From Sulfurospirillaceae bacterium (GTDB taxonomy: Bacteria > Campylobacterota > Campylobacteria > Campylobacterales > Sulfurospirillaceae): DNA of 64,000 nucleotides. Where the stretch lies: NCBI GenBank assembly GCA_033723415.1, contig JAWVXD010000002.1, positions 1-64,000 of the forward strand. The letters run 5' to 3'. How positions within the stretch are numbered: position 1 is the first letter of the stretch; the number at the start of each line of letters is the position of its first letter. The position numbers were made by a program, and so were the translations under genes. This document shows, piece by piece, positions 1 through 64,000 of this stretch. The notes under the pieces are model-generated. The model worked only from the letters and a program-made list of their open reading frames with translations. It was not told the origin of the DNA and did no database searches.

Positions 1-205
1 AGCAGCAACAGATACATCTGATTCTATAGAGAGAAGCTACAATGAAACACAAAAAGACGTGGATGAGATATTTGAACAAGTATCCAAGATCAATGACATA
101 TCAACTCAAAATGCAAGAAGCACAGAAGAGATAGCCAGTGCAGCAGAGCACCTAAATGCTATGACTGAAACATTGAACAACAAGTTGAGCGAGTTTAGAA
201 CGTGA
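1..205 (+). CDS. Methyl-accepting chemotaxis protein, C-terminal fragment (begins before the window)
   Basis: Frame 2 reads ...VSKINDISTQNARSTEEIASAAEHLNAMTETLNNKLSEFRT*, a typical MCP methylation-helix tail. Confidence 0.85.
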   Translation, partial: AATDTSDSIERSYNETQKDVDEIFEQVSKINDISTQNARSTEEIASAAEHLNAMTETLNNKLSEFRT

Positions 206-283
206 GAAGAAGAAATTAATCTTAAAATAATATTATAATGATATAATTTTGTTGTTAAGAAAAATTACTATTAAGGAGATTAA

Positions 284-880
284 ATGTTAGTTACAAATAA
301 AGCACCGGATTTTTCCGCTACTGCTGTTTTAGCAGATGGACAGATTGTAGAAGATTTTAAACTATATGAAAATTTTGGACCAAAGGGAACTGTAGTTTTC
401 TTTTATCCTTTAGATTTTACTTTTGTTTGTCCAAGTGAGATTATCGCTTTTTCACATAGAATAGAAGAATTTAAAAACAGAGGCATCAATGTTATCGGTG
501 TTTCTATAGATAGTCAATTTTCACACTTTGCATGGAGAGAAACTCCTGTTGAAAAAGGTGGAATCGGCAGAATTAAATTCCCTCTTGTCGCAGATCTAGA
601 CAAACAAATCTCTAAAGATTTTGATGTTTTATTGGGTGGTTCAGTTGCACTACGTGGATCTTTCTTACTAGATGCAGACGGTACAGTAAGACATGCAGTT
701 ATAAATGATCTTCCACTTGGTAGAAATATTGACGAAATGCTAAGAATGATAGATGCTATGTTATTTACAAACGAGTTTGGCGAAGTTTGTCCAGCTGGTT
801 GGAACAAAGGTGATGAAGGTATGAAGGCATCAACCGAAGGTGTTGCTGATTATCTTGCAAAGCACTCAACAGAATTATAA
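284..880 (+). CDS. ahpC: 2-Cys peroxiredoxin (AhpC/TsaA)
   Basis: FYPLDFTFVCPSE and GEVCPAGW motifs; AAGGAG RBS. Confidence 0.97.
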   Translation: MLVTNKAPDFSATAVLADGQIVEDFKLYENFGPKGTVVFFYPLDFTFVCPSEIIAFSHRIEEFKNRGINVIGVSIDSQFSHFAWRETPVEKGGIGRIKFPLVADLDKQISKDFDVLLGGSVALRGSFLLDADGTVRHAVINDLPLGRNIDEMLRMIDAMLFTNEFGEVCPAGWNKGDEGMKASTEGVADYLAKHSTEL

Positions 881-886
881 TTTATC

Positions 887-912
887 TTGGAAGCTCTTTT
901 AGGGGCTTCCAA
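887..912. terminator. Bidirectional hairpin terminator between convergent ahpC and dxs
   Basis: TTGGAAGCTCT...AGGGGCTTCCAA inverted repeat. Confidence 0.7.
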
Positions 913-916
913 ATTC

Positions 917-2761
917 TTATTTACTTAAACTTGCTTCTATTCTTTTAGCCAATTGTAAAGGTGTAATCTCAAGCATATTTTCAACTAAATTTGTTGCTCC
1001 ATGCGGTATAAATTTATCTTCATACTCAAAACTTTGAATTGCTACGGAAAGTGAATATTTTTCTTTTAATAACCCTAATATAGATCCTATACCTCCATGT
1101 TTTGCACTGTCACTAAAAACAAACCATTTATTGTGCTTTGTTGATAGCTCAAGTAAACACTCTTCATCTATAGGCTTTGCAAATCTCAAATCAATAACAC
1201 TTGAACTAATACCATTTTCTTCTAAAATAGCAGATGTCTGCATAGCTCGTCCAACTCCATTGCCATAACCGATCAACAAGATTGTAGAATCGTTTTTTTG
1301 CACTAAAATTTGTGCTTTACCATATTTAAACTCACTATTATCTTCATACAGAGTGTCTATAAATGCTCCTCTTGGATATCTAATAGCAAGCGGGCCTTGA
1401 TGTGTATATGCATATTCTATGGCTCTTTTCATACTATTTTCATCTCTAGGTGCTATCATTGAAATATTCGGTATAGCATTGAGGTAAGATATATCAAAAG
1501 CACCTTGGTGGGTTTCTCCATCTTCTCCGACTATCCCGGCTCTATCCAATGCAAAAACAACATTTAAGTTCATAATACAAGCATCATGAATAACTTGATC
1601 ATAAGCTCTTTGTAAAAATGTAGAATAGATAGTAATAAATGGTTTAAAACCCTCTTTTGCCATAGCACACATCGAGGTGACAGCGTGTTGTTCGGCAATC
1701 GCAACATCCCAAAAACGTTCAGGGAATGCCGTGATGAGCTTGTCTAATCCAGTCCCGCTAGGCATAGCAGCAGTAACTCCTACAACATTATCATGATTCT
1801 TCGCTAAATCCATCAAAGACTCACTATACATTGTTGTTGCATTTTTGGCAGAGCTTTTTTTGAGTGACTTTCCGCTTTCTATGTCAAACGGACCGACACC
1901 ATGCCAGTTTTCAAAATAACCTTCGGCCTTTTCATATCCTTTCCCTTTAAGAGTTTGCGTATGAATAATAACAGGTTTTTTAAGCTCTTTTGCCATTGCA
2001 AACGTTTTTATAAGACTTTCTAGATTATGCCCGTCAATTGGACCGATATAATCTATGCCAAGCTCTTCAAATATGATACCGGGAGTTATAAGTTTAAAGC
2101 CTTCTTCAAATTTCTTAGCCATATATGTAGCGCTTTCAGGTAAGTATTCTAAAATTTGCTCTGTAGTTTTTTTGATTTTTTGATAAAAATTCCCTGCCAT
2201 TGCATGAGAAAGAAAACTGCTTATTGCCCCTATTGGCTTTGAAATACTCATTTTATTGTCATTTAAGATAATAATCACCGGATATTTTCTAAATCCTAGC
2301 TCATTCAGTGCTTCAAATGCCATTCCAGCACTCATAGAACCATCTCCAATAAGTGCAACAGGAACTCTTTTCCCTGTTTCTCCTTTTAACGCTATAGCTT
2401 TTGCAGCTCCAACGGCTAGTGATATAGAAGTTGAACTGTGCCCTGCCACAAAATAGTCATGTTCAGACTCGCTCGGCTTTGTATATCCACAAATTCCGTT
2501 TAACTGTCTTAATGTACTAAATTGATCCCATCTTCCTGTCAAAAGTTTATGAGCATATGATTGATGACTTACATCAAAGATAAAAGGGTCATTTGGAGAA
2601 TCAAAAACATAATGCATTGCAACAATCAGCTCAACTGCACCGACATTACTGCTTAAATGTCCTCCATTTTTGCTAACAGTCTTAATAATATAATTTCTAA
2701 GAGATACACATTCGTCTTTTAACTCTTGTATATTTTTGTTTTTAATATCAATAATATTCAC
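917..2761 (-). CDS. dxs: 1-deoxy-D-xylulose-5-phosphate synthase
   Basis: GGHLSSNVG, DVSHQSY, GDG...NDN (TPP), IAEQHA and DRAGIVGEDGETHQG motifs. Confidence 0.97.
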   Translation of the reverse strand: MNIIDIKNKNIQELKDECVSLRNYIIKTVSKNGGHLSSNVGAVELIVAMHYVFDSPNDPFIFDVSHQSYAHKLLTGRWDQFSTLRQLNGICGYTKPSESEHDYFVAGHSSTSISLAVGAAKAIALKGETGKRVPVALIGDGSMSAGMAFEALNELGFRKYPVIIILNDNKMSISKPIGAISSFLSHAMAGNFYQKIKKTTEQILEYLPESATYMAKKFEEGFKLITPGIIFEELGIDYIGPIDGHNLESLIKTFAMAKELKKPVIIHTQTLKGKGYEKAEGYFENWHGVGPFDIESGKSLKKSSAKNATTMYSESLMDLAKNHDNVVGVTAAMPSGTGLDKLITAFPERFWDVAIAEQHAVTSMCAMAKEGFKPFITIYSTFLQRAYDQVIHDACIMNLNVVFALDRAGIVGEDGETHQGAFDISYLNAIPNISMIAPRDENSMKRAIEYAYTHQGPLAIRYPRGAFIDTLYEDNSEFKYGKAQILVQKNDSTILLIGYGNGVGRAMQTSAILEENGISSSVIDLRFAKPIDEECLLELSTKHNKWFVFSDSAKHGGIGSILGLLKEKYSLSVAIQSFEYEDKFIPHGATNLVENMLEITPLQLAKRIEASLSK

Positions 2762-2774
2762 AATTTTAATTTTC

Positions 2775-3545
2775 CTAACTATTTTCCAATAAATATTTAA
2801 CTTTTTCTAATCTCGCAGATATTGTACCGTCTAAGTTACCGTTTTCACTTAATAAAATCACTCCGCCTTTAGATATGGCATCATCTGCTTCTACTTTTAT
2901 TTTATCATTATTTTTATATATTTCATCTAATGTCATGAAATCATATGGATTTATCTTTAATGTTATTTTATTAGCATCTTTTATCTCTTGTAACAAATTT
3001 TTTGAAAGTGCTACAGCAATATCGGAACTTGAATTTGAGATTTCTTTTTTTATTACTTCTTTCGCTATCTCAACGGCAGAAGTTGAGAGATCATGTTCAA
3101 GTTTCTTGAATGAATTATCAATTTCAATAATTTTTTCATTCAACCTTTGATTTGAATTATTATATTTGAGTGTTAGTGAATCAAAATTTTCTTCTAGATC
3201 TAACTTAGCTTTTTCATATCCTTCATTATAAGATATGTCTTTTTCTCTTGCTAAATCTTCTTTCAGTCTTCTTTCAAATTCTTCTTCTTGTTTCTCTATT
3301 TGCATCTGCAGTTTTACGATATTAGATGAGAGTTCATCACTTCTTTTTAAAAGTTCTTCTATAAATTTGCTTTGTGTTTCATCTACTTTTTTAGGCGGCT
3401 GTATAACCTCTTCGTGTAGGTCTTTATTATCTATTACATCATATTGATTTTGTTGTTCATCCTTTGCATAGGAGCCTAAAACCTTAAATCTGTATTTTTG
3501 AATACTATGATTACTGATGTCATCTTGCAAAATTATATTTTCCAT
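2775..3545 (-). CDS. fliH: Flagellar assembly protein FliH
   Basis: Coiled coil plus DDAISKGGVILLSENGNLDG tail; follows fliG. Confidence 0.9.
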   Translation of the reverse strand: MENIILQDDISNHSIQKYRFKVLGSYAKDEQQNQYDVIDNKDLHEEVIQPPKKVDETQSKFIEELLKRSDELSSNIVKLQMQIEKQEEEFERRLKEDLAREKDISYNEGYEKAKLDLEENFDSLTLKYNNSNQRLNEKIIEIDNSFKKLEHDLSTSAVEIAKEVIKKEISNSSSDIAVALSKNLLQEIKDANKITLKINPYDFMTLDEIYKNNDKIKVEADDAISKGGVILLSENGNLDGTISARLEKVKYLLENS

Positions 3546-3548
3546 GAT

Positions 3549-4574
3549 CTACTCTATCATCTCCTCTGCTTCACCGATCTGCAAGATTCCTTGTTCGGCA
3601 AGTTTCTGCACTTCTTCAACGATTTTTCTCTGAGCTTCTTCCACATCCTTAACTCTCACAGCCCCCAAGAAGTTCATTTCTTCTAAAAATGCATCTTGTG
3701 CACGTTGAGACATATTGTCCAAGAATTGTTTTCTAAGCTCTTCTCCTGAACCTTTCAGTGCAACCATTAAATCCTTTTTATCAGCGACTTTCAAAATCTC
3801 TCTTATACCGGTATTGTCAAGCTTAACAATGTCTTCAAATGTAAACATCATCTCTTTTATCGTAGACGCCAGTCTTTCATCTGATTGCTCTATAAATGAT
3901 ATAGTAGTTTTAGACGCTTTCTGTCCCAGTCTGTTTAAAATCTCAGCAACTGCTCTAGGTCCGCCAACTTCAACTTTATAAGATGTTAATGATTCTAGCT
4001 TATTTTCTAAAACAGTAGAAACACGTTTAACAACAGAAGGTGATATTTCACCTAAATTTGCCATCCTGATTGTAACTTCACTTCTTAATTCATCAGTAAA
4101 GAAAGATAGTGTTTCTGCTGCACGAGTAGGCTCCATATGAGCTAATATCAGTGCTACAGTTTGGGGATGTTCGTTTACTATAAAATCTGCAAGCTGCTGC
4201 GGTTTTATCTGAGATAAATAACCGAAATTTTGAGTGTTTTCCATGGTTTTTGATAATTTTTCTAAAATCTTTTGCGCTGCTTCAGATCCAAAAGTTCGAT
4301 ATAAAATCTCTTTTGCGTACTCCATACCTCCGCTTCTGATAAATTGGTTTGATTGTAATAGAGCATAAAACTCTTCTAAAACAGCGTTTGCTACTTGCTT
4401 ATCAATATTTTTTACCGTTGCAATGTATTTAGAGATCTCTGTAACCGTATCTATTTCCATATGTGAAAAGATATTTGCGGTAACATCTTCTCCTAATTGT
4501 ATTAAAAGTATAGCAACCTTTTCCGGCATTCTAAGTTCATTATACTGATTTTTTTGATCTTCAGTTAATTTCAT
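3549..4574 (-). CDS. fliG: Flagellar motor switch protein FliG (start moved to ATG at 4574)
   Basis: EHPQTVALIL, GGPRAVAEIL, MFTFED and NMSQRA motifs. Confidence 0.96.
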   Translation of the reverse strand: MKLTEDQKNQYNELRMPEKVAILLIQLGEDVTANIFSHMEIDTVTEISKYIATVKNIDKQVANAVLEEFYALLQSNQFIRSGGMEYAKEILYRTFGSEAAQKILEKLSKTMENTQNFGYLSQIKPQQLADFIVNEHPQTVALILAHMEPTRAAETLSFFTDELRSEVTIRMANLGEISPSVVKRVSTVLENKLESLTSYKVEVGGPRAVAEILNRLGQKASKTTISFIEQSDERLASTIKEMMFTFEDIVKLDNTGIREILKVADKKDLMVALKGSGEELRKQFLDNMSQRAQDAFLEEMNFLGAVRVKDVEEAQRKIVEEVQKLAEQGILQIGEAEEMIE

Positions 4575-6291
4575 TATATTTCCTTTTATCCACAGCTTCA
4601 AACTCAGAGGCATTTTTTATAAGATTTTGCAGCAAGGTAGATACTTCTTCGGTTTTTTGCTCAGAAAGGGTTTTTAATTTTTCTAATAAAACATCGTACT
4701 TTAATGACTCTTCATTGAAATCGCCACTAACTCCCAATTGCTCTTCAACTTTTTTTCTAGCTTTTCTAAATTGTTCCAGAGTATCCTCCGCATTCTCTTC
4801 ATCATCAAAAGTTTCTTCTTTTCTAAACTCTTCCATTTCTTCAATTCGTTCTTCCAACATTTTTTGAGAAAATGGCACTATGATCTTTTTGTAAAAGATA
4901 AGCAATATTAGCACGACAAATGCATATTTCAAGATAGGAAGAATAGGTGTCACATAATAACTTGCTTCTTCCAGAAATGTTTCGGTAGGAGGCTTTTGAA
5001 TATCTTTTGCAAGTGGCTTAAACTCAAGATTACTTACAGTTACTTCATCTCCTCTTTTTTTATCATAGCCTATGGTTTGTCTTACTATATCTTCAACAGC
5101 AGACAACTGCGCTTTTGACATAGGAATATATTTTAACTCTTTTGTGGGCTTACCATCTTTGTCTTTTACGTATTGGTAATCACCGTCTACCACAACAGCA
5201 GCACTTATTTTATTTATTGTTGCAAATTCATTTTTGATCTTAATTGTCTTTTTTGAGATTTCATAATTTGTTGTAGTTGAGCTTTTTTGATATGTTTGTG
5301 TGCTATTTTGGCTTGTAACCCCCTGAACCGGACCAATATTACTAACAGCCCCAGGGACACCTCCTGCACTTTGCGGTGTTGTACCTGTCTTTTTTTCTTC
5401 TACACTTTGTTCACTTCTTGGAACAGAATTTGGATCATATACTTCACTTACTGAATTTTCTTGTTTAAAGTTAAAGTCTATAGTAACTTTTGCTACAACT
5501 TTATCTCTTCCTCCTGCTATCGGTGAAAGCATATCTATAATCTTTTTCTCTAAACTTGATTCATACTGATTTTTATATCTAATCTGACTTTTTACCAAAT
5601 CAGAAGAATATTCTCCGTCATCTTCACCAAGAGGCATACCATTTTGGTCTACAATTTTCACATTTTCAGGTTTCAAATTTGTAACAGAAGATGCAACAAG
5701 ATTTTTGATCCCTGTGATCTGTTTATGTGAAAGTTTCATACCATCTCTGATATTTACTACTATTGAAGCTGTTGCAGGTTCTTTTTGATCTGAGAAAACA
5801 CTATCTTTTGGGATAGCAATATGAACATTTGAATCTGCTATCGGAGTTAGATCATTTATAGTTCTGGAAAGTTCACCCTCCAGCGCTCTTAAGTATTTGA
5901 TTTTTTGTTCAAAGTCAGTAGAGCCAAATTCTGTTTTATCAAATATCTCAAAACCTACTTTAGAATCTTTTGGGATACCAAGTGCCGAGATAGCAATTCT
6001 TTCTTTATAGACAACATTAGTAGGTACAGCTATCGTTCCTTCATTTATGATCTTATAAGGAATATTGTCTTTTTTTAGCTGTTGTATGATGAGAGCAGAA
6101 TCACTAGGAGTCGTGTTATCAAACAAAATGCCATAGCCTTTTGTTGACATTGAATTTGAACTCTTAAAAAATACCAAAAATGCTAAAAATCCAACTACTA
6201 CGGCAACGGAAGCAATCGAAACTATCTTTTGTCGAAGAGACAGATTTTGAATTAAAACCGTTATTTGATTTAAAAATGTTTTTAAATTCAT
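4561..6291 (-). CDS. fliF: Flagellar M-ring protein FliF
   Basis: GFEIFD, RALEGELSRTI and GGVPGAVSN motifs; two TM segments. Confidence 0.96.
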   Translation of the reverse strand: MNLKTFLNQITVLIQNLSLRQKIVSIASVAVVVGFLAFLVFFKSSNSMSTKGYGILFDNTTPSDSALIIQQLKKDNIPYKIINEGTIAVPTNVVYKERIAISALGIPKDSKVGFEIFDKTEFGSTDFEQKIKYLRALEGELSRTINDLTPIADSNVHIAIPKDSVFSDQKEPATASIVVNIRDGMKLSHKQITGIKNLVASSVTNLKPENVKIVDQNGMPLGEDDGEYSSDLVKSQIRYKNQYESSLEKKIIDMLSPIAGGRDKVVAKVTIDFNFKQENSVSEVYDPNSVPRSEQSVEEKKTGTTPQSAGGVPGAVSNIGPVQGVTSQNSTQTYQKSSTTTNYEISKKTIKIKNEFATINKISAAVVVDGDYQYVKDKDGKPTKELKYIPMSKAQLSAVEDIVRQTIGYDKKRGDEVTVSNLEFKPLAKDIQKPPTETFLEEASYYVTPILPILKYAFVVLILLIFYKKIIVPFSQKMLEERIEEMEEFRKEETFDDEENAEDTLEQFRKARKKVEEQLGVSGDFNEESLKYDVLLEKLKTLSEQKTEEVSTLLQNLIKNASEFEAVDKRKYNEIN

Positions 6292-7407
6292 TTACCCTAC
6301 CAGATTATTTAAGTAAATATCTTTGAATTCCTTCATAAATCTAGAATTTTGTTCAGGAGTTCCAATAGTAACACGTATAGCATTCATACCATATGCTCCA
6401 AGGTTTCTGACTATTATACCCTTTTTCAAAAGTTTTTCAGAAATTTCAGAAGAATTTTTGCTATCATCTAATTCTAAAGTGATAAAATTGGTAAAACTTT
6501 CTATAAAATCAAAACCGAGATCATTTGCAAATTTTTCAAATAATTTCATTTGTTCAAAGTTTTCTTTGATTGAGTTTTGAACAAATTCTTCATCATCTAA
6601 AGCAACAATAGCGGCTTTTAAAGTCAAATTCGTGATGTTAAACGGAGCTCTTAGTTTCATCAAGGATTTTATAATTTTTTCATTTGCTATCCCATATCCA
6701 CATCTCATACCGCCTAAACCGTAAGCTTTGGAAAAAGTTCCAAGATATAGTACATTTGGATATTTTTCTATTATATCCTTTGGATTTATTTCTTTGTTCT
6801 TATCCTTATATTTTGCATACTCTTGATATGCCCCATCTACTATGACCAGTGTTTCCTTATCTATCTTATCAAGAAAATCATACACTTCTTTGGCATCCAA
6901 GCACTCACCTAAAGGATTATTAGGTAAGCACAAAAAGACTATTGCTACATCATCATTTTGCTTATAAAGTTCCAAAAATTCTTTTAGATTATGTTGATCA
7001 CTCTTTGTTTTTAAGATAGTAGTTCCGGTTTGTCTAGCATATATCTCATACATTGCAAATGTTGTTCTTGCCATCAATACTTTGTTGTCTTTATTTGCTT
7101 TTGCATGAACTCCAAAAGATATAATCTGATCACTGCCTGCACCTATGGCTATATTTGAATCTTGTACTCCAAATTTTTTTGCCAATTTTGCCTTCAGCTC
7201 ATACATGCTATCGTCAGGATAAAGGTTCATTTTTGATGCTTCTTTACATATAGCATCTTGAACCAACTTGCTGCACCCTCTTGGATTTTCATTACTTGCT
7301 AGCTTTATGATATCTTTTTCATCTACCCCGTAATCTCTTACAACAAGCTCTATAGGTTTGCCTGCTTCATAAATTTTGAGATTATCTAAAACCTGATTAA
7401 ACTTCAT
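6292..7407 (-). CDS. hisC: Histidinol-phosphate aminotransferase
   Basis: [12 protein letters not shown] and [16 protein letters not shown] (PLP lysine) motifs. Confidence 0.93.
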
Positions 7408-7408
7408 A

Positions 7409-8473
7409 TTATTCTCCACTTACATAGCTGCCAAGCCATTTGATTTCATGTTTATTTTTATTTGCTTCTATTACTTGCTGTACATTTTCATCATCTATAT
7501 GACCTTCAAAATCAATATAGAATACTTTTCTAAAACCTTTTTCTTTTGTTGGACGTGATTCGATCTTAGTTAAGTTTACTTTTGCCTTTTGAAAAGTCTG
7601 TAAAAACTCGACCAAACCTCCAGGCTGATCAGAAGTTTTTGCCAAAATAGATGTTTTACTTATTACTGATGGTTTATTTTTAAAATCACTCAAAATCAAA
7701 AATCTTGTTTTATTTGCCATGTTGTCTTCTATCTTTGAAAAAAGTATAGGTACATTGTATAATTTTGCCGCTATGTGAGAACATATGGCAGCGGAGTCTT
7801 CATGTTCTTTGGCTAATCTTGCAGCTTCGGCTGTTGATTTTGTTGCAACAAATTCTACATCAATTAAAAAATGCTCTTCCAAAAATTTTCTGCATTGATT
7901 ATAGCCTTGAGGATGTGAGTAAATTCTTTTGATATCTTTTAGATTTTCGCAAATACTGGCAAAAGAGTGGTGAATATCCATGTATATTTCTGATACTATC
8001 TTAGAATTGTATTTACCTAAACAATCAAGAGTCACTCCAACGGCACCTTCTGTATTATTTTCAATAGGCACTACTCCGTACTTCGCTTCTTTGTTTTCCA
8101 AAACATCAAAAACTGCTTTTATTGAATTAAGTCCGATATATCTTCCCATTGCACCAAATCTACTCTCTGCCACTTGATGAGTAAAGCTTCCTTCCGGTCC
8201 AAGGTATGCAATATTTTCAGGTAATTCAATATTTCTGCTGACGGCAAAGATCTCTAAGAATATAGCATCAATAGCATCACTGTTCAGATACTTTTTGTCT
8301 AAACCTTTTAGCCTATCTAGTATCTCTTTTTCTCTCTCAGGCCTGTATATGGATCCGCCTGTTGACTGCTTTAGGCGTCCTATAGCTTTTACTGCTTCCA
8401 TTCTTTTGTTCAAAAGAACAAGTATCTGATCATCTAGACTGTCGATTTCTTTTCTATATTGTTCTATATTCAA
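7409..8473 (-). CDS. pheA: Chorismate mutase/prephenate dehydratase
   Basis: N-terminal CM (RKEIDSLD), [22 protein letters not shown] and NLTKIESRP (ACT). Confidence 0.96.
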
Positions 8474-8476
8474 TTT

Positions 8477-9244
8477 TTACCCTTTTACTTGCCCTATATC
8501 TTCGACAATTTCATCTATAAGCTCTTTAATCGGTTCTATCTCATCTACGTTTTTACATTTTCCGCTAAGAACCAAAACCGTTTTGCCTCCAAGTACTTTG
8601 ATCCCACAAAGATCACCCACCGCATCATCACTTATCATCGTGATATCTTTAAAACTAAAGTGTTTATCACTCTGTAAATTCAAAAGTCTGAGAGCTTCTT
8701 TATAAAACGCATCACTTGGTTTACCTATCACGGTATAAGACTTTGATGTAGCATACTTTAGCATCTCCAATATTGCTCCGACTCCAGGGTATCTTCTGCC
8801 GTCTTTTGCATAAATGCTTGTAGCATGCATGCCTATAATATCTACATTATTAAATGCTGCTTCGATCATTTGCGCATAATCATCAGAACTAAAATCTTTC
8901 TTACTGGCTATCAACATGGCTTTTGGATATTTTGTCTGCGTATCAAATCCCAATTTGTCAAGAGTTTCTACAAATTCATCTGCCCCAAACGCTGCTATTT
9001 TATCACTATCAATACTATTTTTCAATACCATAAAAGGATCAAGATAATTATTTTGCGGTATCTCAAATCCTAAATCGCATAAAAACTCATGAAACTCTTC
9101 ACTTTTTACTTTTGTATTGTTTGTCACAACAACATAAGGAATCTTCGACTTATTGAGTCGATCTATAAATTCTATTGATCCTGCAATCGGCTTTTTGTCG
9201 ATGTCATCGATTAGAGTTCCTTGAACATCAATAAAATAGCTCAT
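8477..9244 (-). CDS. HAD-IIA family hydrolase
   Basis: DVQGTL, TNN, IGKPS and ISDDAVGDL motifs; conserved position between lysA and pheA. Confidence 0.88.
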   Translation of the reverse strand: MSYFIDVQGTLIDDIDKKPIAGSIEFIDRLNKSKIPYVVVTNNTKVKSEEFHEFLCDLGFEIPQNNYLDPFMVLKNSIDSDKIAAFGADEFVETLDKLGFDTQTKYPKAMLIASKKDFSSDDYAQMIEAAFNNVDIIGMHATSIYAKDGRRYPGVGAILEMLKYATSKSYTVIGKPSDAFYKEALRLLNLQSDKHFSFKDITMISDDAVGDLCGIKVLGGKTVLVLSGKCKNVDEIEPIKELIDEIVEDIGQVKG

Positions 9245-10446
9245 ATAAGATCTTTCTCCAATCTAATTAGATCATCAAATGTTTCTCTTTTTCTTATCAG
9301 TCTGTCGACTCCGTCTTCTATAGCGACTTCGGCGGCTTTAAGTCTTGAATTATAATTACTACTCATAGTAAAGCCATATGCACCTGCACTCTTGAAGACT
9401 ATCAGGTCATCATGTTTAGTGGAAGGCAATTGTACATTTTTGGCTAGAAAATCGCCTGTTTCACAAATTGGACCTACAATGTCAACTAGAGATGTATCCT
9501 CATCATTTGAATCCAACAATTCAAAATCATGATAAGCTCCATATAAACTAGGTCTTATCAAGTCGTTCATTGCCGCATCTACAATTACAAATCTTTTTTC
9601 TTCATTTTTCTTTTCATACAAAACTTTAGTCAATAAATAGCCGCAGTTTCCTACCAAATAACGCCCCGGTTCGCAAAGTATGGTAACATCCATACCTTTT
9701 AGCGAGGCAAAGATACTTTGCGCATAATCATACAAAGATATTGTCTCTTCATCTCTGTATTTTATACCTACGCCTCCGCCTATGTCGAAAAATTTTATAT
9801 CTATATTTATAGCTTTTAAACTTCTCAAGAGATCAGCGATGATAAGTGAAGCTTCTTGGAAAGGTGACGTTTGGGTGATTTGGCTTCCTATGTGAAAGTG
9901 TATACCTATAGGATTTAAATTTTCAGATTTATTTGCATAAAGGTACATCTTTTTAGCACTATCCAAATCTACCCCAAATTTATTTTCATGAAGACCGGTA
10001 GAGATATAAGGGTGTGTTTTTGGATCTATATTTGGATTTACTCGTATGCTGATCCTGGAAACTTTGCCTAAATCTTTTGCTATTTGCTCAACTCGGAGCA
10101 TCTCTTCTTCACTTTCAAGATTGATCATCAAGATATCTTTATTAAGAGCTTCTTTGATCTCTTCATCTCGTTTACCGACACCACTGAATATGATCTTATA
10201 TTTGTCAATACCTGCTATAAGTGCCCTGTTAACTTCACCTATAGAAACACAATCACATCCTGAGCCCAAACTCGCCAAATGTTTTAAAAGAGATAAGTTA
10301 GAATTTGCTTTAACAGCATAACAAAGCATAGATTTTCTTGCTTTAAACGCATTTTTTAAGTTGTTGAAGTTATCTGTAATCTTGTTAAAATCATAAACAT
10401 ATAACGGAGTATCATACTTTTGAGAGAGAGCTCTAAATTGGATCAT
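9241..10446 (-). CDS. lysA: Diaminopimelate decarboxylase
   Basis: YAVKAN, HFHIGSQ, EPGR, GPICETGD and GAYGFTMSSNYN motifs. Confidence 0.97.
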   Translation of the reverse strand: MIQFRALSQKYDTPLYVYDFNKITDNFNNLKNAFKARKSMLCYAVKANSNLSLLKHLASLGSGCDCVSIGEVNRALIAGIDKYKIIFSGVGKRDEEIKEALNKDILMINLESEEEMLRVEQIAKDLGKVSRISIRVNPNIDPKTHPYISTGLHENKFGVDLDSAKKMYLYANKSENLNPIGIHFHIGSQITQTSPFQEASLIIADLLRSLKAINIDIKFFDIGGGVGIKYRDEETISLYDYAQSIFASLKGMDVTILCEPGRYLVGNCGYLLTKVLYEKKNEEKRFVIVDAAMNDLIRPSLYGAYHDFELLDSNDEDTSLVDIVGPICETGDFLAKNVQLPSTKHDDLIVFKSAGAYGFTMSSNYNSRLKAAEVAIEDGVDRLIRKRETFDDLIRLEKDLI

Positions 10447-10465
10447 ATATAACCTTTGGATATTT

Positions 10466-10489
10466 TGAGTCCTTGCTACTAAGGACTCA
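10466..10489. promoter_or_regulatory. Perfect 9-bp inverted repeat upstream of lysA (operator or terminator-like hairpin)
   Basis: TGAGTCCTT-gctact-AAGGACTCA. Confidence 0.5.
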
Positions 10490-10559
10490 TATATTTTATC
10501 TAAAAAAAGAGAAAAAGAAAATTAACTACTTTAGTAAAGGTTATAAAAAATTTCTAAAC

Positions 10560-11996
10560 TTATTTGTGTTCAAAAAGCCTGTACTTTTTGCTTACAAAGA
10601 TTTTGTCAAAATTTTGGATATTTTTTATTTTTGAGACATCATCTTTGTGCACCACGATAAAGTATTTTTTCGTAAGATTTTGTTCCATATTATCAAAATC
10701 TTGAACTGTAGTCAGATCTAATTTTTTTCCCATATAGTAGGTTGAAGAAAATGATTTTTTGTCTAAAAAATATATCGCCTCACCCGGTTTCTTAACGGCT
10801 TTGTATTTTGCGATCAAAAATTTCTCTGTTTTTATGGTTGATGGGAAAAGTAAAATAAAAACTAATGCAATCAATGAGACAATGGGCACAAATATAGAAC
10901 TAATACAAAACATCTTGTGCTCTTTTTCTAAAAACTGACCTTCTGCTCTATTGAAATAAAGGGCAATCAGTATAGCAAATGCCGGAAGGGACGGCAGTAC
11001 ATAGTACCACAAGACATTACTTGCAAAAGTAAAAAAAAGTATAATAAATAAAGTCCAACTTAGATAAAATGAAGCAAGATCATCTCGCATTTTTGCAATC
11101 ATGCCTTTTAGTCCACTTTTACTAAATAAATTTTTACCCCAAGAGTATACAGCGTAAAGACTCCAAGGCAAACTTCCTAAAAACAAATAGAACCAAATAA
11201 TACCATGAGGCGTTTTGTGGACATACCCGTATTTATCTCCATGCCATCCGGTATCTAAAAATCTACCAAGATTTTCTCCAAGAATAAAATACTTTAAAAA
11301 TCCAGGAGTTTTTATCTCTGCTACAATATACCATGGAAGAAAGATAAGAATCATTAAAAGAATACCGCTTTTCCATGGAAATTTTGCCAATAAAGAGATC
11401 CTTTTCTTGTATGAAAAGAGTACCCAAAGTGCGATAACACCACCGACAACGACTCCTGCTAGTGGTCCTTTTGTCAGTATTCCAAGGCCCACGCCTATAA
11501 AAAATAGGTAATTCCAAAATCTTTCTCTTCCGTTTATAACCATCAAAAAGGCAACTAATGATAAAGTGGTGCTAAAAGTAAGATACGGATCTGTTGTAAC
11601 CGCACCACTTAAGGCAAACACCAATAGCATACTAGAATATATAGTAATCGCGAGTAGTGCGCTTACCTTGTTGTGGAATGTTTTAACGAGCTTATAGATA
11701 AGCCAAGCCGTACAAAGTGTTATCAATAAAGAAGGAAGTCTTGGCACATAGTCATGAACTCCCAGAAACTTGTACGAAAGTGCTTGAGCCCAAAAAGCTA
11801 AAGGAGGCTTGCCCCAAAAAGGAACGCCGTAATCATAATACGGAGTAATCCAATCCCCAATTTTAGCCATGATCATAGCCGTATTGGCGTATCTGGCTTC
11901 AGTTGTATCAGCAAGAGGAAGAAATACCATCGATATCACTCTGGATAGGTTAATCAGCCAAAATAAAATTGTTAAATTTCGCACTTGTTTATTCAT
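10560..11996 (-). CDS. ArnT/PMT-like (GT-C) lipid-carrier-dependent glycosyltransferase
   Basis: DTTEARYA, WITP, KPPLAFW, RLPS and LTKGP motifs; multiple TM helices. Confidence 0.9.
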   Translation of the reverse strand: MNKQVRNLTILFWLINLSRVISMVFLPLADTTEARYANTAMIMAKIGDWITPYYDYGVPFWGKPPLAFWAQALSYKFLGVHDYVPRLPSLLITLCTAWLIYKLVKTFHNKVSALLAITIYSSMLLVFALSGAVTTDPYLTFSTTLSLVAFLMVINGRERFWNYLFFIGVGLGILTKGPLAGVVVGGVIALWVLFSYKKRISLLAKFPWKSGILLMILIFLPWYIVAEIKTPGFLKYFILGENLGRFLDTGWHGDKYGYVHKTPHGIIWFYLFLGSLPWSLYAVYSWGKNLFSKSGLKGMIAKMRDDLASFYLSWTLFIILFFTFASNVLWYYVLPSLPAFAILIALYFNRAEGQFLEKEHKMFCISSIFVPIVSLIALVFILLFPSTIKTEKFLIAKYKAVKKPGEAIYFLDKKSFSSTYYMGKKLDLTTVQDFDNMEQNLTKKYFIVVHKDDVSKIKNIQNFDKIFVSKKYRLFEHK

Positions 11997-12889
11997 CGAT
12001 TTGCCTTGTTTAATTTTTGTATAAAATCTTTAAATTCGTTAGATAAAAGAATCTGCATCTCTTTTTTTCTATTTGGGTCTGTGTAAAAGTCTTTAAATTT
12101 GTCATCACTCCAAGCACTATTTTCTACCTTGGATAAATATGCAGGATGTAAAAGTATCTCGACCGTTTTATCCCCTTTGTATGACTGAAGAGCTTTTTTG
12201 ATAGAATTAAAAGTCATATTGCCGGTAAATAACACACCAACAAAAATATCACTGTAAGATATCTTATGAACAGCTAATTTACGTGCAAGTTGCTTGGAAA
12301 AAAAGTTGAGTAGCAGATGTTTTATAATATTAAGACCAAAATAATTTTTTAAATCCCTGAAGGAGCTTAGGTCAATAAAAAACGGCTCTTTTGGAACTCG
12401 TATGTAAGAAATTTTTATATCTTTTAGTTCATGGTTCAACTCTACAAGTATATCACTTAAAAAAGGAATTGTATGATAATGCTGATGCGAATCCACTGAT
12501 ATTTCATTTTTTTGAAGTTTTTGTGCATATAATATAATCTGGTTCTTATACTCTTCTTTGATTTGAGTCTTTATGAGTTCTTTCTTGGAACTACTGCCAA
12601 GATAATAATCAAAGACAATCATCTCAAAGCTTTTGCAAAATTTACCGTTTGAATCCAATAGATAACCGATGTCGCCTGCTTTAGATATAGGATTTCCCTC
12701 TGCGATGTTAAGATGGAGGGAAGTACGCATATTTGGTCTTGTTTTAAGCAATTCTAACGATGCGTCTAGATCATGAGCATTTATCATAATACTTGTAGAA
12801 TTAAGCTCTCCGTCGTCAAAACACTTACAAATGACCTCACTCATATGAACTGAGTTTGCAAAGTCATCGGCGTTAACTATGATTTTCAA
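11993..12889 (-). CDS. YdjC/ChbG/HpnK family carbohydrate deacetylase (NaxD/LgmC-like)
   Basis: IVNADDF, SLHLN, DSHQHYH and EILLHP motifs. Confidence 0.9.
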   Translation of the reverse strand: MKIIVNADDFANSVHMSEVICKCFDDGELNSTSIMINAHDLDASLELLKTRPNMRTSLHLNIAEGNPISKAGDIGYLLDSNGKFCKSFEMIVFDYYLGSSSKKELIKTQIKEEYKNQIILYAQKLQKNEISVDSHQHYHTIPFLSDILVELNHELKDIKISYIRVPKEPFFIDLSSFRDLKNYFGLNIIKHLLLNFFSKQLARKLAVHKISYSDIFVGVLFTGNMTFNSIKKALQSYKGDKTVEILLHPAYLSKVENSAWSDDKFKDFYTDPNRKKEMQILLSNEFKDFIQKLNKANR

Positions 12890-13820
12890 TCAATTCTCCA
12901 AAGTAAAGCGGTCGCTTTTTGACTTCTAAGTGAATCTTCCCTATGTACTCGCCTATGATCCCCAATATGATAAGTTGGATAGATCCTATGAATATAATAA
13001 CAATTAAGGTAGTCGCATAACCTGTTCGTTCAACATTAAAAAAGAGATATTGTATGAAAGTATATAATCCAAAGACTCCAGAGACTATGACAGATATAAT
13101 ACCAAGATATGTAGCTAACCTCAAAGGCTTAGTAGAAAACTGCATGATCGAGTCAATAGCCAGGCCGAATGATCTTTTAAAGTTATATTTTGTTTTTCCT
13201 GAAAATCTATCAGGCACTTCAAATTCTAGCAGTTTAAAGTTATTGTACCCTATAAAATTCAAAAGTCCGCGAAACATCCTGTCATTTTCACTTATAGTCT
13301 TGAGCATTTCTATATGCTTTCGATCCAAAAGTCTAAAGTCGGGATAGTCTTTTGGTATTTTGATATCAGACAATTTATCAAGCATATAGTAGTATATTTT
13401 TGACAAGATCTTATATGTAGTCGTTTTATCACTTCCATGACTTATCTTTCTTGTCAAAACGACCTCATGCCCTTCCAACCAGCCATCTACCATATCTTTT
13501 ATCAATGCAGGAGGATGTTGCAGATCTCCGTCCATAAAAATAACACAATCTCCCTGTGCTTGATCCATACCTGCACTCATGGCTATCTCATGTCCAAAAT
13601 TTCTGTATAAGTTGTAGATTTTTATATTTTTGTATTTCTTCATCAAAGTTTGAATATTCTTTAGAGTATTATCCGTGCTTCCGTCGTTAACACATATATA
13701 TTCAATATCTACTTTGTCTTTTAGTTCTAATTCTATCTTGTATAACTCTTCAAATAATTTATGTGTATTGCCCTCTTCATTATATAAAGATATAACAATG
13801 CTTACCAATTTAGGCTTCAT
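12873..13820 (-). CDS. GT2 polyprenol-phosphate glycosyltransferase (GtrB/ArnC-like)
   Basis: YNEE, NDGSTD, RNFGHE, MDGDLQHPP and DFRLLDR motifs; two C-terminal TMs. Confidence 0.92.
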   Translation of the reverse strand: MKPKLVSIVISLYNEEGNTHKLFEELYKIELELKDKVDIEYICVNDGSTDNTLKNIQTLMKKYKNIKIYNLYRNFGHEIAMSAGMDQAQGDCVIFMDGDLQHPPALIKDMVDGWLEGHEVVLTRKISHGSDKTTTYKILSKIYYYMLDKLSDIKIPKDYPDFRLLDRKHIEMLKTISENDRMFRGLLNFIGYNNFKLLEFEVPDRFSGKTKYNFKRSFGLAIDSIMQFSTKPLRLATYLGIISVIVSGVFGLYTFIQYLFFNVERTGYATTLIVIIFIGSIQLIILGIIGEYIGKIHLEVKKRPLYFGELIENHS

Positions 13821-14220
13821 GACTCACTCCTTGCCTAAGAAAAACAAATTTTTTATATATCAAGTAGTTCTGCAAAGCTACGATCGCCGATGTTAATAAC
13901 TGAGAGACGATGACTCCATTGTGCAGAAGATTATGAAACAATGTAAATAAGATTAAATTGCTCACAAAAGAGATCGAAACCGTGATTATATACTTAAACA
14001 CCGAACTATTATGCTTCTCATCTGAATCGAAGGTATAATAATACTGAAATATATAATTTACAACAGCGCCTACTATAACTCCTGCAGAAGTCGATAAACT
14101 GGCATTTACGCCAAGCCAAACCAATAGTGCCATAGTTCCAAGATGAAAAACTACCGCAGTGCCGCCACTGATAATAAATCTTTTAAGTTGATGGATATCT
14201 AATTTTTTGTGGCTAATCAC
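13810..14220 (-). CDS. GtrA family flippase-like membrane protein
   Basis: 136 aa with four TMs; RFIISG, NY..Q..YTF and NYLIYKKFVF pattern. Confidence 0.88.
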   Translation of the reverse strand: MISHKKLDIHQLKRFIISGGTAVVFHLGTMALLVWLGVNASLSTSAGVIVGAVVNYIFQYYYTFDSDEKHNSSVFKYIITVSISFVSNLILFTLFHNLLHNGVIVSQLLTSAIVALQNYLIYKKFVFLRQGVSHEA

Positions 14221-14292
14221 TATAAAAACCTTACTATAAATACATGTATTGTTGAAATCATATTATACATAAATGAACCACAAATGAAAAAT

Positions 14293-15351
14293 CTATTCTT
14301 TAAAATACGAATATAAAGAAAACAGTCCCAGAAGGAACATTGGTAGCATAATTCCAATTTCCGGGATTATCACGGAATTCATCGCCAATTTACTAAATAA
14401 AAATAAAATTCCCCACGTACCCAAACTTACGAATATAAGAATGAATGATATGAGTGTAGTATTGTAATACCTAGAAATTATCGGAATTTTTGATGAAAAG
14501 ATCAAAATCAACAATGGAGCAAACAATGGCAAGAACAGCTGTGATAGAATTATGGTTTTTATCCTACTTGTATCAAATCCTTGAGCATTGAAAAATTTGA
14601 AAGCATCAATAGCATCTAAAACAGAAAGATTGGCTTTCCCTTTGTAGACATTATCTATAATTTTAGGTCTAAAATCCTTTAATGTCTCCAATTTTGCAAA
14701 TTTTTCGATACCCAATCCCTCACCGCCAAGAGTTTCTACTTTTGGCTTTATAGTTTTTACAACATTATATAAAACCCAATTTTTCTCTTGATAATAACCT
14801 TTTTTTGCTTCTAGTATATATTTTAAATCCATATTTACGACATGAAAGATCTTTATATTTGTTGCTTCTTTTTTGATAGGATTTAATTTTTCAAAATATA
14901 TATAATCATCATTGTTTTTTAAAAATAATCCTTCAGTATTGGTAGAAATCTGATTATACTGCAATATATTCGTACTATATTCTCTAGCATATGAAAAAGA
15001 TGTAAAGGTAAAAGATATATAAACGATGATTATAGCCAATGCACTAAAGAACACAGGTCTAGTAAATGCTTGTCTGCTTACGCCAAGTGCACTCAAACTA
15101 ACAAGTTCATTAGATTTTATCATAGATATCATAGTTGCTATCATCGCAAATATAACTGATAAAGGCAAAACGAAGTTGATAGCATACATGCTTTCAAACA
15201 TAGTGTATAGTATCTGCAAGTTTGCTGATTTTGGAAGTTTTTGATAAGTAGTAAGTAAATCAATACCTATATAGAAAAATTCCAGTGCACATAAGATCAC
15301 AAAAAAGTTTTTTAAATAATTAAAAACTAGATACTTTTGGTATATTTTCAT
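14293..15351 (-). CDS. LPS export permease, LptF/LptG family
   Basis: LPLSVIFA...SNELVSLSALGVS; periplasmic beta domain; follows pth. Confidence 0.9.
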   Translation of the reverse strand: MKIYQKYLVFNYLKNFFVILCALEFFYIGIDLLTTYQKLPKSANLQILYTMFESMYAINFVLPLSVIFAMIATMISMIKSNELVSLSALGVSRQAFTRPVFFSALAIIIVYISFTFTSFSYAREYSTNILQYNQISTNTEGLFLKNNDDYIYFEKLNPIKKEATNIKIFHVVNMDLKYILEAKKGYYQEKNWVLYNVVKTIKPKVETLGGEGLGIEKFAKLETLKDFRPKIIDNVYKGKANLSVLDAIDAFKFFNAQGFDTSRIKTIILSQLFLPLFAPLLILIFSSKIPIISRYYNTTLISFILIFVSLGTWGILFLFSKLAMNSVIIPEIGIMLPMFLLGLFSLYSYFKE

Positions 15352-15920
15352 ACTAGCAGTTCATTTGTAAATTTTTGATTTAGAGTGTATTTTTGAGATA
15401 CACTTTGCAAATCTTCACTAATCAAACTCAAACTAGCTTGTTTTGCATGATCTATGATATTTCCCAAACGCTCTTTTTCTCCTGTTGAAAAATCTGATAG
15501 AACATGAACGATCACCTTGTCTCTGTCTTTTGGTTTACCGATTCCTACTCTCACTCTATAATAGTCTTTACCTATATGCGCATCTATTGACTTTAAGCCA
15601 TTGTGTCCACCGTTGCCGCCGTCTAATTTAAACCTAAGCGTTCCAAAAGGCAAATCTAGATCATCATGTATTACTATGATAGTTTCCGGATTAAAATAAT
15701 CGCAAACAGCGCGTACACTTTCACCTGATAGATTCATATAAGTGAGAGGTTTTAACAATAATAGATCTTTGTGTTTATATAGTTCGCCTTTGAAAGCAGG
15801 CTTTTTTAAAGAGGTGCAGGAGAGGCCCTCCAAAAGTGCATCGATAACCATAAAACCTACATTATGTCGGTTTTTGCTATATTGTACTTCCGGGTTGCCA
15901 AGTCCTACGATTAGATTCAT
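15348..15920 (-). CDS. pth: Peptidyl-tRNA hydrolase
   Basis: GLGNP, RHNVGF, KPLTYMNLSG and GGHNGLKSI motifs. Confidence 0.97.
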   Translation of the reverse strand: MNLIVGLGNPEVQYSKNRHNVGFMVIDALLEGLSCTSLKKPAFKGELYKHKDLLLLKPLTYMNLSGESVRAVCDYFNPETIIVIHDDLDLPFGTLRFKLDGGNGGHNGLKSIDAHIGKDYYRVRVGIGKPKDRDKVIVHVLSDFSTGEKERLGNIIDHAKQASLSLISEDLQSVSQKYTLNQKFTNELLV

Positions 15921-15933
15921 ATGTTTGTAATCA

Positions 15934-16470
15934 CTACTTAGCTTTGATTACTCCAACAACTGAAATTCTATCTTCATCCATGATTTGTACGTTTTTATCT
16001 ACTTTTATATCACGAACCAAAATAGTGTCACCGACATCCAAATCAGTTACATCAAGTGTATATTCATTTGGTAAATGTTCAGCTGCACATTTAACACAAA
16101 GTCTTTTTTTAGATTGTGCCAATACGCCTTTATTTCTTAAACCTTTTGGAGTACCTACTGTTTTTACAGGAACTAAGTATTTTGTAAGAACGCCCGGAAG
16201 TGCTATTCTTAGATCAACGTGTAAAAATTTACTTTTTACAGGATCTTTTTGATACTCTTGTATTACAACATTAAACTCTTGTCCGCCTACTTTCACAGGG
16301 AATATAAGAGTTTCTTTATTTCTAACTGCTTTTACGAATTCATTTTCTTTGAATGCAGCATTGATATTTTCAACGCCTTTTCCGTAAATGTTGGCAATTA
16401 GGTAACCATCTCTACGAAGCTCTCTAGTAGCTTTCTTTGTGATACTCTCTCTAACGATGCCTTCTAACAT
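15934..16470 (-). CDS. rplY: 50S ribosomal protein L25/Ctc
   Basis: [15 protein letters not shown] and HVD motifs; upstream of pth. Confidence 0.96.
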
Positions 16471-16534
16471 AATTGTCCTTTTAAAAAATTATAAGGCGAC
16501 CATTATACTGAAATAAAACTAAATCTTGTATAAA

Positions 16535-17722
16535 TTACTTTTTCAACCCAATTATATCATTGTCATTTGCCATATTTTCTTCTTCAGCCTGTCTTTTTTG
16601 TTTTGCTTTATTTGCATCAAAGTAATCCAAATCTAACGCTAAGTCATTTCTGCTAGTTGCGTTTGCCAGCGCTTCATCTCTAGTGATTCTTTCTCTTGCA
16701 TATAAATCTAAGAGTGCTTGATCAAACGTCTGACACTTATAAATATCTTTACCTTCTTTTATAGCATCTGTAATTTCATCATCTCTTGCTTCTAAAATCA
16801 AACTTGAAATTCTCGAATTATTTACCAGAACTTCGACCGCTGCAGTTCTTTTCCCATCTGTTGTTCTAACAAGCCTTTGCGAAACAATACCTTTGAGCGT
16901 AGATGCTAGTGACATCTTAATTCTGTTTTGTTCAGCACCGGGAAACATACCAAGTATTCTACCTATAGTCTCTTTTGCATCCAGCGTGTGTAGGGTAGAT
17001 AATACCAGGTGCCCTGTTTCTGCTGCATGCATAGCCGTTTCTATAGTCTCTAAATCTCTCATTTCTCCAACCAATATAACATCTGGATCCTCTCTAAGTG
17101 CGGCTCGGAGTGAATCAGAAAAGCTAATTGCATCTTGTCCTATTGCTCTTTGATTAACAATCGATTTTTCATCTTTATAGACAAATTCAACCGGATCTTC
17201 TATAGTTATGATGTGTTTTGGATGATTTTGATTTATATAATTTATCATAGCAGCCAAAGTAGTCGTTTTCCCGCTACCCGTAGGGCCAGTAACCAAAACC
17301 AATCCTCTGCCCACCCCGCAAAAAGAATGTATCACATCAGGAATTTGTAAAGATTCTATTGTTGGAAGCTTTGTAGGAATAGTCCTAAAAACTGCTGAGA
17401 CTCCGTCTACTTGAAAAAAGATATTGACTCTAAATCTATAATTGTCATTTAATTTATATGTAAAATCAAGATTCTTTTTTTCCACAAGCGAAGGGAACCT
17501 GGTTCTTAATAACTCTTTTGCCAAAGTCAGGCTATCTTCATAAGACAATATTTCCTTCGATAAAGGAACTATTTGACCATTTATACGCCCGCGAATATTT
17601 GAACCGCTTTTTATATGTAAGTCACTTCCGTTATATTCTACTAACTTAGCAAGATAAAACTTCAATTTTTTTGAGAGTTCAAAAGTTAAATTCTCTACAT
17701 TAATCTCGTATTTTTCGCTCAT
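16535..17722 (-). CDS. PilT/PilU family retraction ATPase
   Basis: GPTGSGKTTT, TIEDPVE, LREDPDVILVGEMRD and ETGHLVLSTLH motifs. Confidence 0.92.
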   Translation of the reverse strand: MSEKYEINVENLTFELSKKLKFYLAKLVEYNGSDLHIKSGSNIRGRINGQIVPLSKEILSYEDSLTLAKELLRTRFPSLVEKKNLDFTYKLNDNYRFRVNIFFQVDGVSAVFRTIPTKLPTIESLQIPDVIHSFCGVGRGLVLVTGPTGSGKTTTLAAMINYINQNHPKHIITIEDPVEFVYKDEKSIVNQRAIGQDAISFSDSLRAALREDPDVILVGEMRDLETIETAMHAAETGHLVLSTLHTLDAKETIGRILGMFPGAEQNRIKMSLASTLKGIVSQRLVRTTDGKRTAAVEVLVNNSRISSLILEARDDEITDAIKEGKDIYKCQTFDQALLDLYARERITRDEALANATSRNDLALDLDYFDANKAKQKRQAEEENMANDNDIIGLKK

Positions 17723-17763
17723 GTTAGTCCTTTGTATTTCAAATATTTTACCATATTTGTAAT

Positions 17764-18762
17764 TTATTCACTTTTATAAGCAGATAAAGCTTTCAATATC
17801 TCTTTAAATGCTTCCATAAAAGAGCTCAAACCTTCTTTCATCAACTCATCACACACACTGTCCATATCAATACCGTTGGCTTTTAGTGTATCAAAAAAGG
17901 ATTCGATGCCTTCTTCTTTTATCTCTGTATTTTTATCATTGTGATCAACAAAATATTTTATCGTCTCAAGAGGAGCAGTATTTATAGAATTTTTACACAA
18001 TAGACCTTTGATATAATAATCTGCTTCCAATGCATCTCCTTTAACGCCCGTACTTGCAAACAAACATCGGACATTTGGCAAAGAATACTTCTGTATAAGG
18101 TCATATACCCTAAGTGCATTATAGATCCCGACTTTAGAAACGGCTAAATTTAGTTTTTTTAATTGATCATCAAGTTTTCTATCAAATCTACTAACAAACA
18201 CACTTATCACAGCTTTTGGAAGTTTATTTTCTTCGCATAAATCATTTCCCTTTTTGAAAGCTTCCAAACATTGTCTTGTTTGTTCCACAGAAAATATCAG
18301 TGTTGCGTTTACATTAATTCCTTCACTTATCAACTGTTTCATAGCCTTATAACCAGCTTCAGTCGCAGGTACTTTGATCATTACATTTGGCATGCCTATC
18401 GCAGAGAACAGCCTTCTCCCTTCATTGATAGTGCCTTCTGAATCATTACATAAAAACGGGTCTACCTCTATACTGATAAATCCATCATCACCTTGTTCGT
18501 ACAAAGGCAATAACTTTTCTGCTGCCTTTTTAATGTCTTTTATAGCCAAGGCTTCATAAATCTCTTTTGCTTCCAAATCTTTCATATCTAATATATCTTT
18601 TTTATATGCCGGAGAGTTTAAAATCGCTGCTTTAAATATAGCAGGATTGCTAGTTGCTCCGTTGATAGTGCCATTATTTATAAGATCAACAAACTCTCCC
18701 TCAAGAAAACTTCTCTCCACAAAATCACACCAAAGCGAAAAATTCAAACTATCTACATACAT
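17764..18762 (-). CDS. tal: Transaldolase
   Basis: GATSNPAIF, ISIEVDP, MIKVPAT and SVFVSRFD motifs. Confidence 0.95.
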   Translation of the reverse strand: MYVDSLNFSLWCDFVERSFLEGEFVDLINNGTINGATSNPAIFKAAILNSPAYKKDILDMKDLEAKEIYEALAIKDIKKAAEKLLPLYEQGDDGFISIEVDPFLCNDSEGTINEGRRLFSAIGMPNVMIKVPATEAGYKAMKQLISEGINVNATLIFSVEQTRQCLEAFKKGNDLCEENKLPKAVISVFVSRFDRKLDDQLKKLNLAVSKVGIYNALRVYDLIQKYSLPNVRCLFASTGVKGDALEADYYIKGLLCKNSINTAPLETIKYFVDHNDKNTEIKEEGIESFFDTLKANGIDMDSVCDELMKEGLSSFMEAFKEILKALSAYKSE

Positions 18763-19382
18763 ATATTTTCCTCTAAAATTTTTGTTAAATCTTTATCATT
18801 TATAATAATATTTGCTTCTTTTCTCAAAATCTCTTTAGCACAAAATGCAACCTTTGTATCGGCAAATTCAAACATAGAGAGGTCATTTGCCCCATCTCCT
18901 ACAACCATTGTATCCTTTTGACTTATCTTTAGAAGAGATTGGATTCTTTGCAGCATATCTCCTTTTGAGTAATTAAACATCATATCTCCACCTACAAGTC
19001 CTGTCAATATGTCGTCTTTGACATGAAGAATATTTGCAAAGTCGGCATCATACCCTAAGATTTCCTTAGCATAACTTGTCGCATTTCTAAATCCACCGCT
19101 AAATACGATAACTGTGTAATTATGTTTTTTCAATTCCCTAATGGTTTCCTGCGCCCCCTTCATATACGGCAAGCTATGGCATATCTCATCTACTGTTTCT
19201 TCTTTTAAGCCTTTGAGGAATTTAACTCTTTTGGTAAGACTTTCAAAAAAGTCTATTTCGCCCTTCATCGCTTTTTCCGTAATCAGCGAAACTTCTTCTT
19301 CAAAATTCAACTCTTTTGCCAAAAAATCAATAGTTTCTCCGTCCATCAAAGTCGAATCAAAATCAAATACACATAATTTCAT
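18753..19382 (-). CDS. serB: Phosphoserine phosphatase
   Basis: FDFDSTL, SGGF and GDGANDL motifs. Confidence 0.95.
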   Translation of the reverse strand: MKLCVFDFDSTLMDGETIDFLAKELNFEEEVSLITEKAMKGEIDFFESLTKRVKFLKGLKEETVDEICHSLPYMKGAQETIRELKKHNYTVIVFSGGFRNATSYAKEILGYDADFANILHVKDDILTGLVGGDMMFNYSKGDMLQRIQSLLKISQKDTMVVGDGANDLSMFEFADTKVAFCAKEILRKEANIIINDKDLTKILEENICM

Positions 19383-19608
19383 TATTTGTCCTAATATTAA
19401 TACCTAATGATACAAAAAATCATTTTATAAACCAATAAAAATATATTTAAAAGAATTTATTGCTAATTTTGTAAATTTTATAGTATAATACTTACCTAAC
19501 TATATTTTTCGATAACCCTATGCATTTATGATGGGTATTTTAAAAATATTAAACAGAGCATGTGTTTGTTTATTGATTAATATAAAACTATTTAAAGGAC
19601 AAGAAAAG

Positions 19609-19887
19609 ATGCAAATATATGTTGGGAACATTTCCTATGCAACAACAGAAGAAGGTTTGGAAAGTTTATTTGGCCAATTTGGGGAAGTTGAGTCTGTAAA
19701 GATTATTACTGATAGAGAAACTGGCAGAGCAAAAGGCTTTGGTTTTGTTACTATGAATGATGATAGTTCAGCACAAAAAGCAATTGACGAATTAAATGAA
19801 AAAGAATTTGAAGGAAGAACTCTTAGAATTAACGAAGCTAGACCAAGAGAAGAAAGACCAAAAAGAAACTTCAATAATAGATTCTAA
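19609..19887 (+). CDS. Single-RRM RNA-binding protein (start moved to ATG at 19609)
   Basis: IYVGNI (RNP2) and KGFGFVTM (RNP1) motifs; LRINEARPR tail. Confidence 0.95.
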   Translation: MQIYVGNISYATTEEGLESLFGQFGEVESVKIITDRETGRAKGFGFVTMNDDSSAQKAIDELNEKEFEGRTLRINEARPREERPKRNFNNRF

Positions 19888-19940
19888 TCTTAATTTTGTA
19901 GAAAACTATAATTAAATAACTTAAAAACTAGAGACTTCTT

Positions 19941-20435
19941 TTAGAAGTCTCTTTTTAACAATGAATCCACTTTCAAGATAGTAAGCATACTGTCATCTCT
20001 TTTCCCTATCCCGTAAATGAGTCCAGTATCTGACATTATAGTCTCAGGCGGCGGATCAATCCTATTTCTCTTAATTCTTATTGCCTCTGTCAATCTGTCT
20101 ATAACAAAACCTGCTATATTGTCGTCATTTTTCAAAACTATATATCTTGTATCACTACTTTGTTTTTTAGTTTCTAGTTTAAATTTTCTTCTGAGGTCGA
20201 TCAGAGGGATAACATCACCTCTAAGATTAAAAACTCCCAAAACATAATCAGGAACCTGAGGTACCCTTGTATATTCTAATGGTTTTATTATCTCCTGGAT
20301 ACTGAGTATTGGGATAGCATACTCCTCATCTCCAATAATAAAACCTACCAATTGTATTACATCATCCTCAACTTTTTGCGGCTCTTGTATCTGCTTTTTT
20401 TGTTTCTCTATGACCTTCGTTAATTTTTCATTCAT
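19941..20435 (-). CDS. cheW: Chemotaxis coupling protein CheW
   Basis: TRVPQVPDYVLGVFNLRG motif. Confidence 0.95.
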   Translation of the reverse strand: MNEKLTKVIEKQKKQIQEPQKVEDDVIQLVGFIIGDEEYAIPILSIQEIIKPLEYTRVPQVPDYVLGVFNLRGDVIPLIDLRRKFKLETKKQSSDTRYIVLKNDDNIAGFVIDRLTEAIRIKRNRIDPPPETIMSDTGLIYGIGKRDDSMLTILKVDSLLKRDF

Positions 20436-20440
20436 ATTGA

Positions 20441-22774
20441 TTACTCCGCCAACAATTTAATATTTTTTCTAACCACGCTCTCTAGATATTCTTGAGAATA
20501 TGGCTTAGTTATGTATTCACTCATGCCTGACTCTACGCCTCTTAGTCTATCAGATTTGGAAGTTCTGGAAGTTACAGCTATCAATGGTAGATTTTTGTAT
20601 TTTGAATATTTTCTGATTTCATTGGCAAGAGTATAGCCATCCATTCTAGGCATCTCTATGTCTATCAGTACAGCATCAAAATCATACTCACCGGATTTTA
20701 CAAGACTTAATGCTTCTTGTCCGTTTGATGCTTCTACAACGCTGACTCCGATAGGTTTCATTGATTTTATCATGATATTTCTATCCATACTGCTGTCGTC
20801 AACTACCAATACATAATAATCACTCGGGCTTGATTTAGTTTTTGCAACGTTTTCTATACTTGATTTAATGTCGACATTTATATTTTTTGCCAATCCCATT
20901 AATGCTGCAACATCTATAATTAATGTAACTCTACCGTCGCCTCTTATTGTTGCTCCGGCTATGCCGTCTATACCTTGTAAATAATCCCCCATAGATTTTA
21001 TAACGATCTCTTCCTGTCCTACTAAATTATCTACTATTACGCCTAGTTTTGATTCTGCTAAACCAATGACAACCACATAAGCATGCTCGCTATTTTCATA
21101 GACGGTATCTACACCAAATATATCAGACAATCTTACCAAAGAAAGTACTTCATCTCTTAATCTAAGTACATTTTTACCTTCGATAGTATATATCTCATCC
21201 AACTCGATTCTAACTGTTTCTAAAACCGATGCTAAAGGTATAGCATAAAATTCTTCTTGAACGCCAACTAGCAATGCCTGAATGATAGCTAAAGTAAGAG
21301 GAATCTTTAATTTAATAATTGTTCCTTTGCCTATTTCACTGTCTATATCAATTATACCGTTTAATTTTTCGATATTTGTTTTGACAACATCCATACCTAC
21401 GCCTCTTCCTGAGACGCTGGTAACTGAAGCAGCAGTAGAAAATCCTGGTTTAAATATAAGAGTAAGTGCTTCTTTATCACTCATAGTATCAGCTTCCCGC
21501 TCAGTGATTATTCCCTTTTCAAGTGACTTATTGCGAAGCATTTGAGGGTCTAATCCTTTACCGTCATCTACTATCTCTATGACGATATTGTTGCCTTCAT
21601 GATAAGCTTTTAGCTCAATAGTTCCGACTTCCGGTTTTCCTGCCATTTTTCTTATATCTTTATCTTCAATTCCATGATCACATGAATTTCTGATAATATG
21701 AACTAATGGATCACCTATTTCTTCGACTATAGATTTATCAAGTTCTGTTTCCTCTCCTGTTATTTTCAACTCTATAGATTTTTTAAGTTCACGTGACAGA
21801 TCCCTTACCATTCTTGGAAATTTGTTGAAAACTTTAGCAATCGGAAGCATCCTTGTTTTCATAACAGCTATCTGTAGATCGGTTGTAACAAGAGAGACTG
21901 ATGAAACTACTTGATTTAACTCTTCTAAAAATTTTTCTCCCTCATATCTTTCCTCAACATCATCATAGATTTTTAATAATCTATTTTTGCCAAGAACCAA
22001 TTCACCTATGAGGTTCATCAAGTGATCCAGTCTTTTGACTTCAACACGAATAGTTTGTTCTATCGTACTTGCTGCTTGTTTTTTAATTGGTGCACTAGTG
22101 CTGTCATCTTTTGTTTCTTTTTTCTCACTAACCGTTTTTTCTTCTTTATTCTCTGCTTCAACTTTTACGTCTTCTTCTTTTTTCAATGCTGCTTTTTTCT
22201 GTTTGCTTTCTTCTTTTTTCTGCTTTAAAAGACGCTCTATCTCAGCTTCTACCTCATCGTCGCTTAAATTAGAATAATCAACCTCTTCTTCCTCTTCTAT
22301 AGAAGTAGTTTGTGCAGCAATGTCCTCTTCAATTTCTTGCTCTTGAACTTTTGGTTCTTCTTCTTTTATCTCTGATAAATCTTTTCCCTGAGATATAATG
22401 TCAAGACGAGAGCAAATGCCTGATATATCAAGACCAAGCTCAGTATCGTTTCCGTTATCTCGGATAGAGAACAAAAGCGTCTTCATCATGTCTATTGACT
22501 CAAGAACAACATCCATTATCTCCGGTTCTATTTTTAAATCACCTCTTCTTGCTTTATTTAAAACATCTTCCATGTGGTGAGTTAAGGCTGTCAAAACATC
22601 AAAGCTTAAAAATGAAGAAGAACCTTTAACTGTGTGGGCAACTCTGAATATACGATTTAATAACTCTAGATCTTCAGGGTTATTTTCAAGTTCAACTAAG
22701 TCTTGATCGATTTGTTCGATTAGTTCAAACGCTTCAATCAAAAAGTCTTCTAATATTTCTTGAATATCATCCAT
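20441..22774 (-). CDS. cheA: Chemotaxis histidine kinase CheA with C-terminal receiver domain
   Basis: Hpt AHTVKG, HIIRNSCDHG, GRGVGMDVV, CheW domain and REC DIEMPRMDG. Confidence 0.96.
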   Translation of the reverse strand: MDDIQEILEDFLIEAFELIEQIDQDLVELENNPEDLELLNRIFRVAHTVKGSSSFLSFDVLTALTHHMEDVLNKARRGDLKIEPEIMDVVLESIDMMKTLLFSIRDNGNDTELGLDISGICSRLDIISQGKDLSEIKEEEPKVQEQEIEEDIAAQTTSIEEEEEVDYSNLSDDEVEAEIERLLKQKKEESKQKKAALKKEEDVKVEAENKEEKTVSEKKETKDDSTSAPIKKQAASTIEQTIRVEVKRLDHLMNLIGELVLGKNRLLKIYDDVEERYEGEKFLEELNQVVSSVSLVTTDLQIAVMKTRMLPIAKVFNKFPRMVRDLSRELKKSIELKITGEETELDKSIVEEIGDPLVHIIRNSCDHGIEDKDIRKMAGKPEVGTIELKAYHEGNNIVIEIVDDGKGLDPQMLRNKSLEKGIITEREADTMSDKEALTLIFKPGFSTAASVTSVSGRGVGMDVVKTNIEKLNGIIDIDSEIGKGTIIKLKIPLTLAIIQALLVGVQEEFYAIPLASVLETVRIELDEIYTIEGKNVLRLRDEVLSLVRLSDIFGVDTVYENSEHAYVVVIGLAESKLGVIVDNLVGQEEIVIKSMGDYLQGIDGIAGATIRGDGRVTLIIDVAALMGLAKNINVDIKSSIENVAKTKSSPSDYYVLVVDDSSMDRNIMIKSMKPIGVSVVEASNGQEALSLVKSGEYDFDAVLIDIEMPRMDGYTLANEIRKYSKYKNLPLIAVTSRTSKSDRLRGVESGMSEYITKPYSQEYLESVVRKNIKLLAE

Positions 22775-22784
22775 GTTCTCGCCT

Positions 22785-23735
22785 TTACTCTTCATCTTTA
22801 ATATGCGATTTTAAGACTTTTGAAATCTCTTTATAAAAAATCGCTGCATCAAATTTTGTCAAATAGGCTTCACCGCCCGCCTCTTTACCTCTTAATTCGC
22901 TAAAATGGTCACTTATTGAAGAATTAAATATTATAGGGATATTTTTAAATCTCTCATCTTCTTTTATACCTGCAGCAAAGTGAAAACCATCCATTTGCGG
23001 CATTTCAACATCACTTATTATGACTTTTAGTTCACTTTCCAGATTGTCTTTATAAGTATCATGCAATTCTTCAAGTTTTTTAAATCCTTCGACACCATCT
23101 TGTGCTTCGATCACTTTGAGTCCCATTCTCTTAAGTGCATCACTTACTAATTTTCTAGCTATCTTACTGTCATCTAGTATAAGCGCTGTTCCTTTTAGCT
23201 TAAAAATTTCATCTTCTTGTATATCCGTTCTTGGTTTATAAAGGCCCAGTTCTTCTACTACGCTCTCCAGATCAAGGATCAATAAAACTTCATCATTTTC
23301 TATTCTGGTCACGCCTGTGATCTGACTTTTGTCCAAAGTACCTACACCTGAGATAAATGTTGCAGGTTCTATATCTTTCCAACTTATTCTTCTTATTCTT
23401 TTTGCTTCATGCACTATAAAGCCTATAAGAATATCGCTAAATTCTGTTATTATAACTCTGAGTTTCGATTTAACGTCTGCAGGTTCTTTAATATTCATCC
23501 ATTTTGCCAAATTGACAACAGGTATAACAACTCCCCTTAGGTCAAAGATACCGTCTATATACGATGGTACTCCGGGAAGTTCTGTAAGATTTGGAAGTTT
23601 TATAATTTCTCTGACTTTTGATACATTTACGCCGTAAATACCTTCATAAATTCTATCGCCGTCTTGCTTCAAAATACGAAAGTCAACAAGCTCCATTTCA
23701 TTAGAGCCGACTTTTAGCACATTATCATCAAACAT
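22785..23735 (-). CDS. cheV: CheV (CheW-receiver hybrid)
   Basis: GVNVSKVREII CheW domain plus SDVEMPQMDG receiver. Confidence 0.95.
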   Translation of the reverse strand: MFDDNVLKVGSNEMELVDFRILKQDGDRIYEGIYGVNVSKVREIIKLPNLTELPGVPSYIDGIFDLRGVVIPVVNLAKWMNIKEPADVKSKLRVIITEFSDILIGFIVHEAKRIRRISWKDIEPATFISGVGTLDKSQITGVTRIENDEVLLILDLESVVEELGLYKPRTDIQEDEIFKLKGTALILDDSKIARKLVSDALKRMGLKVIEAQDGVEGFKKLEELHDTYKDNLESELKVIISDVEMPQMDGFHFAAGIKEDERFKNIPIIFNSSISDHFSELRGKEAGGEAYLTKFDAAIFYKEISKVLKSHIKDEE

Positions 23736-24465
23736 CGAAGCCCCTTAATTTATTTTCTACAAATTTCATATTTGATGAGAATTGTACAATAAAATAACTT
23801 TGATTGCACGCAAAAGAAGGAAAATTTATATATTTTATATTGTTAACGTTGAAATTCTTATTTTGGTGATAATGCCCCTCAGCAATTATATCGGTATCAA
23901 TATTGATAAATTTTTTGATCTTTGCTCTTATAATATGTTCAAATGCATCTATTTCTGTACATATGTTTTTCTTTAAAAGCTTATTTAAGATCTTTTTAGA
24001 TATATAATTTCTACTAATAGAATCAAAAAAGTTTAAAGTTTTAAGCACTGTTTTATTTCGTATAATGCTCGTATAAAGCATATGCCTTTGACCGCCATAT
24101 TTATCACCATGAAGAAGCAACAGCTTTTTCTCATCAATGGAAAATAAAACCGGCTGTTCTTCTATCTTGTAGAGTTTGACGTTTTTAAATATTTTCTCAA
24201 GTACAAAATCATGGTTGCCCTCAAAATAAAAAACTTCTATCTCTAAAGCTATCTTTTCAAGTAGATCAATGTATCTTTGATACTTTTTTCTCAAGTATTT
24301 TACTTCACCTACAAGCAAATCAAACATATCACCCATGAGGAAGAGTTGCGTTGCCTCGATTTTCTTTGACTCAACAGCCAATAAAAATTGCCAAAAATAA
24401 TCTCTATTATCATTTTCATGGGCATCACTTATGAAAATCGCGCCCTCTTTTACATCAAGGAACAT
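23728..24465 (-). CDS. lpxH: UDP-2,3-diacylglucosamine hydrolase-like metallophosphoesterase
   Basis: SDAH, GDMFD, GNHD, HGD and GHYH motifs; conserved position upstream of cheV. Confidence 0.82.
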   Translation of the reverse strand: MFLDVKEGAIFISDAHENDNRDYFWQFLLAVESKKIEATQLFLMGDMFDLLVGEVKYLRKKYQRYIDLLEKIALEIEVFYFEGNHDFVLEKIFKNVKLYKIEEQPVLFSIDEKKLLLLHGDKYGGQRHMLYTSIIRNKTVLKTLNFFDSISRNYISKKILNKLLKKNICTEIDAFEHIIRAKIKKFINIDTDIIAEGHYHQNKNFNVNNIKYINFPSFACNQSYFIVQFSSNMKFVENKLRGFDV

Positions 24466-25483
24466 ATGATATAACTGGCATTCCTAAGCTCTCTTCAAAA
24501 CCAAACATCAAATTTGCATTTGCTACTGCCTGGGATGAAGATCCTCGCAATATATTATCAATAGTTGCATTCAAATATAACTTTTTACCGACTACTTTGG
24601 CAAAAATATCACAAAAATGTGTACCTGATGGAGATTTCATATCAACAGGTTGCTCATAAATCCTTATAAACGGTTCATCTTTATAAAACTCCCTCAAAAG
24701 TTTCAAGGCATCTAGCCCCTCTTCTTTCAAAAGCATATAACTATCTACCATTTCTCCTCTGATTATCGGTAGTAGGTGTGGTACAAAATTGATATCAAAA
24801 TCAATACCTGAGTGCAGTTTCATTTTCTCTTTTATTTCAGGTTCATGTCTGTGCGTCATAGGATTATACGCAAAAATATTTTCATCTACTGAAACAAAAT
24901 GTGTTTTTTCGGTGCACTTTTTTCCAGCACCGCTTACTCCACTTTTAGCATCCATAAATATAGGATAATTTGGATCGATATACTCACAAAACGGCAAGAC
25001 ACTCAAGAGTGCAGCTGTAGGATAACAACCTGGATTTGCCACCAAAGATGTAGTTTTTATCTTTTCACGATAGAACTCCGGCAGCCCGTAAACTGCATTT
25101 GCAATGTTATTTTTATCAGTATGAGGACAATAATGCTTTTCATAAGTATCTAATTCCAACCTGTAATCAGCAGAAAGATCTACGACTTTTACACCTAGCT
25201 TTAATAATTCTTTTGCAAATCCCATAGATGTTTTGTGAGGCAAAGCTAAAAAAGCTACTTTTGCCACTTTTGCTATATCTTTGGCATCGCTTTTTACAAC
25301 TTCTTTAGACAGTACGCTTCGTAAAGAAGGATGCAAATCTTCTACTTTTACGCCGCCTTCACTAGTCCCGACATAGGCTATCTCAAATTTTGGATGCGTT
25401 ATGATAAGTTTAATCAGCTCTAAACCGGTATATCCGCTAGCTCCGATTATAGCAACCGGTATTTTATTTTCTATATCACTCAA
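24455..25483 (-). CDS. argC: N-acetyl-gamma-glutamyl-phosphate reductase
   Basis: GASGYTG, DLSADYR, ANPGCYPT and SGVSGAG motifs. Confidence 0.96.
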   Translation of the reverse strand: MSDIENKIPVAIIGASGYTGLELIKLIITHPKFEIAYVGTSEGGVKVEDLHPSLRSVLSKEVVKSDAKDIAKVAKVAFLALPHKTSMGFAKELLKLGVKVVDLSADYRLELDTYEKHYCPHTDKNNIANAVYGLPEFYREKIKTTSLVANPGCYPTAALLSVLPFCEYIDPNYPIFMDAKSGVSGAGKKCTEKTHFVSVDENIFAYNPMTHRHEPEIKEKMKLHSGIDFDINFVPHLLPIIRGEMVDSYMLLKEEGLDALKLLREFYKDEPFIRIYEQPVDMKSPSGTHFCDIFAKVVGKKLYLNATIDNILRGSSSQAVANANLMFGFEESLGMPVISYVP

Positions 25484-25964
25484 AACTTATCTCCTCGTAA
25501 TAAATACTTAAAATTTCAAATTCTTTTTCACCGGATGGAAGGGTAACTACAATTTCAGAACCTTCTTCTTTCCCAAACAACTGCTTTGCCAAAGGTGAAT
25601 GAAAAGAGATCAACCCTTTATCAGGATTGCTTTCTGTACTGCCGACAAGAGTATAAATGATTTCGTCTCCGCTATCTAAATCTTCAAGTACGACAGTTGT
25701 TCCAAATCTAACTTTATCATGTTCATAACTACTAGGATCAATCACATGAGCCCTAGTCATCAAATCACTGAGTTCTGCTATTCTACTCTCTATAAAAGAC
25801 TGCTTTTCTCTTGCAGCATGATATTCTGCATTTTCTTTTAAATCCCCATGGCTTCTAGCTATATCAATTTCTTGTACTATATGAGGTCTTTGGTTTTTCT
25901 TTAGATCATTTAGTTCTTCATTAAGTTTTTGAAAACCAAAATTTGTCATTGGCTCTTTTATCAT
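25476..25964 (-). CDS. greA: Transcription elongation factor GreA
   Basis: HGDLKENAEYHAAREKQ and ISFHSPLA motifs. Confidence 0.96.
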   Translation of the reverse strand: MIKEPMTNFGFQKLNEELNDLKKNQRPHIVQEIDIARSHGDLKENAEYHAAREKQSFIESRIAELSDLMTRAHVIDPSSYEHDKVRFGTTVVLEDLDSGDEIIYTLVGSTESNPDKGLISFHSPLAKQLFGKEEGSEIVVTLPSGEKEFEILSIYYEEISFE

Positions 25965-27023
25965 CTATTCTCCTCGTCCATTGTCTTTTTTTGTTATTAT
26001 ATCCAACATCTCGTTCAAAGAGCCTTTGTGCAAGATTTTTCTAAGCAGCAAAGCCTTTTTGAAAAACTTCTCTCTATCCATATTTTTATACTCTGAAAAG
26101 ATATTTTCAACATTTACATCTTCTTGTAACAATTCGATATGCAACTGAGAATAGCCTGCAAAATCAAGTAAAATATTTGCAAGTCCTATATATTTTAATT
26201 TAACGAACTTTTTAGCGATCATGTAGTCTATCTTTTTTGCTTTATATGCCAAGACAAATGGCGTTCCTATAAGTGCCGCTTCCAAAGTTGCCGTCCCTGA
26301 ACATACAAAAGCAAACTCACTTTGTTCAAATGCTTCTTTTGCGTCTCTGGATATCTCAAAAGCACTGATATCACCATATATCTCATCGATCTTTTCTTGT
26401 GTAAAAAATGGAGGAATAACCAAAAGTAAACGTTTATCTATCTTTGTGGCAAGTTCTCTAAAAATCGGCATCAATGCCTTTATCTCACTTTTTCTACTGC
26501 CTGGCAAGAAACAAACTGTACCTAACTCTTCATATCTTGTTTTATACTTTTTTATCTCATCGATCAATGGATGTCCGATAAATTTCGAGCGATTGTAAAA
26601 TCTACTTTCAAAAGGCAGAACCGAGGCTAAAACATCACAGTATTTTTCAACTTTTTTAACTCTTTTTGCTTTCCAAGCCCATACTTGAGGCAAAATATAG
26701 TAGATAATCTGTACATCTGGATTTTTTTCTTTTATAGCTTTTGCCAAAGGCAGATTAAATGCAGGAGAATCAATCAGCAATACTTTATCTACTCCAAAAC
26801 TAAGCTCAACCATCTTTTTTATGGCTTTTTTTGCTTTTTTTATTTTTGGGAGAACATCTAAAAATCCCATAATTGAAAAAGCAGATGAGGGCAAATAAGG
26901 GTTGCCGAACTTTTCATCAAATATTCCAAAAAGTTCACAATTATCTAATTTCTCAAGAATAGGTTCCAGATGTAAATTTGCCGAAGGTTCAAGTGACGAC
27001 ACTAAAAGTTTGATTTTTTCCAA
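25965..27023 (-). CDS. lpxB: Lipid A disaccharide synthase (likely TTG start at 27023)
   Basis: EPSAN, IDSPAFN, PQVWAW, LPGSR and SGTATLE motifs. Confidence 0.95.
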   Translation of the reverse strand: MEKIKLLVSSLEPSANLHLEPILEKLDNCELFGIFDEKFGNPYLPSSAFSIMGFLDVLPKIKKAKKAIKKMVELSFGVDKVLLIDSPAFNLPLAKAIKEKNPDVQIIYYILPQVWAWKAKRVKKVEKYCDVLASVLPFESRFYNRSKFIGHPLIDEIKKYKTRYEELGTVCFLPGSRKSEIKALMPIFRELATKIDKRLLLVIPPFFTQEKIDEIYGDISAFEISRDAKEAFEQSEFAFVCSGTATLEAALIGTPFVLAYKAKKIDYMIAKKFVKLKYIGLANILLDFAGYSQLHIELLQEDVNVENIFSEYKNMDREKFFKKALLLRKILHKGSLNEMLDIITKKDNGRGE

Positions 27024-27162
27024 TAATACGATCCTAAATACTTTATTTATATGTAGTATATAAAAATTTTGATAAAATTTCATAAAAAGTCTAAATAGTC
27101 GCTGTATAATCTAATTTTGATAGTTGCCTATTTTTAGCTTAATATAGTAAAAAAGGTTAGAA

Positions 27163-27783
27163 ATGCTTAAAATGATGATAGGTTTTTTTAAAGATTTTTT
27201 GAAATACAGACACCAAGTGAAAAAACACTCAAACTGGATGGAAAAATACATAAATCAAAAAAATTATGCAATAAATCCAAGTTGGATGATGAGTACAAAT
27301 CTAAAGATTTGGCTTTCTGAGATGGAAGCTACTTTCGGAAAAAGATTTTGCCCTTGTTTTGAACCTTCAAGTGATGAAGTATTAAACAAAAAGATGCTTT
27401 GCCCATGTGAATTTATAGAAGATGAGATCAAAGAATACGGCACTTGTCACTGTGCGTTATTTGGAAAAGCGGATTTGAGCAAAGAGGGTTGGAGTGCATC
27501 TTCGAAAAGACTTATGAGTGAATATAAAATCCCTCTCAATCTGAAGAATGGTATATTAGACACAAGAGGCATGCCTCATGACAGTAGAAGAGACTTACCG
27601 ATTCCTGATGCGATGCACCAGTTAAAAGCCACACTCAATGATTATAGCAATGAAAATTTAAAATTGATAGTATCAAATGAACAAGAAGTTAAAAACCTAG
27701 AAAAAATAGCAAAGTTCCGAAATTTTGGGTTTGAGCAAGAAAAATTTGAAGACAGATACGAGGTAACACTAAAGCTCAGATAG
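27163..27783 (+). CDS. Ferredoxin:thioredoxin reductase catalytic-domain protein with a C-terminal TusA/SirA-like domain
   Basis: CPC...CPC...CHC FTR signature; C-terminus LDTRGM...PIP...LKLIVSN...YEVTLK resembles TusA. Confidence 0.8.
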   Translation: MLKMMIGFFKDFLKYRHQVKKHSNWMEKYINQKNYAINPSWMMSTNLKIWLSEMEATFGKRFCPCFEPSSDEVLNKKMLCPCEFIEDEIKEYGTCHCALFGKADLSKEGWSASSKRLMSEYKIPLNLKNGILDTRGMPHDSRRDLPIPDAMHQLKATLNDYSNENLKLIVSNEQEVKNLEKIAKFRNFGFEQEKFEDRYEVTLKLR

Positions 27784-28266
27784 AACCTTGGTGATGATCT
27801 TCCACTCTTCTAATTTTTCTTCTTTTTTCATTTTTGCAAATGCAGGTGAGGTAGATGGAAGTTTATAAACTGATTTATCACCTTTGTAGATTTTTGTAAA
27901 TTCACTGTATGCTTTGCCTCCGTTACAAAATACATGCTTTATATTAGAATGTTTTTGAAAAAATTGCTCAAAATCCTGATGTTTTGCATTTTTGATAGCA
28001 CTATCCAAACTACCTGCTCTCTCACATGACCCAATCACATCATAAAGTGCAATACGATTTTTTAACAGTATTTCCAATCTTTGGTTATACTCAAGTTTGC
28101 GTTCAAAATGAAATAATTCTGACATGATAAACCAAAATGCATTTTGAGGATGAGCATAGTATTGCATCTCCTCAAGAGATTTTACCGATGGGATAGATCC
28201 TAAGATCAACACATAAGAATTTGTATCTACGATAGGTTCAAAACTCTTTATATCTAGTTTTTTCAT
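27769..28266 (-). CDS. UDG-superfamily DNA glycosylase (deoxyinosine/mismatch type)
   Basis: LGSIPS, YYAHPQNAFW, SLDSAI and LPSTSPA motifs. Confidence 0.88.
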   Translation of the reverse strand: MKKLDIKSFEPIVDTNSYVLILGSIPSVKSLEEMQYYAHPQNAFWFIMSELFHFERKLEYNQRLEILLKNRIALYDVIGSCERAGSLDSAIKNAKHQDFEQFFQKHSNIKHVFCNGGKAYSEFTKIYKGDKSVYKLPSTSPAFAKMKKEEKLEEWKIITKVLSEL

Positions 28267-28472
28267 TCTTCTCTATTTTTCTTTCTTATCTCTGTAACTG
28301 TTTCTCCGCCGATTCCCCAGTTATCTGTGCTAACTTCATCAATTACAACAACTGTAGTCTTTGGATTTTTGTTTAGTGTTTTGACCAATAGCTCTGTTAC
28401 TCCATTTATCAATGCCTTTTTTTGCTCCGAAGTAACTTCTTCATCTGTAATCTTGATGTTAACATATGGCAT
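28263..28472 (-). CDS. 4-oxalocrotonate tautomerase family protein (69 aa; start at ATG 28472)
   Basis: Catalytic N-terminal Pro (MPYVNIK); EQKKALI and NWGIGG motifs. Confidence 0.92.
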   Translation of the reverse strand: MPYVNIKITDEEVTSEQKKALINGVTELLVKTLNKNPKTTVVVIDEVSTDNWGIGGETVTEIRKKNREE

Positions 28473-28584
28473 ATCAATCCTTTTTTTATATAAAAATCTC
28501 TTTGAATCAAGAATTATGGCACAAAAATGTTTATTATTGCAAATAAAAAAGTATAATGTATTTATAAAAATCAAGGAGGGCAAA

Positions 28585-29301
28585 GTGTCTGAAAAACAAA
28601 ATGATAAACTTGCAGTACTAATTGATGCTGATAATGCCCAAGCATCAATAATAGCAGAACTATTAGAAGAGATATCAAAGTTTGGCATCGCCAGCATAAA
28701 AAGAGCTTATGGAGACTGGACGACAACGCATCTGAAGAACTGGAAAGAACATCTGCATAAATATGCTATTCAACCTATGCAGCAATTTAGTTACACTACG
28801 GGAAAAAATTCAACAGATTCATCACTGATCATAGATGCAATGGATATCTTACACGAAAATCATCTTGATGGTTTCTGTATCGTTTCATCCGATAGTGATT
28901 TTACAAGACTTGCTACTAGGATTAGAGAAGCCGGCTTAGTCGTATATGGTTTTGGAGAAGAAAAAACACCCGAATCTTTTACTGCGGCTTGCGATAAATT
29001 CATATTTACGGAAAATCTCAGAAAAAGAGAACATATCAAGAAATCAGATTACAATGAAACAAAACTAAAAGACATCTTGATCAAAGCTATCAATGCGGTT
29101 TCAGCTGATGACGGCTGGGCCAGACTCTCGAGTGTAGCATCTTATATCAATAAAAATATACCCTCATTTGACCCAAGAAGTTATGGCTATGACAAGTATG
29201 GCAAACTCATAAAATCACTGAATTATATTGAAGTTGATGAGAGAGATTTTCACGATGGATCATCCAATGTGCACATGTATATCAAGATAAAAGAGAAGTA
29301 A
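28585..29301 (+). CDS. NYN (PIN-like) domain protein with C-terminal LOTUS/OST-HTH domain (GTG start at 28585)
   Basis: IDADN, RAYGDW, GKNSTD and SSDSDF motifs; FDPRSYGY LOTUS motif; AAGGAGG RBS. Confidence 0.9.
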   Translation: MSEKQNDKLAVLIDADNAQASIIAELLEEISKFGIASIKRAYGDWTTTHLKNWKEHLHKYAIQPMQQFSYTTGKNSTDSSLIIDAMDILHENHLDGFCIVSSDSDFTRLATRIREAGLVVYGFGEEKTPESFTAACDKFIFTENLRKREHIKKSDYNETKLKDILIKAINAVSADDGWARLSSVASYINKNIPSFDPRSYGYDKYGKLIKSLNYIEVDERDFHDGSSNVHMYIKIKEK

Positions 29302-29313
29302 TTCCAAGCCTGA

Positions 29314-29349
29314 AACCATCTAGAAAATTATCTCATTTTCAAGATGGTT
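29314..29349. terminator. Hairpin between the convergent NYN and ABC-F genes
   Basis: AACCATCTaGAAAAT...ATTTTCaAGATGGTT. Confidence 0.55.
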
Positions 29350-29384
29350 GAAAATTCCTTCATCTAATAAACATTTGCTTCTTT

Positions 29385-31217
29385 CTATGATAATTCTACA
29401 AATTTTTGTTCATAAGATTCCATAATCTCATCAAAACTATTGTGTGCTATTTCTAGATTGAAAAAAGCAGTTTCAGCATCACTTTCTTGAGATACGATTA
29501 ACCTAGATAATTCTGAGAGTTTATCGTTTTCTCCATTATTTGACAACTCTATCAACTCTTTTTGATTTCTCACAAGTGCTTCTTCTGTTGCGATAATAAA
29601 CTGCTCTAATCTTTCTATCTCTTTTCTTAGAGGGGCTAAGAGCTTGTTTCGCTCCTGAACCAATTCTGCTCTTCTTTTTTTATTTTCAAAGTTATTTGAT
29701 TTTGGGGTTTTCTTCTCTTTTTTTTCTTCCGCTTCTTCTTCCCAGCCTATTTTCTCTAAGAACAGATCATATCCACCGTCAAAATACTCGGCTTTATCTT
29801 TTGAAAAAACGATCAAACGCTTTGCCACTCGTCTTAGTAACTCTTCAGAGTGCGTAACGATAACGACCGATCCTTGAAAATTCTCGATCGCTTTGGTTAG
29901 GGATTCTATAGACTCCATATCCAGGTGATTTGTAGGCTCATCCAAAAACAGGAGATTGACCTCTTGTGCCAAAGTGATTCCGAGCATCACCCTGCTTTTC
30001 TCACCTCCTGAGAGAAGGTTGATTTTTTTATCAGCACTCTCCCCGCTAAACATCATTGCTCCACAGATACTTCTCGCCATAGTATTGGATAGTTTTGTAT
30101 TTGAACCGTATATTTCTTCATAAACCGTATTATTTAGATTTAAATGATTGATGTTTGTTTGCCCAAAATGAGCATAGGTCACACTAGGGTGCATCTTTAT
30201 CTCACCTTTATTTGGTTTTAATTCTCCAGCCAAAGTGTTTAAAAGTGTTGATTTCCCTTTGCCGTTTTTTCCTATTATACCAAGGCATTCTCCTTTTTTT
30301 AGAACAAAGGATACATTCTTAAATAAAATCTTCTCTTTTGTATAACCGAACTCTAAATTTTCTACTTCCATTAGGATCTTTGCAGGAGTATCTTTATAAT
30401 TAAAATCAAAATCCAGTGTTGATTCACTCTCCAGATCATCCAATTTTTCGATCTTCTCCAACTGCTTTACTTTTGATTGAGCAAGCGCTGCCGTAGAGGC
30501 TCTGGCTTTGTTTTTTGCTATAAATTCTTCTAACTCTTTTATCTTTTTATCTTGTGATATCTTCTGCTTGACATAAAGTTCGTCTCTCTCTTTTAAATGC
30601 TCGTAAAATTTATGAGTATCTCCTTCTATCATGACGAGATTTTTGCGTACGATTCCCATGGTATGTGTGGTGATCTTATCCATAAAGTCACGATTATGCG
30701 TGATGAGGATGACTTCGCCGTCAAAATTTTTCAAGAAATTTTCCAACCAACGCAGTGAAACGATATCCAGATAGTTCGTCGGTTCGTCTAAGAGTAGAAG
30801 GTTTGGTTCTTCGACTAAGAGTTTTGCCAGATTTAAGCGGATTTGATATCCTCCTGAAAAAGACAGAGGACTTTTTTCTAGATCATCTTGAGAAAAACCC
30901 AAGCCAAACAAGATCTTTTCAACTCTGTAAGTGTCGTACTTGACATCTTCTCCCAATGACAAAGAAACCTCATCTCTGATATTTTTTTCACTAAATTCAA
31001 GATGCTGTTTTAATGCTCCTATCTTATAGTTCTTAGGTATGAGTATCTCACCGCTGTCCGCTTCTAGTTCACCGAGTATGAGTTTGAAAAGTGTAGATTT
31101 TCCACTGCCGTTACGACCTACTAGACCGACTCTATTTTTTGGATTTAATTTAAAATTTATATTGCTGAGTAATTCTTGTGCTGCAAAACTTTTGGAAATA
31201 TTTATTAGTTGTATCAT
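29385..31217 (-). CDS. ABC-F family ATPase (ribosome-associated)
   Basis: Two ABC cassettes (GRNGSGKST/FSGG/DEPTN and GKNGKGKST/LSGGE/DEPTNHLD); no TM; C-terminal coiled coil. Confidence 0.93.
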   Translation of the reverse strand: MIQLINISKSFAAQELLSNINFKLNPKNRVGLVGRNGSGKSTLFKLILGELEADSGEILIPKNYKIGALKQHLEFSEKNIRDEVSLSLGEDVKYDTYRVEKILFGLGFSQDDLEKSPLSFSGGYQIRLNLAKLLVEEPNLLLLDEPTNYLDIVSLRWLENFLKNFDGEVILITHNRDFMDKITTHTMGIVRKNLVMIEGDTHKFYEHLKERDELYVKQKISQDKKIKELEEFIAKNKARASTAALAQSKVKQLEKIEKLDDLESESTLDFDFNYKDTPAKILMEVENLEFGYTKEKILFKNVSFVLKKGECLGIIGKNGKGKSTLLNTLAGELKPNKGEIKMHPSVTYAHFGQTNINHLNLNNTVYEEIYGSNTKLSNTMARSICGAMMFSGESADKKINLLSGGEKSRVMLGITLAQEVNLLFLDEPTNHLDMESIESLTKAIENFQGSVVIVTHSEELLRRVAKRLIVFSKDKAEYFDGGYDLFLEKIGWEEEAEEKKEKKTPKSNNFENKKRRAELVQERNKLLAPLRKEIERLEQFIIATEEALVRNQKELIELSNNGENDKLSELSRLIVSQESDAETAFFNLEIAHNSFDEIMESYEQKFVELS

Positions 31218-31307
31218 GAGACTCTTTTTGTTTTTTGGTGCGCAATTTTAACATATTTTGATCATGTTCTTGATAAACGTCTTATATAGCATATTCCAAG
31301 ATATTTG

Positions 31308-31769
31308 TTATGTTTGTAATAATATTTCAAACGGAGTCGCGTTTCTTTGGTTTTTATCTTTTTGTTCTGCTTGCATTTTCTCCTTTAATATCTCCAAGAG
31401 ATGTTTTCTGTAATCTTCTACCAATTTATTTATTTTTTGCATAGCTTCTGGAGAATCACCCATCTGCCCTATAAGCTTTTGCTTGTAGGCTTCCACTTGT
31501 TTGTCTATTTTTTCTTGATTTAGATCGGCAAAAAACTGTACTGCTCCTTTTGTATGCAGCTCTTTTAAAAACTTTGCGACATCATTAGAATGCGACTCAT
31601 CATGAGATGTTATCGTTGGCGTCTTTGTTTCTGTGCTTGCAGCACTTTGTTGACTTAAGACTGTGTCAAACTTTTGTGCATTTGATGCCTCAGTAGTTTG
31701 AGTGTTTTGAAGAATCTTGCAATTTTGCATCGCAGTGAGATAGCTTTGATAAGTAGTGTCTGTTTCCAT
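31308..31769 (-). CDS. Hypothetical helical protein
   Basis: 153-aa ORF with AAGGAG RBS and an upstream sigma54-type site. Confidence 0.8.
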   Translation of the reverse strand: METDTTYQSYLTAMQNCKILQNTQTTEASNAQKFDTVLSQQSAASTETKTPTITSHDESHSNDVAKFLKELHTKGAVQFFADLNQEKIDKQVEAYKQKLIGQMGDSPEAMQKINKLVEDYRKHLLEILKEKMQAEQKDKNQRNATPFEILLQT

Positions 31770-31796
31770 GTTATACTCCTTTCAACTTAGAAATCA

Positions 31797-31815
31797 CAAG
31801 CAAAAGATATTCCTT
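31797..31815 (-). promoter_or_regulatory. Sigma54 (-24/-12) promoter
   Basis: Minus strand reads aaGGaatatcttttGCttg, with exact GG-N10-GC spacing. Confidence 0.7.
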
Positions 31816-32142
31816 ATCCGAGATGATTCGGCAAAAGTATGACTTTGTATCTTACAAAAAAAGGTTATAATATACTTTTGATTTACAATAGCAATAAGCT
31901 AAAATATATACTGTCGCTAAGAAGATGTGGCAAAAGGTGTCAACCATGTGCGGGATTTCACTTGGATACCTCGGATATGCATACTTTTTCAACATTCAAC
32001 GAGAAGATTTTAAGAGACAAAAATGCGTCTTTTGTCGGATCAATAATACAGGCATCGGTATAGACAAAGCCTTCGTACAGACGGCAGGGACAAGATATTA
32101 AAATTCTCAAACGACAATTTAAATCAACACAAAAGGCAGATC

Positions 32143-32586
32143 ATGACTTGTAGAACAGCCGTAAAAGAAGACATCCCTCATCTGTGTAGACTTTTAAACC
32201 AACTTTTCGAACAAGAAGCGGAGTTTGAACCGAATACTAAAGATCAAGCCTATGCCTTGAGTGAGATCATCAAAGATAAAAGAATCGGAGAAGTCTTTGT
32301 TGTCCTGATAAACGATAAGATCGTCGGCATGGTCAATATCTTGTATACGATCTCGACCGCCCTTGGAGCAAAAGTCGCTATGCTTGAAGATATGATCGTT
32401 GACAAGAATTATCGAGGAGAAGACCTTGGCTCGTTTCTTTTAGACTATACGCTCAAAAAAATCAAAGCCGATGGATGCAAAAGAGTCACGTTGCTGACTG
32501 ATGGCGACAATGCAAAAGCGCACAGATTTTATGAAAACAGCGGATTTGCAAGATCCGGTATGATTCCCTTTAGAATACTTTTGTAA
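32143..32586 (+). CDS. GNAT family acetyltransferase
   Basis: LEDMIVDKNYRGEDLG and NAKAHRFYENSGF motifs. Confidence 0.92.
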   Translation: MTCRTAVKEDIPHLCRLLNQLFEQEAEFEPNTKDQAYALSEIIKDKRIGEVFVVLINDKIVGMVNILYTISTALGAKVAMLEDMIVDKNYRGEDLGSFLLDYTLKKIKADGCKRVTLLTDGDNAKAHRFYENSGFARSGMIPFRILL

Positions 32587-32651
32587 TCAACTCCTGACAA
32601 ATCTCAGATCATATTATGTTATACTTTTTAGATATATAAAAAGAGGGCAAT

Positions 32652-33848
32652 ATGAAACTTATAAAACTTGGGGCAATAACGCTGGTGATTTTAGGTCTTA
32701 GCGGAAACGTATCGGCAGCTCAAACACTTGAGAGCGCTTTTAAAGATGGAAAGATAGACGGCACACTCAAAGCTTTTTATTTCAACAGAAACAATCAAAA
32801 TACTCCTTCAAATATAACAGATCTTGGAATTGTCTTAAATTATATAACGGCTAGCTATAAAGGATTCAATGCCGGATTTAGTGCTGAAGGTGCCAGTACA
32901 CAGAATATCAATGAAAATGGCAAAACTGCATTTAACGATGATATGTACGGCACAGGCGCCGTTTTATCACAAGCCTACGTCAAATATACCATAAGTGATG
33001 CATACTTTAAGGTCGGACGACAATACATAGACACGCCGCTTGTTGCAAATGACGACTCAAGAATCGTAAAAGATTCATTTGAAGGTTTTGTCGCAAGTTA
33101 TTCCGGTATTAAAAATACGATACTGACTGCAGTATATATCAGTAAATTTCAAGACAGAAGCAATAAAAACGGTAGTATCGGGACTTTTGAAAATATAAGT
33201 AACGCAAGTAGCAATGATGGAGCATGGAGCGTTGCCCTTACATCAGCTATAGATAAATTTGAGCTTACTGCGGCTTATCTGCAAGTTATACAAAATATTG
33301 GAGATATAAGTGCACTTTATGCAGAAGGAATCTACCATACAAAATACGATACTTCCATCATTGATGTTGCCGTTCAATATTTTCAAGGAAAAGATAAAAG
33401 CGATACTACCGGCTCAAATGACGGCAACACTTATGCTTTCCAGATATCAAGTTCTTTTGACAAACTCTCAGCATATATAGCCTACAGCCATAACAGTAAA
33501 GATAAAGCTACTTTTGCCGGTATCGGCAACGGATCCGGGCCTTTGTATACTGCCGCACCTATCGCTGAAGCAAATTTTGATGCCAATTACCAAATAACTG
33601 TTCTAAATCTTGAATATGCCCTCTCAAATGAACTCAGTGCTTATCTGTTTTATTCACACGATCATTTAAGAGCAACAGATACCATAACAACTAGCAGCTA
33701 TGATATATACAGCATAGGGGCTTCTTATGCTTTTCCTCGGACTTTAAAAGGATTGAATACAACCTTACAATATGAGATAAAAGACTATAAATTTTCCGAA
33801 ATCTCAAATGATAAAGAGTTTAGAGTGAAAATAAAATATAACTTTTAG
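32652..33848 (+). CDS. Outer membrane porin, OprD/Campylobacterota MOMP-like
   Basis: Signal peptide, LESAFKDGK, KVGRQYIDTP and a C-terminal EFRVKIKYNF beta signal. Confidence 0.88.
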   Translation: MKLIKLGAITLVILGLSGNVSAAQTLESAFKDGKIDGTLKAFYFNRNNQNTPSNITDLGIVLNYITASYKGFNAGFSAEGASTQNINENGKTAFNDDMYGTGAVLSQAYVKYTISDAYFKVGRQYIDTPLVANDDSRIVKDSFEGFVASYSGIKNTILTAVYISKFQDRSNKNGSIGTFENISNASSNDGAWSVALTSAIDKFELTAAYLQVIQNIGDISALYAEGIYHTKYDTSIIDVAVQYFQGKDKSDTTGSNDGNTYAFQISSSFDKLSAYIAYSHNSKDKATFAGIGNGSGPLYTAAPIAEANFDANYQITVLNLEYALSNELSAYLFYSHDHLRATDTITTSSYDIYSIGASYAFPRTLKGLNTTLQYEIKDYKFSEISNDKEFRVKIKYNF

Positions 33849-33857
33849 ATTACCGAT

Positions 33858-35243
33858 TTACTCTATTCGTATAGCATTTCTATTAGATATAAATCTTAAC
33901 CAGATATATCCGAAAGTCCCGGCTAATATGGATGCTGTGAGTATGGCTGCTTTTGATTGGACCAAAAGTTCCGGATTGCTTAGATACGCTAGATCAGCTA
34001 CAAATATACTCATTGTAAATCCTATTCCACCCAAAAATGAAACGCCAAAAAGCTGAGTCATCGTGGTTTTTTCAGGTAATTTTGCCACACCTAACTTGAT
34101 AGCAAGCCATGATACTCCAAAAATACCGATAACCTTGCCTGCGACCAAGCCTAATATAACTCCTAAGCTGACCGGTTTTAACAGAAGTGTGCCGATAGAT
34201 GAAAAGTCTATAGGAATACCGGCATTTATAAGTGCGAACAGAGGTATTATCAAAAGTCCTATAGGAAGATGCAGTGCATTCTCATATCTACCCAAGGGAG
34301 CTTCTATACCTATGATCTTGTTTCTCATATCTCTAACGATCACTTTTTGTTCATCTTTTAGTATAAAATTATCTTTTATCGGATATTTGCCAAAATCATC
34401 TAGTAGATGTTTCATAGGCGTAGAAAATGATCTGGGATTAAATTTCGGCAGTGACGGTATTGTCATCGCGACTAAAACACCGGCAATTGTTGCGTGAACT
34501 CCGGACTCTAACGTAAAAAGCCATATAAATACACCAACCAATCCGTATGGAAAAACCGATCTCATGCCAAACCTATTAAAAACGATGAGCACCATAAAAA
34601 GCCCTATAGCTATAGAAAGAGCTATAAAATTAATATGCTCTGTATAGAAAATGGCTATGACACTCACGGCACCCAGATCATCTACTATAGCTAATGCCAC
34701 AAGAAAAGTAACAAGTTGCGGTGAAACTCTTTTACCTAGCAAAACGATGACACTAACGGCAAATGCAATATCTGTAGCCATAGGAATTCCCCAGCCGTTG
34801 CTTCCTGCATGTCCATTGGTCACGATTTTAAATATCAAAGCCGGGACGATCATCCCTCCGATCGCAGCAAGTATCGGTAATATGGAAACTTTTATATCCG
34901 ATAATTCTCCAACGAGTATCTCTCTTTTTATCTCAAGTCCGACTAAAAAAAAGAACAGAGTCATAAGCCCGTCATTTACCCAAAAATGAATATCACGATC
35001 TAATACGAAAGATCCGACACTGATAGATATATGAGTGTGCAGAATATGCTTATAAAAATCCCCTAAAGGAGAATTTATCCAGATTAATGCCACAAGCGTC
35101 ATAACCATCAATATAATACCACTGGACATTTGAGCATGTAAAAAAGCCTCAAAAGGAGAATGTATCTTTCTCCTAAAAAATTTCTCCCACGGATTGTATA
35201 TTCTATTTTGATGACTGCTCATATCTTTCATATCCTCTATCAA
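33858..35243 (-). CDS. nhaA: Na+/H+ antiporter NhaA
   Basis: WVNDGLM, GWGIPMATDIAF, LAIVDDLG and GIGFTMSIF motifs. Confidence 0.96.
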   Translation of the reverse strand: MIEDMKDMSSHQNRIYNPWEKFFRRKIHSPFEAFLHAQMSSGIILMVMTLVALIWINSPLGDFYKHILHTHISISVGSFVLDRDIHFWVNDGLMTLFFFLVGLEIKREILVGELSDIKVSILPILAAIGGMIVPALIFKIVTNGHAGSNGWGIPMATDIAFAVSVIVLLGKRVSPQLVTFLVALAIVDDLGAVSVIAIFYTEHINFIALSIAIGLFMVLIVFNRFGMRSVFPYGLVGVFIWLFTLESGVHATIAGVLVAMTIPSLPKFNPRSFSTPMKHLLDDFGKYPIKDNFILKDEQKVIVRDMRNKIIGIEAPLGRYENALHLPIGLLIIPLFALINAGIPIDFSSIGTLLLKPVSLGVILGLVAGKVIGIFGVSWLAIKLGVAKLPEKTTMTQLFGVSFLGGIGFTMSIFVADLAYLSNPELLVQSKAAILTASILAGTFGYIWLRFISNRNAIRIE

Positions 35244-35296
35244 GTATTATTTTATGTACATTCTATCGTTTAAATGTAAATATCGCCAAAAGAGTA

Positions 35297-36694
35297 CTAA
35301 CACACTACCATATTGACGGCAAGTCCTCCTTGTGAAGTCTCTTTGTATTTGTTCATCATGTCTTTGCCTGTTTCAAACATGGTTTTGATGACGTTATCCA
35401 ATGAAATAAAATGCTTTCCATCACCGTTTAGCGCCATCCTTGCTGCGTTTATTGCCTTGATAGAAGCCATCGCATTTCTCTCTATGCATGGAACTTGAAC
35501 CAATCCGCCAACCGGATCGCAAGTCAATCCAAGATTATGTTCCATCCCTATCTCTGCAGCATTTTCTACCTGTTCTACGCTTCCGCCCATGGCCTCCGCC
35601 AATGCACCTGCAGCCATAGAACAAGCCACCCCCACTTCACCTTGACAGCCGACATCTGCACCGCTTATGGAAGCATTTTTTTTGTACAAGATCCCGATTG
35701 CACCTGCTGTGAGTAAAAAATCTACGATCTTTTGCTCATCATACTCTCGAAACGAACTGCCAAGGAACCGATTCATATAATGCATAACAGAGGGGATGAT
35801 ACCAGCTGCTCCGTTGGTAGGAGCCGTCACGACGATACCGCCGCACGCATTTTCTTCATTGACAGCTAGTGCCCACAAATCCACCCAATCCAATACTTCA
35901 AGCGGATCGACCATAGAAAAACTGGATCTTTTGGATAATTTTTCATAGATGACGTTTGCTCTTCTTTTTATCCCTGTTTTGGGGAGGCATCCTGTGTTTT
36001 GACAGCCATTTTCAACGCAGTTTTTCATAACTTTCCAGATATTTATCAACGCTTTTTTCACTTCTGCTTCGCTTTTGAGATGCTTTTCATTTTCCATCAT
36101 CAAAGCACTGATACTGAGATCATTTGTTTTACACATCTCCAATAGCTCTTTGGAGCTTTTAAATTCATACGGAAAATGCGAGCTCATTTTCTCTTTTTTA
36201 TTCAAACATTTTTCATCCAGTACTTCACCGCCACCGATAGAGTAGTAAGTTTTTTCGAAGATGCAGATTTTTTGTTTATCATACATATATAATCTCACTG
36301 CATTTGGGTGAAATTCCAAGAACTCATCGAAGTTGAAGATCAAATCCTCATTAAAATCAAAACCGATCTTCTTGATATCCAGTAGATTGATCTTACTGCT
36401 TTTTTTCACGCTCTCAAATGTCTTTTCTGCCTTAGCAGCACTGATGTTGTGCGGCTTATATCCACAAAGCCCTAAGATTATGGCTTTATCGCTTCCATGA
36501 CCTCTACCTGTTGCCGCCAGTGAGCCGAAAAATTCTATTTTGATAGTATGACACTGTTGTAAAAACCCTAGCCTTTTTGATTGAGCGGCAAAATCTCTGC
36601 CTATTTTCATAGGACCGACCGTATGAGAACTAGAAGGACCTATGCCTATCTTAAACACTTCCAACACAGAATAATTCATATTTTCTGCCTTCAT
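35297..36694 (-). CDS. sdaA: Fe-S L-serine dehydratase, single chain
   Basis: [28 protein letters not shown] and [19 protein letters not shown] motifs. Confidence 0.95.
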
Positions 36695-36810
36695 AATTTT
36701 GATGCTAAGATATTGTAACTCTTATAACCTTATCTTTCGTATCAATAACACCGTAGTAAAATAAAAAGATACAAAAGTGTAACTATGACAATACTAAGTA
36801 AATGAATATC

Positions 36811-37104
36811 TTAAATTTTTTTACTTAGTATTTCTTTGCGCCTTTTTGTATAATCCCACCAAACACGCGCTACTCCGGTGTTCATAAAATCAGTGATCGA
36901 CATGAAAACATCGAGGACACAAGGATCATGTCTCACGCCGCTTTTTTCACATAGCATTTCATAGAGTTCAAACGGGTCTTTCCCTTTTAATTGCTGTGGA
37001 TCTTCAATCCCGACAAGCCGTAAATCAGCCGCCAATAAGGGACCGACATTTGGAAGATCGGTTAGTTTTTTGACATTGTCTTTGTTGACTTTAGCGGGAT
37101 TCAT
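36811..37104 (-). CDS. Helix-hairpin-helix protein, Cdd1/McrB-like family
   Basis: LTDLPNVG, RHDPCVLDVF and WWDYT motifs. Confidence 0.82.
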   Translation of the reverse strand: MNPAKVNKDNVKKLTDLPNVGPLLAADLRLVGIEDPQQLKGKDPFELYEMLCEKSGVRHDPCVLDVFMSITDFMNTGVARVWWDYTKRRKEILSKKI

Positions 37105-37513
37105 TGCTTAACTTTGAAAAATATTGTCGTGTCATGACAAAGAAGATCAGAAATATGATCCCATAAAATATAGTATTGTAAATGATCGCGATGGTATTGG
37201 GACTATTTAGTAGATGAACGCTCCACACGTAGATGACAAGGATAGTAAAAATCAAGATTGAGCGTTTTGAACAACTTTTAGGATTCTGGGCGATCATATT
37301 TTTATCAATATAGGAGAGTGAATACTTCATCCCAAGTAAGAAAAACCCGACATTGATCACATCTCTAAGAAGTGTCAATGCACCGCTGTTAAAAGTATTG
37401 CCCAAGTATTTCCACACAAAATATCCTATCATCAAACCAAAAAACGGAAATATTACAGCTGTTGTCATGATGTGAAAAGTGACGATACCAAGCGTTGATT
37501 TTTCTTTTTTCAT
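37091..37513 (-). CDS. Hypothetical membrane protein (4 TM)
   Basis: Hydrophobic 140-aa ORF overlapping the start of the HhH gene. Confidence 0.7.
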   Translation of the reverse strand: MKKEKSTLGIVTFHIMTTAVIFPFFGLMIGYFVWKYLGNTFNSGALTLLRDVINVGFFLLGMKYSLSYIDKNMIAQNPKSCSKRSILIFTILVIYVWSVHLLNSPNTIAIIYNTIFYGIIFLIFFVMTRQYFSKLSNESR

Positions 37514-37653
37514 TGTGGCTCTTTTTGGATATATTTTGAGATATTATATCGCAAAACAGGACGACTTTTCGACACTGCTTATAAAGCATACTACTTCATT
37601 CTCTCTAAAAATGGTAAAATTTCTCTAATCAATACATCTTGGAGAATCGGCAT

Positions 37654-39060
37654 ATGGGACAACCTTATCATTACACTTTGGGTGTAAAAACCTATACTTT
37701 TAAAAATCTGGCAGATTTGATGGCAAAAGCTACACCAAAACGATCCGGCGATCTGCTCGCAGGAGTGGCGGCTTTGTCCTCACAAGAACGCGTAGTGGCA
37801 CAGATGTGTCTTGCCGAAGTGCCGCTCAAAACGTTTCTCAACGAAGCCTTGATACCATATGAAGAAGACGAAATCACGCGGTTGATCCTAGATGAACATG
37901 ACACAGAAGCATTTGCAAGAATATCGCATCTAACTGTCGGAGATTTCCGCAACTGGCTTTTGAGCGATGATGTCACGAGCGAGACACTAAAAGAAGTACG
38001 TGATGGCATCACCCCCGAGATGGCAGCGGCGGTGAGCAAGATCATGCGAAATCAAGACCTCATCATGGTAGCCAAAAAGTGCCACGTCACCACCGCTTTC
38101 AGAAACACGATCGGGCTACAAAATCGCCTCTCTACAAGACTCCAACCAAATCATCCCACAGACGATGCTATGGGAATCGCAGCATCCATACTCGATGGTT
38201 TGCTATATGGCAACGGGGACGCGGTTATCGGTATCAATCCCGCAACAGACAGCGTTGAACAGGCGATAAAACTGCTAAAACTCACCGATGAACTCATCCA
38301 AAAATATGAGATTCCGACACAATCTTGCGTACTAACACATGTCACTAACACGATTGAAGCGATACAAAAGGGTGCACCGGTTGATCTGGTTTTCCAGTCG
38401 ATAGGAGGAAGTGAAGCGACTAACACTAGTTTTGGCGTCAATTTAAATATCCTCAAAGAAGCACAAGATGCAGCACTTAGTTTGAACCGAGGCACTGTGG
38501 GGGAAAATGTCATGTACTTTGAAACGGGTCAAGGAAGTGCGCTCTCAGCCAATGCAAATTTTGGCTTGGATCAGCAAACTTGTGAAGCCAGAGCTTACGC
38601 CGTAGCCAAAAAATTTGATCCACTTCTCGTCAATACGGTTGTGGGTTTCATAGGACCTGAATACCTTTATGACGGCAAAGAGATCACGCGAGCCGGACTG
38701 GAAGATCATTTCTGTGCCAAATTGCTCGGGCTTCCGATGGGATGTGACATATGTTATACAAATCACTCCGAAGCCGATCAAAACGACATGGACAATCTTC
38801 TTACTTTACTCGGCGTCGCCGGATGTACCTTTATCATGGGTATCCCTGGATCTGATGATATCATGTTAAACTATCAAACGACTTCGTTTCATGACGCGCT
38901 CTATGCAAGACGCGTTTTGGGTCTGAACCCTGCACCTGAGTTTGCCGCATGGCTTGAGAAGATGGAGATATTTAAAGATATGGATAAATTTGTCTTAAAT
39001 GACAAAATGCCAAAAAGTTTTTCAAAAGCACTCTCAATCACAACAGGAAATCAGTCATGA
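37654..39060 (+). CDS. eutB: Ethanolamine ammonia-lyase large subunit (ATG at 37654)
   Basis: RSGDLLAG, RLQPNHPTDD, MYFETGQG and GCDICYTNH motifs; GGAG RBS. Confidence 0.97.
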   Translation: MGQPYHYTLGVKTYTFKNLADLMAKATPKRSGDLLAGVAALSSQERVVAQMCLAEVPLKTFLNEALIPYEEDEITRLILDEHDTEAFARISHLTVGDFRNWLLSDDVTSETLKEVRDGITPEMAAAVSKIMRNQDLIMVAKKCHVTTAFRNTIGLQNRLSTRLQPNHPTDDAMGIAASILDGLLYGNGDAVIGINPATDSVEQAIKLLKLTDELIQKYEIPTQSCVLTHVTNTIEAIQKGAPVDLVFQSIGGSEATNTSFGVNLNILKEAQDAALSLNRGTVGENVMYFETGQGSALSANANFGLDQQTCEARAYAVAKKFDPLLVNTVVGFIGPEYLYDGKEITRAGLEDHFCAKLLGLPMGCDICYTNHSEADQNDMDNLLTLLGVAGCTFIMGIPGSDDIMLNYQTTSFHDALYARRVLGLNPAPEFAAWLEKMEIFKDMDKFVLNDKMPKSFSKALSITTGNQS

Positions 39061-39881
39061 ACGATATACAAAAAACACAAACAAACCAGAATATAATCGA
39101 AAACCCATGGGCTGAGTTGCGAAAATACACTGACGCTAGGATCGGACTTGGCAGAGCCGGAGTCAGCATACCTACTTCTCATATGTTGGATTTTACACTA
39201 GCTCACGCAAAAGCTCAAGATGCAGTTCATGAGCCACTTGATGTGCAAGAGATCGTGACACAATTGCAAGGAGATGATCTTGCAGCTCCTTTACTGTTGC
39301 ATTCACAAGCCATTGATCGAGATACATACCTCAAGCGTCCAGATCTGGGTCGCAGACTCGACGTGCTATCTTGTGAAAAATTACAAGAATTTCAAAAGCA
39401 TCATGATGATTCCTATGACCTCAGCATCGTCATCGCCGATGGCTTGTCATCTATCGCTATCAAAAATCATGCAGCCAATTTTATAAAACTCCTCAAATCC
39501 GCTCTTGCAAAAGATTCACAAGATTGGAAACTCGCCCCTCTTATGATCGTACAACAAGGACGCGTAGCCATAGCAGATGAGATCGGAGCGATTTTAGGCG
39601 CACGAACAACACTGATCTTGATTGGGGAGAGACCGGGGCTTAGCTCACCTGACAGCTTGGGACTTTATCTGACCTGGAATCCAAAAGTCGGCACCACGGA
39701 TGCAGGAAGAAACTGTATATCAAATGTGAGACATGAGGGATTGAGTTATGAAAAAGCAGTACAAAAAGCGATGTATTTGCTCAAAGAATCCAGAAGATTA
39801 CAACTCTCGGGAGTCAATCTCAAAGATCGAACTTTTGAGAATGTTTTAGATGAAACCACCCATCAGGATAAACTCACTTAA
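39057..39881 (+). CDS. eutC: Ethanolamine ammonia-lyase small subunit
   Basis: TDARIGLGRAG, YLKRPDLGR, IGERPGL and RNCISN motifs. Confidence 0.96.
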   Translation: MNDIQKTQTNQNIIENPWAELRKYTDARIGLGRAGVSIPTSHMLDFTLAHAKAQDAVHEPLDVQEIVTQLQGDDLAAPLLLHSQAIDRDTYLKRPDLGRRLDVLSCEKLQEFQKHHDDSYDLSIVIADGLSSIAIKNHAANFIKLLKSALAKDSQDWKLAPLMIVQQGRVAIADEIGAILGARTTLILIGERPGLSSPDSLGLYLTWNPKVGTTDAGRNCISNVRHEGLSYEKAVQKAMYLLKESRRLQLSGVNLKDRTFENVLDETTHQDKLT

Positions 39882-42807
39882 CCACCAACTCCAAACCTTT
39901 TGAAGTGGTGACAAAGCCTTCTATGATGATCTCTTTGTCATGTACCATTTTGTGATGCAGTTTGCAAAGCGGGATTAGATTGTAGCGGTGATTTTGGTTG
40001 ATGTGTTCGATTCGTCCAAGTTCGTCTGAATTTTTTTGCTCTTTGATGTGATGCACGTCATCTGCTTTTTCACCACAGATGGCACAAGTCGAGAGATAGA
40101 GCTCTTTATTGTAAGTGCTAGTTTTTTTCTGTTTGAGTCGCTCGATAGGCGCATACTCATCACTAAGCCTTTTCCTTATATCATTTGCTATTTTTAAAAA
40201 ATCTCCGTCCATATGTAGTGATTTTGCAAACTCCAAACCGTATTGCGAGCTTCCGCTACCTGATTTTAATTTTCTATCAAAGATCAACTTGTCTTCATCA
40301 TTATTGTATAGGACGCTTAGATGAAGTGATATGACATTGTTAAGTTCAGATATTTCTTTTAGGGATGGGAGTTGATGCAGATGTGTGGCAAATAAAAACA
40401 AAGATTCCAATTTGGCAAGTTTCAGTATCGCACTTGCTACTATGCTCACTCCACTCAATGTCTCGGTAGAGTGACTTATCTCATCTCCTAAGATCAGTGA
40501 TTTTTTAGAAGCACGATTAAATATATTTTTGAGTTCCAACATCTCAACGGCAAAAGAGGAAAGCCCTTTGGCTATATTGTCCGCTCCGGAGATTCTGGTA
40601 AATATGTTATCAAAAAGTATAAATCTCATAGACTTTGCAGGCACGTAAAATCCGGCTTGGGCAAGTATCACACATATACCTATAGCTTTCATTAGAGAGC
40701 TTTTGCCTGAGCTATTTATACCGTAAAGCAAGATGCCATGAGCTTTATCATCACTGTTTTTCAATATCACATTGTCATCATCTATCGCTTTTGCAAAACT
40801 CAGATCTCCCATGATGATGTCATTTGGGACAAAAATACCTCGCTCTTCATTTGCTTCGATAATAGGATGTCTAAGTTCGCATACCTCTATAAAATTTATA
40901 TCGTTTTCTTCTTTTTGGATTATGTGAGGTTGGACATATCCGTGTTTTTTTGAAGTTTTTATATTTGACACACTTACGTCTATCTCGGAGATGAAAAGCA
41001 CTAACTCCTCTAAAAGGACAGCAAACTTTTTCTCAAACTCCATCACCTTTTCTTTGAAAAGTGCCTTATTTAGCTCTACTATCTTTTTTGTATTATGAAC
41101 GAATTTGTCCGAGATCTCATTTATCAATGTGTTAGTGATCTTAACATTGGTTGTTTGTATTTTGATTGAGAAGTCTTTAAAAAGATAAAGTTGATCATCT
41201 ACTATGAGATGTGATTTCAGAAGTTCATCTTTCACGCTCATGTATCTGCTTTTTGTAAGTCCTATATAAAATCCCTCTTTATCAAGGCGATTTATCGTAA
41301 CAAAATTTTCATTTGAGTTGCCTAGCACTTCTAGTATATGTTTTCGAAAGATATCTATCTTATCTCTCAGGGCTTTATTTTCTGCTAAAAGCTTATCTAT
41401 CTTTGGATTGATCCCCTCTTGTATCATATTTTCATCAACATCTTTGAGCATAAATCTTCCACTCACGTTTAGATCGAAAGTTGCATCAATCGCTTTGATA
41501 AAGAGCGTCAGCTCATCAGAACTGCAAGGTGGTGTAAAGAAATGATAATTTTCCATGAATTTTACGACTTCTCTCACAGATATAAGCGAGTCATACAAAT
41601 AATTTAATTCAAAGGGATGCAAACGTGTAAGTTTTATACGACGAGTCAATCTCTCGATATCATAAATATTTCCAAGTTCATTCTCTATAGCCCCATGATA
41701 ATCATACAATTCTCTAGAGAGTTTATATCTGCGGTTGATCTCTTTTGCATCTTTTATCGGATGAGTTAGTCTCTCTTTTAGAAGTCTCTTTCCCATAGCG
41801 GTCGATGTTGCATTTATCAGTTTGAAAAGAGACGGATTATGCGGTGTTTCGATGATATTTAGCTGTTCTAGTGCATTATTCCCAAGATATACATAACGGC
41901 TTATATCCAACCTGATCGGATGTGAAAGTTTTTGTATAATATTTGGATCATGTCCTATTACAAAGTCTATGAGAATCGCTAGTGATTCACTTGCGAGCGG
42001 ACTAAGTTCCAGATCAAGATGTTCTATAGGCGAGAGTAGAGTCTCAATCCTAAATACACTCCGAAAAAGCTCATTTTGATAAGAGATCTTTGGATGAAAA
42101 GAACCGATGTGAAAAGTTTTGGAACTTAGTTCAAGATACTCTATGACCTCTTGTTGTTTTATAGACTTATCGGCAAATGTTACGACAACTTCAGAGGTTT
42201 TATGCATATGCATATAGTTAAAAATTTCGTCAAGAGCAAAACCGCCGTCTTCTTTCGTTCCGTAGACTTCATTGTAGTAACATTTCCCTGTTGTGACATC
42301 AATAGCACTGTAACCTATGTGAAAATTGTTGTCGTTGTATCTGTCTATGACCAAAGATGTTACATTGTTCTCATCTTGATCTACTACAAAATCAAAATTT
42401 GTACCTGGACTTATGATGGCATCAAGATAACGACTGACTTTTGGAGGGATTCCTTTTTGTCTTATGATGACTATCGTATATCTTTGTTCAGCGATTATAC
42501 GACTGAGATGTTTTTCAAAAGATACAGCAGGAACTCCAGCCATCAGAGGGTTATCTTTGGAATTTTCAATTATAGATTTGTTTTTTCTTGTCAGTTGGAT
42601 ATTTAAAAGTTCTGCTATTTCTTTGGCTTTTCCTATACGCAGCTTTTCGTTGTTGACTTCATACGTCTCAAAAAAAGTTCCTACTTCCATCAAGACAACG
42701 ACATCTTTTCCATACTTTTGCTCAAAGAGTTTTTGAATATCAAAATATGCTACTGTGAGGAGTTTTGACTTGTCTGTTAATATCTCTGTTATTTCTGTAT
42801 TTATCAT
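39874..42807 (-). CDS. MutS-family ATPase fused to a C-terminal HNH endonuclease (MutS7 type)
   Basis: EVGTFFE, GINSSGKS, SSFAVEM, DEISHS and FATHLH motifs; C-terminal CAIC...VHHI...NLIPLCKLHH. Confidence 0.9.
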   Translation of the reverse strand: MINTEITEILTDKSKLLTVAYFDIQKLFEQKYGKDVVVLMEVGTFFETYEVNNEKLRIGKAKEIAELLNIQLTRKNKSIIENSKDNPLMAGVPAVSFEKHLSRIIAEQRYTIVIIRQKGIPPKVSRYLDAIISPGTNFDFVVDQDENNVTSLVIDRYNDNNFHIGYSAIDVTTGKCYYNEVYGTKEDGGFALDEIFNYMHMHKTSEVVVTFADKSIKQQEVIEYLELSSKTFHIGSFHPKISYQNELFRSVFRIETLLSPIEHLDLELSPLASESLAILIDFVIGHDPNIIQKLSHPIRLDISRYVYLGNNALEQLNIIETPHNPSLFKLINATSTAMGKRLLKERLTHPIKDAKEINRRYKLSRELYDYHGAIENELGNIYDIERLTRRIKLTRLHPFELNYLYDSLISVREVVKFMENYHFFTPPCSSDELTLFIKAIDATFDLNVSGRFMLKDVDENMIQEGINPKIDKLLAENKALRDKIDIFRKHILEVLGNSNENFVTINRLDKEGFYIGLTKSRYMSVKDELLKSHLIVDDQLYLFKDFSIKIQTTNVKITNTLINEISDKFVHNTKKIVELNKALFKEKVMEFEKKFAVLLEELVLFISEIDVSVSNIKTSKKHGYVQPHIIQKEENDINFIEVCELRHPIIEANEERGIFVPNDIIMGDLSFAKAIDDDNVILKNSDDKAHGILLYGINSSGKSSLMKAIGICVILAQAGFYVPAKSMRFILFDNIFTRISGADNIAKGLSSFAVEMLELKNIFNRASKKSLILGDEISHSTETLSGVSIVASAILKLAKLESLFLFATHLHQLPSLKEISELNNVISLHLSVLYNNDEDKLIFDRKLKSGSGSSQYGLEFAKSLHMDGDFLKIANDIRKRLSDEYAPIERLKQKKTSTYNKELYLSTCAICGEKADDVHHIKEQKNSDELGRIEHINQNHRYNLIPLCKLHHKMVHDKEIIIEGFVTTSKGLELVVK

Positions 42808-43105
42808 GGGAGTTATTTTATCAAAAATTCGCTTGGAGTTTGACTTGTCCTTTCGATTTATCACAACTATTTCTCAAAGTAAGACATAATTTCCTATACG
42901 AACTTACAAATCCTAATCTAACGATGATGAAAGGATGTATATAATCAATTATAGAAGATATTAGATGAGTAAAGATATTCCTTCTGGTTACAAAATATAA
43001 TGATTTACAATCTAAATGATGATATTTTTAACTCAAATTAATATAAATTGAAGAAAGGATATAAAGTGTGTTATAATGGATTGCACTCTATTATAAAGGT
43101 ATGCT

Positions 43106-44158
43106 ATGATGGAACTCTCATATAATGTACTTATAGTTGATGATATCAGTGACAATATAAAAATTGCAATGAATATCTTAAAAGGAAGCAATTATAATTT
43201 TTCTTTTGCCCTAAATGGAAAAAAAGCACTAGAGATAATTAAAAATAAAAGATTTGATCTGATCTTATTAGACATCATGATGCCGCAGATGAACGGTTTT
43301 GAAGTATGTAAAATACTAAAACAAGATCCGATAACACAAGATATCCCTATCATATTTTTGACTGCGAAAACAGATATAGACTCTATAACAGAAGGCTTTA
43401 AATTAGGTGCTGTTGATTATATCACCAAACCTTTTTATGCAGAAGAACTTATAGCAAGGGTTACGACTCATTTAGAACTATACAGAGCAAAAGAAGTACT
43501 AAAGAAAAACAATTTGGATCTAAATATAAAGATGATTCAAACAGAAAAGAGACTGATCTCCGAACTTGAAGAGACTCAAAAAGAGATCATTTACCTTCTA
43601 ACCGAAATGATGGAAGCCACTTCCGATGAAACAGGGAAACATATAAAGAGAGTTGCCGAGATATCCAAACTCCTCGCGGTACTACATGGTAGTCTGGGAG
43701 AAGATGAAGTGATGGAAGTATTTTACGCATCACCGTTACATGACATAGGCAAGATCACTATCCCTCAACATATATTGCATAAACCTGGTAAATACACGGA
43801 AGAAGAATTTATCATCATGAAAGAGCACACCACAAATGCTCACAAATTCTTGCAACACTCTAACAGAAGATTAATGAAAGCCGGAGCTATCATCGCTTAT
43901 CAACATCATGAGAAATGGGACGGCACAGGATATCCGCGAGGTATTAAAGGTGAAGAAATCCATATCTATGGGCGAATCGTAGCGATAGCTGATGTTTTAG
44001 ATGCTTTGACGCACAAAAGAGTTTATAAGGACTCTTGGAACTTCGATAAAGCCAAAGACTACATCATAGAGCGAAAAGGAAAACAGTTTGACCCATATTT
44101 GGTAGATCTCTTTGAAAAAAATCTAGAAAGTTTTAGAAATATTATAGAAGAAAAGTAA
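43106..44158 (+). CDS. Response regulator with HD-GYP phosphodiesterase domain
   Basis: REC LLDIMMP; LHDIGK, HHEKWDGTGYP and IADVLDAL motifs. Confidence 0.94.
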   Translation: MMELSYNVLIVDDISDNIKIAMNILKGSNYNFSFALNGKKALEIIKNKRFDLILLDIMMPQMNGFEVCKILKQDPITQDIPIIFLTAKTDIDSITEGFKLGAVDYITKPFYAEELIARVTTHLELYRAKEVLKKNNLDLNIKMIQTEKRLISELEETQKEIIYLLTEMMEATSDETGKHIKRVAEISKLLAVLHGSLGEDEVMEVFYASPLHDIGKITIPQHILHKPGKYTEEEFIIMKEHTTNAHKFLQHSNRRLMKAGAIIAYQHHEKWDGTGYPRGIKGEEIHIYGRIVAIADVLDALTHKRVYKDSWNFDKAKDYIIERKGKQFDPYLVDLFEKNLESFRNIIEEK

Positions 44159-47100
44159 TGAAAACGATCCTGGGGTTTTGTTTCATTCTTGTGTTTCACA
44201 TATCCATCTTAAATGCCTCTGTTCATTTTACCCCTGAAGAGCTCAATTATATAAAACAACATCCTGTTGTAATGCTTGGAGCAGATTATAAATGGCCGCC
44301 TTTTGATTTTGCTGATCAAGACGGTGTACCCTCAGGACTTTCGAGTGATTTTATAAAGCTAGTTTCTCAAAAAAGCGGTTTAAAATTTGAAATAAAACCT
44401 GGTATATGGGCAAATGTACTAAAAAAAGTTCAAAATAAAAAATATGATGGTCTGACTTGCGCAGTAAAAACAAAAACAAGAGAAAAATATCTAAACTTTA
44501 CAAAACCGTACCTCTCAGTACCTATGGTTATAGTAACACAAACCGATACCAAGGGAATCAACAAACTATCTGATCTCAATGGAAAAGTAGTCTCGGTAAA
44601 TAAAGACTCATATATAAACGAATGGTTACAAAAAAAATATCCAAAAATCAAACTCAAACTTTCCAATTCAAATGAACAATCTCTCGAAATGCTGTCATTT
44701 GGGAGTGTGGATGCATATGTCGGAAATCTTGCTGTCAGCACATATATCATAAACAAATATCTTCTTAATAATCTCAAGATCGCAGCAAAAGTGGATGATT
44801 TCAATACCTCTGTTAGTATAGCGATAAACAAAGACAAACCTCTTCTCTTTAGTATAATCCAAAAAAGTTTGGACAGTATATCAACACAAGAGATGCAAAA
44901 AATAAAAAGCAGATGGAGTGAAAATCTTGCTATGCCTAATGAGCTTTTAAAATTTACAAAAAAAGAACAGGCATGGATCGATAAACATAAAAAGATAAGA
45001 TTTGTCATCGATAATGATTTTGGACCGCTTGAATACCTTTCAAAAGGTCCTGATGCTAAATATTTAGGGATCGCAAGCAGCTACCTGCAGATCATCAGTA
45101 AAAAAACAGGCATAACATTTATCAGAGTTCCAACAAAAGTCTGGTCACAAAGCGTTGACATGATCAATGAAAGAAAAGCCGATATGTACACTTGCCTACT
45201 AAAAACACCCTCAAGGGAGAAGGTAGTAAATTTTTCTAAACCATATATCACCATGCCACAAGTCTTTATAACAAGAAAAGATGCAGGATTTATAGCCGAT
45301 ATTCAAGAGCTATATGGCAAAAAAATCGTCTTGGTGAAGAGCTATGCGATCAGCGAAATACTCCAAAAGGAACACCACAGATCAAGTACCTCATCGTTCC
45401 AAACATCATGGATGCCTTTAAAGCTATAGTCAAAGGGAAAGCTTATGCGTATATAGATCTTTTGCCGGTTGCCAGCAACTATATTCAACAGATGGGACTC
45501 TCCAATCTAAAAATCTCCGGGATCAGTAACTATAAATCAAATTTTAGGATGGCTTTGCGTAATGACTGGGGAACTGAAGGTATCAAAGTCTTGAACAAAG
45601 TAATAGACTCAATCTCAGAAAGTGACAAAACTAAAATATATAACAAATGGGTTCGAGTGAAATTTGACAAGGCAGTTGATTATACACTATTAGCGGAAAT
45701 TGCCGGAGTATTTTTACTGATCATAGCCGCTTCATTGTTTTGGAATAGAAAACTCTCTATAGAAATCGAAAAAAGAAAAAGAATTGAATTAAAACTAAAA
45801 GAATTGAATAAAAAATTGGCACATGCCACAAATGAAGCAAAAAGCGCAAGTAAAGCAAAATCAAACTTTCTATCCAATATGAGTCATGAGATAAGAACAC
45901 CAATGAACTCTATCTTGGGATTTGCCGAACTTTTAGATGAAAAAGTAGAAGATAAAAAGCTCAAATCTTTTATCAAAACTATCAGATCATCCGGAGAAAG
46001 CTTGCTTGTCCTGATCAATGATATATTAGATCTTTCTAAGATCGAATCAGGGAAATTAGAGATCATCAATAGCAAAACAAATATCAAAAAAATACTAGAA
46101 GAGAGTATAAGTATATTTACCTTGCAAGCTGAACAAAAAAACATATTGCTTGAATTAAGCATTGATAGTATGATGCCTGATGCCGTATTGATAGATCAAG
46201 TCAGACTCAAAGAGATAATCATAAATCTCATAGGAAATGCACTAAAATTTACAGAAATCGGTTCTGTGAAAATTATAGCAAAAGTAAATGCCGTGTATGA
46301 GCATCTCAGCAAAGTTGATTTAGAAATAAGAGTAGAAGACAGCGGTATCGGGATAGCAAAAGAGGCTCAAGAACAAATCTTCAATGTATTTGAACAACAA
46401 AACAATCAAGATGTAAGAAAATACGGCGGTACAGGTTTGGGACTTGCTATAAGCAGAAAACTTGCTATCCTTATGGGCGGAACACTGGTAGTTCAAAGTG
46501 AAATAGGCGAAGGCTCAACCTTTATTTTAGAACTAAAGAATCTTGACATAGCTTCCTTACATGACCAAAAAAATCCAGATACGATGGTTGATGATTATAG
46601 CTATGTTGAGTTTGAAAAAGCTGTGATATTAGTGACTGATGACATCGAACAAAATAGAACTTTAGTCAAAGAGTGTTTTACCAATACCAAAATAAAAGTG
46701 ATTGAAGCCCTAAACGGACAAGATGCTATAGATCAAGTCAAGAACAACATGATAGACCTGATCTTAATGGATATAAGGATGCCTATACTTGATGGTTACA
46801 GCGCTACTGAAATCATCAAAAAAAACTTTGATATACCTATAATAGCATTGACTGCCTCAATAATGCAAGATGATATAAACAAACAAAAGATAAAAATATT
46901 TGATGGATATCTAAGAAAACCAGTGTCTAAAAATGAACTATATGGCGAAGTATCAAAATTTTTGAAATATAAAATAAAGAAAAAAGAAAAAAGCGCAGAT
47001 ATCGAAGTGGAAGATATACAAGAATTAAAAAGCTTTTTAAATGTCGTATCTCTAGAACTTAAACCCTCTTTTGAATTAGCTAAAAGAACAAACGATTTAC

Positions 47101-47294
47101 AAACCATATCAGCTTTTGCAAATGATCTAAATACATTATCCATCAAACACAATATAAAATGCATGATTCATTTTAGTGAAACTCTTTTGGAGAAAGTCGA
47201 CTCATTTGAGATAGAAACTATAAGCGCAATGCTAAACGAATACGAAAAAATTATGAGCAAACTGATAAAACTCAGTAACGAGCGATCAAACTAA
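44158..47294 (+). pseudogene. Hybrid sensor kinase (two periplasmic binding domains, TM, HisKA, HATPase, REC) split by a single-base frameshift near 45376
   Basis: Adding one C to gaacaccacag restores ...KEHPQIKYLIVPNIMDAF and joins the 423-aa and 628-aa ORFs. Could be a sequencing error. Confidence 0.8.
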
Positions 47295-47317
47295 TTTTTG
47301 AATATTTTCTTCACGCT

Positions 47318-49177
47318 TTAAAGGATTCTTATACAATTTCTACCGGAGCTTTTTGCTTGATATAGTGCCTCATCTGCTCTGGCAACCATCTCATGTGCTT
47401 TGTCATCAGAACGAAAGATAGTCATGCCGAAACTTGCTGTTTTATGAATAATTACAGGAAACACGTAACTTTCTATAGTTTTTCTTAGTTTTTCCGTTAA
47501 ATTCAAAAGATTCTCTTTAGTTATATTTTTCACTATCATGAGAAATTCTTCACCGCCCCATCGACCTATGACATCAGTATCTCTGGAATTATTTTTTAGT
47601 ATATTTGCGAACTCGCACAGTATTTTATCTCCTACTTGATGTCCATGCTTATCATTTACTGATTTGAAAAAATCAATATCCATCATAATAACACCAAAAA
47701 CCGTACTATAACGTTCAGAATGTTTCAACTCTATCTTTAAAACTTCATCTATTTTGGATCGATTATATAAACCTGTGAGGTAATCTTTAGTTACCAATTC
47801 ATTTAGTAGAAAATTTTTCTCTTTTATTTCTCTTGTGCGCTCTTTCACTTTTGCTTCTAGCTCTTTTCGTTTATTTATCTCTTCGACTGTCCACAATACT
47901 CCTTTGCTCAAATCAGCAGGAATATTTTCATCCAGTGCCTTTCCTGAAAGTTCACACCATGTAGGAGTCCCGTCTTTTTTTCTAAGTTTATATTCTAAAT
48001 TAAAAACTTCTCTTTCTCTTAAAGACTCAAAAATCTTTTGACCGAAGTTTTCAAATCTTTTTTGTGTAAGATGCAACTGACGCATACTTATACCTATCAT
48101 ATCTTTTGGGCTATCATAACCAAAGATATCTGCTAGATGTTGATTGCCTTTTATCAATTTTCTTTCACCTGTTATATACATTAACCCTACAAGCGCATTA
48201 TCGAATAATTGTGAAAGTTCATATTCTCGTGCTTTCAGCTTTTTATTTGATGTCTTTGTTTGTTCTAAGATTACACGTTCTTTTTCTTTTATAATCTTCT
48301 CATTGTAAGATTTCTCAATCGCAACTGAAGCCAAATGTGCATAGGAACTGATAAGCTTTAACTCAAAATCAGTAGGAGTGACCGGATATCTATGGTATAT
48401 GGCAAAAGTTCCAAGTATCTCACCGCGTGATGAAAATACCGGCTCAGACCAACATGATCGAAGATTTGCTTTTTGCGCCAACTCTAAATAAGGTACCCAA
48501 TTTTCATGTGTATCGATGTCTTCTACGATCACCCGCTTTTTTTTAAATGCTGCTGCACCGCATGAACCTACCTTTTCCCCAATTTCCAAACCATGAACTG
48601 CTTTGTTGTAAAAATCCGGGAGATTTGGTGCTGATCCGTTTAACAGATGTTTTTTCTCTTCATCAAGTAACAAAATAGAACAGATTGAATTTTCATTTCT
48701 ATCTTCAGCAAGACAAATGATTTTATAAAGATTGTCTTTTAAATTGCCATGTATAGCAATATAATCGGCAATTACCTGATTATCATTGTAAATTATCTCA
48801 TATTGTTTTTCTTTTGTGGTATCTTTTGCAACACAAAATAAACCTAACTGATTTTTGTTTTCATCATATATAATATGTTTGTTCGTGTGAAAATATAAAT
48901 TTTTAGTATTATCTGTTTTTATAACTACGTCTACAGATCCATCCGTATCATTTTCCAAGATCTTTTGATCATCTTCGCTGAACTTAATAGCAAGTTCTTT
49001 CGGGAATAGATCAAAGTTTGTTTTACCGATTACATCTTCTCTGTTTTTTTTAAAAAAAGTCAAAAGTGCATTATTGCAATGCGTATACACTCCTGTCGTA
49101 TTTTTACAAAATGCAGGATCCTGTATTAATTCAATAAAAGCATCCAAGTCTTCCATGTTATATGTTGTATTTTTCAT
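47318..49177 (-). CDS. Diguanylate cyclase (PAS-GAF-PAS-GGDEF)
   Basis: DYLTGLYNR, DIDFFK, RDTD I-site and RWGGEEF motifs; GAF GSCGAAAF...CWSEP. Confidence 0.93.
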   Translation of the reverse strand: MKNTTYNMEDLDAFIELIQDPAFCKNTTGVYTHCNNALLTFFKKNREDVIGKTNFDLFPKELAIKFSEDDQKILENDTDGSVDVVIKTDNTKNLYFHTNKHIIYDENKNQLGLFCVAKDTTKEKQYEIIYNDNQVIADYIAIHGNLKDNLYKIICLAEDRNENSICSILLLDEEKKHLLNGSAPNLPDFYNKAVHGLEIGEKVGSCGAAAFKKKRVIVEDIDTHENWVPYLELAQKANLRSCWSEPVFSSRGEILGTFAIYHRYPVTPTDFELKLISSYAHLASVAIEKSYNEKIIKEKERVILEQTKTSNKKLKAREYELSQLFDNALVGLMYITGERKLIKGNQHLADIFGYDSPKDMIGISMRQLHLTQKRFENFGQKIFESLREREVFNLEYKLRKKDGTPTWCELSGKALDENIPADLSKGVLWTVEEINKRKELEAKVKERTREIKEKNFLLNELVTKDYLTGLYNRSKIDEVLKIELKHSERYSTVFGVIMMDIDFFKSVNDKHGHQVGDKILCEFANILKNNSRDTDVIGRWGGEEFLMIVKNITKENLLNLTEKLRKTIESYVFPVIIHKTASFGMTIFRSDDKAHEMVARADEALYQAKSSGRNCIRIL

Positions 49178-49311
49178 AATTTATAATATCATAAATTTTT
49201 TAAATAAATCATGACATGAAGGTGATTTTGATAATTAAAATTTTTTAACATAGTTGAATATTCACAAAAAAATTGCTACTATGCTGTATCATAATTTTAA
49301 AGGAAGAACTT

Positions 49312-50064
49312 TTGAATAAACAGTTTGATTTTACATCTTTTGAACTAAAAGAAGATAGATATGATGGTGTTACTATTACAAGTATCAGCATACAACATAC
49401 AAGTTTAGAGTTTGAAAAAGAGATACTGAACATCATAGAAAATATTACAAGTAAAAAACTTCTCTGGATAAAACTCTCGATAGAGCGCTCCGATTTAGTT
49501 CCTGTTCTGACAAAACACGGTTTTGTGTTTCACCATTGCAACGAGTGTGATATTACTCTGGTCAAAAAACTCATCGAAAACCCTATCATTCCTACAGCTG
49601 TAAATCATACTTTGGGAGTAGGCGTAGTAGTTTTTCATGGCAAGAATATTCTCTTGATCAAAGACAGAATATGGCAAACATATAAACTGCCTGGAGGCTT
49701 TATAGATGATGGAGAAAACATTTCACAAGCAGTAGAAAGAGAAGTATATGAAGAAACCGGTGTACAAGTAAAATTTGATACGATAATCAGCTTAGGGCAT
49801 TTTTTACCTGCACAATTTGGCGAATCAAACCTTTATGTTATATCTTTAGCCAAACCTTTGTCTACACAAATAGATATAAAAGATGATCATGAGATACTTG
49901 AAGCAAGATGGATGGATGTTGAAGAATACCTCAGCCGTGATGATGTCCTCCCTTACAATAAAGCTATAGTAAAAAATGCTCTACACAAAAAAGAAGGATT
50001 GAAGATACACAACAATATAGAACTCGTCTCAAAACAAAATATGCAGTATGAGCTCTTTTTCTAA
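49312..50064 (+). CDS. Nudix hydrolase with NUDT6-like N-terminal domain (likely TTG start at 49312)
   Basis: Nudix box LPGGFIDDGENISQAVEREVYEETG; N-terminal DRYDG...LLWIKL...GFVFHH. Confidence 0.88.
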   Translation: MNKQFDFTSFELKEDRYDGVTITSISIQHTSLEFEKEILNIIENITSKKLLWIKLSIERSDLVPVLTKHGFVFHHCNECDITLVKKLIENPIIPTAVNHTLGVGVVVFHGKNILLIKDRIWQTYKLPGGFIDDGENISQAVEREVYEETGVQVKFDTIISLGHFLPAQFGESNLYVISLAKPLSTQIDIKDDHEILEARWMDVEEYLSRDDVLPYNKAIVKNALHKKEGLKIHNNIELVSKQNMQYELFF

Positions 50065-50110
50065 GCTTTTCAAAAACGCACCCGTCAAGATTGTATAAAA
50101 AATTATACTT

Positions 50111-50119
50111 TGCTATAAT
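50111..50119 (+). promoter_or_regulatory. Extended -10 sigma70 promoter
   Basis: TGCTATAAT. Confidence 0.7.
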
Positions 50120-50144
50120 AACCCATCAAAACAAAGGAGAAACC

Positions 50145-50231
50145 ATGAAAAATGATCATACGATGATTTCAATATCCACAGCAAAAATCCCTACTTTAAG
50201 CCTCTGTATTCTCCTGCTGCAACTCCTATAA
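50145..50231 (+). CDS. 28-aa small ORF MKNDHTMISISTAKIPTLSLCILLLQLL (leader peptide or small membrane peptide)
   Basis: AAAGGAG RBS directly after an extended -10 promoter; below the ORF-track size limit. Confidence 0.6.
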   Translation: MKNDHTMISISTAKIPTLSLCILLLQLL

Positions 50232-50271
50232 TTTTCCTCGATTTTTTATTTTACTGTTAATTTTCTAGTTT

Positions 50272-50315
50272 TGCCATTTTGGGCGTAATCGTCCGTAGTT
50301 TGGCATTTTCATTAT
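50272..50315 (+). terminator. Compound hairpin plus U-rich tract after the small ORF (possible attenuator)
   Basis: TGCCA-tttt-GGGCG-taat-CGTCC-gtagtt-TGGCA followed by TTTTCATTAT. Confidence 0.45.
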
Positions 50316-50425
50316 TTTTTAATTATCATGATATGGATATTTTGATGCAAGCACATACAAAATAGGCTGATCGAAACGATTAAAAACATCTCTCAAAAAA
50401 TAACACAATGAACAAAGAAGGCACT

Positions 50426-51190
50426 ATGAAACACAAATGGAAAGCAGACGCCTACGCGTCAAATTCAAAAGGACAAGAGATTTGGGCAAAAGAGTTGATA
50501 GAAAAGATGCACTTACAAGGATGCGAGACAATCCTCGATATCGGTTGCGGTGATGGCAAGATCACGAACTATTTGGCTGGACTTACGACATCTCAGGTTA
50601 CGGGAATCGACTTGAGCCATGATATGATCGCTTTTGCAAAAAAAAGTTTTGTAAAGCCACGATTTATCCAAATGGGAGCAGAAGATCTCAAATTTGACTC
50701 TGAATTTGATCTCATATTTTCCAATGCAGCACTTCACTGGGTAAAAGATCATGATGCGGTTGTAAGAGGCATCTATAAAGCACTAAAACCAGGGGGCAAG
50801 ATATTGCTTCAAATGGGTGGTAAAGGCAATGCTTTTGAAGTATTTAAAGCACTGGAATTTGTGAAAAAAGAGTATGTGCCTTATTTTAAAGATTTCATCT
50901 CACCTTATACCTTTCACTGTGACACCTATTATATAGAGTTATTGAGAAACATAGGATTTGAAAGCTTTGACGCTACATTGATTCCAAAAGAGATGGTTCA
51001 CCAAAATATTGATGATTTCAAGGGATGGCTTGAAACGACTTGGTTTCCATTCCTAGATTGTGTGCCAAAGGTGAAAAGGGAGACTTTTCTCAACCAATGG
51101 ATTCAAACCTATTTGGATTTGACCTCTTTACATGACCAAGGTCCGATCAGTGTTTCGATGATAAGACTCGAAGTCACAGCACAAAAATAA
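50426..51190 (+). CDS. Class I SAM-dependent methyltransferase, Tam-like
   Basis: ILDIGCGDG, FSNAALHW and LKPGG motifs. Confidence 0.9.
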   Translation: MKHKWKADAYASNSKGQEIWAKELIEKMHLQGCETILDIGCGDGKITNYLAGLTTSQVTGIDLSHDMIAFAKKSFVKPRFIQMGAEDLKFDSEFDLIFSNAALHWVKDHDAVVRGIYKALKPGGKILLQMGGKGNAFEVFKALEFVKKEYVPYFKDFISPYTFHCDTYYIELLRNIGFESFDATLIPKEMVHQNIDDFKGWLETTWFPFLDCVPKVKRETFLNQWIQTYLDLTSLHDQGPISVSMIRLEVTAQK

Positions 51191-51194
51191 AACC

Positions 51195-51219
51195 TGCCCC
51201 GTTAGAAAAATACGGGGCA
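51195..51219. terminator. GC-rich hairpin terminator
   Basis: TGCCCCGT-N9-ACGGGGCA right after the methyltransferase stop. Confidence 0.7.
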
Positions 51220-51303
51220 AATAAAAATTATAAGATATTAAATGTATAATTCAACGAAAAAAAGTTAAAATTTCAAATATCACAATCGCTGAGGAGATTT
51301 CCC

Positions 51304-51855
51304 ATAAAAAGCTTTTTAATAACAATCAAAAATGCTAAGTTCCTCTCAGTGGTCACTTCACTCATCTTGACATTTGTCTTTGCAATGCGAACGGATACCT
51401 TAGTGTTTTTAAATCAAGCACACACCTACATCATTTGGTTTTGGAGTACTTTGATCTCGTATCGTTTCATACATGAAAAGTCTACTCTGATTATTTTTTG
51501 TCTGCTACTTAGCGGCTTGCTGATCTTATATATAATCTTTAAAATCCTCACAAGGCCAGAATACTTAGCATATCAAGAAGACATTATTTATGATCTAAAA
51601 TGGCGTTGGAATTGGAAGCAAAATACCATATCCAATATCTGGTGCTATTGCCCAAAATGCGATTGCGCTCTCCTGTATGACGACGGTTTTTACTATAATC
51701 CCATCTCAAATATAACAAAAACCGACTTGATTTGCGAACAGTGCGACTCACAGATCATCGCCAGCATCAAAGGCGGTAACAAGGATTTTATTGTCAGGCT
51801 GGCAAAACGCGAAGTCAAAAAAAGAATTATAACCAAAGCATATAAAAAGTCTTAA
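51304..51855 (+). CDS. Hypothetical membrane protein with C-terminal Zn ribbon; start uncertain
   Basis: TM segments, then WRWNW, CPKC and CEQC. The RBS precedes an in-frame ATA at 51304; the first standard start is GTG at 51349. Confidence 0.65.
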   Translation: MKSFLITIKNAKFLSVVTSLILTFVFAMRTDTLVFLNQAHTYIIWFWSTLISYRFIHEKSTLIIFCLLLSGLLILYIIFKILTRPEYLAYQEDIIYDLKWRWNWKQNTISNIWCYCPKCDCALLYDDGFYYNPISNITKTDLICEQCDSQIIASIKGGNKDFIVRLAKREVKKRIITKAYKKS

Positions 51856-51911
51856 TTTATTTTTTAAGCCGGGACATGATAAACTTGAAAAAACTCGCTA
51901 AAGGAGCATTT

Positions 51912-52445
51912 ATGAAATACTTCGTTTTTATTCTGGCATTTGCTATAAATATCACATTTGCAGGTAATTTCACATTAAAAAGCAATGATGTCGGCGGTCA
52001 GTTTACTATAAATCAAGTCTTTAACGGATTTGGATGCAGCGGCAAAAATATCTCTCCTCAGTTAAGCTGGAGCGATGCGCCAAAAGGAACCAAAAGTTTT
52101 GCTATCACTATGTATGATCCCGATGCTCCAACAGGCAGCGGCTGGTGGCATTGGATCGTTTATAATATACCAGCATCTACTTCCGATCTAGTAAGCAACG
52201 CAAGCGCATTGAAACTTCTTCCGAAAGGCTCTGTTGAAAGCGTAACAAGTTTCGGTGTGAAAGGTTTTGGCGGTGCATGCCCACCTCGCGGTGATAAAGC
52301 TCACAGATATGTTATAACAATTTACGCCCTAAATGTGACCAAGCTAGATTTAGGTGAAAACCCAAGCCCTGAGTTGGTTGGATTTAATCTAAATGCACAT
52401 GCTATACAAAAGAGTTCTATTATCTCATATTACGGTAGAAAATAA
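51912..52445 (+). CDS. YbhB/YbcL (PEBP) family periplasmic protein
   Basis: Signal peptide; DPDAPTGSGWWHW, GACPP and HRY motifs. Confidence 0.93.
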   Translation: MKYFVFILAFAINITFAGNFTLKSNDVGGQFTINQVFNGFGCSGKNISPQLSWSDAPKGTKSFAITMYDPDAPTGSGWWHWIVYNIPASTSDLVSNASALKLLPKGSVESVTSFGVKGFGGACPPRGDKAHRYVITIYALNVTKLDLGENPSPELVGFNLNAHAIQKSSIISYYGRK

Positions 52446-52452
52446 ATCAAAT

Positions 52453-52487
52453 ACAGCGGCACACTTATCTTAAATGCGTGCCGCTGT
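52453..52487. terminator. Bidirectional terminator marking the left boundary of the aromatic island
   Basis: ACAGCGGCAC...GTGCCGCTGT. Confidence 0.75.
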
Positions 52488-52492
52488 TATAT

Positions 52493-53023
52493 TTATATCG
52501 TAGAATCTTTCATCGCTTGATGTAAAACAGCGATATTTTTTTCTGCCAATTTAGAATTCATTTGAGTTATTGCTGCTTCTATATCCTTTTGTGAAAAAGG
52601 GAAATGTGGGTCTCTAGCCAGTGTTGCTCCTAACATATAGACGTTTAGAGCTTGTATATCAAATTCTTTGTCCTTTGCTTTTTGATAAGCATCAATTTTA
52701 ATACTCTCATACTCAGTCTTTGGAAAATCATCACTTGCATTTACTATGATCGTACCTGTTTTTTTGTTTAAAAACTGTATATTTCGAAGTCCTTCATTTC
52801 CATCTAGAGCGATCAACAGATCAGCTTGTCCTTGGTCAATCGCCGGTGAATAAAAATCTCCGACTTTAACATAACATGACACAGACCCGCCTCGCTGACT
52901 CATACCGTGATTTTCCGTTCCTATACACTTTTGCTCATTTATAGAAGCAGCTATGCTTAGAACTTTGACTAAAAAAACCGCACCCTGTCCTCCAATACCA
53001 GCTATGACTATCTGATACCTCAT
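52493..53023 (-). CDS. iorB: Indolepyruvate:ferredoxin oxidoreductase beta subunit
   Basis: GIGGQG, HGMSQRGGSV and NVYMLG motifs. Confidence 0.9.
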   Translation of the reverse strand: MRYQIVIAGIGGQGAVFLVKVLSIAASINEQKCIGTENHGMSQRGGSVSCYVKVGDFYSPAIDQGQADLLIALDGNEGLRNIQFLNKKTGTIIVNASDDFPKTEYESIKIDAYQKAKDKEFDIQALNVYMLGATLARDPHFPFSQKDIEAAITQMNSKLAEKNIAVLHQAMKDSTI

Positions 53024-54828
53024 CTCTCAACCTCCATAAAAGCACCGGTCGGACACACATCATCCAAACATGCAGAACATCCTATACACAAAAATGGATC
53101 TATCTCGATCTTTTTGTCTTCATTATATGCCATAGGCGGACATTTATAAGCAGTTGTACAGATATCGCAAGCGACACATTTGTCCTGATCCACTGTCGCA
53201 TATGTTCCCGGTAGTTTTTCATAAGATATCTCTTTGTCAAGAACACAAAACTCTCTGATAACTGCTACGACAGGTGCATTTGATGATTCATATTTCTCTT
53301 TTAATATTTTCATAAACCCTATGGTTTTATCTATGTCAGGAACATATTCATACTCTAAACACTCGACTCCACATCCTTCTACTATCTTTTTGATATCTAT
53401 ACTTTGAGGGCTGATTCTCTCAGGAGTTACTTGCCTTCCTGTCATAGCGGTAGTTGAGTTATCCAAGATAACAAGCACAAATCTATGATTTAAGCTGACC
53501 GCGTTTATAAGAGGAGCAACACCGGAGTGCAAAAAGGTACTGTCGCCTATAGTAGCTACAACCGTTTTGTTTTTATCTGCTAGAGAGAAACCGCTTGCCA
53601 GTGAAACTGATGCCCCCATACATAAGAAAGCATCTATAGCTCCTTGATTAAGCCCAAGCGTGTAACAACCTATATCTGATGAATATATCGATTTATTTTT
53701 CTTAAAAACTTTCATGATAGAAAAGAAAACATCTCTGTGAGGACAGCCTGGACATAAATTTGGAGGACGATTCGGAAGTGTTTTTTCATATTTTTCATTT
53801 TTATAAAAATCACTTTTTGAGATTATTCCTACATTTGAAAAAGCTGCCAATACTTTATCTTTTGTAAACTCGTCTATTACATGCAGATCTTTTGTGAGTT
53901 TTCCGTGCAATTTAGGGGAACTTAGTTGTTCTTCTATACAAGGATAAGTCTCTTCAAAAACGATGACTTTTTCATATCCTTCAAAAAGTGCCTCAATTTT
54001 CTCTTTCGGCAGAGGATAAGACATATCAAATTTCAGTACATCGGCTTGAATATTCATCTCTTCTATGGCTTCTCTTACATATCCATCACCTGTTCCACTT
54101 GTAAGACACAAGACTTTTTTACCTTCTAACTTTTTGATTCTAGGCTCTATAAGACTTGTCCAATTGAACTCTTTAATGATCTCTATCTTTTCTAATAGCT
54201 CTAAACCTTGTCTAAATCTTCCGGCAGGAGGGACACCTGCCCATCGTGGGATATCTCTTATAAATTTACCTTCAAATGGATTGAAGTTCAATTCATCATC
54301 AACTTCACAGATCTCTCTGGCATGGCAAACTCTCATGACAGGACGTAACATGACAACCGTTTCAAATTGGTGAGATATTTCTATACCCAGTTTTACCATA
54401 TCGTAGGCTTCTTGAGGAGTGGCTGGATCTAAAACAGGAATTTTGGCAAACTTGGCAAAACTACGGCTGTCTTGTTCAGTCTGCGAAGAATGAAAACCAG
54501 GATCATCAGCACTGACCAGTAACATAGCGCCTTTTAGTCCGATATATGCCGCACTCATAAGCGCATCGCTTGCAACATTCAATCCCACCTGTTTCATAGT
54601 AGCACAAGTCTTTTTACCTGCTATTGCTCCTGCGTAGGCAACTTCAAATCCTACTTTTTCATTTGTAGCCCACTCGGCATAGGCATTGACATCAAAATTA
54701 TTTTTATATTTCTGAAAACTGCCTAAAATCTCACTTGACGGCGTTCCAGGATATCCTGAAATCATATCAACACCTGAGTGCACCAGTGAAAGCGCTATGG
54801 CTTCATTCCCCATAAGAATCTTCTTCAT
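53020..54828 (-). CDS. iorA: Indolepyruvate:ferredoxin oxidoreductase alpha subunit (ATG at 54828)
   Basis: LMGNEA, GYPGTPSSE, MKQVGLNVA, CPGCPHR, DIGCY, IGDSTF and two ferredoxin motifs. Confidence 0.94.
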   Translation of the reverse strand: MKKILMGNEAIALSLVHSGVDMISGYPGTPSSEILGSFQKYKNNFDVNAYAEWATNEKVGFEVAYAGAIAGKKTCATMKQVGLNVASDALMSAAYIGLKGAMLLVSADDPGFHSSQTEQDSRSFAKFAKIPVLDPATPQEAYDMVKLGIEISHQFETVVMLRPVMRVCHAREICEVDDELNFNPFEGKFIRDIPRWAGVPPAGRFRQGLELLEKIEIIKEFNWTSLIEPRIKKLEGKKVLCLTSGTGDGYVREAIEEMNIQADVLKFDMSYPLPKEKIEALFEGYEKVIVFEETYPCIEEQLSSPKLHGKLTKDLHVIDEFTKDKVLAAFSNVGIISKSDFYKNEKYEKTLPNRPPNLCPGCPHRDVFFSIMKVFKKNKSIYSSDIGCYTLGLNQGAIDAFLCMGASVSLASGFSLADKNKTVVATIGDSTFLHSGVAPLINAVSLNHRFVLVILDNSTTAMTGRQVTPERISPQSIDIKKIVEGCGVECLEYEYVPDIDKTIGFMKILKEKYESSNAPVVAVIREFCVLDKEISYEKLPGTYATVDQDKCVACDICTTAYKCPPMAYNEDKKIEIDPFLCIGCSACLDDVCPTGAFMEVER

Positions 54829-54868
54829 AAAACGGCTCCTCTTGCCTGAGTATGTCAAAACAAATATT

Positions 54869-55654
54869 TTAAGATGAGTACTTGTTTAAAAATTCAATAA
54901 ATGCTCTAGCTTCATTTTTCGGATAAGAACTTAAAATCTCCAATGATTTTTTAATATGTTCATCAAGCGGCATATCATCTATAGAATCTATGTGTAAGAT
55001 ATCTTCGATCCCGTCAATTTCAAATGAACATTTATCAAAGTGCAAAACAATAGTATCATCATTGAATTGTAACTTATAAAACTTTATATTTGAAGCTGCA
55101 AACTCGCAATCTTTTGTCTTGATCTTGATTTTCATGGCAGATTTTAATTCTAACAGCTGAATGATTGTTAAAAGTGAGTAGTGTGCTTTTGATTCAACAT
55201 TTAATGAAACCAATATTTTTGACACTGTAACTCTCATCTCTTCTGCATCTTCACGTGAGAAAAAATCAGAGTTTATCATATCAACGGCATCTATGATATC
55301 CGCATAATCATCTTTTACTTCATAAGTATCATTGATCATCTCTTTGCCTTCATGCATCAAGATGATTCTCTTTGACAATTCCTTAAAGACTTTTGTATAG
55401 TTTTCTGTATTTACCAAGATCGTCTCAGGTAGCTTATATTTTTCATAATACATCAATTTTGTATTTTGAATCTGCAAAAAACCTCTCTTTAGCAAATATT
55501 CACATCCATCTGCTATTTTTGCATTTATATCTAGGTTGTTAAACTCTTTTGTGTAGACGACATTTTTAAAATCTTTTTGCGAAAAAGCAGTGCCTTGATT
55601 TTTTATGGCATATGTCAAGATATTCACTATAAGTTCAAAGGTACAACTTTTCAT
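54869..55654 (-). CDS. Hypothetical protein, possible wHTH plus degenerate WYL-like domain
   Basis: 261-aa ORF with AAGGA RBS, first gene of the ior unit; domain call rests on pattern resemblance only. Confidence 0.6.
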   Translation of the reverse strand: MKSCTFELIVNILTYAIKNQGTAFSQKDFKNVVYTKEFNNLDINAKIADGCEYLLKRGFLQIQNTKLMYYEKYKLPETILVNTENYTKVFKELSKRIILMHEGKEMINDTYEVKDDYADIIDAVDMINSDFFSREDAEEMRVTVSKILVSLNVESKAHYSLLTIIQLLELKSAMKIKIKTKDCEFAASNIKFYKLQFNDDTIVLHFDKCSFEIDGIEDILHIDSIDDMPLDEHIKKSLEILSSYPKNEARAFIEFLNKYSS

Positions 55655-55752
55655 ATTATCCTTTCAGTTTAAAATTTTTAATTTTATAGAAAAACTACTT
55701 AATCTTGAGTTATTCCTATCTAAAACTAATATTTTATCAAGTCTTTTATGTT

Positions 55753-55793
55753 ATACTACAAAAAAATAATTAAATTAGTCATACTTGTAGTAT
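55753..55793. promoter_or_regulatory. Putative PaaX operator 1 (divergent promoter region)
   Basis: Perfect ATACTACAA...TTGTAGTAT (TACA-N25-TGTA). Overlaps plus-strand TGtTATACT and the -35 zone of a minus-strand TGaTAAAAT. Confidence 0.7.
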
Positions 55794-55824
55794 TTATTTT
55801 TTATAAATTTAAATAGGATTATGA

Positions 55825-56973
55825 ATGAGAAATGAAAGCAAAAAAAAAGTGATGGTTATAGGAGGCGGCTATGCAGGTATATCACTTCTACACGAATTAA
55901 AAAAGCATAGAGATATAGAACTTACTTTGATAGACAAATCACCAAATCACGTTATGCAGACCCATATACACAAGTACTTGTCCGGACACTACAGTAAAGA
56001 AGATATCACCTGTGACTATCAAGAGTATTGTAAAAAAAACTCCATAAGATTTATCCAAGATGAGATCATTGATATAAAATTTTCTGACAACTACGTTGAA
56101 ACCAAAAATGCCAATACTTATAAATACGATTATATCGTAATAGCAACAGGCGCTACATCCTTCTTTCCTACACAAATAGAGAACATAACAATGTTTACCA
56201 AAGATATAAAGCAGATAGAAAATTTGGATTATTATAGAGAGACTTTTTTAAAATTATTGAGATCTAAACCAAAAAATAAAAATATCCTAGTCGTAGGAGG
56301 AGGCGTTTCAGGACTTCAAATTGCCTGCGAATATGCTCAAACTATCCTATCAAATCATCTTAATTCTGAAAATATCGCCGTAACATTAGTTGAAGGACTT
56401 GATACTATCTTGCCCAATATGGACAAGTTTCTCATAGAAAAATCTATGCAAAGATGCGAACAATTGGGTGTAAAAGTCATAAATAAACTTTTTGCATCAA
56501 AAATATTTCAAGATAAAGTAGTCCTATCAAACTCACTTGAGCTACCTTATGATATCTTAATATTCGTAGTCGGCGTAGCCGGAAACTCCATCAAGAATAT
56601 AGAAAATGACGTAGCTTCAAATCAAAGAAACCAAATCATCGTAGATGAATATTACAGGATAGCTCCATATCAAAATGCCTTTGCCATAGGCGATATAGTA
56701 CAAGCTATAGATGTTAAAACTAAAACCTTTCAAACTCCTACAGCACAGGCTTCTAGAATGCAAGCAGAGTTGGTTTCCAAAAATATTATAAACAGTATAA
56801 AAGGCAGAAATCTAGTCAAAAACAACATTTCCAACAAAGGTATATTTATAGACTTAGGCGGAACGAACAGCGCTATAGGAAAACTCTCTGCTCTTAATAT
56901 AAAAGGTAAAATAGCTCTTTGGATGAAAAAGCTCATATATTCACTTCATATAAGAAAACTTAATAAAATGTAA
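55825..56973 (+). CDS. NAD(P)/FAD-dependent oxidoreductase, NDH-2/AIF-like
   Basis: GGGYAG, IATG, VVGGGVSG, AIGD and TAQ motifs. Confidence 0.88.
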   Translation: MRNESKKKVMVIGGGYAGISLLHELKKHRDIELTLIDKSPNHVMQTHIHKYLSGHYSKEDITCDYQEYCKKNSIRFIQDEIIDIKFSDNYVETKNANTYKYDYIVIATGATSFFPTQIENITMFTKDIKQIENLDYYRETFLKLLRSKPKNKNILVVGGGVSGLQIACEYAQTILSNHLNSENIAVTLVEGLDTILPNMDKFLIEKSMQRCEQLGVKVINKLFASKIFQDKVVLSNSLELPYDILIFVVGVAGNSIKNIENDVASNQRNQIIVDEYYRIAPYQNAFAIGDIVQAIDVKTKTFQTPTAQASRMQAELVSKNIINSIKGRNLVKNNISNKGIFIDLGGTNSAIGKLSALNIKGKIALWMKKLIYSLHIRKLNKM

Positions 56974-57005
56974 AAAAGTAATAAAAAAAAATAAAAAAAA
57001 TAAAG

Positions 57006-57044
57006 TACTACAGATTTATGTAAAGTTTAAGTAATATTGTAATA
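57006..57044. promoter_or_regulatory. Putative PaaX operator 2, upstream of the transporter operon
   Basis: TACTACA-N25-TGTAATA. Confidence 0.65.
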
Positions 57045-57094
57045 GACTTTTTTATAGAGACAAATGACTCTCATAAAATATAAAGGAAGTAAAT

Positions 57095-57160
57095 ATGAAA
57101 AACATTATAAAAATATCCAGTATTAAAATCCCTGCTTCTATAATGAAAGCTCAAATATGA
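57095..57160 (+). other. 21-aa uORF MKNIIKISSIKIPASIMKAQI coupled (ATGA) to the first permease; binding-protein deletion scar or leader peptide
   Basis: AAAGGAAG RBS; its stop overlaps the permease ATG. Confidence 0.55.
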
Positions 57161-58026
57161 GTGAATTGTTACAATTTATCTTTGGCGGTCTTACTGTCGG
57201 GTTTATATATGCTCTTGTAGGATTGGGCTTTACCGTAATCTATAATTCAAGCAAGATCATAAACTTTTCCCAAGGTGAGTTTGTCATGGTTGGCGGCATG
57301 TCTGCAGTATTTTTATCATATGCAAAATTCCCTTTTGTATTGGCGTTTCCAATCGCCATATTTCTTTCTTCTCTGCTAGGATATATACTGTTTAAACTTG
57401 TTTCTATATCAAAGAACTCATCAACTACATCTTTGATCATATTGACACTTGGTTATTCTATTTTTTTAAGAGGAGCGGCTCAAGTCGTGTTTGATAAACA
57501 GATGCACACTTTGCCGGCTTTTATAAGCAACACTCCTATAAATGTTTTCGGAGCTACTATAACTCCACAGGCAATTCTTGTAATCGTTGTATCGCTTATC
57601 ATAGTTTTTGGTTTGTATTTTCTATTTAACAAAACAAAACTCGGTAAAGCTATGCTTGCTACGGCAGATAATAAAAATGCAGCAAAACTTGTAGGTATTT
57701 CTGTTCGCAAGATATTGATCTGGAATTTTATGATCTCTGCAGGAATCGCTTCTATCGGAGGAATTGTTTTAACTCCCATAATATCTACAAATTATGAGAT
57801 CGGAATTATGCTCGGACTTAAAGGGTTTTGTGCGGCGATCATAGGCGGCATCGGCAATCCTTTCGGCGCTGTTTTTGGCGGAGTATTGCTAGGTGTGCTT
57901 GAATCTTTCGTTGCAGGTTATTTAAGCAGTGAATACAAAGATGCCGTCGCATTTATAGTTTTACTGTTGATTTTATTCTTTTTCCCGGGCGGTCTGTTTG
58001 GGTCTAAAAAATTTGTGAGAGTTTAA
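57157..58026 (+). CDS. HAAT/LIV-type ABC permease (LivH-like)
   Basis: YALVGLG, INFSQGE, LGKAMLA and GGIGN motifs. Confidence 0.92.
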   Translation: MSELLQFIFGGLTVGFIYALVGLGFTVIYNSSKIINFSQGEFVMVGGMSAVFLSYAKFPFVLAFPIAIFLSSLLGYILFKLVSISKNSSTTSLIILTLGYSIFLRGAAQVVFDKQMHTLPAFISNTPINVFGATITPQAILVIVVSLIIVFGLYFLFNKTKLGKAMLATADNKNAAKLVGISVRKILIWNFMISAGIASIGGIVLTPIISTNYEIGIMLGLKGFCAAIIGGIGNPFGAVFGGVLLGVLESFVAGYLSSEYKDAVAFIVLLLILFFFPGGLFGSKKFVRV

Positions 58027-58027
58027 T

Positions 58028-58969
58028 ATGAGAAATAATGGTTTATTTTTAGATAAGGGAATTGTGTTAATGATAGCCATATTGTGTATCTTGCCTTTGA
58101 TACTGCAAAATAGCTTTCACTATGAGATTGCGATCACAAGTATGTTAAATGCCGTCATCTGTATAGGTCTCAATATGCTGGTAGGATATGCCGGACAGAT
58201 CTCTCTGGGTCATGGAGCTTTTGCCGGACTTGGAGCATATGTTGCTATCATCCTCTCTACAACTTTTGGATTTGATCCTGTCTTAAGCATCGCTATATCT
58301 TGTATTGTTCTTGCTGTTTTGGCTTTTCTTGTATCAAAGCCTATCCTGAAACTTGAAGGTCACTATCTGGCTATGGGAACTTTGGCGGTAGGTATCATCA
58401 TCTCCCTTGTTCTTACTAATCAATCAGACTTAACGGGCGGACCTGACGGTATGAGCGTATCGCAATTTAGTATATTCGGATATGTGTTCAATAATGATAT
58501 GCAATGGTATGTGATTTCTGCTTTTCTTTTGGTTTTTTCTATTTGGGCGCTACAAAATGTCATTCATTCGCCATTTGGAAGGATACTCAGGTGTATCAGA
58601 GATTCTGAGACTGCAGCAAAATCAATAGGTGCAGACGTACCATACTATAAGACTTATGTATTTGTCATCTCCGTTGTTATAGCAACAATCGCAGGAAGTT
58701 TATATGCGTACTATTCAGGCTTTATATCTCCTGCAGATTCGAGTTTCACAAGATCAATCCAACTTGTCGTCATGATAGTCTTTGGCGGATTAGGAAGGAT
58801 TTACGGCGCTGTATTTGGAGCGGTGATCATCACGGCACTGCCGCAGCTTTTGACTTCCTTGCACGATTACGAGCAAATGGTCTACGGTGCGATTATTATC
58901 TTTGTCATGATATTTATGCCGAAGGGAATCGTATCCATATTTGACCGTTTCAGAAAGGAGGAGGTATGA
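58028..58969 (+). CDS. HAAT/LIV-type ABC permease (LivM-like)
   Basis: GYAGQISLGHGAF, GHYLAM and TGGPDG motifs. Confidence 0.92.
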   Translation: MRNNGLFLDKGIVLMIAILCILPLILQNSFHYEIAITSMLNAVICIGLNMLVGYAGQISLGHGAFAGLGAYVAIILSTTFGFDPVLSIAISCIVLAVLAFLVSKPILKLEGHYLAMGTLAVGIIISLVLTNQSDLTGGPDGMSVSQFSIFGYVFNNDMQWYVISAFLLVFSIWALQNVIHSPFGRILRCIRDSETAAKSIGADVPYYKTYVFVISVVIATIAGSLYAYYSGFISPADSSFTRSIQLVVMIVFGGLGRIYGAVFGAVIITALPQLLTSLHDYEQMVYGAIIIFVMIFMPKGIVSIFDRFRKEEV

Positions 58970-59742
58970 GCTTATTAAAAGTTTCAGGTATCTCTAAAAA
59001 TTTTGGCGGACTAAAAGCTCTGGATGATATATCATTTGAAGTACAAGAAGGAACTATACACGCGCTAATCGGTCCTAACGGAGCCGGGAAGACTACGCTT
59101 GTAAATATGATATCCGGCATATATTCTGTTGAAGAGGGACAAATTTTCTTCAATGATGAAGAGATCACAAATACACCGACCCACAAATTGGTAAGCAAAC
59201 ACATTGTAAGGACATTTCAAAATCTGGAGATCTGTGAAAATATGACCGTAATGGAAAACGTACTTCTTGGTTTCAATATCAATATGAATAAAAGTCTTCT
59301 AAAATGCTCTTTCCAATTTGAATCCATCATAGACGATGAAGAGAAGTTTAAGCACATTGCCTTGTCTCACCTTAAGCGAATAGGACTCGAAGATGTTGCT
59401 TATAAAAAATGTTCTTCCCTCTCTTATGGCGTACTTAAAAAAGTAGAGATCGTCAGAGCTTTAGCCAACAATCCAAAGCTGCTTTTACTAGATGAGCCTG
59501 TTGCCGGATTAAACGGTACGGAAACAGCAGAGATAGCAGAAATCATAAAAGAAATAGCAGCAGAGGGAGTCACAATACTTTTGATCGAACATGATATGAA
59601 AATGATCATGAACATCTCCGATATGATCACGGTGGTAAACTTCGGACAAAAGCTCGCAGAGGGAAAACCAAAAGAGATATCATCTAACCCTGAAGTGATC
59701 AAAGCATATCTGGGAGAAGGATCGTTACATGCAAAAGTCTGA
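58966..59742 (+). CDS. LIV-type ABC ATPase (LivG-like)
   Basis: FGGLKAL, GPNGAGKTT, RTFQN, LDEP and IEHDM motifs. Confidence 0.93.
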   Translation: MSLLKVSGISKNFGGLKALDDISFEVQEGTIHALIGPNGAGKTTLVNMISGIYSVEEGQIFFNDEEITNTPTHKLVSKHIVRTFQNLEICENMTVMENVLLGFNINMNKSLLKCSFQFESIIDDEEKFKHIALSHLKRIGLEDVAYKKCSSLSYGVLKKVEIVRALANNPKLLLLDEPVAGLNGTETAEIAEIIKEIAAEGVTILLIEHDMKMIMNISDMITVVNFGQKLAEGKPKEISSNPEVIKAYLGEGSLHAKV

Positions 59743-60454
59743 TTTATTATTGAAGATTAGTGATCTGGATTGTCATTATGGGCATATTCATGTTTTACAA
59801 AATATAAATATAGAGATCAAAAAAGGTGAGATAGTCGCACTGATCGGTGCAAACGGTGCAGGAAAAACAACTTTGATGAAAACTATCTCAGGACTTAAAA
59901 TACAAAATAAAGGCGATATCATATACAAGGACAATATAGATATCACAAAAACTCTGCCTGAAAAAAGAGTTAAGCTCGGTATCGCTCAAGTTCCTGAGGG
60001 AAGAGAGCTTTTCAAATCAATGAGCGTTTATGACAATCTGATGCTAGGTTCATACACAAGAACAGATAAACTCGGCATACAAGAAGATCTAGATTTTGTA
60101 TATGATAAATTTCCTATACTTTTTGAAAAAAGAGATATAATATCTGGCAATCTCTCAGGGGGACAACAGCAGATGCTTGCAATAGGCAGAGCGCTCATGT
60201 CAAAACCTGATCTTTTATTGATGGATGAACCCTCAATGGGACTGGCACCTGTGATCGTAGAAGAGATATTTGCTTTTATTGAAGAACTTAAGAAAATCCA
60301 CATGACGGTGTTTTTAGTCGAACAAAACTCATACTTTGCCCTCAGCATATCAAACCACGCTTATGTACTAGAAAACGGCGAGATCGTTTTAAGCGGTAAC
60401 TCTGAAGATTTGATCAAAGACAACAGAGTAAAAGAAGCATATTTAGGAATGTAA
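59729..60454 (+). CDS. LIV-type ABC ATPase (LivF-like)
   Basis: GANGAGKTT, VPEGR, LSGGQQQM and DEPSMGLAP motifs. Confidence 0.93.
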   Translation: MQKSDLLLKISDLDCHYGHIHVLQNINIEIKKGEIVALIGANGAGKTTLMKTISGLKIQNKGDIIYKDNIDITKTLPEKRVKLGIAQVPEGRELFKSMSVYDNLMLGSYTRTDKLGIQEDLDFVYDKFPILFEKRDIISGNLSGGQQQMLAIGRALMSKPDLLLMDEPSMGLAPVIVEEIFAFIEELKKIHMTVFLVEQNSYFALSISNHAYVLENGEIVLSGNSEDLIKDNRVKEAYLGM

Positions 60455-61228
60455 ATGAATTATAAAAATATAATAGTAGAAAAACTACAAAACGGTGTCG
60501 GTGTTATAACGCTCAATAGACCGGAAGCTTACAATGCAATCAACACTTTATTGCTTGAGGAGATATCTAGTGCCATCAAAGACTTTGATGCAGATCCTTT
60601 GATCGGAGCAGTAGTTCTAACAGGTGGAGATAAAGTTTTTGCTGCCGGTGCAGATATAAAAGAGTTGGCAAATCTAGATTTTGCAAGTGCTTACAATAAT
60701 GACTTCGTAAAAAAAGAGTGGTCGGCTTTGGAAAATCATGTCAAACCGATAATTGCAGCGATCAGTGGATATGCATTGGGTGGAGGTTGTGAGATGGCTT
60801 TGTTGTGCGATATCGCTATCTGTGATTGGAGTGCAAAATTCGGACAGCCTGAAGTTAAAATAGGAACGATGCCAGGAGCCGGCGGGACTCAAAGATTGAC
60901 CAAAGCAGTAGGAAAATCAAAAGCTATGCATATGTGTCTCACAGGCGATATGATAGATGCCAAAGAGGCAGAGTATTACAAACTTGTCTCAAAAATAGTA
61001 GATCATGATGTTATGAAAGAAGCTATAAAGATAGCAGAAAAGATTGCTTCCATGTCAAAGCCCGTCGTGAAACTGATCAAAGAGTCTATAAACAATGCAT
61101 ATGAATCAAATCTGCAAGCCGGATTGGTAGCTGAGCGACAATCTTTTTATGCAACATTGGCTCTTGAAGACAGGATCGAAGGTATGAATGCTTTTATCGA
61201 AAAAAGAAAAGCAAACTTTAAAAACTAA
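60455..61228 (+). CDS. Enoyl-CoA hydratase, PaaF/EchA8-like
   Basis: FAAGADIKE, ALGGGCE and FGQPE...PGAGGTQRL; both catalytic glutamates present. Confidence 0.92.
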   Translation: MNYKNIIVEKLQNGVGVITLNRPEAYNAINTLLLEEISSAIKDFDADPLIGAVVLTGGDKVFAAGADIKELANLDFASAYNNDFVKKEWSALENHVKPIIAAISGYALGGGCEMALLCDIAICDWSAKFGQPEVKIGTMPGAGGTQRLTKAVGKSKAMHMCLTGDMIDAKEAEYYKLVSKIVDHDVMKEAIKIAEKIASMSKPVVKLIKESINNAYESNLQAGLVAERQSFYATLALEDRIEGMNAFIEKRKANFKN

Positions 61229-61257
61229 CAATATATCTTTTAGAAAAAATAATACAA

Positions 61258-61297
61258 AAAATATAGCTATCATAAAAAAATAGTATAGCTATATTTT
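61258..61297. repeat. AT-rich inverted repeat built from two ATAGCTAT palindromes
   Basis: AAAATATAGCTAT-N14-ATAGCTATATTTT. Confidence 0.55.
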
Positions 61298-61430
61298 AAA
61301 ATAAATATCATTTTTATTAAAAATAAGCTTATCTCCCAAGAATAGAGACTACTATGACCAATAATCAATTCTAAAATGAACTTAAACAGTTCTAAATATC
61401 TAACTTTTTAAGCCCTTATTAAAATATATA

Positions 61431-61469
61431 TGATACAATAATATTTAATTTACTAAAATAATTGAAGTA
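61431..61469. promoter_or_regulatory. Putative PaaX operator 3, overlapping the extended -10 of the oxygenase operon
   Basis: TGATACA-N25-TGAAGTA; the left half overlaps TGaTACAAT. Confidence 0.6.
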
Positions 61470-61499
61470 TATTTTCAATAACTAAACAAGGAGCACTAA

Positions 61500-62525
61500 A
61501 TGTCAAGCAGAGAAAAACTTGCCGGAACAATGGAATTTCCACCGCCTACTGAGCAGCCAAATGTTTACCCGCTAAGCTGGGTTAATAAAACAATGAAACT
61601 GCAAGAAATCTGGGATGCTTCTCAAAGAGAATACTGGGATCCTGCAAAACTGCCTTGGGATACTTTTGATGTATCCAAATACAGTTGGGAACAGAGGGAA
61701 TCTATAGCCTATTGGTGGACAATTCTTTCTGTATTTGACGCTTCTGCGCCTCCTGTATTTGCATCTGCCCTTATCAAGACTTATGAATTACATGAAGAAG
61801 ATCTAGTTAGAAGATGTTTTTTTTCTGTTACAAGAGATGAGCAAAATCACGAACAAATGTGTGGTATGGCTATTACAAAATTACTAGAACATCCGGATCC
61901 TATAACCTATACACCTAAAACAGATATCGGTAAAAGACTCCAAAAAAATGCAAAATGGTTATATTACAATGGAGGAAGATATTGGGATGGTTTTAAACAC
62001 GCAGTTCCAAAATACTCACTTGCAGTTCTTTTTTCATCATTTTTGATGGGTGAGATCGCAGCTGCGACAATATTCCACCAAATGTCAGCAGGATGCAGTG
62101 AGCTGGTATTTAAAGAAGGTTTTAAGAAAATAGGTATGGATGAAGGTAGACATATGGCTATCATATTGACACTTATGGAGAGAGATTATCCAAAACTGAA
62201 CAATGAAGATAAAGCAACTATAACCAAACAGATAAGAGCCGGTTACTTATTTCTCTCTGCCGTTTTGTTTGAGCCGCCTGAAGATTTTTGGGATATCCCA
62301 TCAGACTTTATCGCCAATCAAAGAGAAGGTGAAGCATTTGCCAGAGAAGCAGGTTTTCACATCCCTGAGTATGAAGCAAAAAAAGAAAATTGGAAAAATG
62401 CGATGCTTAATCTAAAAGGCGTCCTAGATAAATACGATACAGAATTCCCGGCAATTCCAGAAGTAGGAATCACCGGTAAAGAGATCACGGATATCGATAT
62501 GGAAGATATCATCCCTGTATTTTAA
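61500..62525 (+). CDS. Ferritin-like diiron-carboxylate protein, putative oxygenase
   Basis: Ligand pattern D80, E114xxH117, E185, E215xxH218; AAGGAG RBS; adjacent to a reductase. Confidence 0.8.
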   Translation: MSSREKLAGTMEFPPPTEQPNVYPLSWVNKTMKLQEIWDASQREYWDPAKLPWDTFDVSKYSWEQRESIAYWWTILSVFDASAPPVFASALIKTYELHEEDLVRRCFFSVTRDEQNHEQMCGMAITKLLEHPDPITYTPKTDIGKRLQKNAKWLYYNGGRYWDGFKHAVPKYSLAVLFSSFLMGEIAAATIFHQMSAGCSELVFKEGFKKIGMDEGRHMAIILTLMERDYPKLNNEDKATITKQIRAGYLFLSAVLFEPPEDFWDIPSDFIANQREGEAFAREAGFHIPEYEAKKENWKNAMLNLKGVLDKYDTEFPAIPEVGITGKEITDIDMEDIIPVF

Positions 62526-62549
62526 AAATTTAGTTATAGGTCAAAGATC

Positions 62550-63569
62550 ATGAAAAAAATAATTATACAGCCATCGGGCAAATCGATTGATTGCCCGGAT
62601 GGAGAATCAGTACTTTCCGTATTGGAAAAACAAGGTTACGCACTACCTAATAACTGTAGAGCTGGTGCTTGCGGAGAGTGTAAAATAAAAGTTTTAAGTG
62701 GTACCTTTGACCAAGGTTTTGTTATGGATATGGCTCTGTCACAAGCTGATAGAGCTGCCGGTTTCGGCTTGATGTGCATGGCAAAACCAACTTCTGAAGT
62801 TTTAGAAATAGAATTTGGAACAGAAGATGCCAAGCCAAAACTATTTCCACCTGTTGAAAATTCTTGGCATATCGTCACAGACAAGATACAAAGAACAGAT
62901 AAGATACTGGAATTAAAACTTGCTCCTTTAGGTCAATCAATCAAATTTTGGCCAGGTCAATATGCGATGATAGGAGACGGAACAGCTGAACATCCATTGC
63001 GACCATACTCAATCGCAAATGCTCCAAAACAAAATGGAGAATTGAGCTTTTTTATCACAAAAGAAGAAGGCGGCAAAACAAGTCCTTGGATACATGATGA
63101 AGTAAATATTGGAGACAATATCAAAGTCAACGCTCCTTATGGAACATTTCTGGGAGATCCAAGCGTGAATACACCAATACTTTGTCTGGCTTCGGGAAGT
63201 GGTTTAGCACCCATACTTTCTTTGTTAAATGCATATCTAAGCAGAGGACACAAAAATCCTGTAACTCTTTTGTTTTCAGCCAAAACGAAAAAGGACCTCT
63301 TGCATTTTGGTAAGATAAAATATTTAGAGTCAAAATATGTCAACTTCAAATACAAATATACACTTACACAAGAAAGCAACAAAGAGGGAGGACTGGAAGG
63401 CAGGATAAGTACAGTTTTACCTAATCTTATACCAAATCTAGCAAACTATTCTATCTATATCGCCGGTGGAGTTTCCTTTGTGGAATCTTGTAAAAAGACT
63501 GTAGAAGCCCTTGGAGCAGAAGAAAATCTGATCCATATGGAAGAGTACTTTGCACAACAAGTGCAGTAG
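62550..63569 (+). CDS. 2Fe-2S/FAD/NAD(P)H oxygenase reductase (FNR family)
   Basis: CRAGACGEC...LMC, RPYS, GGKTS and GSGLAP motifs. Confidence 0.93.
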   Translation: MKKIIIQPSGKSIDCPDGESVLSVLEKQGYALPNNCRAGACGECKIKVLSGTFDQGFVMDMALSQADRAAGFGLMCMAKPTSEVLEIEFGTEDAKPKLFPPVENSWHIVTDKIQRTDKILELKLAPLGQSIKFWPGQYAMIGDGTAEHPLRPYSIANAPKQNGELSFFITKEEGGKTSPWIHDEVNIGDNIKVNAPYGTFLGDPSVNTPILCLASGSGLAPILSLLNAYLSRGHKNPVTLLFSAKTKKDLLHFGKIKYLESKYVNFKYKYTLTQESNKEGGLEGRISTVLPNLIPNLANYSIYIAGGVSFVESCKKTVEALGAEENLIHMEEYFAQQVQ

Positions 63570-63587
63570 CGGATTACTTTAATCCGC
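63569..63587. terminator. Hairpin overlapping the stop codons of the convergent reductase and paaX genes
   Basis: GCGGATTA-ctt-TAATCCGC. Confidence 0.55.
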
Positions 63588-64000
63588 CAAATCTGTTAAA
63601 ATAGAACTTATCTAACTTTGGATTGTTACCTCCGACTGTCAGCAAATTCTCTTTTATATATTCATTTGCCTGGTTATGAATAGCAGCGTAAACAGAATCA
63701 ACCAAAGATGCGGCAGCTTTCCCAAGCCAATCTATCGAAACCAGTTCATTTCCTAGTTTAGGATCATATAAAAGTGCCCTTCTGTACTCATGGATCAACA
63801 ATATTCTCAACATAAAACACTGCTTCGTAGTAAATTCATCAATCGGTGTTTTAAGTGCAAATATTTTTCTAAATTTCGTGATAAAACTCTGATATCTCTC
63901 TTCAACGTCTTTTAAATCCCAAAAGATATTTGCCATATCTTTCAAAATCTCCTTATTCATAGGCATATCCGCAGTTCCGTTTATAAGTAAAACATCATTT
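63574..64000 (-). CDS. paaX: PaaX family aryl-CoA-sensing repressor, C-terminal part (continues beyond the window)
   Basis: WDL...Y..F and LLIHEYRRALLYDPKL...DWLG PaaX C-terminal signature; frame open to the window edge. Confidence 0.88.
   Translation of the reverse strand, partial: NDVLLINGTADMPMNKEILKDMANIFWDLKDVEERYQSFITKFRKIFALKTPIDEFTTKQCFMLRILLIHEYRRALLYDPKLGNELVSIDWLGKAAASLVDSVYAAIHNQANEYIKENLLTVGGNNPKLDKFYFNRFGGLK

Follow-up and report, generated by a model that had tools for sequence, protein, structure and literature searches.

A paa gene island in a Sulfurospirillaceae bacterium encodes a diiron protein and a reductase, which probably serve together as a substitute phenylacetyl-CoA epoxidase. 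The island is best explained as a CoA-dependent "hybrid" paa pathway for phenylacetate and phenylalanine with two non-canonical modules. The window, i.e. the whole stretch of DNA that was analysed, comprises 64,000 nucleotides (positions 1 to 64,000 of contig JAWVXD010000002.1, assembly GCA_033723415.1) and covers the left half of the island, which is roughly 22.5 kb long (contig 52493 to about 74970). The genome has a size of 2.43 Mb and is 100% complete. The genes listed in the initial annotation were confirmed in their positions by domain and family-model searches, and the features of the island are as follows:

52493..53023, minus strand: iorB-like gene, POR domain/gamma subunit of an indolepyruvate-type 2-oxoacid:ferredoxin oxidoreductase (PF01558, 99 bits)
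53020..54858, minus strand: iorA-like gene, TPP and 2x[4Fe-4S] subunit (TIGR03336 IOR_alpha, 586.6 bits)
54869..55654, minus strand: 261-aa hypothetical protein, first gene of the hyp-iorA-iorB unit
55754..55792: predicted operator 1, TACTACA-N25-TGTAGTA, in the gap separating the hyp-iorAB unit from the flavoprotein gene (exact match)
55825..56973, plus strand: NDH-2-like FAD/NAD(P) flavoprotein (Pyr_redox_2, 140 bits)
57006..57044: predicted operator 2, TACTACA-N25-TGTAATA, upstream of livH (exact match)
57157..60454, plus strand: livH, livM, livG and livF, permeases and ATPases of a LIV/HAAT-type ABC importer (BPD_transp_2 twice, ABC_tran twice)
60455..61228, plus strand: crotonase-family enoyl-CoA hydratase, 257 aa (ECH_1, 258 bits)
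61258..61297: perfect 13-nt inverted repeat AAAATATAGCTAT-N14-ATAGCTATATTTT, directly 3' of the hydratase stop codon
61431..61469: degenerate operator-like site TGATACA-N25-TGAAGTA, upstream of the diiron gene (3 mismatches)
61500..62525, plus strand: putative single-subunit diiron-carboxylate oxygenase, 341 aa (metal-ligand pattern, fold)
62550..63569, plus strand: reductase with plant-type [2Fe-2S], FAD and NAD(P)H domains (Fer2, FAD_binding_6, NAD_binding_1)
63574..64000, minus strand: 3' part of paaX, C-terminal 141 codons (PaaX_C, 83 bits)
Contig 73730-74875, minus strand: livK, binding protein of the LIV importer

The IorA match covers residues 11-607 and lies below the model cut-off (650.9 bits); TPP_enzyme_C, POR_N and Fer4 domains are also present. 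For IorB the top NCBIfam models are those of the IOR beta subunit, and for the importer the LivH/M/G/F models score best, in all cases below the cut-offs. The closest solved structures of the flavoprotein are type-II NADH dehydrogenases (S. aureus NDH-2-like 5na1, E 9.5e-30). The 261-aa hypothetical protein has no family match in Pfam or NCBIfam and no match above 0.82 in the Atlas search; its homologues, with 51-75% identity, occur in six of the eight other Campylobacterota islands. The 257-aa hydratase scores 352 bits with PRK05862, 287 bits with PaaF and 170 bits with oxepin_alt, all under the cut-off, and its gene lies immediately 5' of the diiron gene in all eight other Campylobacterota loci; it is a candidate oxepin-CoA hydrolase or second PaaF. 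Beyond position 64000, where the initial annotation had considered further paa genes possible, the island continues with paaX at full length (contig 63574-64512, 312 aa; TIGR02277 234.9 bits vs cut-off 264.55), paaK, J, I, H, G, F, N, Y and livK. Neither paaABCDE nor gentisate or homogentisate genes were found in the rest of the island.

The lack of PaaABC(D)E, first noted for the window, extends to the whole complete genome. PF05138 (PaaA/C) gave no genome match at E<=1 and PF06243 gave none; PaaA, PaaB and PaaC from locus L030 found only tblastn hits with E>1 in the genome, from which BoxB (TIGR03225) is also absent. The diiron/reductase pair is the sole oxygenase within the island. The view that aromatic catabolism is atypical for Campylobacterota was borne out: paa genes are rare, and PaaN is present in just 2 of 301 sampled genomes.

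A comparable situation was published in 2015 (PMC4453571). In the parts of that study considered here, strains CUZ and NSS grow aerobically on unsubstituted phenylacetate with paa clusters lacking paaABCD and a similar gene order. The text layer of Figure S1 gives the order paaK, livKHMGF, paaX, "paaE", hyp, paaZ, F, G, H, J, and Table S1 omits, for each strain, a single locus tag located between paaE and paaZ (CUZ_04216 and NSS_00036180). Like the island, these clusters contain livKHMGF, paaX and a "paaE" reductase with an adjacent unnamed gene near paaZ; unlike it, they belong to another phylum and lack IorAB. The unnamed gene would encode a member of the diiron family, and the diiron pair may be the "missing epoxidase" of 2015. 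The same portion of the study cites work in which BoxB does not accept phenylacetyl-CoA (PMC4453571). The system had initially been called undescribed; the gap, aerobic phenylacetate growth without paaABCD, has thus been in print since 2015, and what stands of the claim is the enzyme, left unidentified in the text considered (PMC4453571).

A paa cluster in decay, or an incomplete one, without ring oxidation and limited to phenylacetyl-CoA formation and thioester housekeeping, is a very improbable reading of the island. Such a cluster would lack the canonical epoxidase, as this one does, and several Paa proteins score just below the equivalog cut-offs, but every island gene is an intact open frame. 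The gene set is kept in eight other Campylobacterota loci (46-91% identity; paa enzymes 55-87%) and also in another complete genome from the same genus, the predicted operators are conserved, and the comparable clusters of CUZ and NSS are, in the portion of the study considered, expressed and growth-supporting (PMC4453571).

The diiron protein has no family match in Pfam or NCBIfam. Its ligand pattern, canonical for a diiron site, consists of an acidic residue at position 80 (D/E), E96, D113-E114-x-x-H117, E185 and D214-E215-x-x-H218. The AlphaFold model (pLDDT 86.0, pTM 0.83) has R2lox 4hr0 as its top structural match (Z 20.1, rmsd 3.2 over 265 residues), with lower Z for PaaC (14.8) and BoxB (13.9), and the best Foldseek matches are R2 and R2lox. 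The protein represents an uncharacterised family and, as modelled, has an R2/R2lox-like fold; likeness of fold to R2lox does not imply likeness of function. Known epoxidases of CoA esters show no particular resemblance to it, which speaks against the epoxidase reading. A relationship to PaaA was rejected (no PF05138 match; hhalign probability 2.1%), as was one to BoxB, which belongs to another family and matches with a Z of just 13.9. Some members of the diiron family carry the database label "AurF". Assignment to the AurF family was likewise rejected, since PF11583 gives 16.1 bits vs a cut-off of 29.6.

In the reductase the Fer2, FAD_binding_6 and NAD_binding_1 domains occupy residues 5-81, 112-200 and 213-315, respectively. 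It scores 162 bits with BenC, 140 bits with MmoC and 133 bits with PaaE, and its solved relatives are 5ogx, 1krh, 7c3a and 4wqm. Judged by sequence, it is a BenC/MmoC-type reductase, of the type serving BenABC, sMMO and T4MO. In 77 of 80 loci its gene adjoins that of the diiron protein.

Identity of the diiron protein among Campylobacterota, Proteobacteria and Actinomycetota is 74-91%, with a median outside the phylum of 79%; the reductase reaches 56% and the Paa enzymes 43-60%. The neighbourhood analysis proposed initially linked its homologues to paa genes in several unrelated lineages: at least six lineages have the diiron gene within or next to a set of paa genes, and a count over the fetched flanks gave paa-type genes at 36 of 80 loci. 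The diiron gene and paaN are divergent neighbours in at least 14 genomes of the Rhodocyclaceae. Among 201 genomes of this family PaaN accompanies the diiron protein in 36 of 36 carriers, vs 47 of 165 non-carriers, and all 18 carriers without PaaA/C have PaaK. Twelve further Rhodocyclaceae genomes, which count against the epoxidase reading, possess PaaK and a PaaN-like gene and lack both PaaA/C and the diiron protein; some of the PaaN-like matches may be the related dehydrogenase that serves the benzoyl-CoA box pathway. In the order to which the Magnetospirillum-like genome G010 belongs, the three carriers among 151 sampled genomes all have PaaN and lack PaaA/C, and in at least one of them the diiron gene and paaN are divergent neighbours. 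The complete genome of the same genus has PaaN, and PaaA/C was not found there. More distant homologues lie beside IorA, IorB, PaaG, PaaF and PaaK (39% identity; L116, L143) or next to a TetR_C_24 regulator together with a crotonase (46% identity), and a family member is present in a Sedimenticola thiotaurini MAG.

Several of these features would also suit a general-purpose R2lox-like or rubrerythrin-like protein, active for example in lipid or cofactor modification or in oxygen or peroxide handling, which is often parked near paa genes while another, unrecognised oxygenase serves the pathway. R2lox and RNR R2 are the top structural matches, the extreme conservation resembles that of housekeeping proteins, and no paa gene occurs inside the flanks of the remaining 44 of 80 loci, the sampled neighbours being unrelated housekeeping genes. 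In addition, an actinobacterial subfamily with about 48% identity lies by dapA-rnj-ftsK, with no adjacent reductase homologue in blastp. Against this stand the restriction to PaaN-positive genomes in the Rhodocyclaceae sample, the rarity elsewhere (the 3 of 151 genomes above), the dedicated oxygenase-type reductase alongside, the repeated divergent pairing with paaN and the lack of another oxygenase candidate in the island, which make a general-purpose role distinctly unlikely.

The distribution of the canonical epoxidase bears on a further explanation. PF05138 is missing from 17 of 50 diiron-family genomes, 16 of which have PaaN above the cut-off, and PaaA/C is also found in the other 33. Four Comamonadaceae loci (L030, L033, L044, L050) carry a single string paaK-diiron-reductase-paaABC, and in Azospirillum the pair lies with paaX, livKHMGF and paaY, separate from the paaABC/paaN cluster. 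Since both systems coexist in so many carriers, simple replacement is not the whole story. The pair could instead be an oxygenase of the phenylacetyl-CoA regulon that complements PaaABCE with a different job, a reading that is possible but rather unlikely. Its substrate might be a substituted or other aryl-acyl-CoA, such as 4-hydroxyphenylacetyl-CoA or indoleacetyl-CoA from IorAB, and several arylpyruvates are indeed accepted by IOR-type enzymes; alternatively, it might hydroxylate another position or process side products. In that case the island, like at least 16 further genomes, would possess PaaG and PaaN yet no source of epoxyphenylacetyl-CoA. Moreover, no genes for hydroxy-aromatic ring cleavage were found in the island, and in the text considered CUZ and NSS, without paaABCD, use the unsubstituted compound (PMC4453571).

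The motif TAYTACA-N25-TGTARTA has three exact matches genome-wide, each in a promoter of the island; allowing one mismatch, there are seven sites, five of them in island promoters. Predicted PaaX-type operators thereby occur at the promoters of the iorAB operon, the flavoprotein gene, livH, livK and paaF/paaN. In 100 shuffles of the window 0.04 matches were expected and none gave two. Sites equivalent to operator 1 are present in loci L004, L005, L009 and L010, and the 6-N27-6 architecture of the E. coli PaaX box matches the island operator (PMC9493321). PaaX would bind such TAYTAC-N27-GTARTA boxes and be released by phenylacetyl-CoA. The initial annotation had placed the same palindrome in all three promoter regions, which holds exactly at 55754 and 57006, but the best site at the diiron gene has 3 mismatches. 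It overlaps a promoter-like hexamer pair (61430-61459) and is not significant alone, since 261 genome sites match its quality. PaaX control is accordingly upheld for the island promoters named above as a prediction, with no convincing operator upstream of the diiron gene, a point against the epoxidase reading. The perfect inverted repeat at 61258-61297 differs from the operator motif and may form a hairpin or serve as another operator.

The non-PaaA oxygenase that the initial annotation had postulated gains support from the further paa genes past 64000, the paa-linked homologues and the PaaABC-free genome. In the proposed pathway phenylacetate would be imported by the LIV-type ABC transporter and activated by PaaK; alternatively, IorAB would turn phenylpyruvate directly into phenylacetyl-CoA. 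IorAB was correctly placed in the island, but such linkage is confined to this genus: IorA was found in three of the eight other island-bearing Campylobacterota genomes, and a position next to the island was shown for the same-genus genome alone. Electrons from NAD(P)H would travel via FAD and [2Fe-2S] in the reductase to the 341-aa diiron protein, where O2 would be activated at D80, E114, H117, E185, E215 and H218 and the ring of phenylacetyl-CoA epoxidised in place of PaaABC(D)E. By family assignment, PaaG would form oxepin-CoA, a crotonase, with the 257-aa hydratase as candidate, would open the ring, PaaN would oxidise the aldehyde, and PaaI and PaaY would act as rescue thioesterases. The pathway may operate at low oxygen, as the term "microaerobic" used at the outset implies.

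Compared to PaaABC(D)E of E. coli and Pseudomonas, the pair shares the position in the pathway and in paa clusters, the combination of a ferritin-like-superfamily diiron-carboxylate oxygenase with an NAD(P)H/FAD/[2Fe-2S] reductase, and a PaaX-type regulon (for the island by predicted operators). In contrast, a single 341-aa oxygenase subunit stands for PaaA, B, C and D, and the [2Fe-2S] domain of the reductase is N-terminal, whereas that of PaaE is C-terminal; consistent with this, residues 126-335 align to positions 26-243 of the TIGR02160 profile. The BoxAB benzoyl-CoA 2,3-epoxidase is likewise a two-component diiron epoxidase of an aromatic CoA ester (for the island, as proposed), but BoxB has about 470 aa and belongs to a different family, and BoxA is a reductase of another kind. 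R2lox and RNR R2 share the 4-carboxylate/2-His site at just 9-15% sequence identity; to our knowledge, R2lox has no dedicated reductase gene and no known physiological reaction. The AurF/CmlI arylamine N-oxygenases are also single-subunit diiron oxygenases of similar length, with structural Z of 14.4 and 13.8, but their context is antibiotic synthesis, whereas that of the island is CoA-ester catabolism.

The genes that the initial annotation named between position 52493 and the edge of the window (C2:1-64000) were all recovered by ORF listing combined with Pfam and NCBIfam scans. The check it had proposed, reading the contig past position 64000, was carried out, and the next 11 kb were found to encode the full-length PaaX, further paa genes and livK. 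The phenylacetate (paa) gene set is organized as follows.

Genes of the paa island on contig C2 (JAWVXD010000002.1)
52493-54858, minus strand: iorB/iorA-like pair (Pfam/NCBIfam)
54869-55654, minus strand: 261-aa protein without a family, upstream of iorA/iorB on the same strand
55825-56973, plus strand: NDH-2-like flavoprotein, nearest solved structures type-II NADH dehydrogenases
57157-60454: livH, M, G, F
60455-61228: canonical crotonase, 257 aa
61500-62525, plus strand: 341-aa diiron protein without a Pfam or NCBIfam family
62550-63569, plus strand: Fer2/FAD/NAD reductase
from 63574, minus strand: 3' end of paaX
past the window edge: full-length paaX and a 200-aa hypothetical
64584-65186, minus strand: this 200-aa protein, separating paaX from paaK and without a Pfam family
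past the window edge, minus strand: paaK, J, I, H, G, F
past the window edge, plus strand: paaN, paaY
past the window edge: livK, the LIV binding protein missing from the window

The genome (2.43 Mb, 17 contigs) is rated 100% complete, and the closest named protein among the matches listed comes from Sulfurospirillum sp. 1612 (97% identity). The gene set is bordered on the left by PEBP, methyltransferase, NUDIX and GGDEF genes and on the right by bactofilin, yeiH and lysR genes; these are unrelated, therefore the island spans approximately 52493-74970. The genome has a GC content of 0.345, the island one of 0.36. All of PaaK, G, N, J, F, H, I and Y, the lower part of the canonical paa pathway, are present. 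PaaN (715 bits, cut-off 579), PaaJ (670, cut-off 605), PaaI (137, cut-off 119) and PaaH (571, NF006124 cut-off 508) score above their thresholds, and PaaK (623, cut-off 646), PaaG (338.5, cut-off 345), PaaF (312, cut-off 371) and PaaY (250, cut-off 320) are best matches lying slightly below theirs. The two IOR-type subunits, PaaX and a number of the Paa enzymes are best matches that stay below the NCBI equivalog cut-offs; they are family members of uncertain exact specificity. The 261-aa hypothetical could not be assigned to a family by profile search, its best Atlas score (0.82) being at chance level, and copies of the 200-aa protein with 46-49% identity occur in five other Campylobacterota islands. 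PaaN itself has been found in only two of 301 sampled Campylobacterota genomes.

According to the pathway steps in the available text of PMC9007349, an epoxidase is required upstream of PaaG and PaaN. The lack of PaaABC(D)E, initially reported for the window, has been confirmed for the whole genome: profile searches for PaaA/C (PF05138), PaaB (PF06243) and BoxB (TIGR03225) retrieved none, and tblastn with PaaA, B and C from the Comamonadaceae locus L030 returned only matches with E>1. The sole oxygenase in the island is the diiron protein/reductase pair, and this uncharacterised two-component diiron oxygenase probably substitutes here for PaaABC(D)E. In this sharper form the initial interpretation, a PaaX-controlled aromatic system with an atypical two-component diiron oxygenase, is supported. 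The 24-nt interval between the two genes contains no additional conserved small gene. PaaN is of the aldehyde-dehydrogenase-only type and a ring-opening hydrolase is not obvious; the 257-aa crotonase is a candidate for this role, because its position directly 5' of the diiron gene is kept in all eight other Campylobacterota loci. The locus appears to be an otherwise canonical, PaaX-type-controlled paa island with a lineage-specific IorAB feeder.

Analysis of the diiron protein revealed the features of ferritin-like diiron proteins: (i) two (D/E)ExxH motifs; (ii) two more carboxylates; (iii) the corresponding helix spacing. In the alignment of 21 members, the most distant of them 22% identical, position 80 always holds D or E, E96, D113 and D214 are invariant, E114, H117, E185 and H218 are each present in 20 members, and E215 in 19. 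The AlphaFold model is confident (pLDDT 86.0, pTM 0.83) and predicts a helical bundle of the R2 type. Foldseek placed RNR R2 and R2lox on top (TM ~0.5), and the VIA-align Z scores were 20.1 for R2lox, 18.9 for R2, 18.7 for an ADO-like protein, 16.2 for the sMMO alpha subunit, 14.8 (over 217 residues) for PaaC (3pvr_B), 14.4 for AurF and 13.9 for BoxB, all of one superfamily. At the sequence level, PF05138 gave no match at E<=10, hhalign of the family alignment against an 11-sequence PaaA alignment gave a probability of 2.1%, the AurF family PF11583 reached 16.1 bits (E 0.0067) against a gathering cut-off of 29.6, and the PDB profile search yielded only weak matches to R2, R2lox, DesA2, ADO and AurF. 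Since the sequence tests for named families fail, the diiron protein forms a branch of its own within the diiron-carboxylate oxygenases, with no useful homology to PaaA. To PaaA and BoxB, Pfam, hhalign, the PDB profile search, Foldseek and VIA-align revealed a likeness at the superfamily level only. Fused forms of 598-2000 aa were not found, a negative of little weight. One aligned record, P0122 (53% identical), has V, L, C and I systematically in place of conserved A, P, R and T, and Y in place of H at metal ligands; it resembles a corrupted or wrongly translated entry more than a genuine variant.

The reductase is composed of an N-terminal plant-type [2Fe-2S] domain (residues 5-81), FAD_binding_6 (112-200) and NAD_binding_1 (213-315), an order of domains shared with BenC, MmoC and T4moF, which makes it a BenC/MmoC-type reductase by architecture. 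Its best NCBIfam models are BenC, MmoC, PaaE and AntC, all below their equivalog cut-offs, and its solved relatives are 1krh, 4wqm and 7c3a. The reductase gene adjoins the diiron gene in 77 of 80 loci.

Across these 80 genome loci, which belong to Campylobacterota, Alpha-, Beta- and Gammaproteobacteria and Actinomycetota, the diiron protein shares 73-91% identity with the query. The family is compact: a word-indexed search returned 884 relatives, the best 120 of which are 339-352 aa long with at least 76% identity and, where named, are called hypothetical, rubrerythrin, ferritin-like or AurF, and an exhaustive search clustered at 50% yielded just 223 representatives, including many fragments. 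Outside Campylobacterota, the median identity to the diiron protein of the window is 79% (n=72), compared with 60% for PaaJ, 57% for PaaK, 56% for the reductase, 45% for PaaG, 43% for PaaN and 33% for PaaX. In a quick tree the rows cluster largely by taxon, and the nine Campylobacterota rows form one clade (SH-aLRT 100), placed with weak support among betaproteobacterial rows, from which no donor is inferred. The diiron protein and liv genes of a Stygiobacter sp. MAG (L034, Ignavibacteriota) fall inside the Magnetospirillum clade of this tree, which points to misbinning or to recent horizontal transfer.

By manual count over the retrieved flanks, paa-type genes accompany the diiron gene in 36 of the 80 loci: 17 of the Azospirillum type with livKHMGF, paaX and often paaY, eight Campylobacterota with whole islands, four Comamonadaceae, three Rhodocyclaceae or Accumulibacter, two Oxalobacteraceae/Burkholderiaceae (paaY and paaX), one Rhodospirillaceae and one Chromatiales. 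Seventeen of 50 carrier genomes have no PF05138 protein, and 16 of these 17 possess PaaN above the cut-off. Among 201 evenly sampled Rhodocyclaceae genomes, whose kinship makes the counts overstate independence, the diiron protein was detected in 36, PaaN in 83 and PaaA/C in 42. All 36 carriers have PaaN (one match being a contig-end fragment), 18 of them lack PaaA/C, and each of these 18 has PaaK; at least 14 genomes have paaN and the diiron gene next to each other in divergent orientation. Within the order of the Magnetospirillum-like genome G010, three of 151 genomes carry the diiron protein, too few for statistics, all three with PaaN and none with PaaA/C. More distant metagenome homologues also lie near related genes: one with 39% identity adjoins IorA, IorB, PaaG, PaaF and PaaK (L143:7553-15333; L116; GC 0.40), no reductase being seen within the retrieved stretch, and copies with 46% identity are located 3' of a PaaR-like TetR regulator and 5' of a crotonase.

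Several observations count against a simple replacement of PaaABC(D)E. First, 33 of the 50 carriers also encode PaaA/C, and in Comamonadaceae the order paaK-diiron-reductase-paaA-paaB-paaC occurs in one string (L030:8520-14370; also L033, L044 and L050); such joint clusters speak against the two systems being simply interchangeable. Second, 44 of the 80 loci have no paa gene in their flanks, and the sampled neighbours are unrelated. A soil actinobacterial subfamily of about 46-50% identity (L089, L100, L110, L146, L153 and many more) is found in a conserved dapA/RNase J (rnj)/ftsK neighbourhood, sometimes with an acyl-CoA dehydrogenase upstream and with no adjacent reductase homologue by blastp, and may have a role other than that of the core family. 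Third, 12 of the 201 Rhodocyclaceae have PaaK and a PaaN-like gene and neither PaaA/C nor the diiron protein. Genomes without either oxygenase could be incomplete MAGs, relatives with the box pathway or holders of another oxygenase. In G408, G526 and G383, clusters of paaK, paaI and paaN-like genes (L083-L085) stand beside succinyl-CoA synthetase genes; around them only these and unrelated genes were seen, with no third oxygenase type.

The putative regulator of the island is a divergent PaaX-family protein, since it exceeds the PaaX_C cut-off (83 bits, cut-off 22) and, at full length, stays below the equivalog cut-off of TIGR02277 (234.9 against 264.55 bits). Its putative operator is TAYTACA-N25-TGTARTA, equivalently the 6-mers TAYTAC and GTARTA 27 bp apart. 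Exact copies occur three times in the genome, at 55754, 57006 and contig position 74928 (upstream of livK), all of them within island promoters. With at most one mismatch the genome contains seven copies, five of them in the island, the additional ones lying at contig positions 71261 (between paaF and paaN) and 73689. The latter (C2:73689-73727) is situated where paaY and livK converge, a place at which a promoter is not expected. Gap lengths of 15 to 35 other than N25 gave zero or one match, and 100 shuffles of the window a mean of 0.04 matches. Equivalent boxes were found in the matching intergenic regions of other Campylobacterota islands, among them sites upstream of the diiron gene in loci L004 and L024 and a one-base-shorter copy in L006.

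The palindrome initially described for three promoter regions holds exactly at two of them (55754 and 57006); in the 271-nt region upstream of the diiron gene only a copy with three mismatches is present, at 61431, which is not significant and overlaps a promoter-like site. Directly after the stop codon of the hydratase (crotonase) gene, a perfect 13-nt inverted repeat with arms 14 nt apart (61258-61297) was identified; it is unrelated to the island operator motif and may form a hairpin or be bound by a different regulator. The diiron gene may be transcribed by read-through from the liv-hydratase operon. In the comparison across lineages (17 Azospirillum, four Magnetospirillum-like and four Comamonadaceae loci), no operator common to the diiron upstream regions (perfect 6-mers 26-28 bp apart) was detected beyond two loci. 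The E. coli PaaX box, as given in the available part of PMC9493321, is TGATTC(N27)GAATCA, and the spacing of the putative operator (N27 between the 6-mers) is the same.

The iorA/iorB-like pair is predicted to be of the IOR type by its architecture and best matches, which do not fix its substrate range; the alpha subunit scores 586.6 bits against an equivalog cut-off of 650.9, and the beta subunit at most 106.7 against cut-offs of 205-348. As the hyp-iorA-iorB unit lies downstream of the box at 55754, it would belong to the putative PaaX regulon in this genome. The linkage to the island is not general, IorA being present in three of the eight other island-bearing Campylobacterota genomes. In the same-genus complete genome it is located about 16.5 kb from paaN, the same distance as here, and in the remaining two it is on a contig other than that of the island. 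Its independent occurrence in L116 and L143 shows the diiron/IorAB/paa combination to have arisen more than once.

A further, rather unlikely reading is that one diiron subunit with its reductase constitutes a minimal aromatic-CoA ring epoxidase from the R2/R2lox branch, independent of PaaA/BoxB and preferred at low oxygen tension. If true, it would explain why the pair is the sole epoxidase in microaerophiles and denitrifiers, such as Sulfurospirillum, Arcobacter, Magnetospirillum-like bacteria, many Rhodocyclaceae and probably Sedimenticola and Dechloromarinus, why aerobes retain it alongside PaaABCDE, and why it is coupled here to the oxygen-sensitive IorAB, with aryl-CoA from amino-acid-derived keto acids.

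Should the two-gene oxygenase indeed be the epoxidase, aerobic attack on the aromatic ring would be extended to Campylobacterota and other microaerophiles, and a far simpler enzyme, with two genes in place of five, would be available for the epoxy- and oxepin-CoA intermediates from which tropone natural products derive; the question would also be raised why one subunit stays 74-91% identical across phyla.

In a full-text literature search, with most subscription journals outside its scope, the diiron family is neither named nor characterised. The paa pathway is reported for about 16% of sequenced bacteria (available part of PMC9493321). PaaA and PaaC serve as genomic markers of paa clusters, and a survey from 2026 selects by them, according to the accessible text of PMC13186573; because of this selection, such surveys would miss clusters of the present type. 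A related case is formed by the strains CUZ and NSS, which grow aerobically on phenylacetate. In the available text of Carlstrom et al. 2015 (PMC4453571) they are described as lacking paaABCD and retaining only 'paaE', and their PAA proteins are expressed most strongly on phenylacetate with oxygen. The text layer of Figure S1 gives the order hyp, paaK, livK, H, M, G, F, paaX, paaE, hyp, paaZ, F, G, H, J, and for either strain Table S1 omits one locus tag from the stretch that separates paaE and paaZ. Were the two-gene oxygenase the epoxidase, the gap in the pathway published in 2015 would be closed. A member of the diiron family occurs in a Sedimenticola thiotaurini MAG. Within the accessible material, the reductase, unnamed gene and paaN/Z of CUZ and NSS follow the same arrangement as in Rhodocyclaceae, a likeness of gene order alone.

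Follow-up and report, generated by a model that had tools for sequence, protein, structure and literature searches.

A probable two-component phenylacetyl-CoA 1,2-epoxidase in a paa cluster of a Sulfurospirillaceae bacterium

Sedimenticola CUZ grows aerobically on phenylacetate without paaABCD, a pathway hole that has been on record since 2015. Which enzyme attacks the ring is also the question raised by a locus of a Sulfurospirillaceae bacterium, of which the first 64,000 nucleotides of contig JAWVXD010000002.1 (the window) were analysed within the host genome. This genome is 100% complete, and paaX, K, J, I, H, G, F, N, and Y are all present. PF05138 was absent from it in a profile search, tblastn retrieved no PaaA, PaaB, or PaaC, hmgA, maiA, or FAD hydroxylase, and neither BoxB nor HgmA_N was found. 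Two adjacent genes, encoding a ferritin-like di-metal oxygenase and a reductase (Table 1), are the only genes of the otherwise near-complete paa cluster that emerged as candidates for attack on the ring, and so probably replace the usual five-gene epoxidase. We propose that the pair is probably a two-component phenylacetyl-CoA 1,2-epoxidase without homology to PaaA at the sequence level. An earlier note on this DNA had suggested a distinct two-component aryl or aryl-CoA enzyme: its distinctness stands, an aryl-CoA substrate is likely, and the paa context, which the note could not include since base 64000 cuts off the greater part of the cluster, narrows the substrate to phenylacetyl-CoA.

Table 1. 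Features of the window that bear on the proposed epoxidase
Feature	Position	Strand	Basis
iorA/iorB-like aryl-pyruvate:ferredoxin oxidoreductase	52493..54858	-	TIGR03336 586.7 bits, cut-off 650.9
4 permease and ATPase ORFs of a Liv-type ABC transporter	57157..60454	+	ORFs, conserved context
Second crotonase (enoyl-CoA hydratase family)	60455..61228	+	profile match, conserved place
PaaX-type operator candidate, TGATAC-N27-GAAGTA	61431..61469	+	motif match
Oxygenase, 341 aa, ferritin-like di-metal (probably diiron)	61500..62525	+	ORF, alignment, model
Reductase, 339 aa, ferredoxin-first FAD/NAD(P)H	62550..63569	+	ORF, domain profiles
paaX, 3' part (312 aa; gene to contig position 64512)	63574..64000	-	profile match

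The oxygenase and its dedicated reductase

The six putative metal ligands named in the earlier note lie in the ORF where it had placed them (D80, E114, H117, E185, E215, and H218, with codons at 61737, 61839, 61848, 62052, 62142, and 62151). Each is invariant in the alignment of the 120 closest homologs (120/120), across which 110 of the 341 positions are invariant, and the ligand conservation is thus beyond chance. The protein is modestly Trp-rich, as the note had also said, with 11 Trp (3.2%). In the predicted structure (pLDDT 91) the bundle helices span residues 63-96, 101-129, 174-198, and 202-232, and the six residues map to all four of them. The family profile places D80 on the 'LLD' Asp of the class Ib R2F (3mjo), which we take to be the first metal ligand there. 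This assignment agrees with a published review. Alignment and helix position together suggest that D80 is the first metal ligand of the oxygenase as well, as the earlier note had expected; of 20 distant homologs, 12 have Glu in the same column and 6 have Asp. According to a review, the metal of such sites cannot be read from sequence.

No Pfam or NCBIfam profile scored above its cut-off against the oxygenase. A sequence search of solved structures turned up no true relative (best E value 0.24), and with the family profile the best natural match was R2lox (E 0.0008). In the ESM Atlas the protein falls in automatic 'ferritin-like' clusters only, and the 'AurF' labels carried by some homologs stem from the sole Pfam lead (E 0.0067). 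We located no description of the family in the literature, judged from titles and abstract openings, found no mention of four family accessions or of two skipped locus tags, and found no described paa cluster with a ferritin-like, diiron, or uncharacterized member.

The reductase starts 24 nt after the oxygenase gene. It lies directly downstream of the oxygenase in 80/80 loci examined and is the sole recurrent partner adjoining it across loci; no beta, gamma, or effector gene was found beside the pair, in line with the earlier note. No fused oxygenase-reductase was found among proteins of 598-2000 aa, which is weak evidence. The Fer2, FAD_binding_6, and NAD_binding_1 domains of the reductase each score above cut-off, with the ferredoxin domain at the N terminus ([2Fe-2S] cysteines C36, C41, C44, and C76) followed by the FAD and NAD(P)H domains, an order that is MmoC/BenC-like and not PaaE-like. 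The YIAGG motif that had been noticed lies at residues 303-307, and A305 and G306 are invariant in 36/36 aligned reductases: A-G replacing C-G is a family-wide trait. A predicted complex between the oxygenase and the reductase's ferredoxin domain scored 0.63, the best control 0.00, with contacts agreeing to at least 92% and a partner pLDDT of at least 85. The score mark used was reached by 116/157 solved pairs and 2/215 mismatched pairs, and resemblance to ferredoxin-oxygenase complexes already solved may underlie the score.

The 24-nt gap, the 271-nt spacer upstream of the pair, and the convergent paaX, 4 nt past the reductase stop, suggest cotranscription of the two genes without others. The earlier claim that they are cotranscribed only with each other is thus favored by gene layout, but no terminator-like site was found upstream of the pair, and read-through from the transporter and crotonase genes is therefore possible.

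The paa cluster, its operators, and the occurrence of the pair

Past the window the cluster continues with a 200-aa ORF, paaK, paaJ, paaI, paaH, paaG, and paaF (minus strand), then paaN and paaY (plus strand), and it ends with an ABC binding protein, reaching contig position 74875. The Liv-type transporter is, by its gene context, probably a phenylacetate uptake system. The crotonase is kept just upstream of the pair in Campylobacterota relatives and is a candidate for the oxepin-CoA hydrolase step. Its score does not reach the cut-off for the known alternative oxepin-CoA hydrolase; no crotonase of the host genome exceeds that oxepin_alt cut-off, and the genome contains no MaoC domain, so that its ring-opening step lacks an assigned enzyme, a point against the proposed epoxidase. 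The iorAB-like genes could be a second source of phenylacetyl-CoA from phenylpyruvate, the reaction assigned to IorAB as described for Aromatoleum, and would be linked to the cluster in that way.

The operator candidate upstream of the oxygenase resembles the E. coli PaaX site, given in a review as TGATTC(N27)GAATCA, and is conserved in place among Campylobacterota relatives, whereas a search of five further intergenic regions in the cluster turned up no site of PaaX type, which counts against the proposed reading. Upstream regions of relatives contain PaaX-type candidates in 42/79 cases and candidates of the PaaR type, a validated site (PMC2770484), in 19/79, with either in 61/79; shuffled sequences gave means of 1.3.

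Occurrence was followed in 301 Campylobacterales genomes, 151 Rhodocyclaceae-family genomes, 80 loci, and, for PaaA/C, 50 host genomes, all of which include kin, and the counts are thus not independent. The same 4 of the 301 Campylobacterales genomes hold both the oxygenase and PaaG, and these four carry no PF05138, BoxB, or HgmA_N. In the Rhodocyclaceae-family sample PaaG is present in 29/29 oxygenase carriers, and the oxygenase is present in 0/88 PaaG-negative genomes. Strict mutual exclusion between the oxygenase and PaaA is ruled out, with 15/29 carriers holding both; among PaaG-positive genomes the oxygenase is found in 15/30 with PaaA and 14/33 without (p 0.62). Its location differs: the distance to paaG is at most 8 kb in 11/14 carriers without PaaA versus 2/15 with PaaA. 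Neither PaaA nor the oxygenase was found in 19/63 PaaG-positive genomes, and a retained paaG is therefore no proof of epoxide formation. In the loci L128 and L129 the order is paaX-reductase-oxygenase-paaZ-paaF-paaG-paaH-paaJ-paaK. In the family to which the L046 host belongs, a bifunctional paaZ lies directly upstream of the pair and co-oriented with it in 5/5 further loci, and those five genomes gave no PaaA-like match better than E 1e-6.

Canonical PaaA/C is present in 27/50 host genomes, the oxygenase lies beside paaABCDE in 6/80 loci, and in Comamonadaceae it is inserted between paaK and paaA. Such coexistence, seen too in the 15/29 Rhodocyclaceae-family carriers, would suit an accessory enzyme of the paa regulon that acts on the epoxide or on tropone-type by-products, deoxygenating or detoxifying them, or that accepts ring-substituted phenylacetyl-CoA. 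PaaABCE itself has reductive deoxygenase activity according to the literature, and relatives of about 50% identity occur in another cluster, with CoA-ligase, MaoC, crotonase, and thiolase genes. An accessory role requires a source of epoxide, however, and none was found in the host genome or in 21/50 hosts; the gene enters the core cluster where PaaA is missing, and coexistence with PaaA would likewise be expected of an isoenzyme whose O2 kinetics differ. We consider an accessory role unlikely.

Quite unlikely, in our assessment, is a ring hydroxylase that converts phenylacetyl-CoA via an arene oxide (NIH shift) to 2- or 3-hydroxyphenylacetyl-CoA, with thioester hydrolysis and a FAD monooxygenase then yielding homogentisate. 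It would account for the presence of hmgA, FAH, and maiA in 16/80 loci, 15 of which have a PRK08132-type FAD monooxygenase, and for locus L119, in which an insertion of homogentisate genes separates paaK from the pair. The CUZ/NSS proteomes, in which a homogentisate-type cluster is reported to be important on phenylacetate/O2, point the same way, and DFT calculations on BoxB place epoxide-to-phenol opening only slightly above epoxide formation. Against this, the host genome and the three other Campylobacterales carriers lack homogentisate dioxygenase, yet have kept paaG, paaN, paaJ, paaF, and paaH. The hmg-linked loci come nearly all from one genus (Azospirillum type), the co-oriented paaZ in 6 loci fits the oxepin route, and the hmg genes may salvage leaked epoxide. 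The NIH-shift chemistry raised in the earlier note is thus disfavored as the main chemistry in the host genome, where the homogentisate route is absent, and stays a rival elsewhere.

Relation to known diiron proteins

The oxygenase fold is nearer to R2lox and R2 than to PaaA or BoxB, which speaks against the proposed epoxidase. R2lox (PDB 4HR0), a protein with a Mn/Fe cofactor, a fatty-acid ligand, and a Tyr-Val cross-link, is the best match (Z 19.2, rmsd 3.4, 265 aligned residues, 9% identity), but its carboxylates are all Glu, including the first ligand, where the oxygenase has D80. Class Ia/Ib ribonucleotide reductase R2 (Z 18.8) shares by alignment the conserved N-terminal Trp and the Asp first ligand, and W46/D214/H117 of the oxygenase match the R2 triad; the radical Tyr that R2 carries four residues past its first His is replaced by Cys121 in 120/120 homologs. 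Unlike in R2lox and R2, a dedicated reductase accompanies the oxygenase. A radical or oxidase protein of R2 or R2lox type that uses no aromatic compound (a small subunit of ribonucleotide reductase, a desaturase, or an O2 scavenger) is very improbable: these structural matches, the Asp and W46, a homolog labeled 'Ribonucleotide-diphosphate reductase subunit beta' in UniRef, and ESM features near acyl-ACP desaturases are outweighed by Cys121, the lack of a PF00268 match, a separate nrdB elsewhere in the genome, the lack of an RNR large subunit among recurrent neighbors, and the paa-specific operators and gene context, and the RNR role itself is rejected on Cys121 and nrdB.

With PaaABC(D)E of E. 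coli (PDB 3PVR/3PW1) the pair shares its place in the pathway and its regulon (PaaX/PaaR, paaK, paaG, paaZ/N, paaJ, paaH). PaaA has the ferritin-like fold in common with the oxygenase (Z 15.3, rmsd 4.1, 229 aligned, 9% identity), but there is no PF05138/TIGR02156 match and the hhalign probability is 0.1; PaaB and PaaC are missing from the genome and PaaD from the pair. PaaE is also a FAD/[2Fe-2S] reductase, but the pair's reductase scores 132.7 bits against TIGR02160 (cut-off 420.8) and has its ferredoxin domain at the N terminus. The docking surface proposed for PaaE in the literature, the iron-binding helices E/F, is the one predicted for the pair.

BoxAB of Azoarcus evansii (PDB 3PER/3PM5) resembles the pair in having one oxygenase subunit, one reductase, and no effector, in acting in an aryl-CoA hybrid pathway, and in having one Asp among four carboxylates. 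BoxB differs in length (477 residues in the solved chain versus 341), with Z 13.6, 8% identity, and no TIGR03225 match; BoxA is another type of reductase, the gene context is box and not paa, and BoxB is reported not to accept phenylacetyl-CoA. The earlier note had called the Asp ligand atypical. It is less unusual than that, since PaaA and BoxB, with 3 Glu/2 His/1 Asp in the literature, have the same census as the oxygenase: their Asp sits on the second iron, whereas D80 would sit on the first with E185 as the third carboxylate, a mirrored arrangement.

AurF and CmlI, arylamine N-oxygenases, are single-subunit ferritin-like oxygenases too, but the PF11583 score is 16.1 bits (cut-off 29.6), their context is biosynthetic and that of the pair catabolic, and Ile211 stands in place of the third His that AurF has as an extra ligand. 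Multicomponent monooxygenases (MMO, ToMO, phenol hydroxylase) have alpha, beta, and gamma subunits and an effector, whereas the pair has only the reductase. These comparisons, with no profile match above cut-off and 8-9% identity to the closest structures, support a distinct two-component di-metal oxygenase family that is not PaaA, PaaC, BoxB, or AurF, and bear out the earlier view that it is none of the first three.

Proposed reaction and the Sedimenticola gap

The analysis establishes the fold, the ligand set, the obligate pairing of the genes, their link to paa genes and operators, and the lack of any other ring oxygenase in the host genome. The metal identity, the substrate, the regiochemistry, and the epoxide product of the proposed epoxidase we infer as follows. 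Phenylacetyl-CoA made by PaaK (or IorAB) would free the operator at 61431 of PaaX. Electrons would pass from NAD(P)H to FAD and [2Fe-2S] in the reductase, whose ferredoxin loop would dock straight onto helices E/F of the oxygenase, and the reduced di-metal site would activate O2 and add one oxygen across ring C1-C2 of phenylacetyl-CoA. PaaG would convert the epoxide to oxepin-CoA, and ring hydrolysis, PaaN, PaaJ, PaaF, and PaaH would then yield acetyl-CoA plus succinyl-CoA.

The named S. selenatireducens proteins WP_051302444.1 and WP_144360280.1 are family members, and in one family the oxygenase gene sits exactly where the published Sedimenticola CUZ locus tags skip a gene. The tag gap suggests that CUZ_04216 may belong here as well. 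The enzyme that reports describe as absent from some aerobic phenylacetate growers may be this pair, a concrete candidate for the 2015 hole. In a quick tree (79 rows, 12 Azospirillum-type rows dropped, long outgroup branches), which implies no donor or direction of transfer, Campylobacterota form one clade and L046 groups with the two named Sedimenticola proteins. The hosts of the family are, we presume, microaerophilic and denitrifying bacteria.

We give an even chance to a wider proposal, that the pair belongs to a third family of aryl-CoA epoxidases, one of independent origin in the R2/R2lox branch of ferritin-like proteins, with a 341-aa subunit and a reductase in place of the four PaaABCE proteins and its Asp on the mirror-image iron, serving as sole or low-O2 isoenzyme in microaerophilic and denitrifying bacteria, and identical with CUZ_04216/NSS_00036180, which would explain how Sedimenticola and Dechloromarinus grow aerobically on phenylacetate. 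For mechanistic work and biocatalysis, an arene epoxidase of one subunit would be far simpler than PaaABCE, and a natural oxygenase whose first Asp is of R2 type is relevant to the difference between radical-generating and oxygen-transferring diiron sites. PaaA/PaaC has been promoted as a genomic marker of the pathway (PMC13186573); if the pair is an epoxidase, this marker misses 21/50 hosts, including Campylobacterota, Magnetospirillum, and Sedimenticola-family genomes.

The two genes and their surroundings

Both open reading frames proposed in the earlier note, for a ferritin-like di-metal oxygenase and a reductase, are real. The six oxygenase residues that it named (D80, E114, H117, E185, E215 and H218) sit where claimed and are invariant in 120/120 closest homologs, and the reductase contains Fer2, FAD and NAD domains, in the MmoC/BenC-type order. 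Its A-G for C-G change, also pointed out there, is common to all 36 aligned relatives (of 80 reductases found), and resembles Fre-type reductases. The oxygenase exceeded the cut-off of no Pfam or NCBIfam family, and its homologs are labeled 'hypothetical protein', 'rubrerythrin' or 'AurF'. Judged by sequence, this is a large family with very high conservation: 884 of 2312 candidate proteins matched at E ≤0.001, the best 120 with at least 76% identity, and 50% clustering gave 223 representatives. The closest named relative among the matches listed is a Sulfurospirillum sp. 1612 protein (97%). No description of the family was found in the open literature; fitness or proteomic data on it may lie in subscription papers and most supplements.

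The genome is 100%-complete, and contig C2 begins with the window. Downstream of the pair lie paaX, a 200-aa ORF, paaK, paaJ, paaI, paaH, paaG, paaF, paaN, paaY and an ABC binding protein gene; upstream are a crotonase gene, a Liv-type transporter and iorAB. PaaN and the thiolase score over cut-off, PaaK (622.9 bits vs 646.3) and PaaG (338.5 vs 345.2) fall just under, and PaaX (98.8) matches only in its C-terminal part. PaaA/C, BoxB, homogentisate dioxygenase and a MaoC domain were sought in this genome and none was found; nrdB is located elsewhere. ESM Atlas searches with the two proteins encoded furthest upstream in the table gave no lead above 0.82.

Coordinates of the pair and of associated features (window positions unless a locus, L, is named)
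Feature	Position	Strand	Remarks
261-aa protein, no family	54869-55654	-	with cluster in most Campylobacterota loci examined
Divergent NDH-2/pyridine nucleotide-disulphide type flavoprotein	55825-56973	+	with cluster in most Campylobacterota loci examined
Inverted repeat atatagcta ... tagctatat	61268-61294		spacer after crotonase; too AT-rich for terminator scan
Candidate PaaX-type site TGATAC-N27-GAAGTA	61431-61469
Oxygenase ORF	61500-62525	+	341 aa
Cys121 codon	61860-61862
Reductase ORF	62550-63569	+	339 aa; 24 nt past oxygenase ORF
200-aa ORF, no family	L081:4584-5186 = contig C2 64584-65186		outside window, paaX on one side and paaK on the other; five related loci have similar ORFs
Lone PF05138 genes	L083:7111-7887, L093:8800-9588, L089:7119-7883, L092:8842-9609, L099:5864-6667, L087, L094		L072:7582-8397 belongs with this set
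50%-identical oxygenase subfamily	L142:5598-12053		Variovorax sp. RA8 plasmid 2
Pair on plasmid	L141:1-12078		Vitreoscilla filiformis pVF1

Distribution, operators and predicted function

In the best 80 of 285 genomic matches, the reductase gene is always downstream of the oxygenase gene (80/80, gap 3-356 nt). By hand count, 36/80 loci have a paa gene within 10 kb (17 of them Azospirillum-type), and one additional locus offers nothing beyond a generic crotonase. A sample of 50 host genomes was taken from these loci, with Azospirillum thinned. PaaG is present at E 1e-75 in 46 of them and exceeds the cut-off in 39. Canonical PaaA/C occurs in 27 hosts, only a divergent PF05138 protein in two, and neither in 21, of which 20 have PaaG. 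Among 301 unselected Campylobacterales genomes, the oxygenase and PaaG are found in the same four, including our own, which may overlap the 80-locus set; PaaA/C, BoxB and HgmA_N were not found in these four. In a Rhodocyclaceae-family sample (n=151), all 29 carriers have PaaG and 0/88 PaaG-negative genomes carry the oxygenase, counts that take in related, non-independent genomes. Carriage in 15/30 genomes with PaaG and PaaA vs 14/33 with PaaG only rules out mutual exclusion of PaaA and the oxygenase in this family. The oxygenase gene and paaG are no more than 8 kb apart in 11/14 carriers without PaaA (three have them on different contigs) and in 2/15 with PaaA (seven have them on different contigs). 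Nineteen genomes have PaaG and neither PaaA nor the oxygenase: in seven, paaG is preceded by a lone divergent PF05138 gene, in two it adjoins a contig break, and the remaining 10 have reduced clusters in which no oxygenase was seen.

The half-sites of the candidate operator match the E. coli PaaX site, TGATTC(N27)GAATCA in an excerpt of PMC9493321, at 5/6 and 4/6 positions; a search of five other intergenic regions in the cluster yielded none. Of our own upstream region and those of 78 loci with sufficient flank, 79 in all, 42 have PaaX-type sites and 19 PaaR-type sites, after ACCGACCGGTCGGT, which part of PMC2770484 describes as validated in Burkholderia cenocepacia. Shuffled controls averaged 1.3 and peaked at 4 and 3, with patterns chosen post hoc and shuffles preserving base composition only. 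With one or other site in 61/79 regions, copies that stand alone also appear to be tied to phenylacetyl-CoA.

We predict that the pair is probably a phenylacetyl-CoA 1,2-epoxidase; that it acts on phenylacetyl-CoA or a near analogue is held with considerable confidence. The epoxidase reading is the best because the 1,2-epoxide and oxepin-CoA are what PaaG and PaaZ work on (sections of PMC4498308) and no other maker of them was found; the pair would form the epoxide for these enzymes. The oxepin-CoA hydrolase missing here is a gap known from many ALDH-only clusters, according to portions of PMC9007349 and PMC4498308. The main fact that epoxidation leaves unexplained is coexistence with PaaA, including paaA/B/C/E genes adjoining the oxygenase in 6/80 loci; a hypothetical isoenzyme differing in its O2 kinetics would account for it. 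An accessory deoxygenase or analogue-specific enzyme is unlikely, set beside the hosts in which no PF05138 protein was found. A ring hydroxylase feeding homogentisate is rather improbable; hmgA, FAH and maiA are present in 16/80 loci, and homogentisate dioxygenase was not found in our own genome.

Predicted fold, metal site and electron transfer

The AlphaFold2 model of the oxygenase (pLDDT 91.4, pTM 0.88, 74-row alignment) matched R2lox 4hr0 best in VIA-align (Z 19.2, rmsd 3.4, 265 aligned), followed by human R2 (Z 18.8), PaaA (Z 15.3, rmsd 4.1, 229 aligned, 9% identity), AurF (Z 14.7) and BoxB (Z 13.6); Foldseek agreed (best E 5.6e-4). In the family profile, W46 aligned to the conserved R2 Trp and D80 to the Asp of class Ib R2F, which we take to be its first metal ligand. 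A part of PMC4118035 agrees. Twenty full-length distant homologs, hand-picked among 150 listed representatives, have Glu (12), Asp (6) or other residues (2) in the D80 column. The R2 radical-Tyr position is Cys121 in 120/120 closest homologs; Cys is also found in 12/20 distant ones. Excerpts of PMC5489048 give the ligands of BoxB as E120, E150, H153, D211, E240 and H243 and those of PaaA as three Glu, two His and a single Asp. The oxygenase has an equal ligand census, but its Asp would fall on the pseudo-symmetric site. In membership tests the pair fell outside PaaABCE despite a like predicted function and outside BoxAB despite a like build, and the oxygenase fell outside R2/R2lox despite a like predicted fold, in line with the earlier claim of a distinct enzyme; an R2/R2lox-like role is highly improbable.

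The predicted complex of oxygenase and ferredoxin domain scored 0.63 (single runs 0.67, 0.63 and 0.10) vs 0.00 for the best control, on a measure whose mark was reached by 116/157 solved and 2/215 mismatched pairs. Contact agreement was at least 92% and partner pLDDT at least 85, with cluster loop 34-43 placed on oxygenase residues 186-193 and 212-224. The model supports effector-free, direct electron transfer; its score may echo known ferredoxin-oxygenase complexes.

The Sedimenticola gap and divergent relatives

Sedimenticola CUZ uses phenylacetate for aerobic growth and lacks paaABCD. The available part of Carlstrom et al. lists the CUZ tags paaE 04215, paaZ 04217, paaF, paaG, paaH, paaJ and paaK 04222, and the NSS tags 36170 to 36190; one gene is skipped in both, and the machine-read figure layout places 'hyp' there. 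We infer that the skipped gene is a candidate oxygenase of this family and the published 'paaE' its reductase. The oxygenase is carried by 6/81 genomes of the family to which the L046 host belongs, and the oxygenase family includes proteins that bear the names Sedimenticola selenatireducens, S. thiotaurini and S. hydrogenitrophicus. In locus L046 and all five further loci, paaZ is directly upstream of the oxygenase gene and co-oriented; L128, L129 and L131 have the order paaX, reductase, oxygenase, paaZ, paaF, paaG, paaH, paaJ, the L131 oxygenase copy with one internal stop. No PaaA-type match better than E 1e-6 was found in the five further genomes.

The lone PF05138 protein encoded directly before paaG (~260 aa, 77-89 bits, 23-25% to PaaA) keeps the first Glu and last ExxH, and has a divergent flavodoxin-like gene alongside in 6/7 cases; it is possibly a further minimal epoxidase or a remnant. 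A related PF05138 gene adjoins the pair in two Azospirillum-type loci. In a distant oxygenase subgroup (P0171, P0188, P0194, P0197, P0227) several metal ligands are gone (E215 replaced by A or N, and others); like PaaC relative to PaaA, this subgroup may be a structural paralogue without activity. The Variovorax cluster (TetR, MaoC, crotonase, OB-fold/thiolase, CoA-ligase, oxygenase, reductase, ABC) probably represents a sister pathway for another aryl-CoA. On the Vitreoscilla plasmid, the pair is beside a complete paaABCDE-paaZ cluster.
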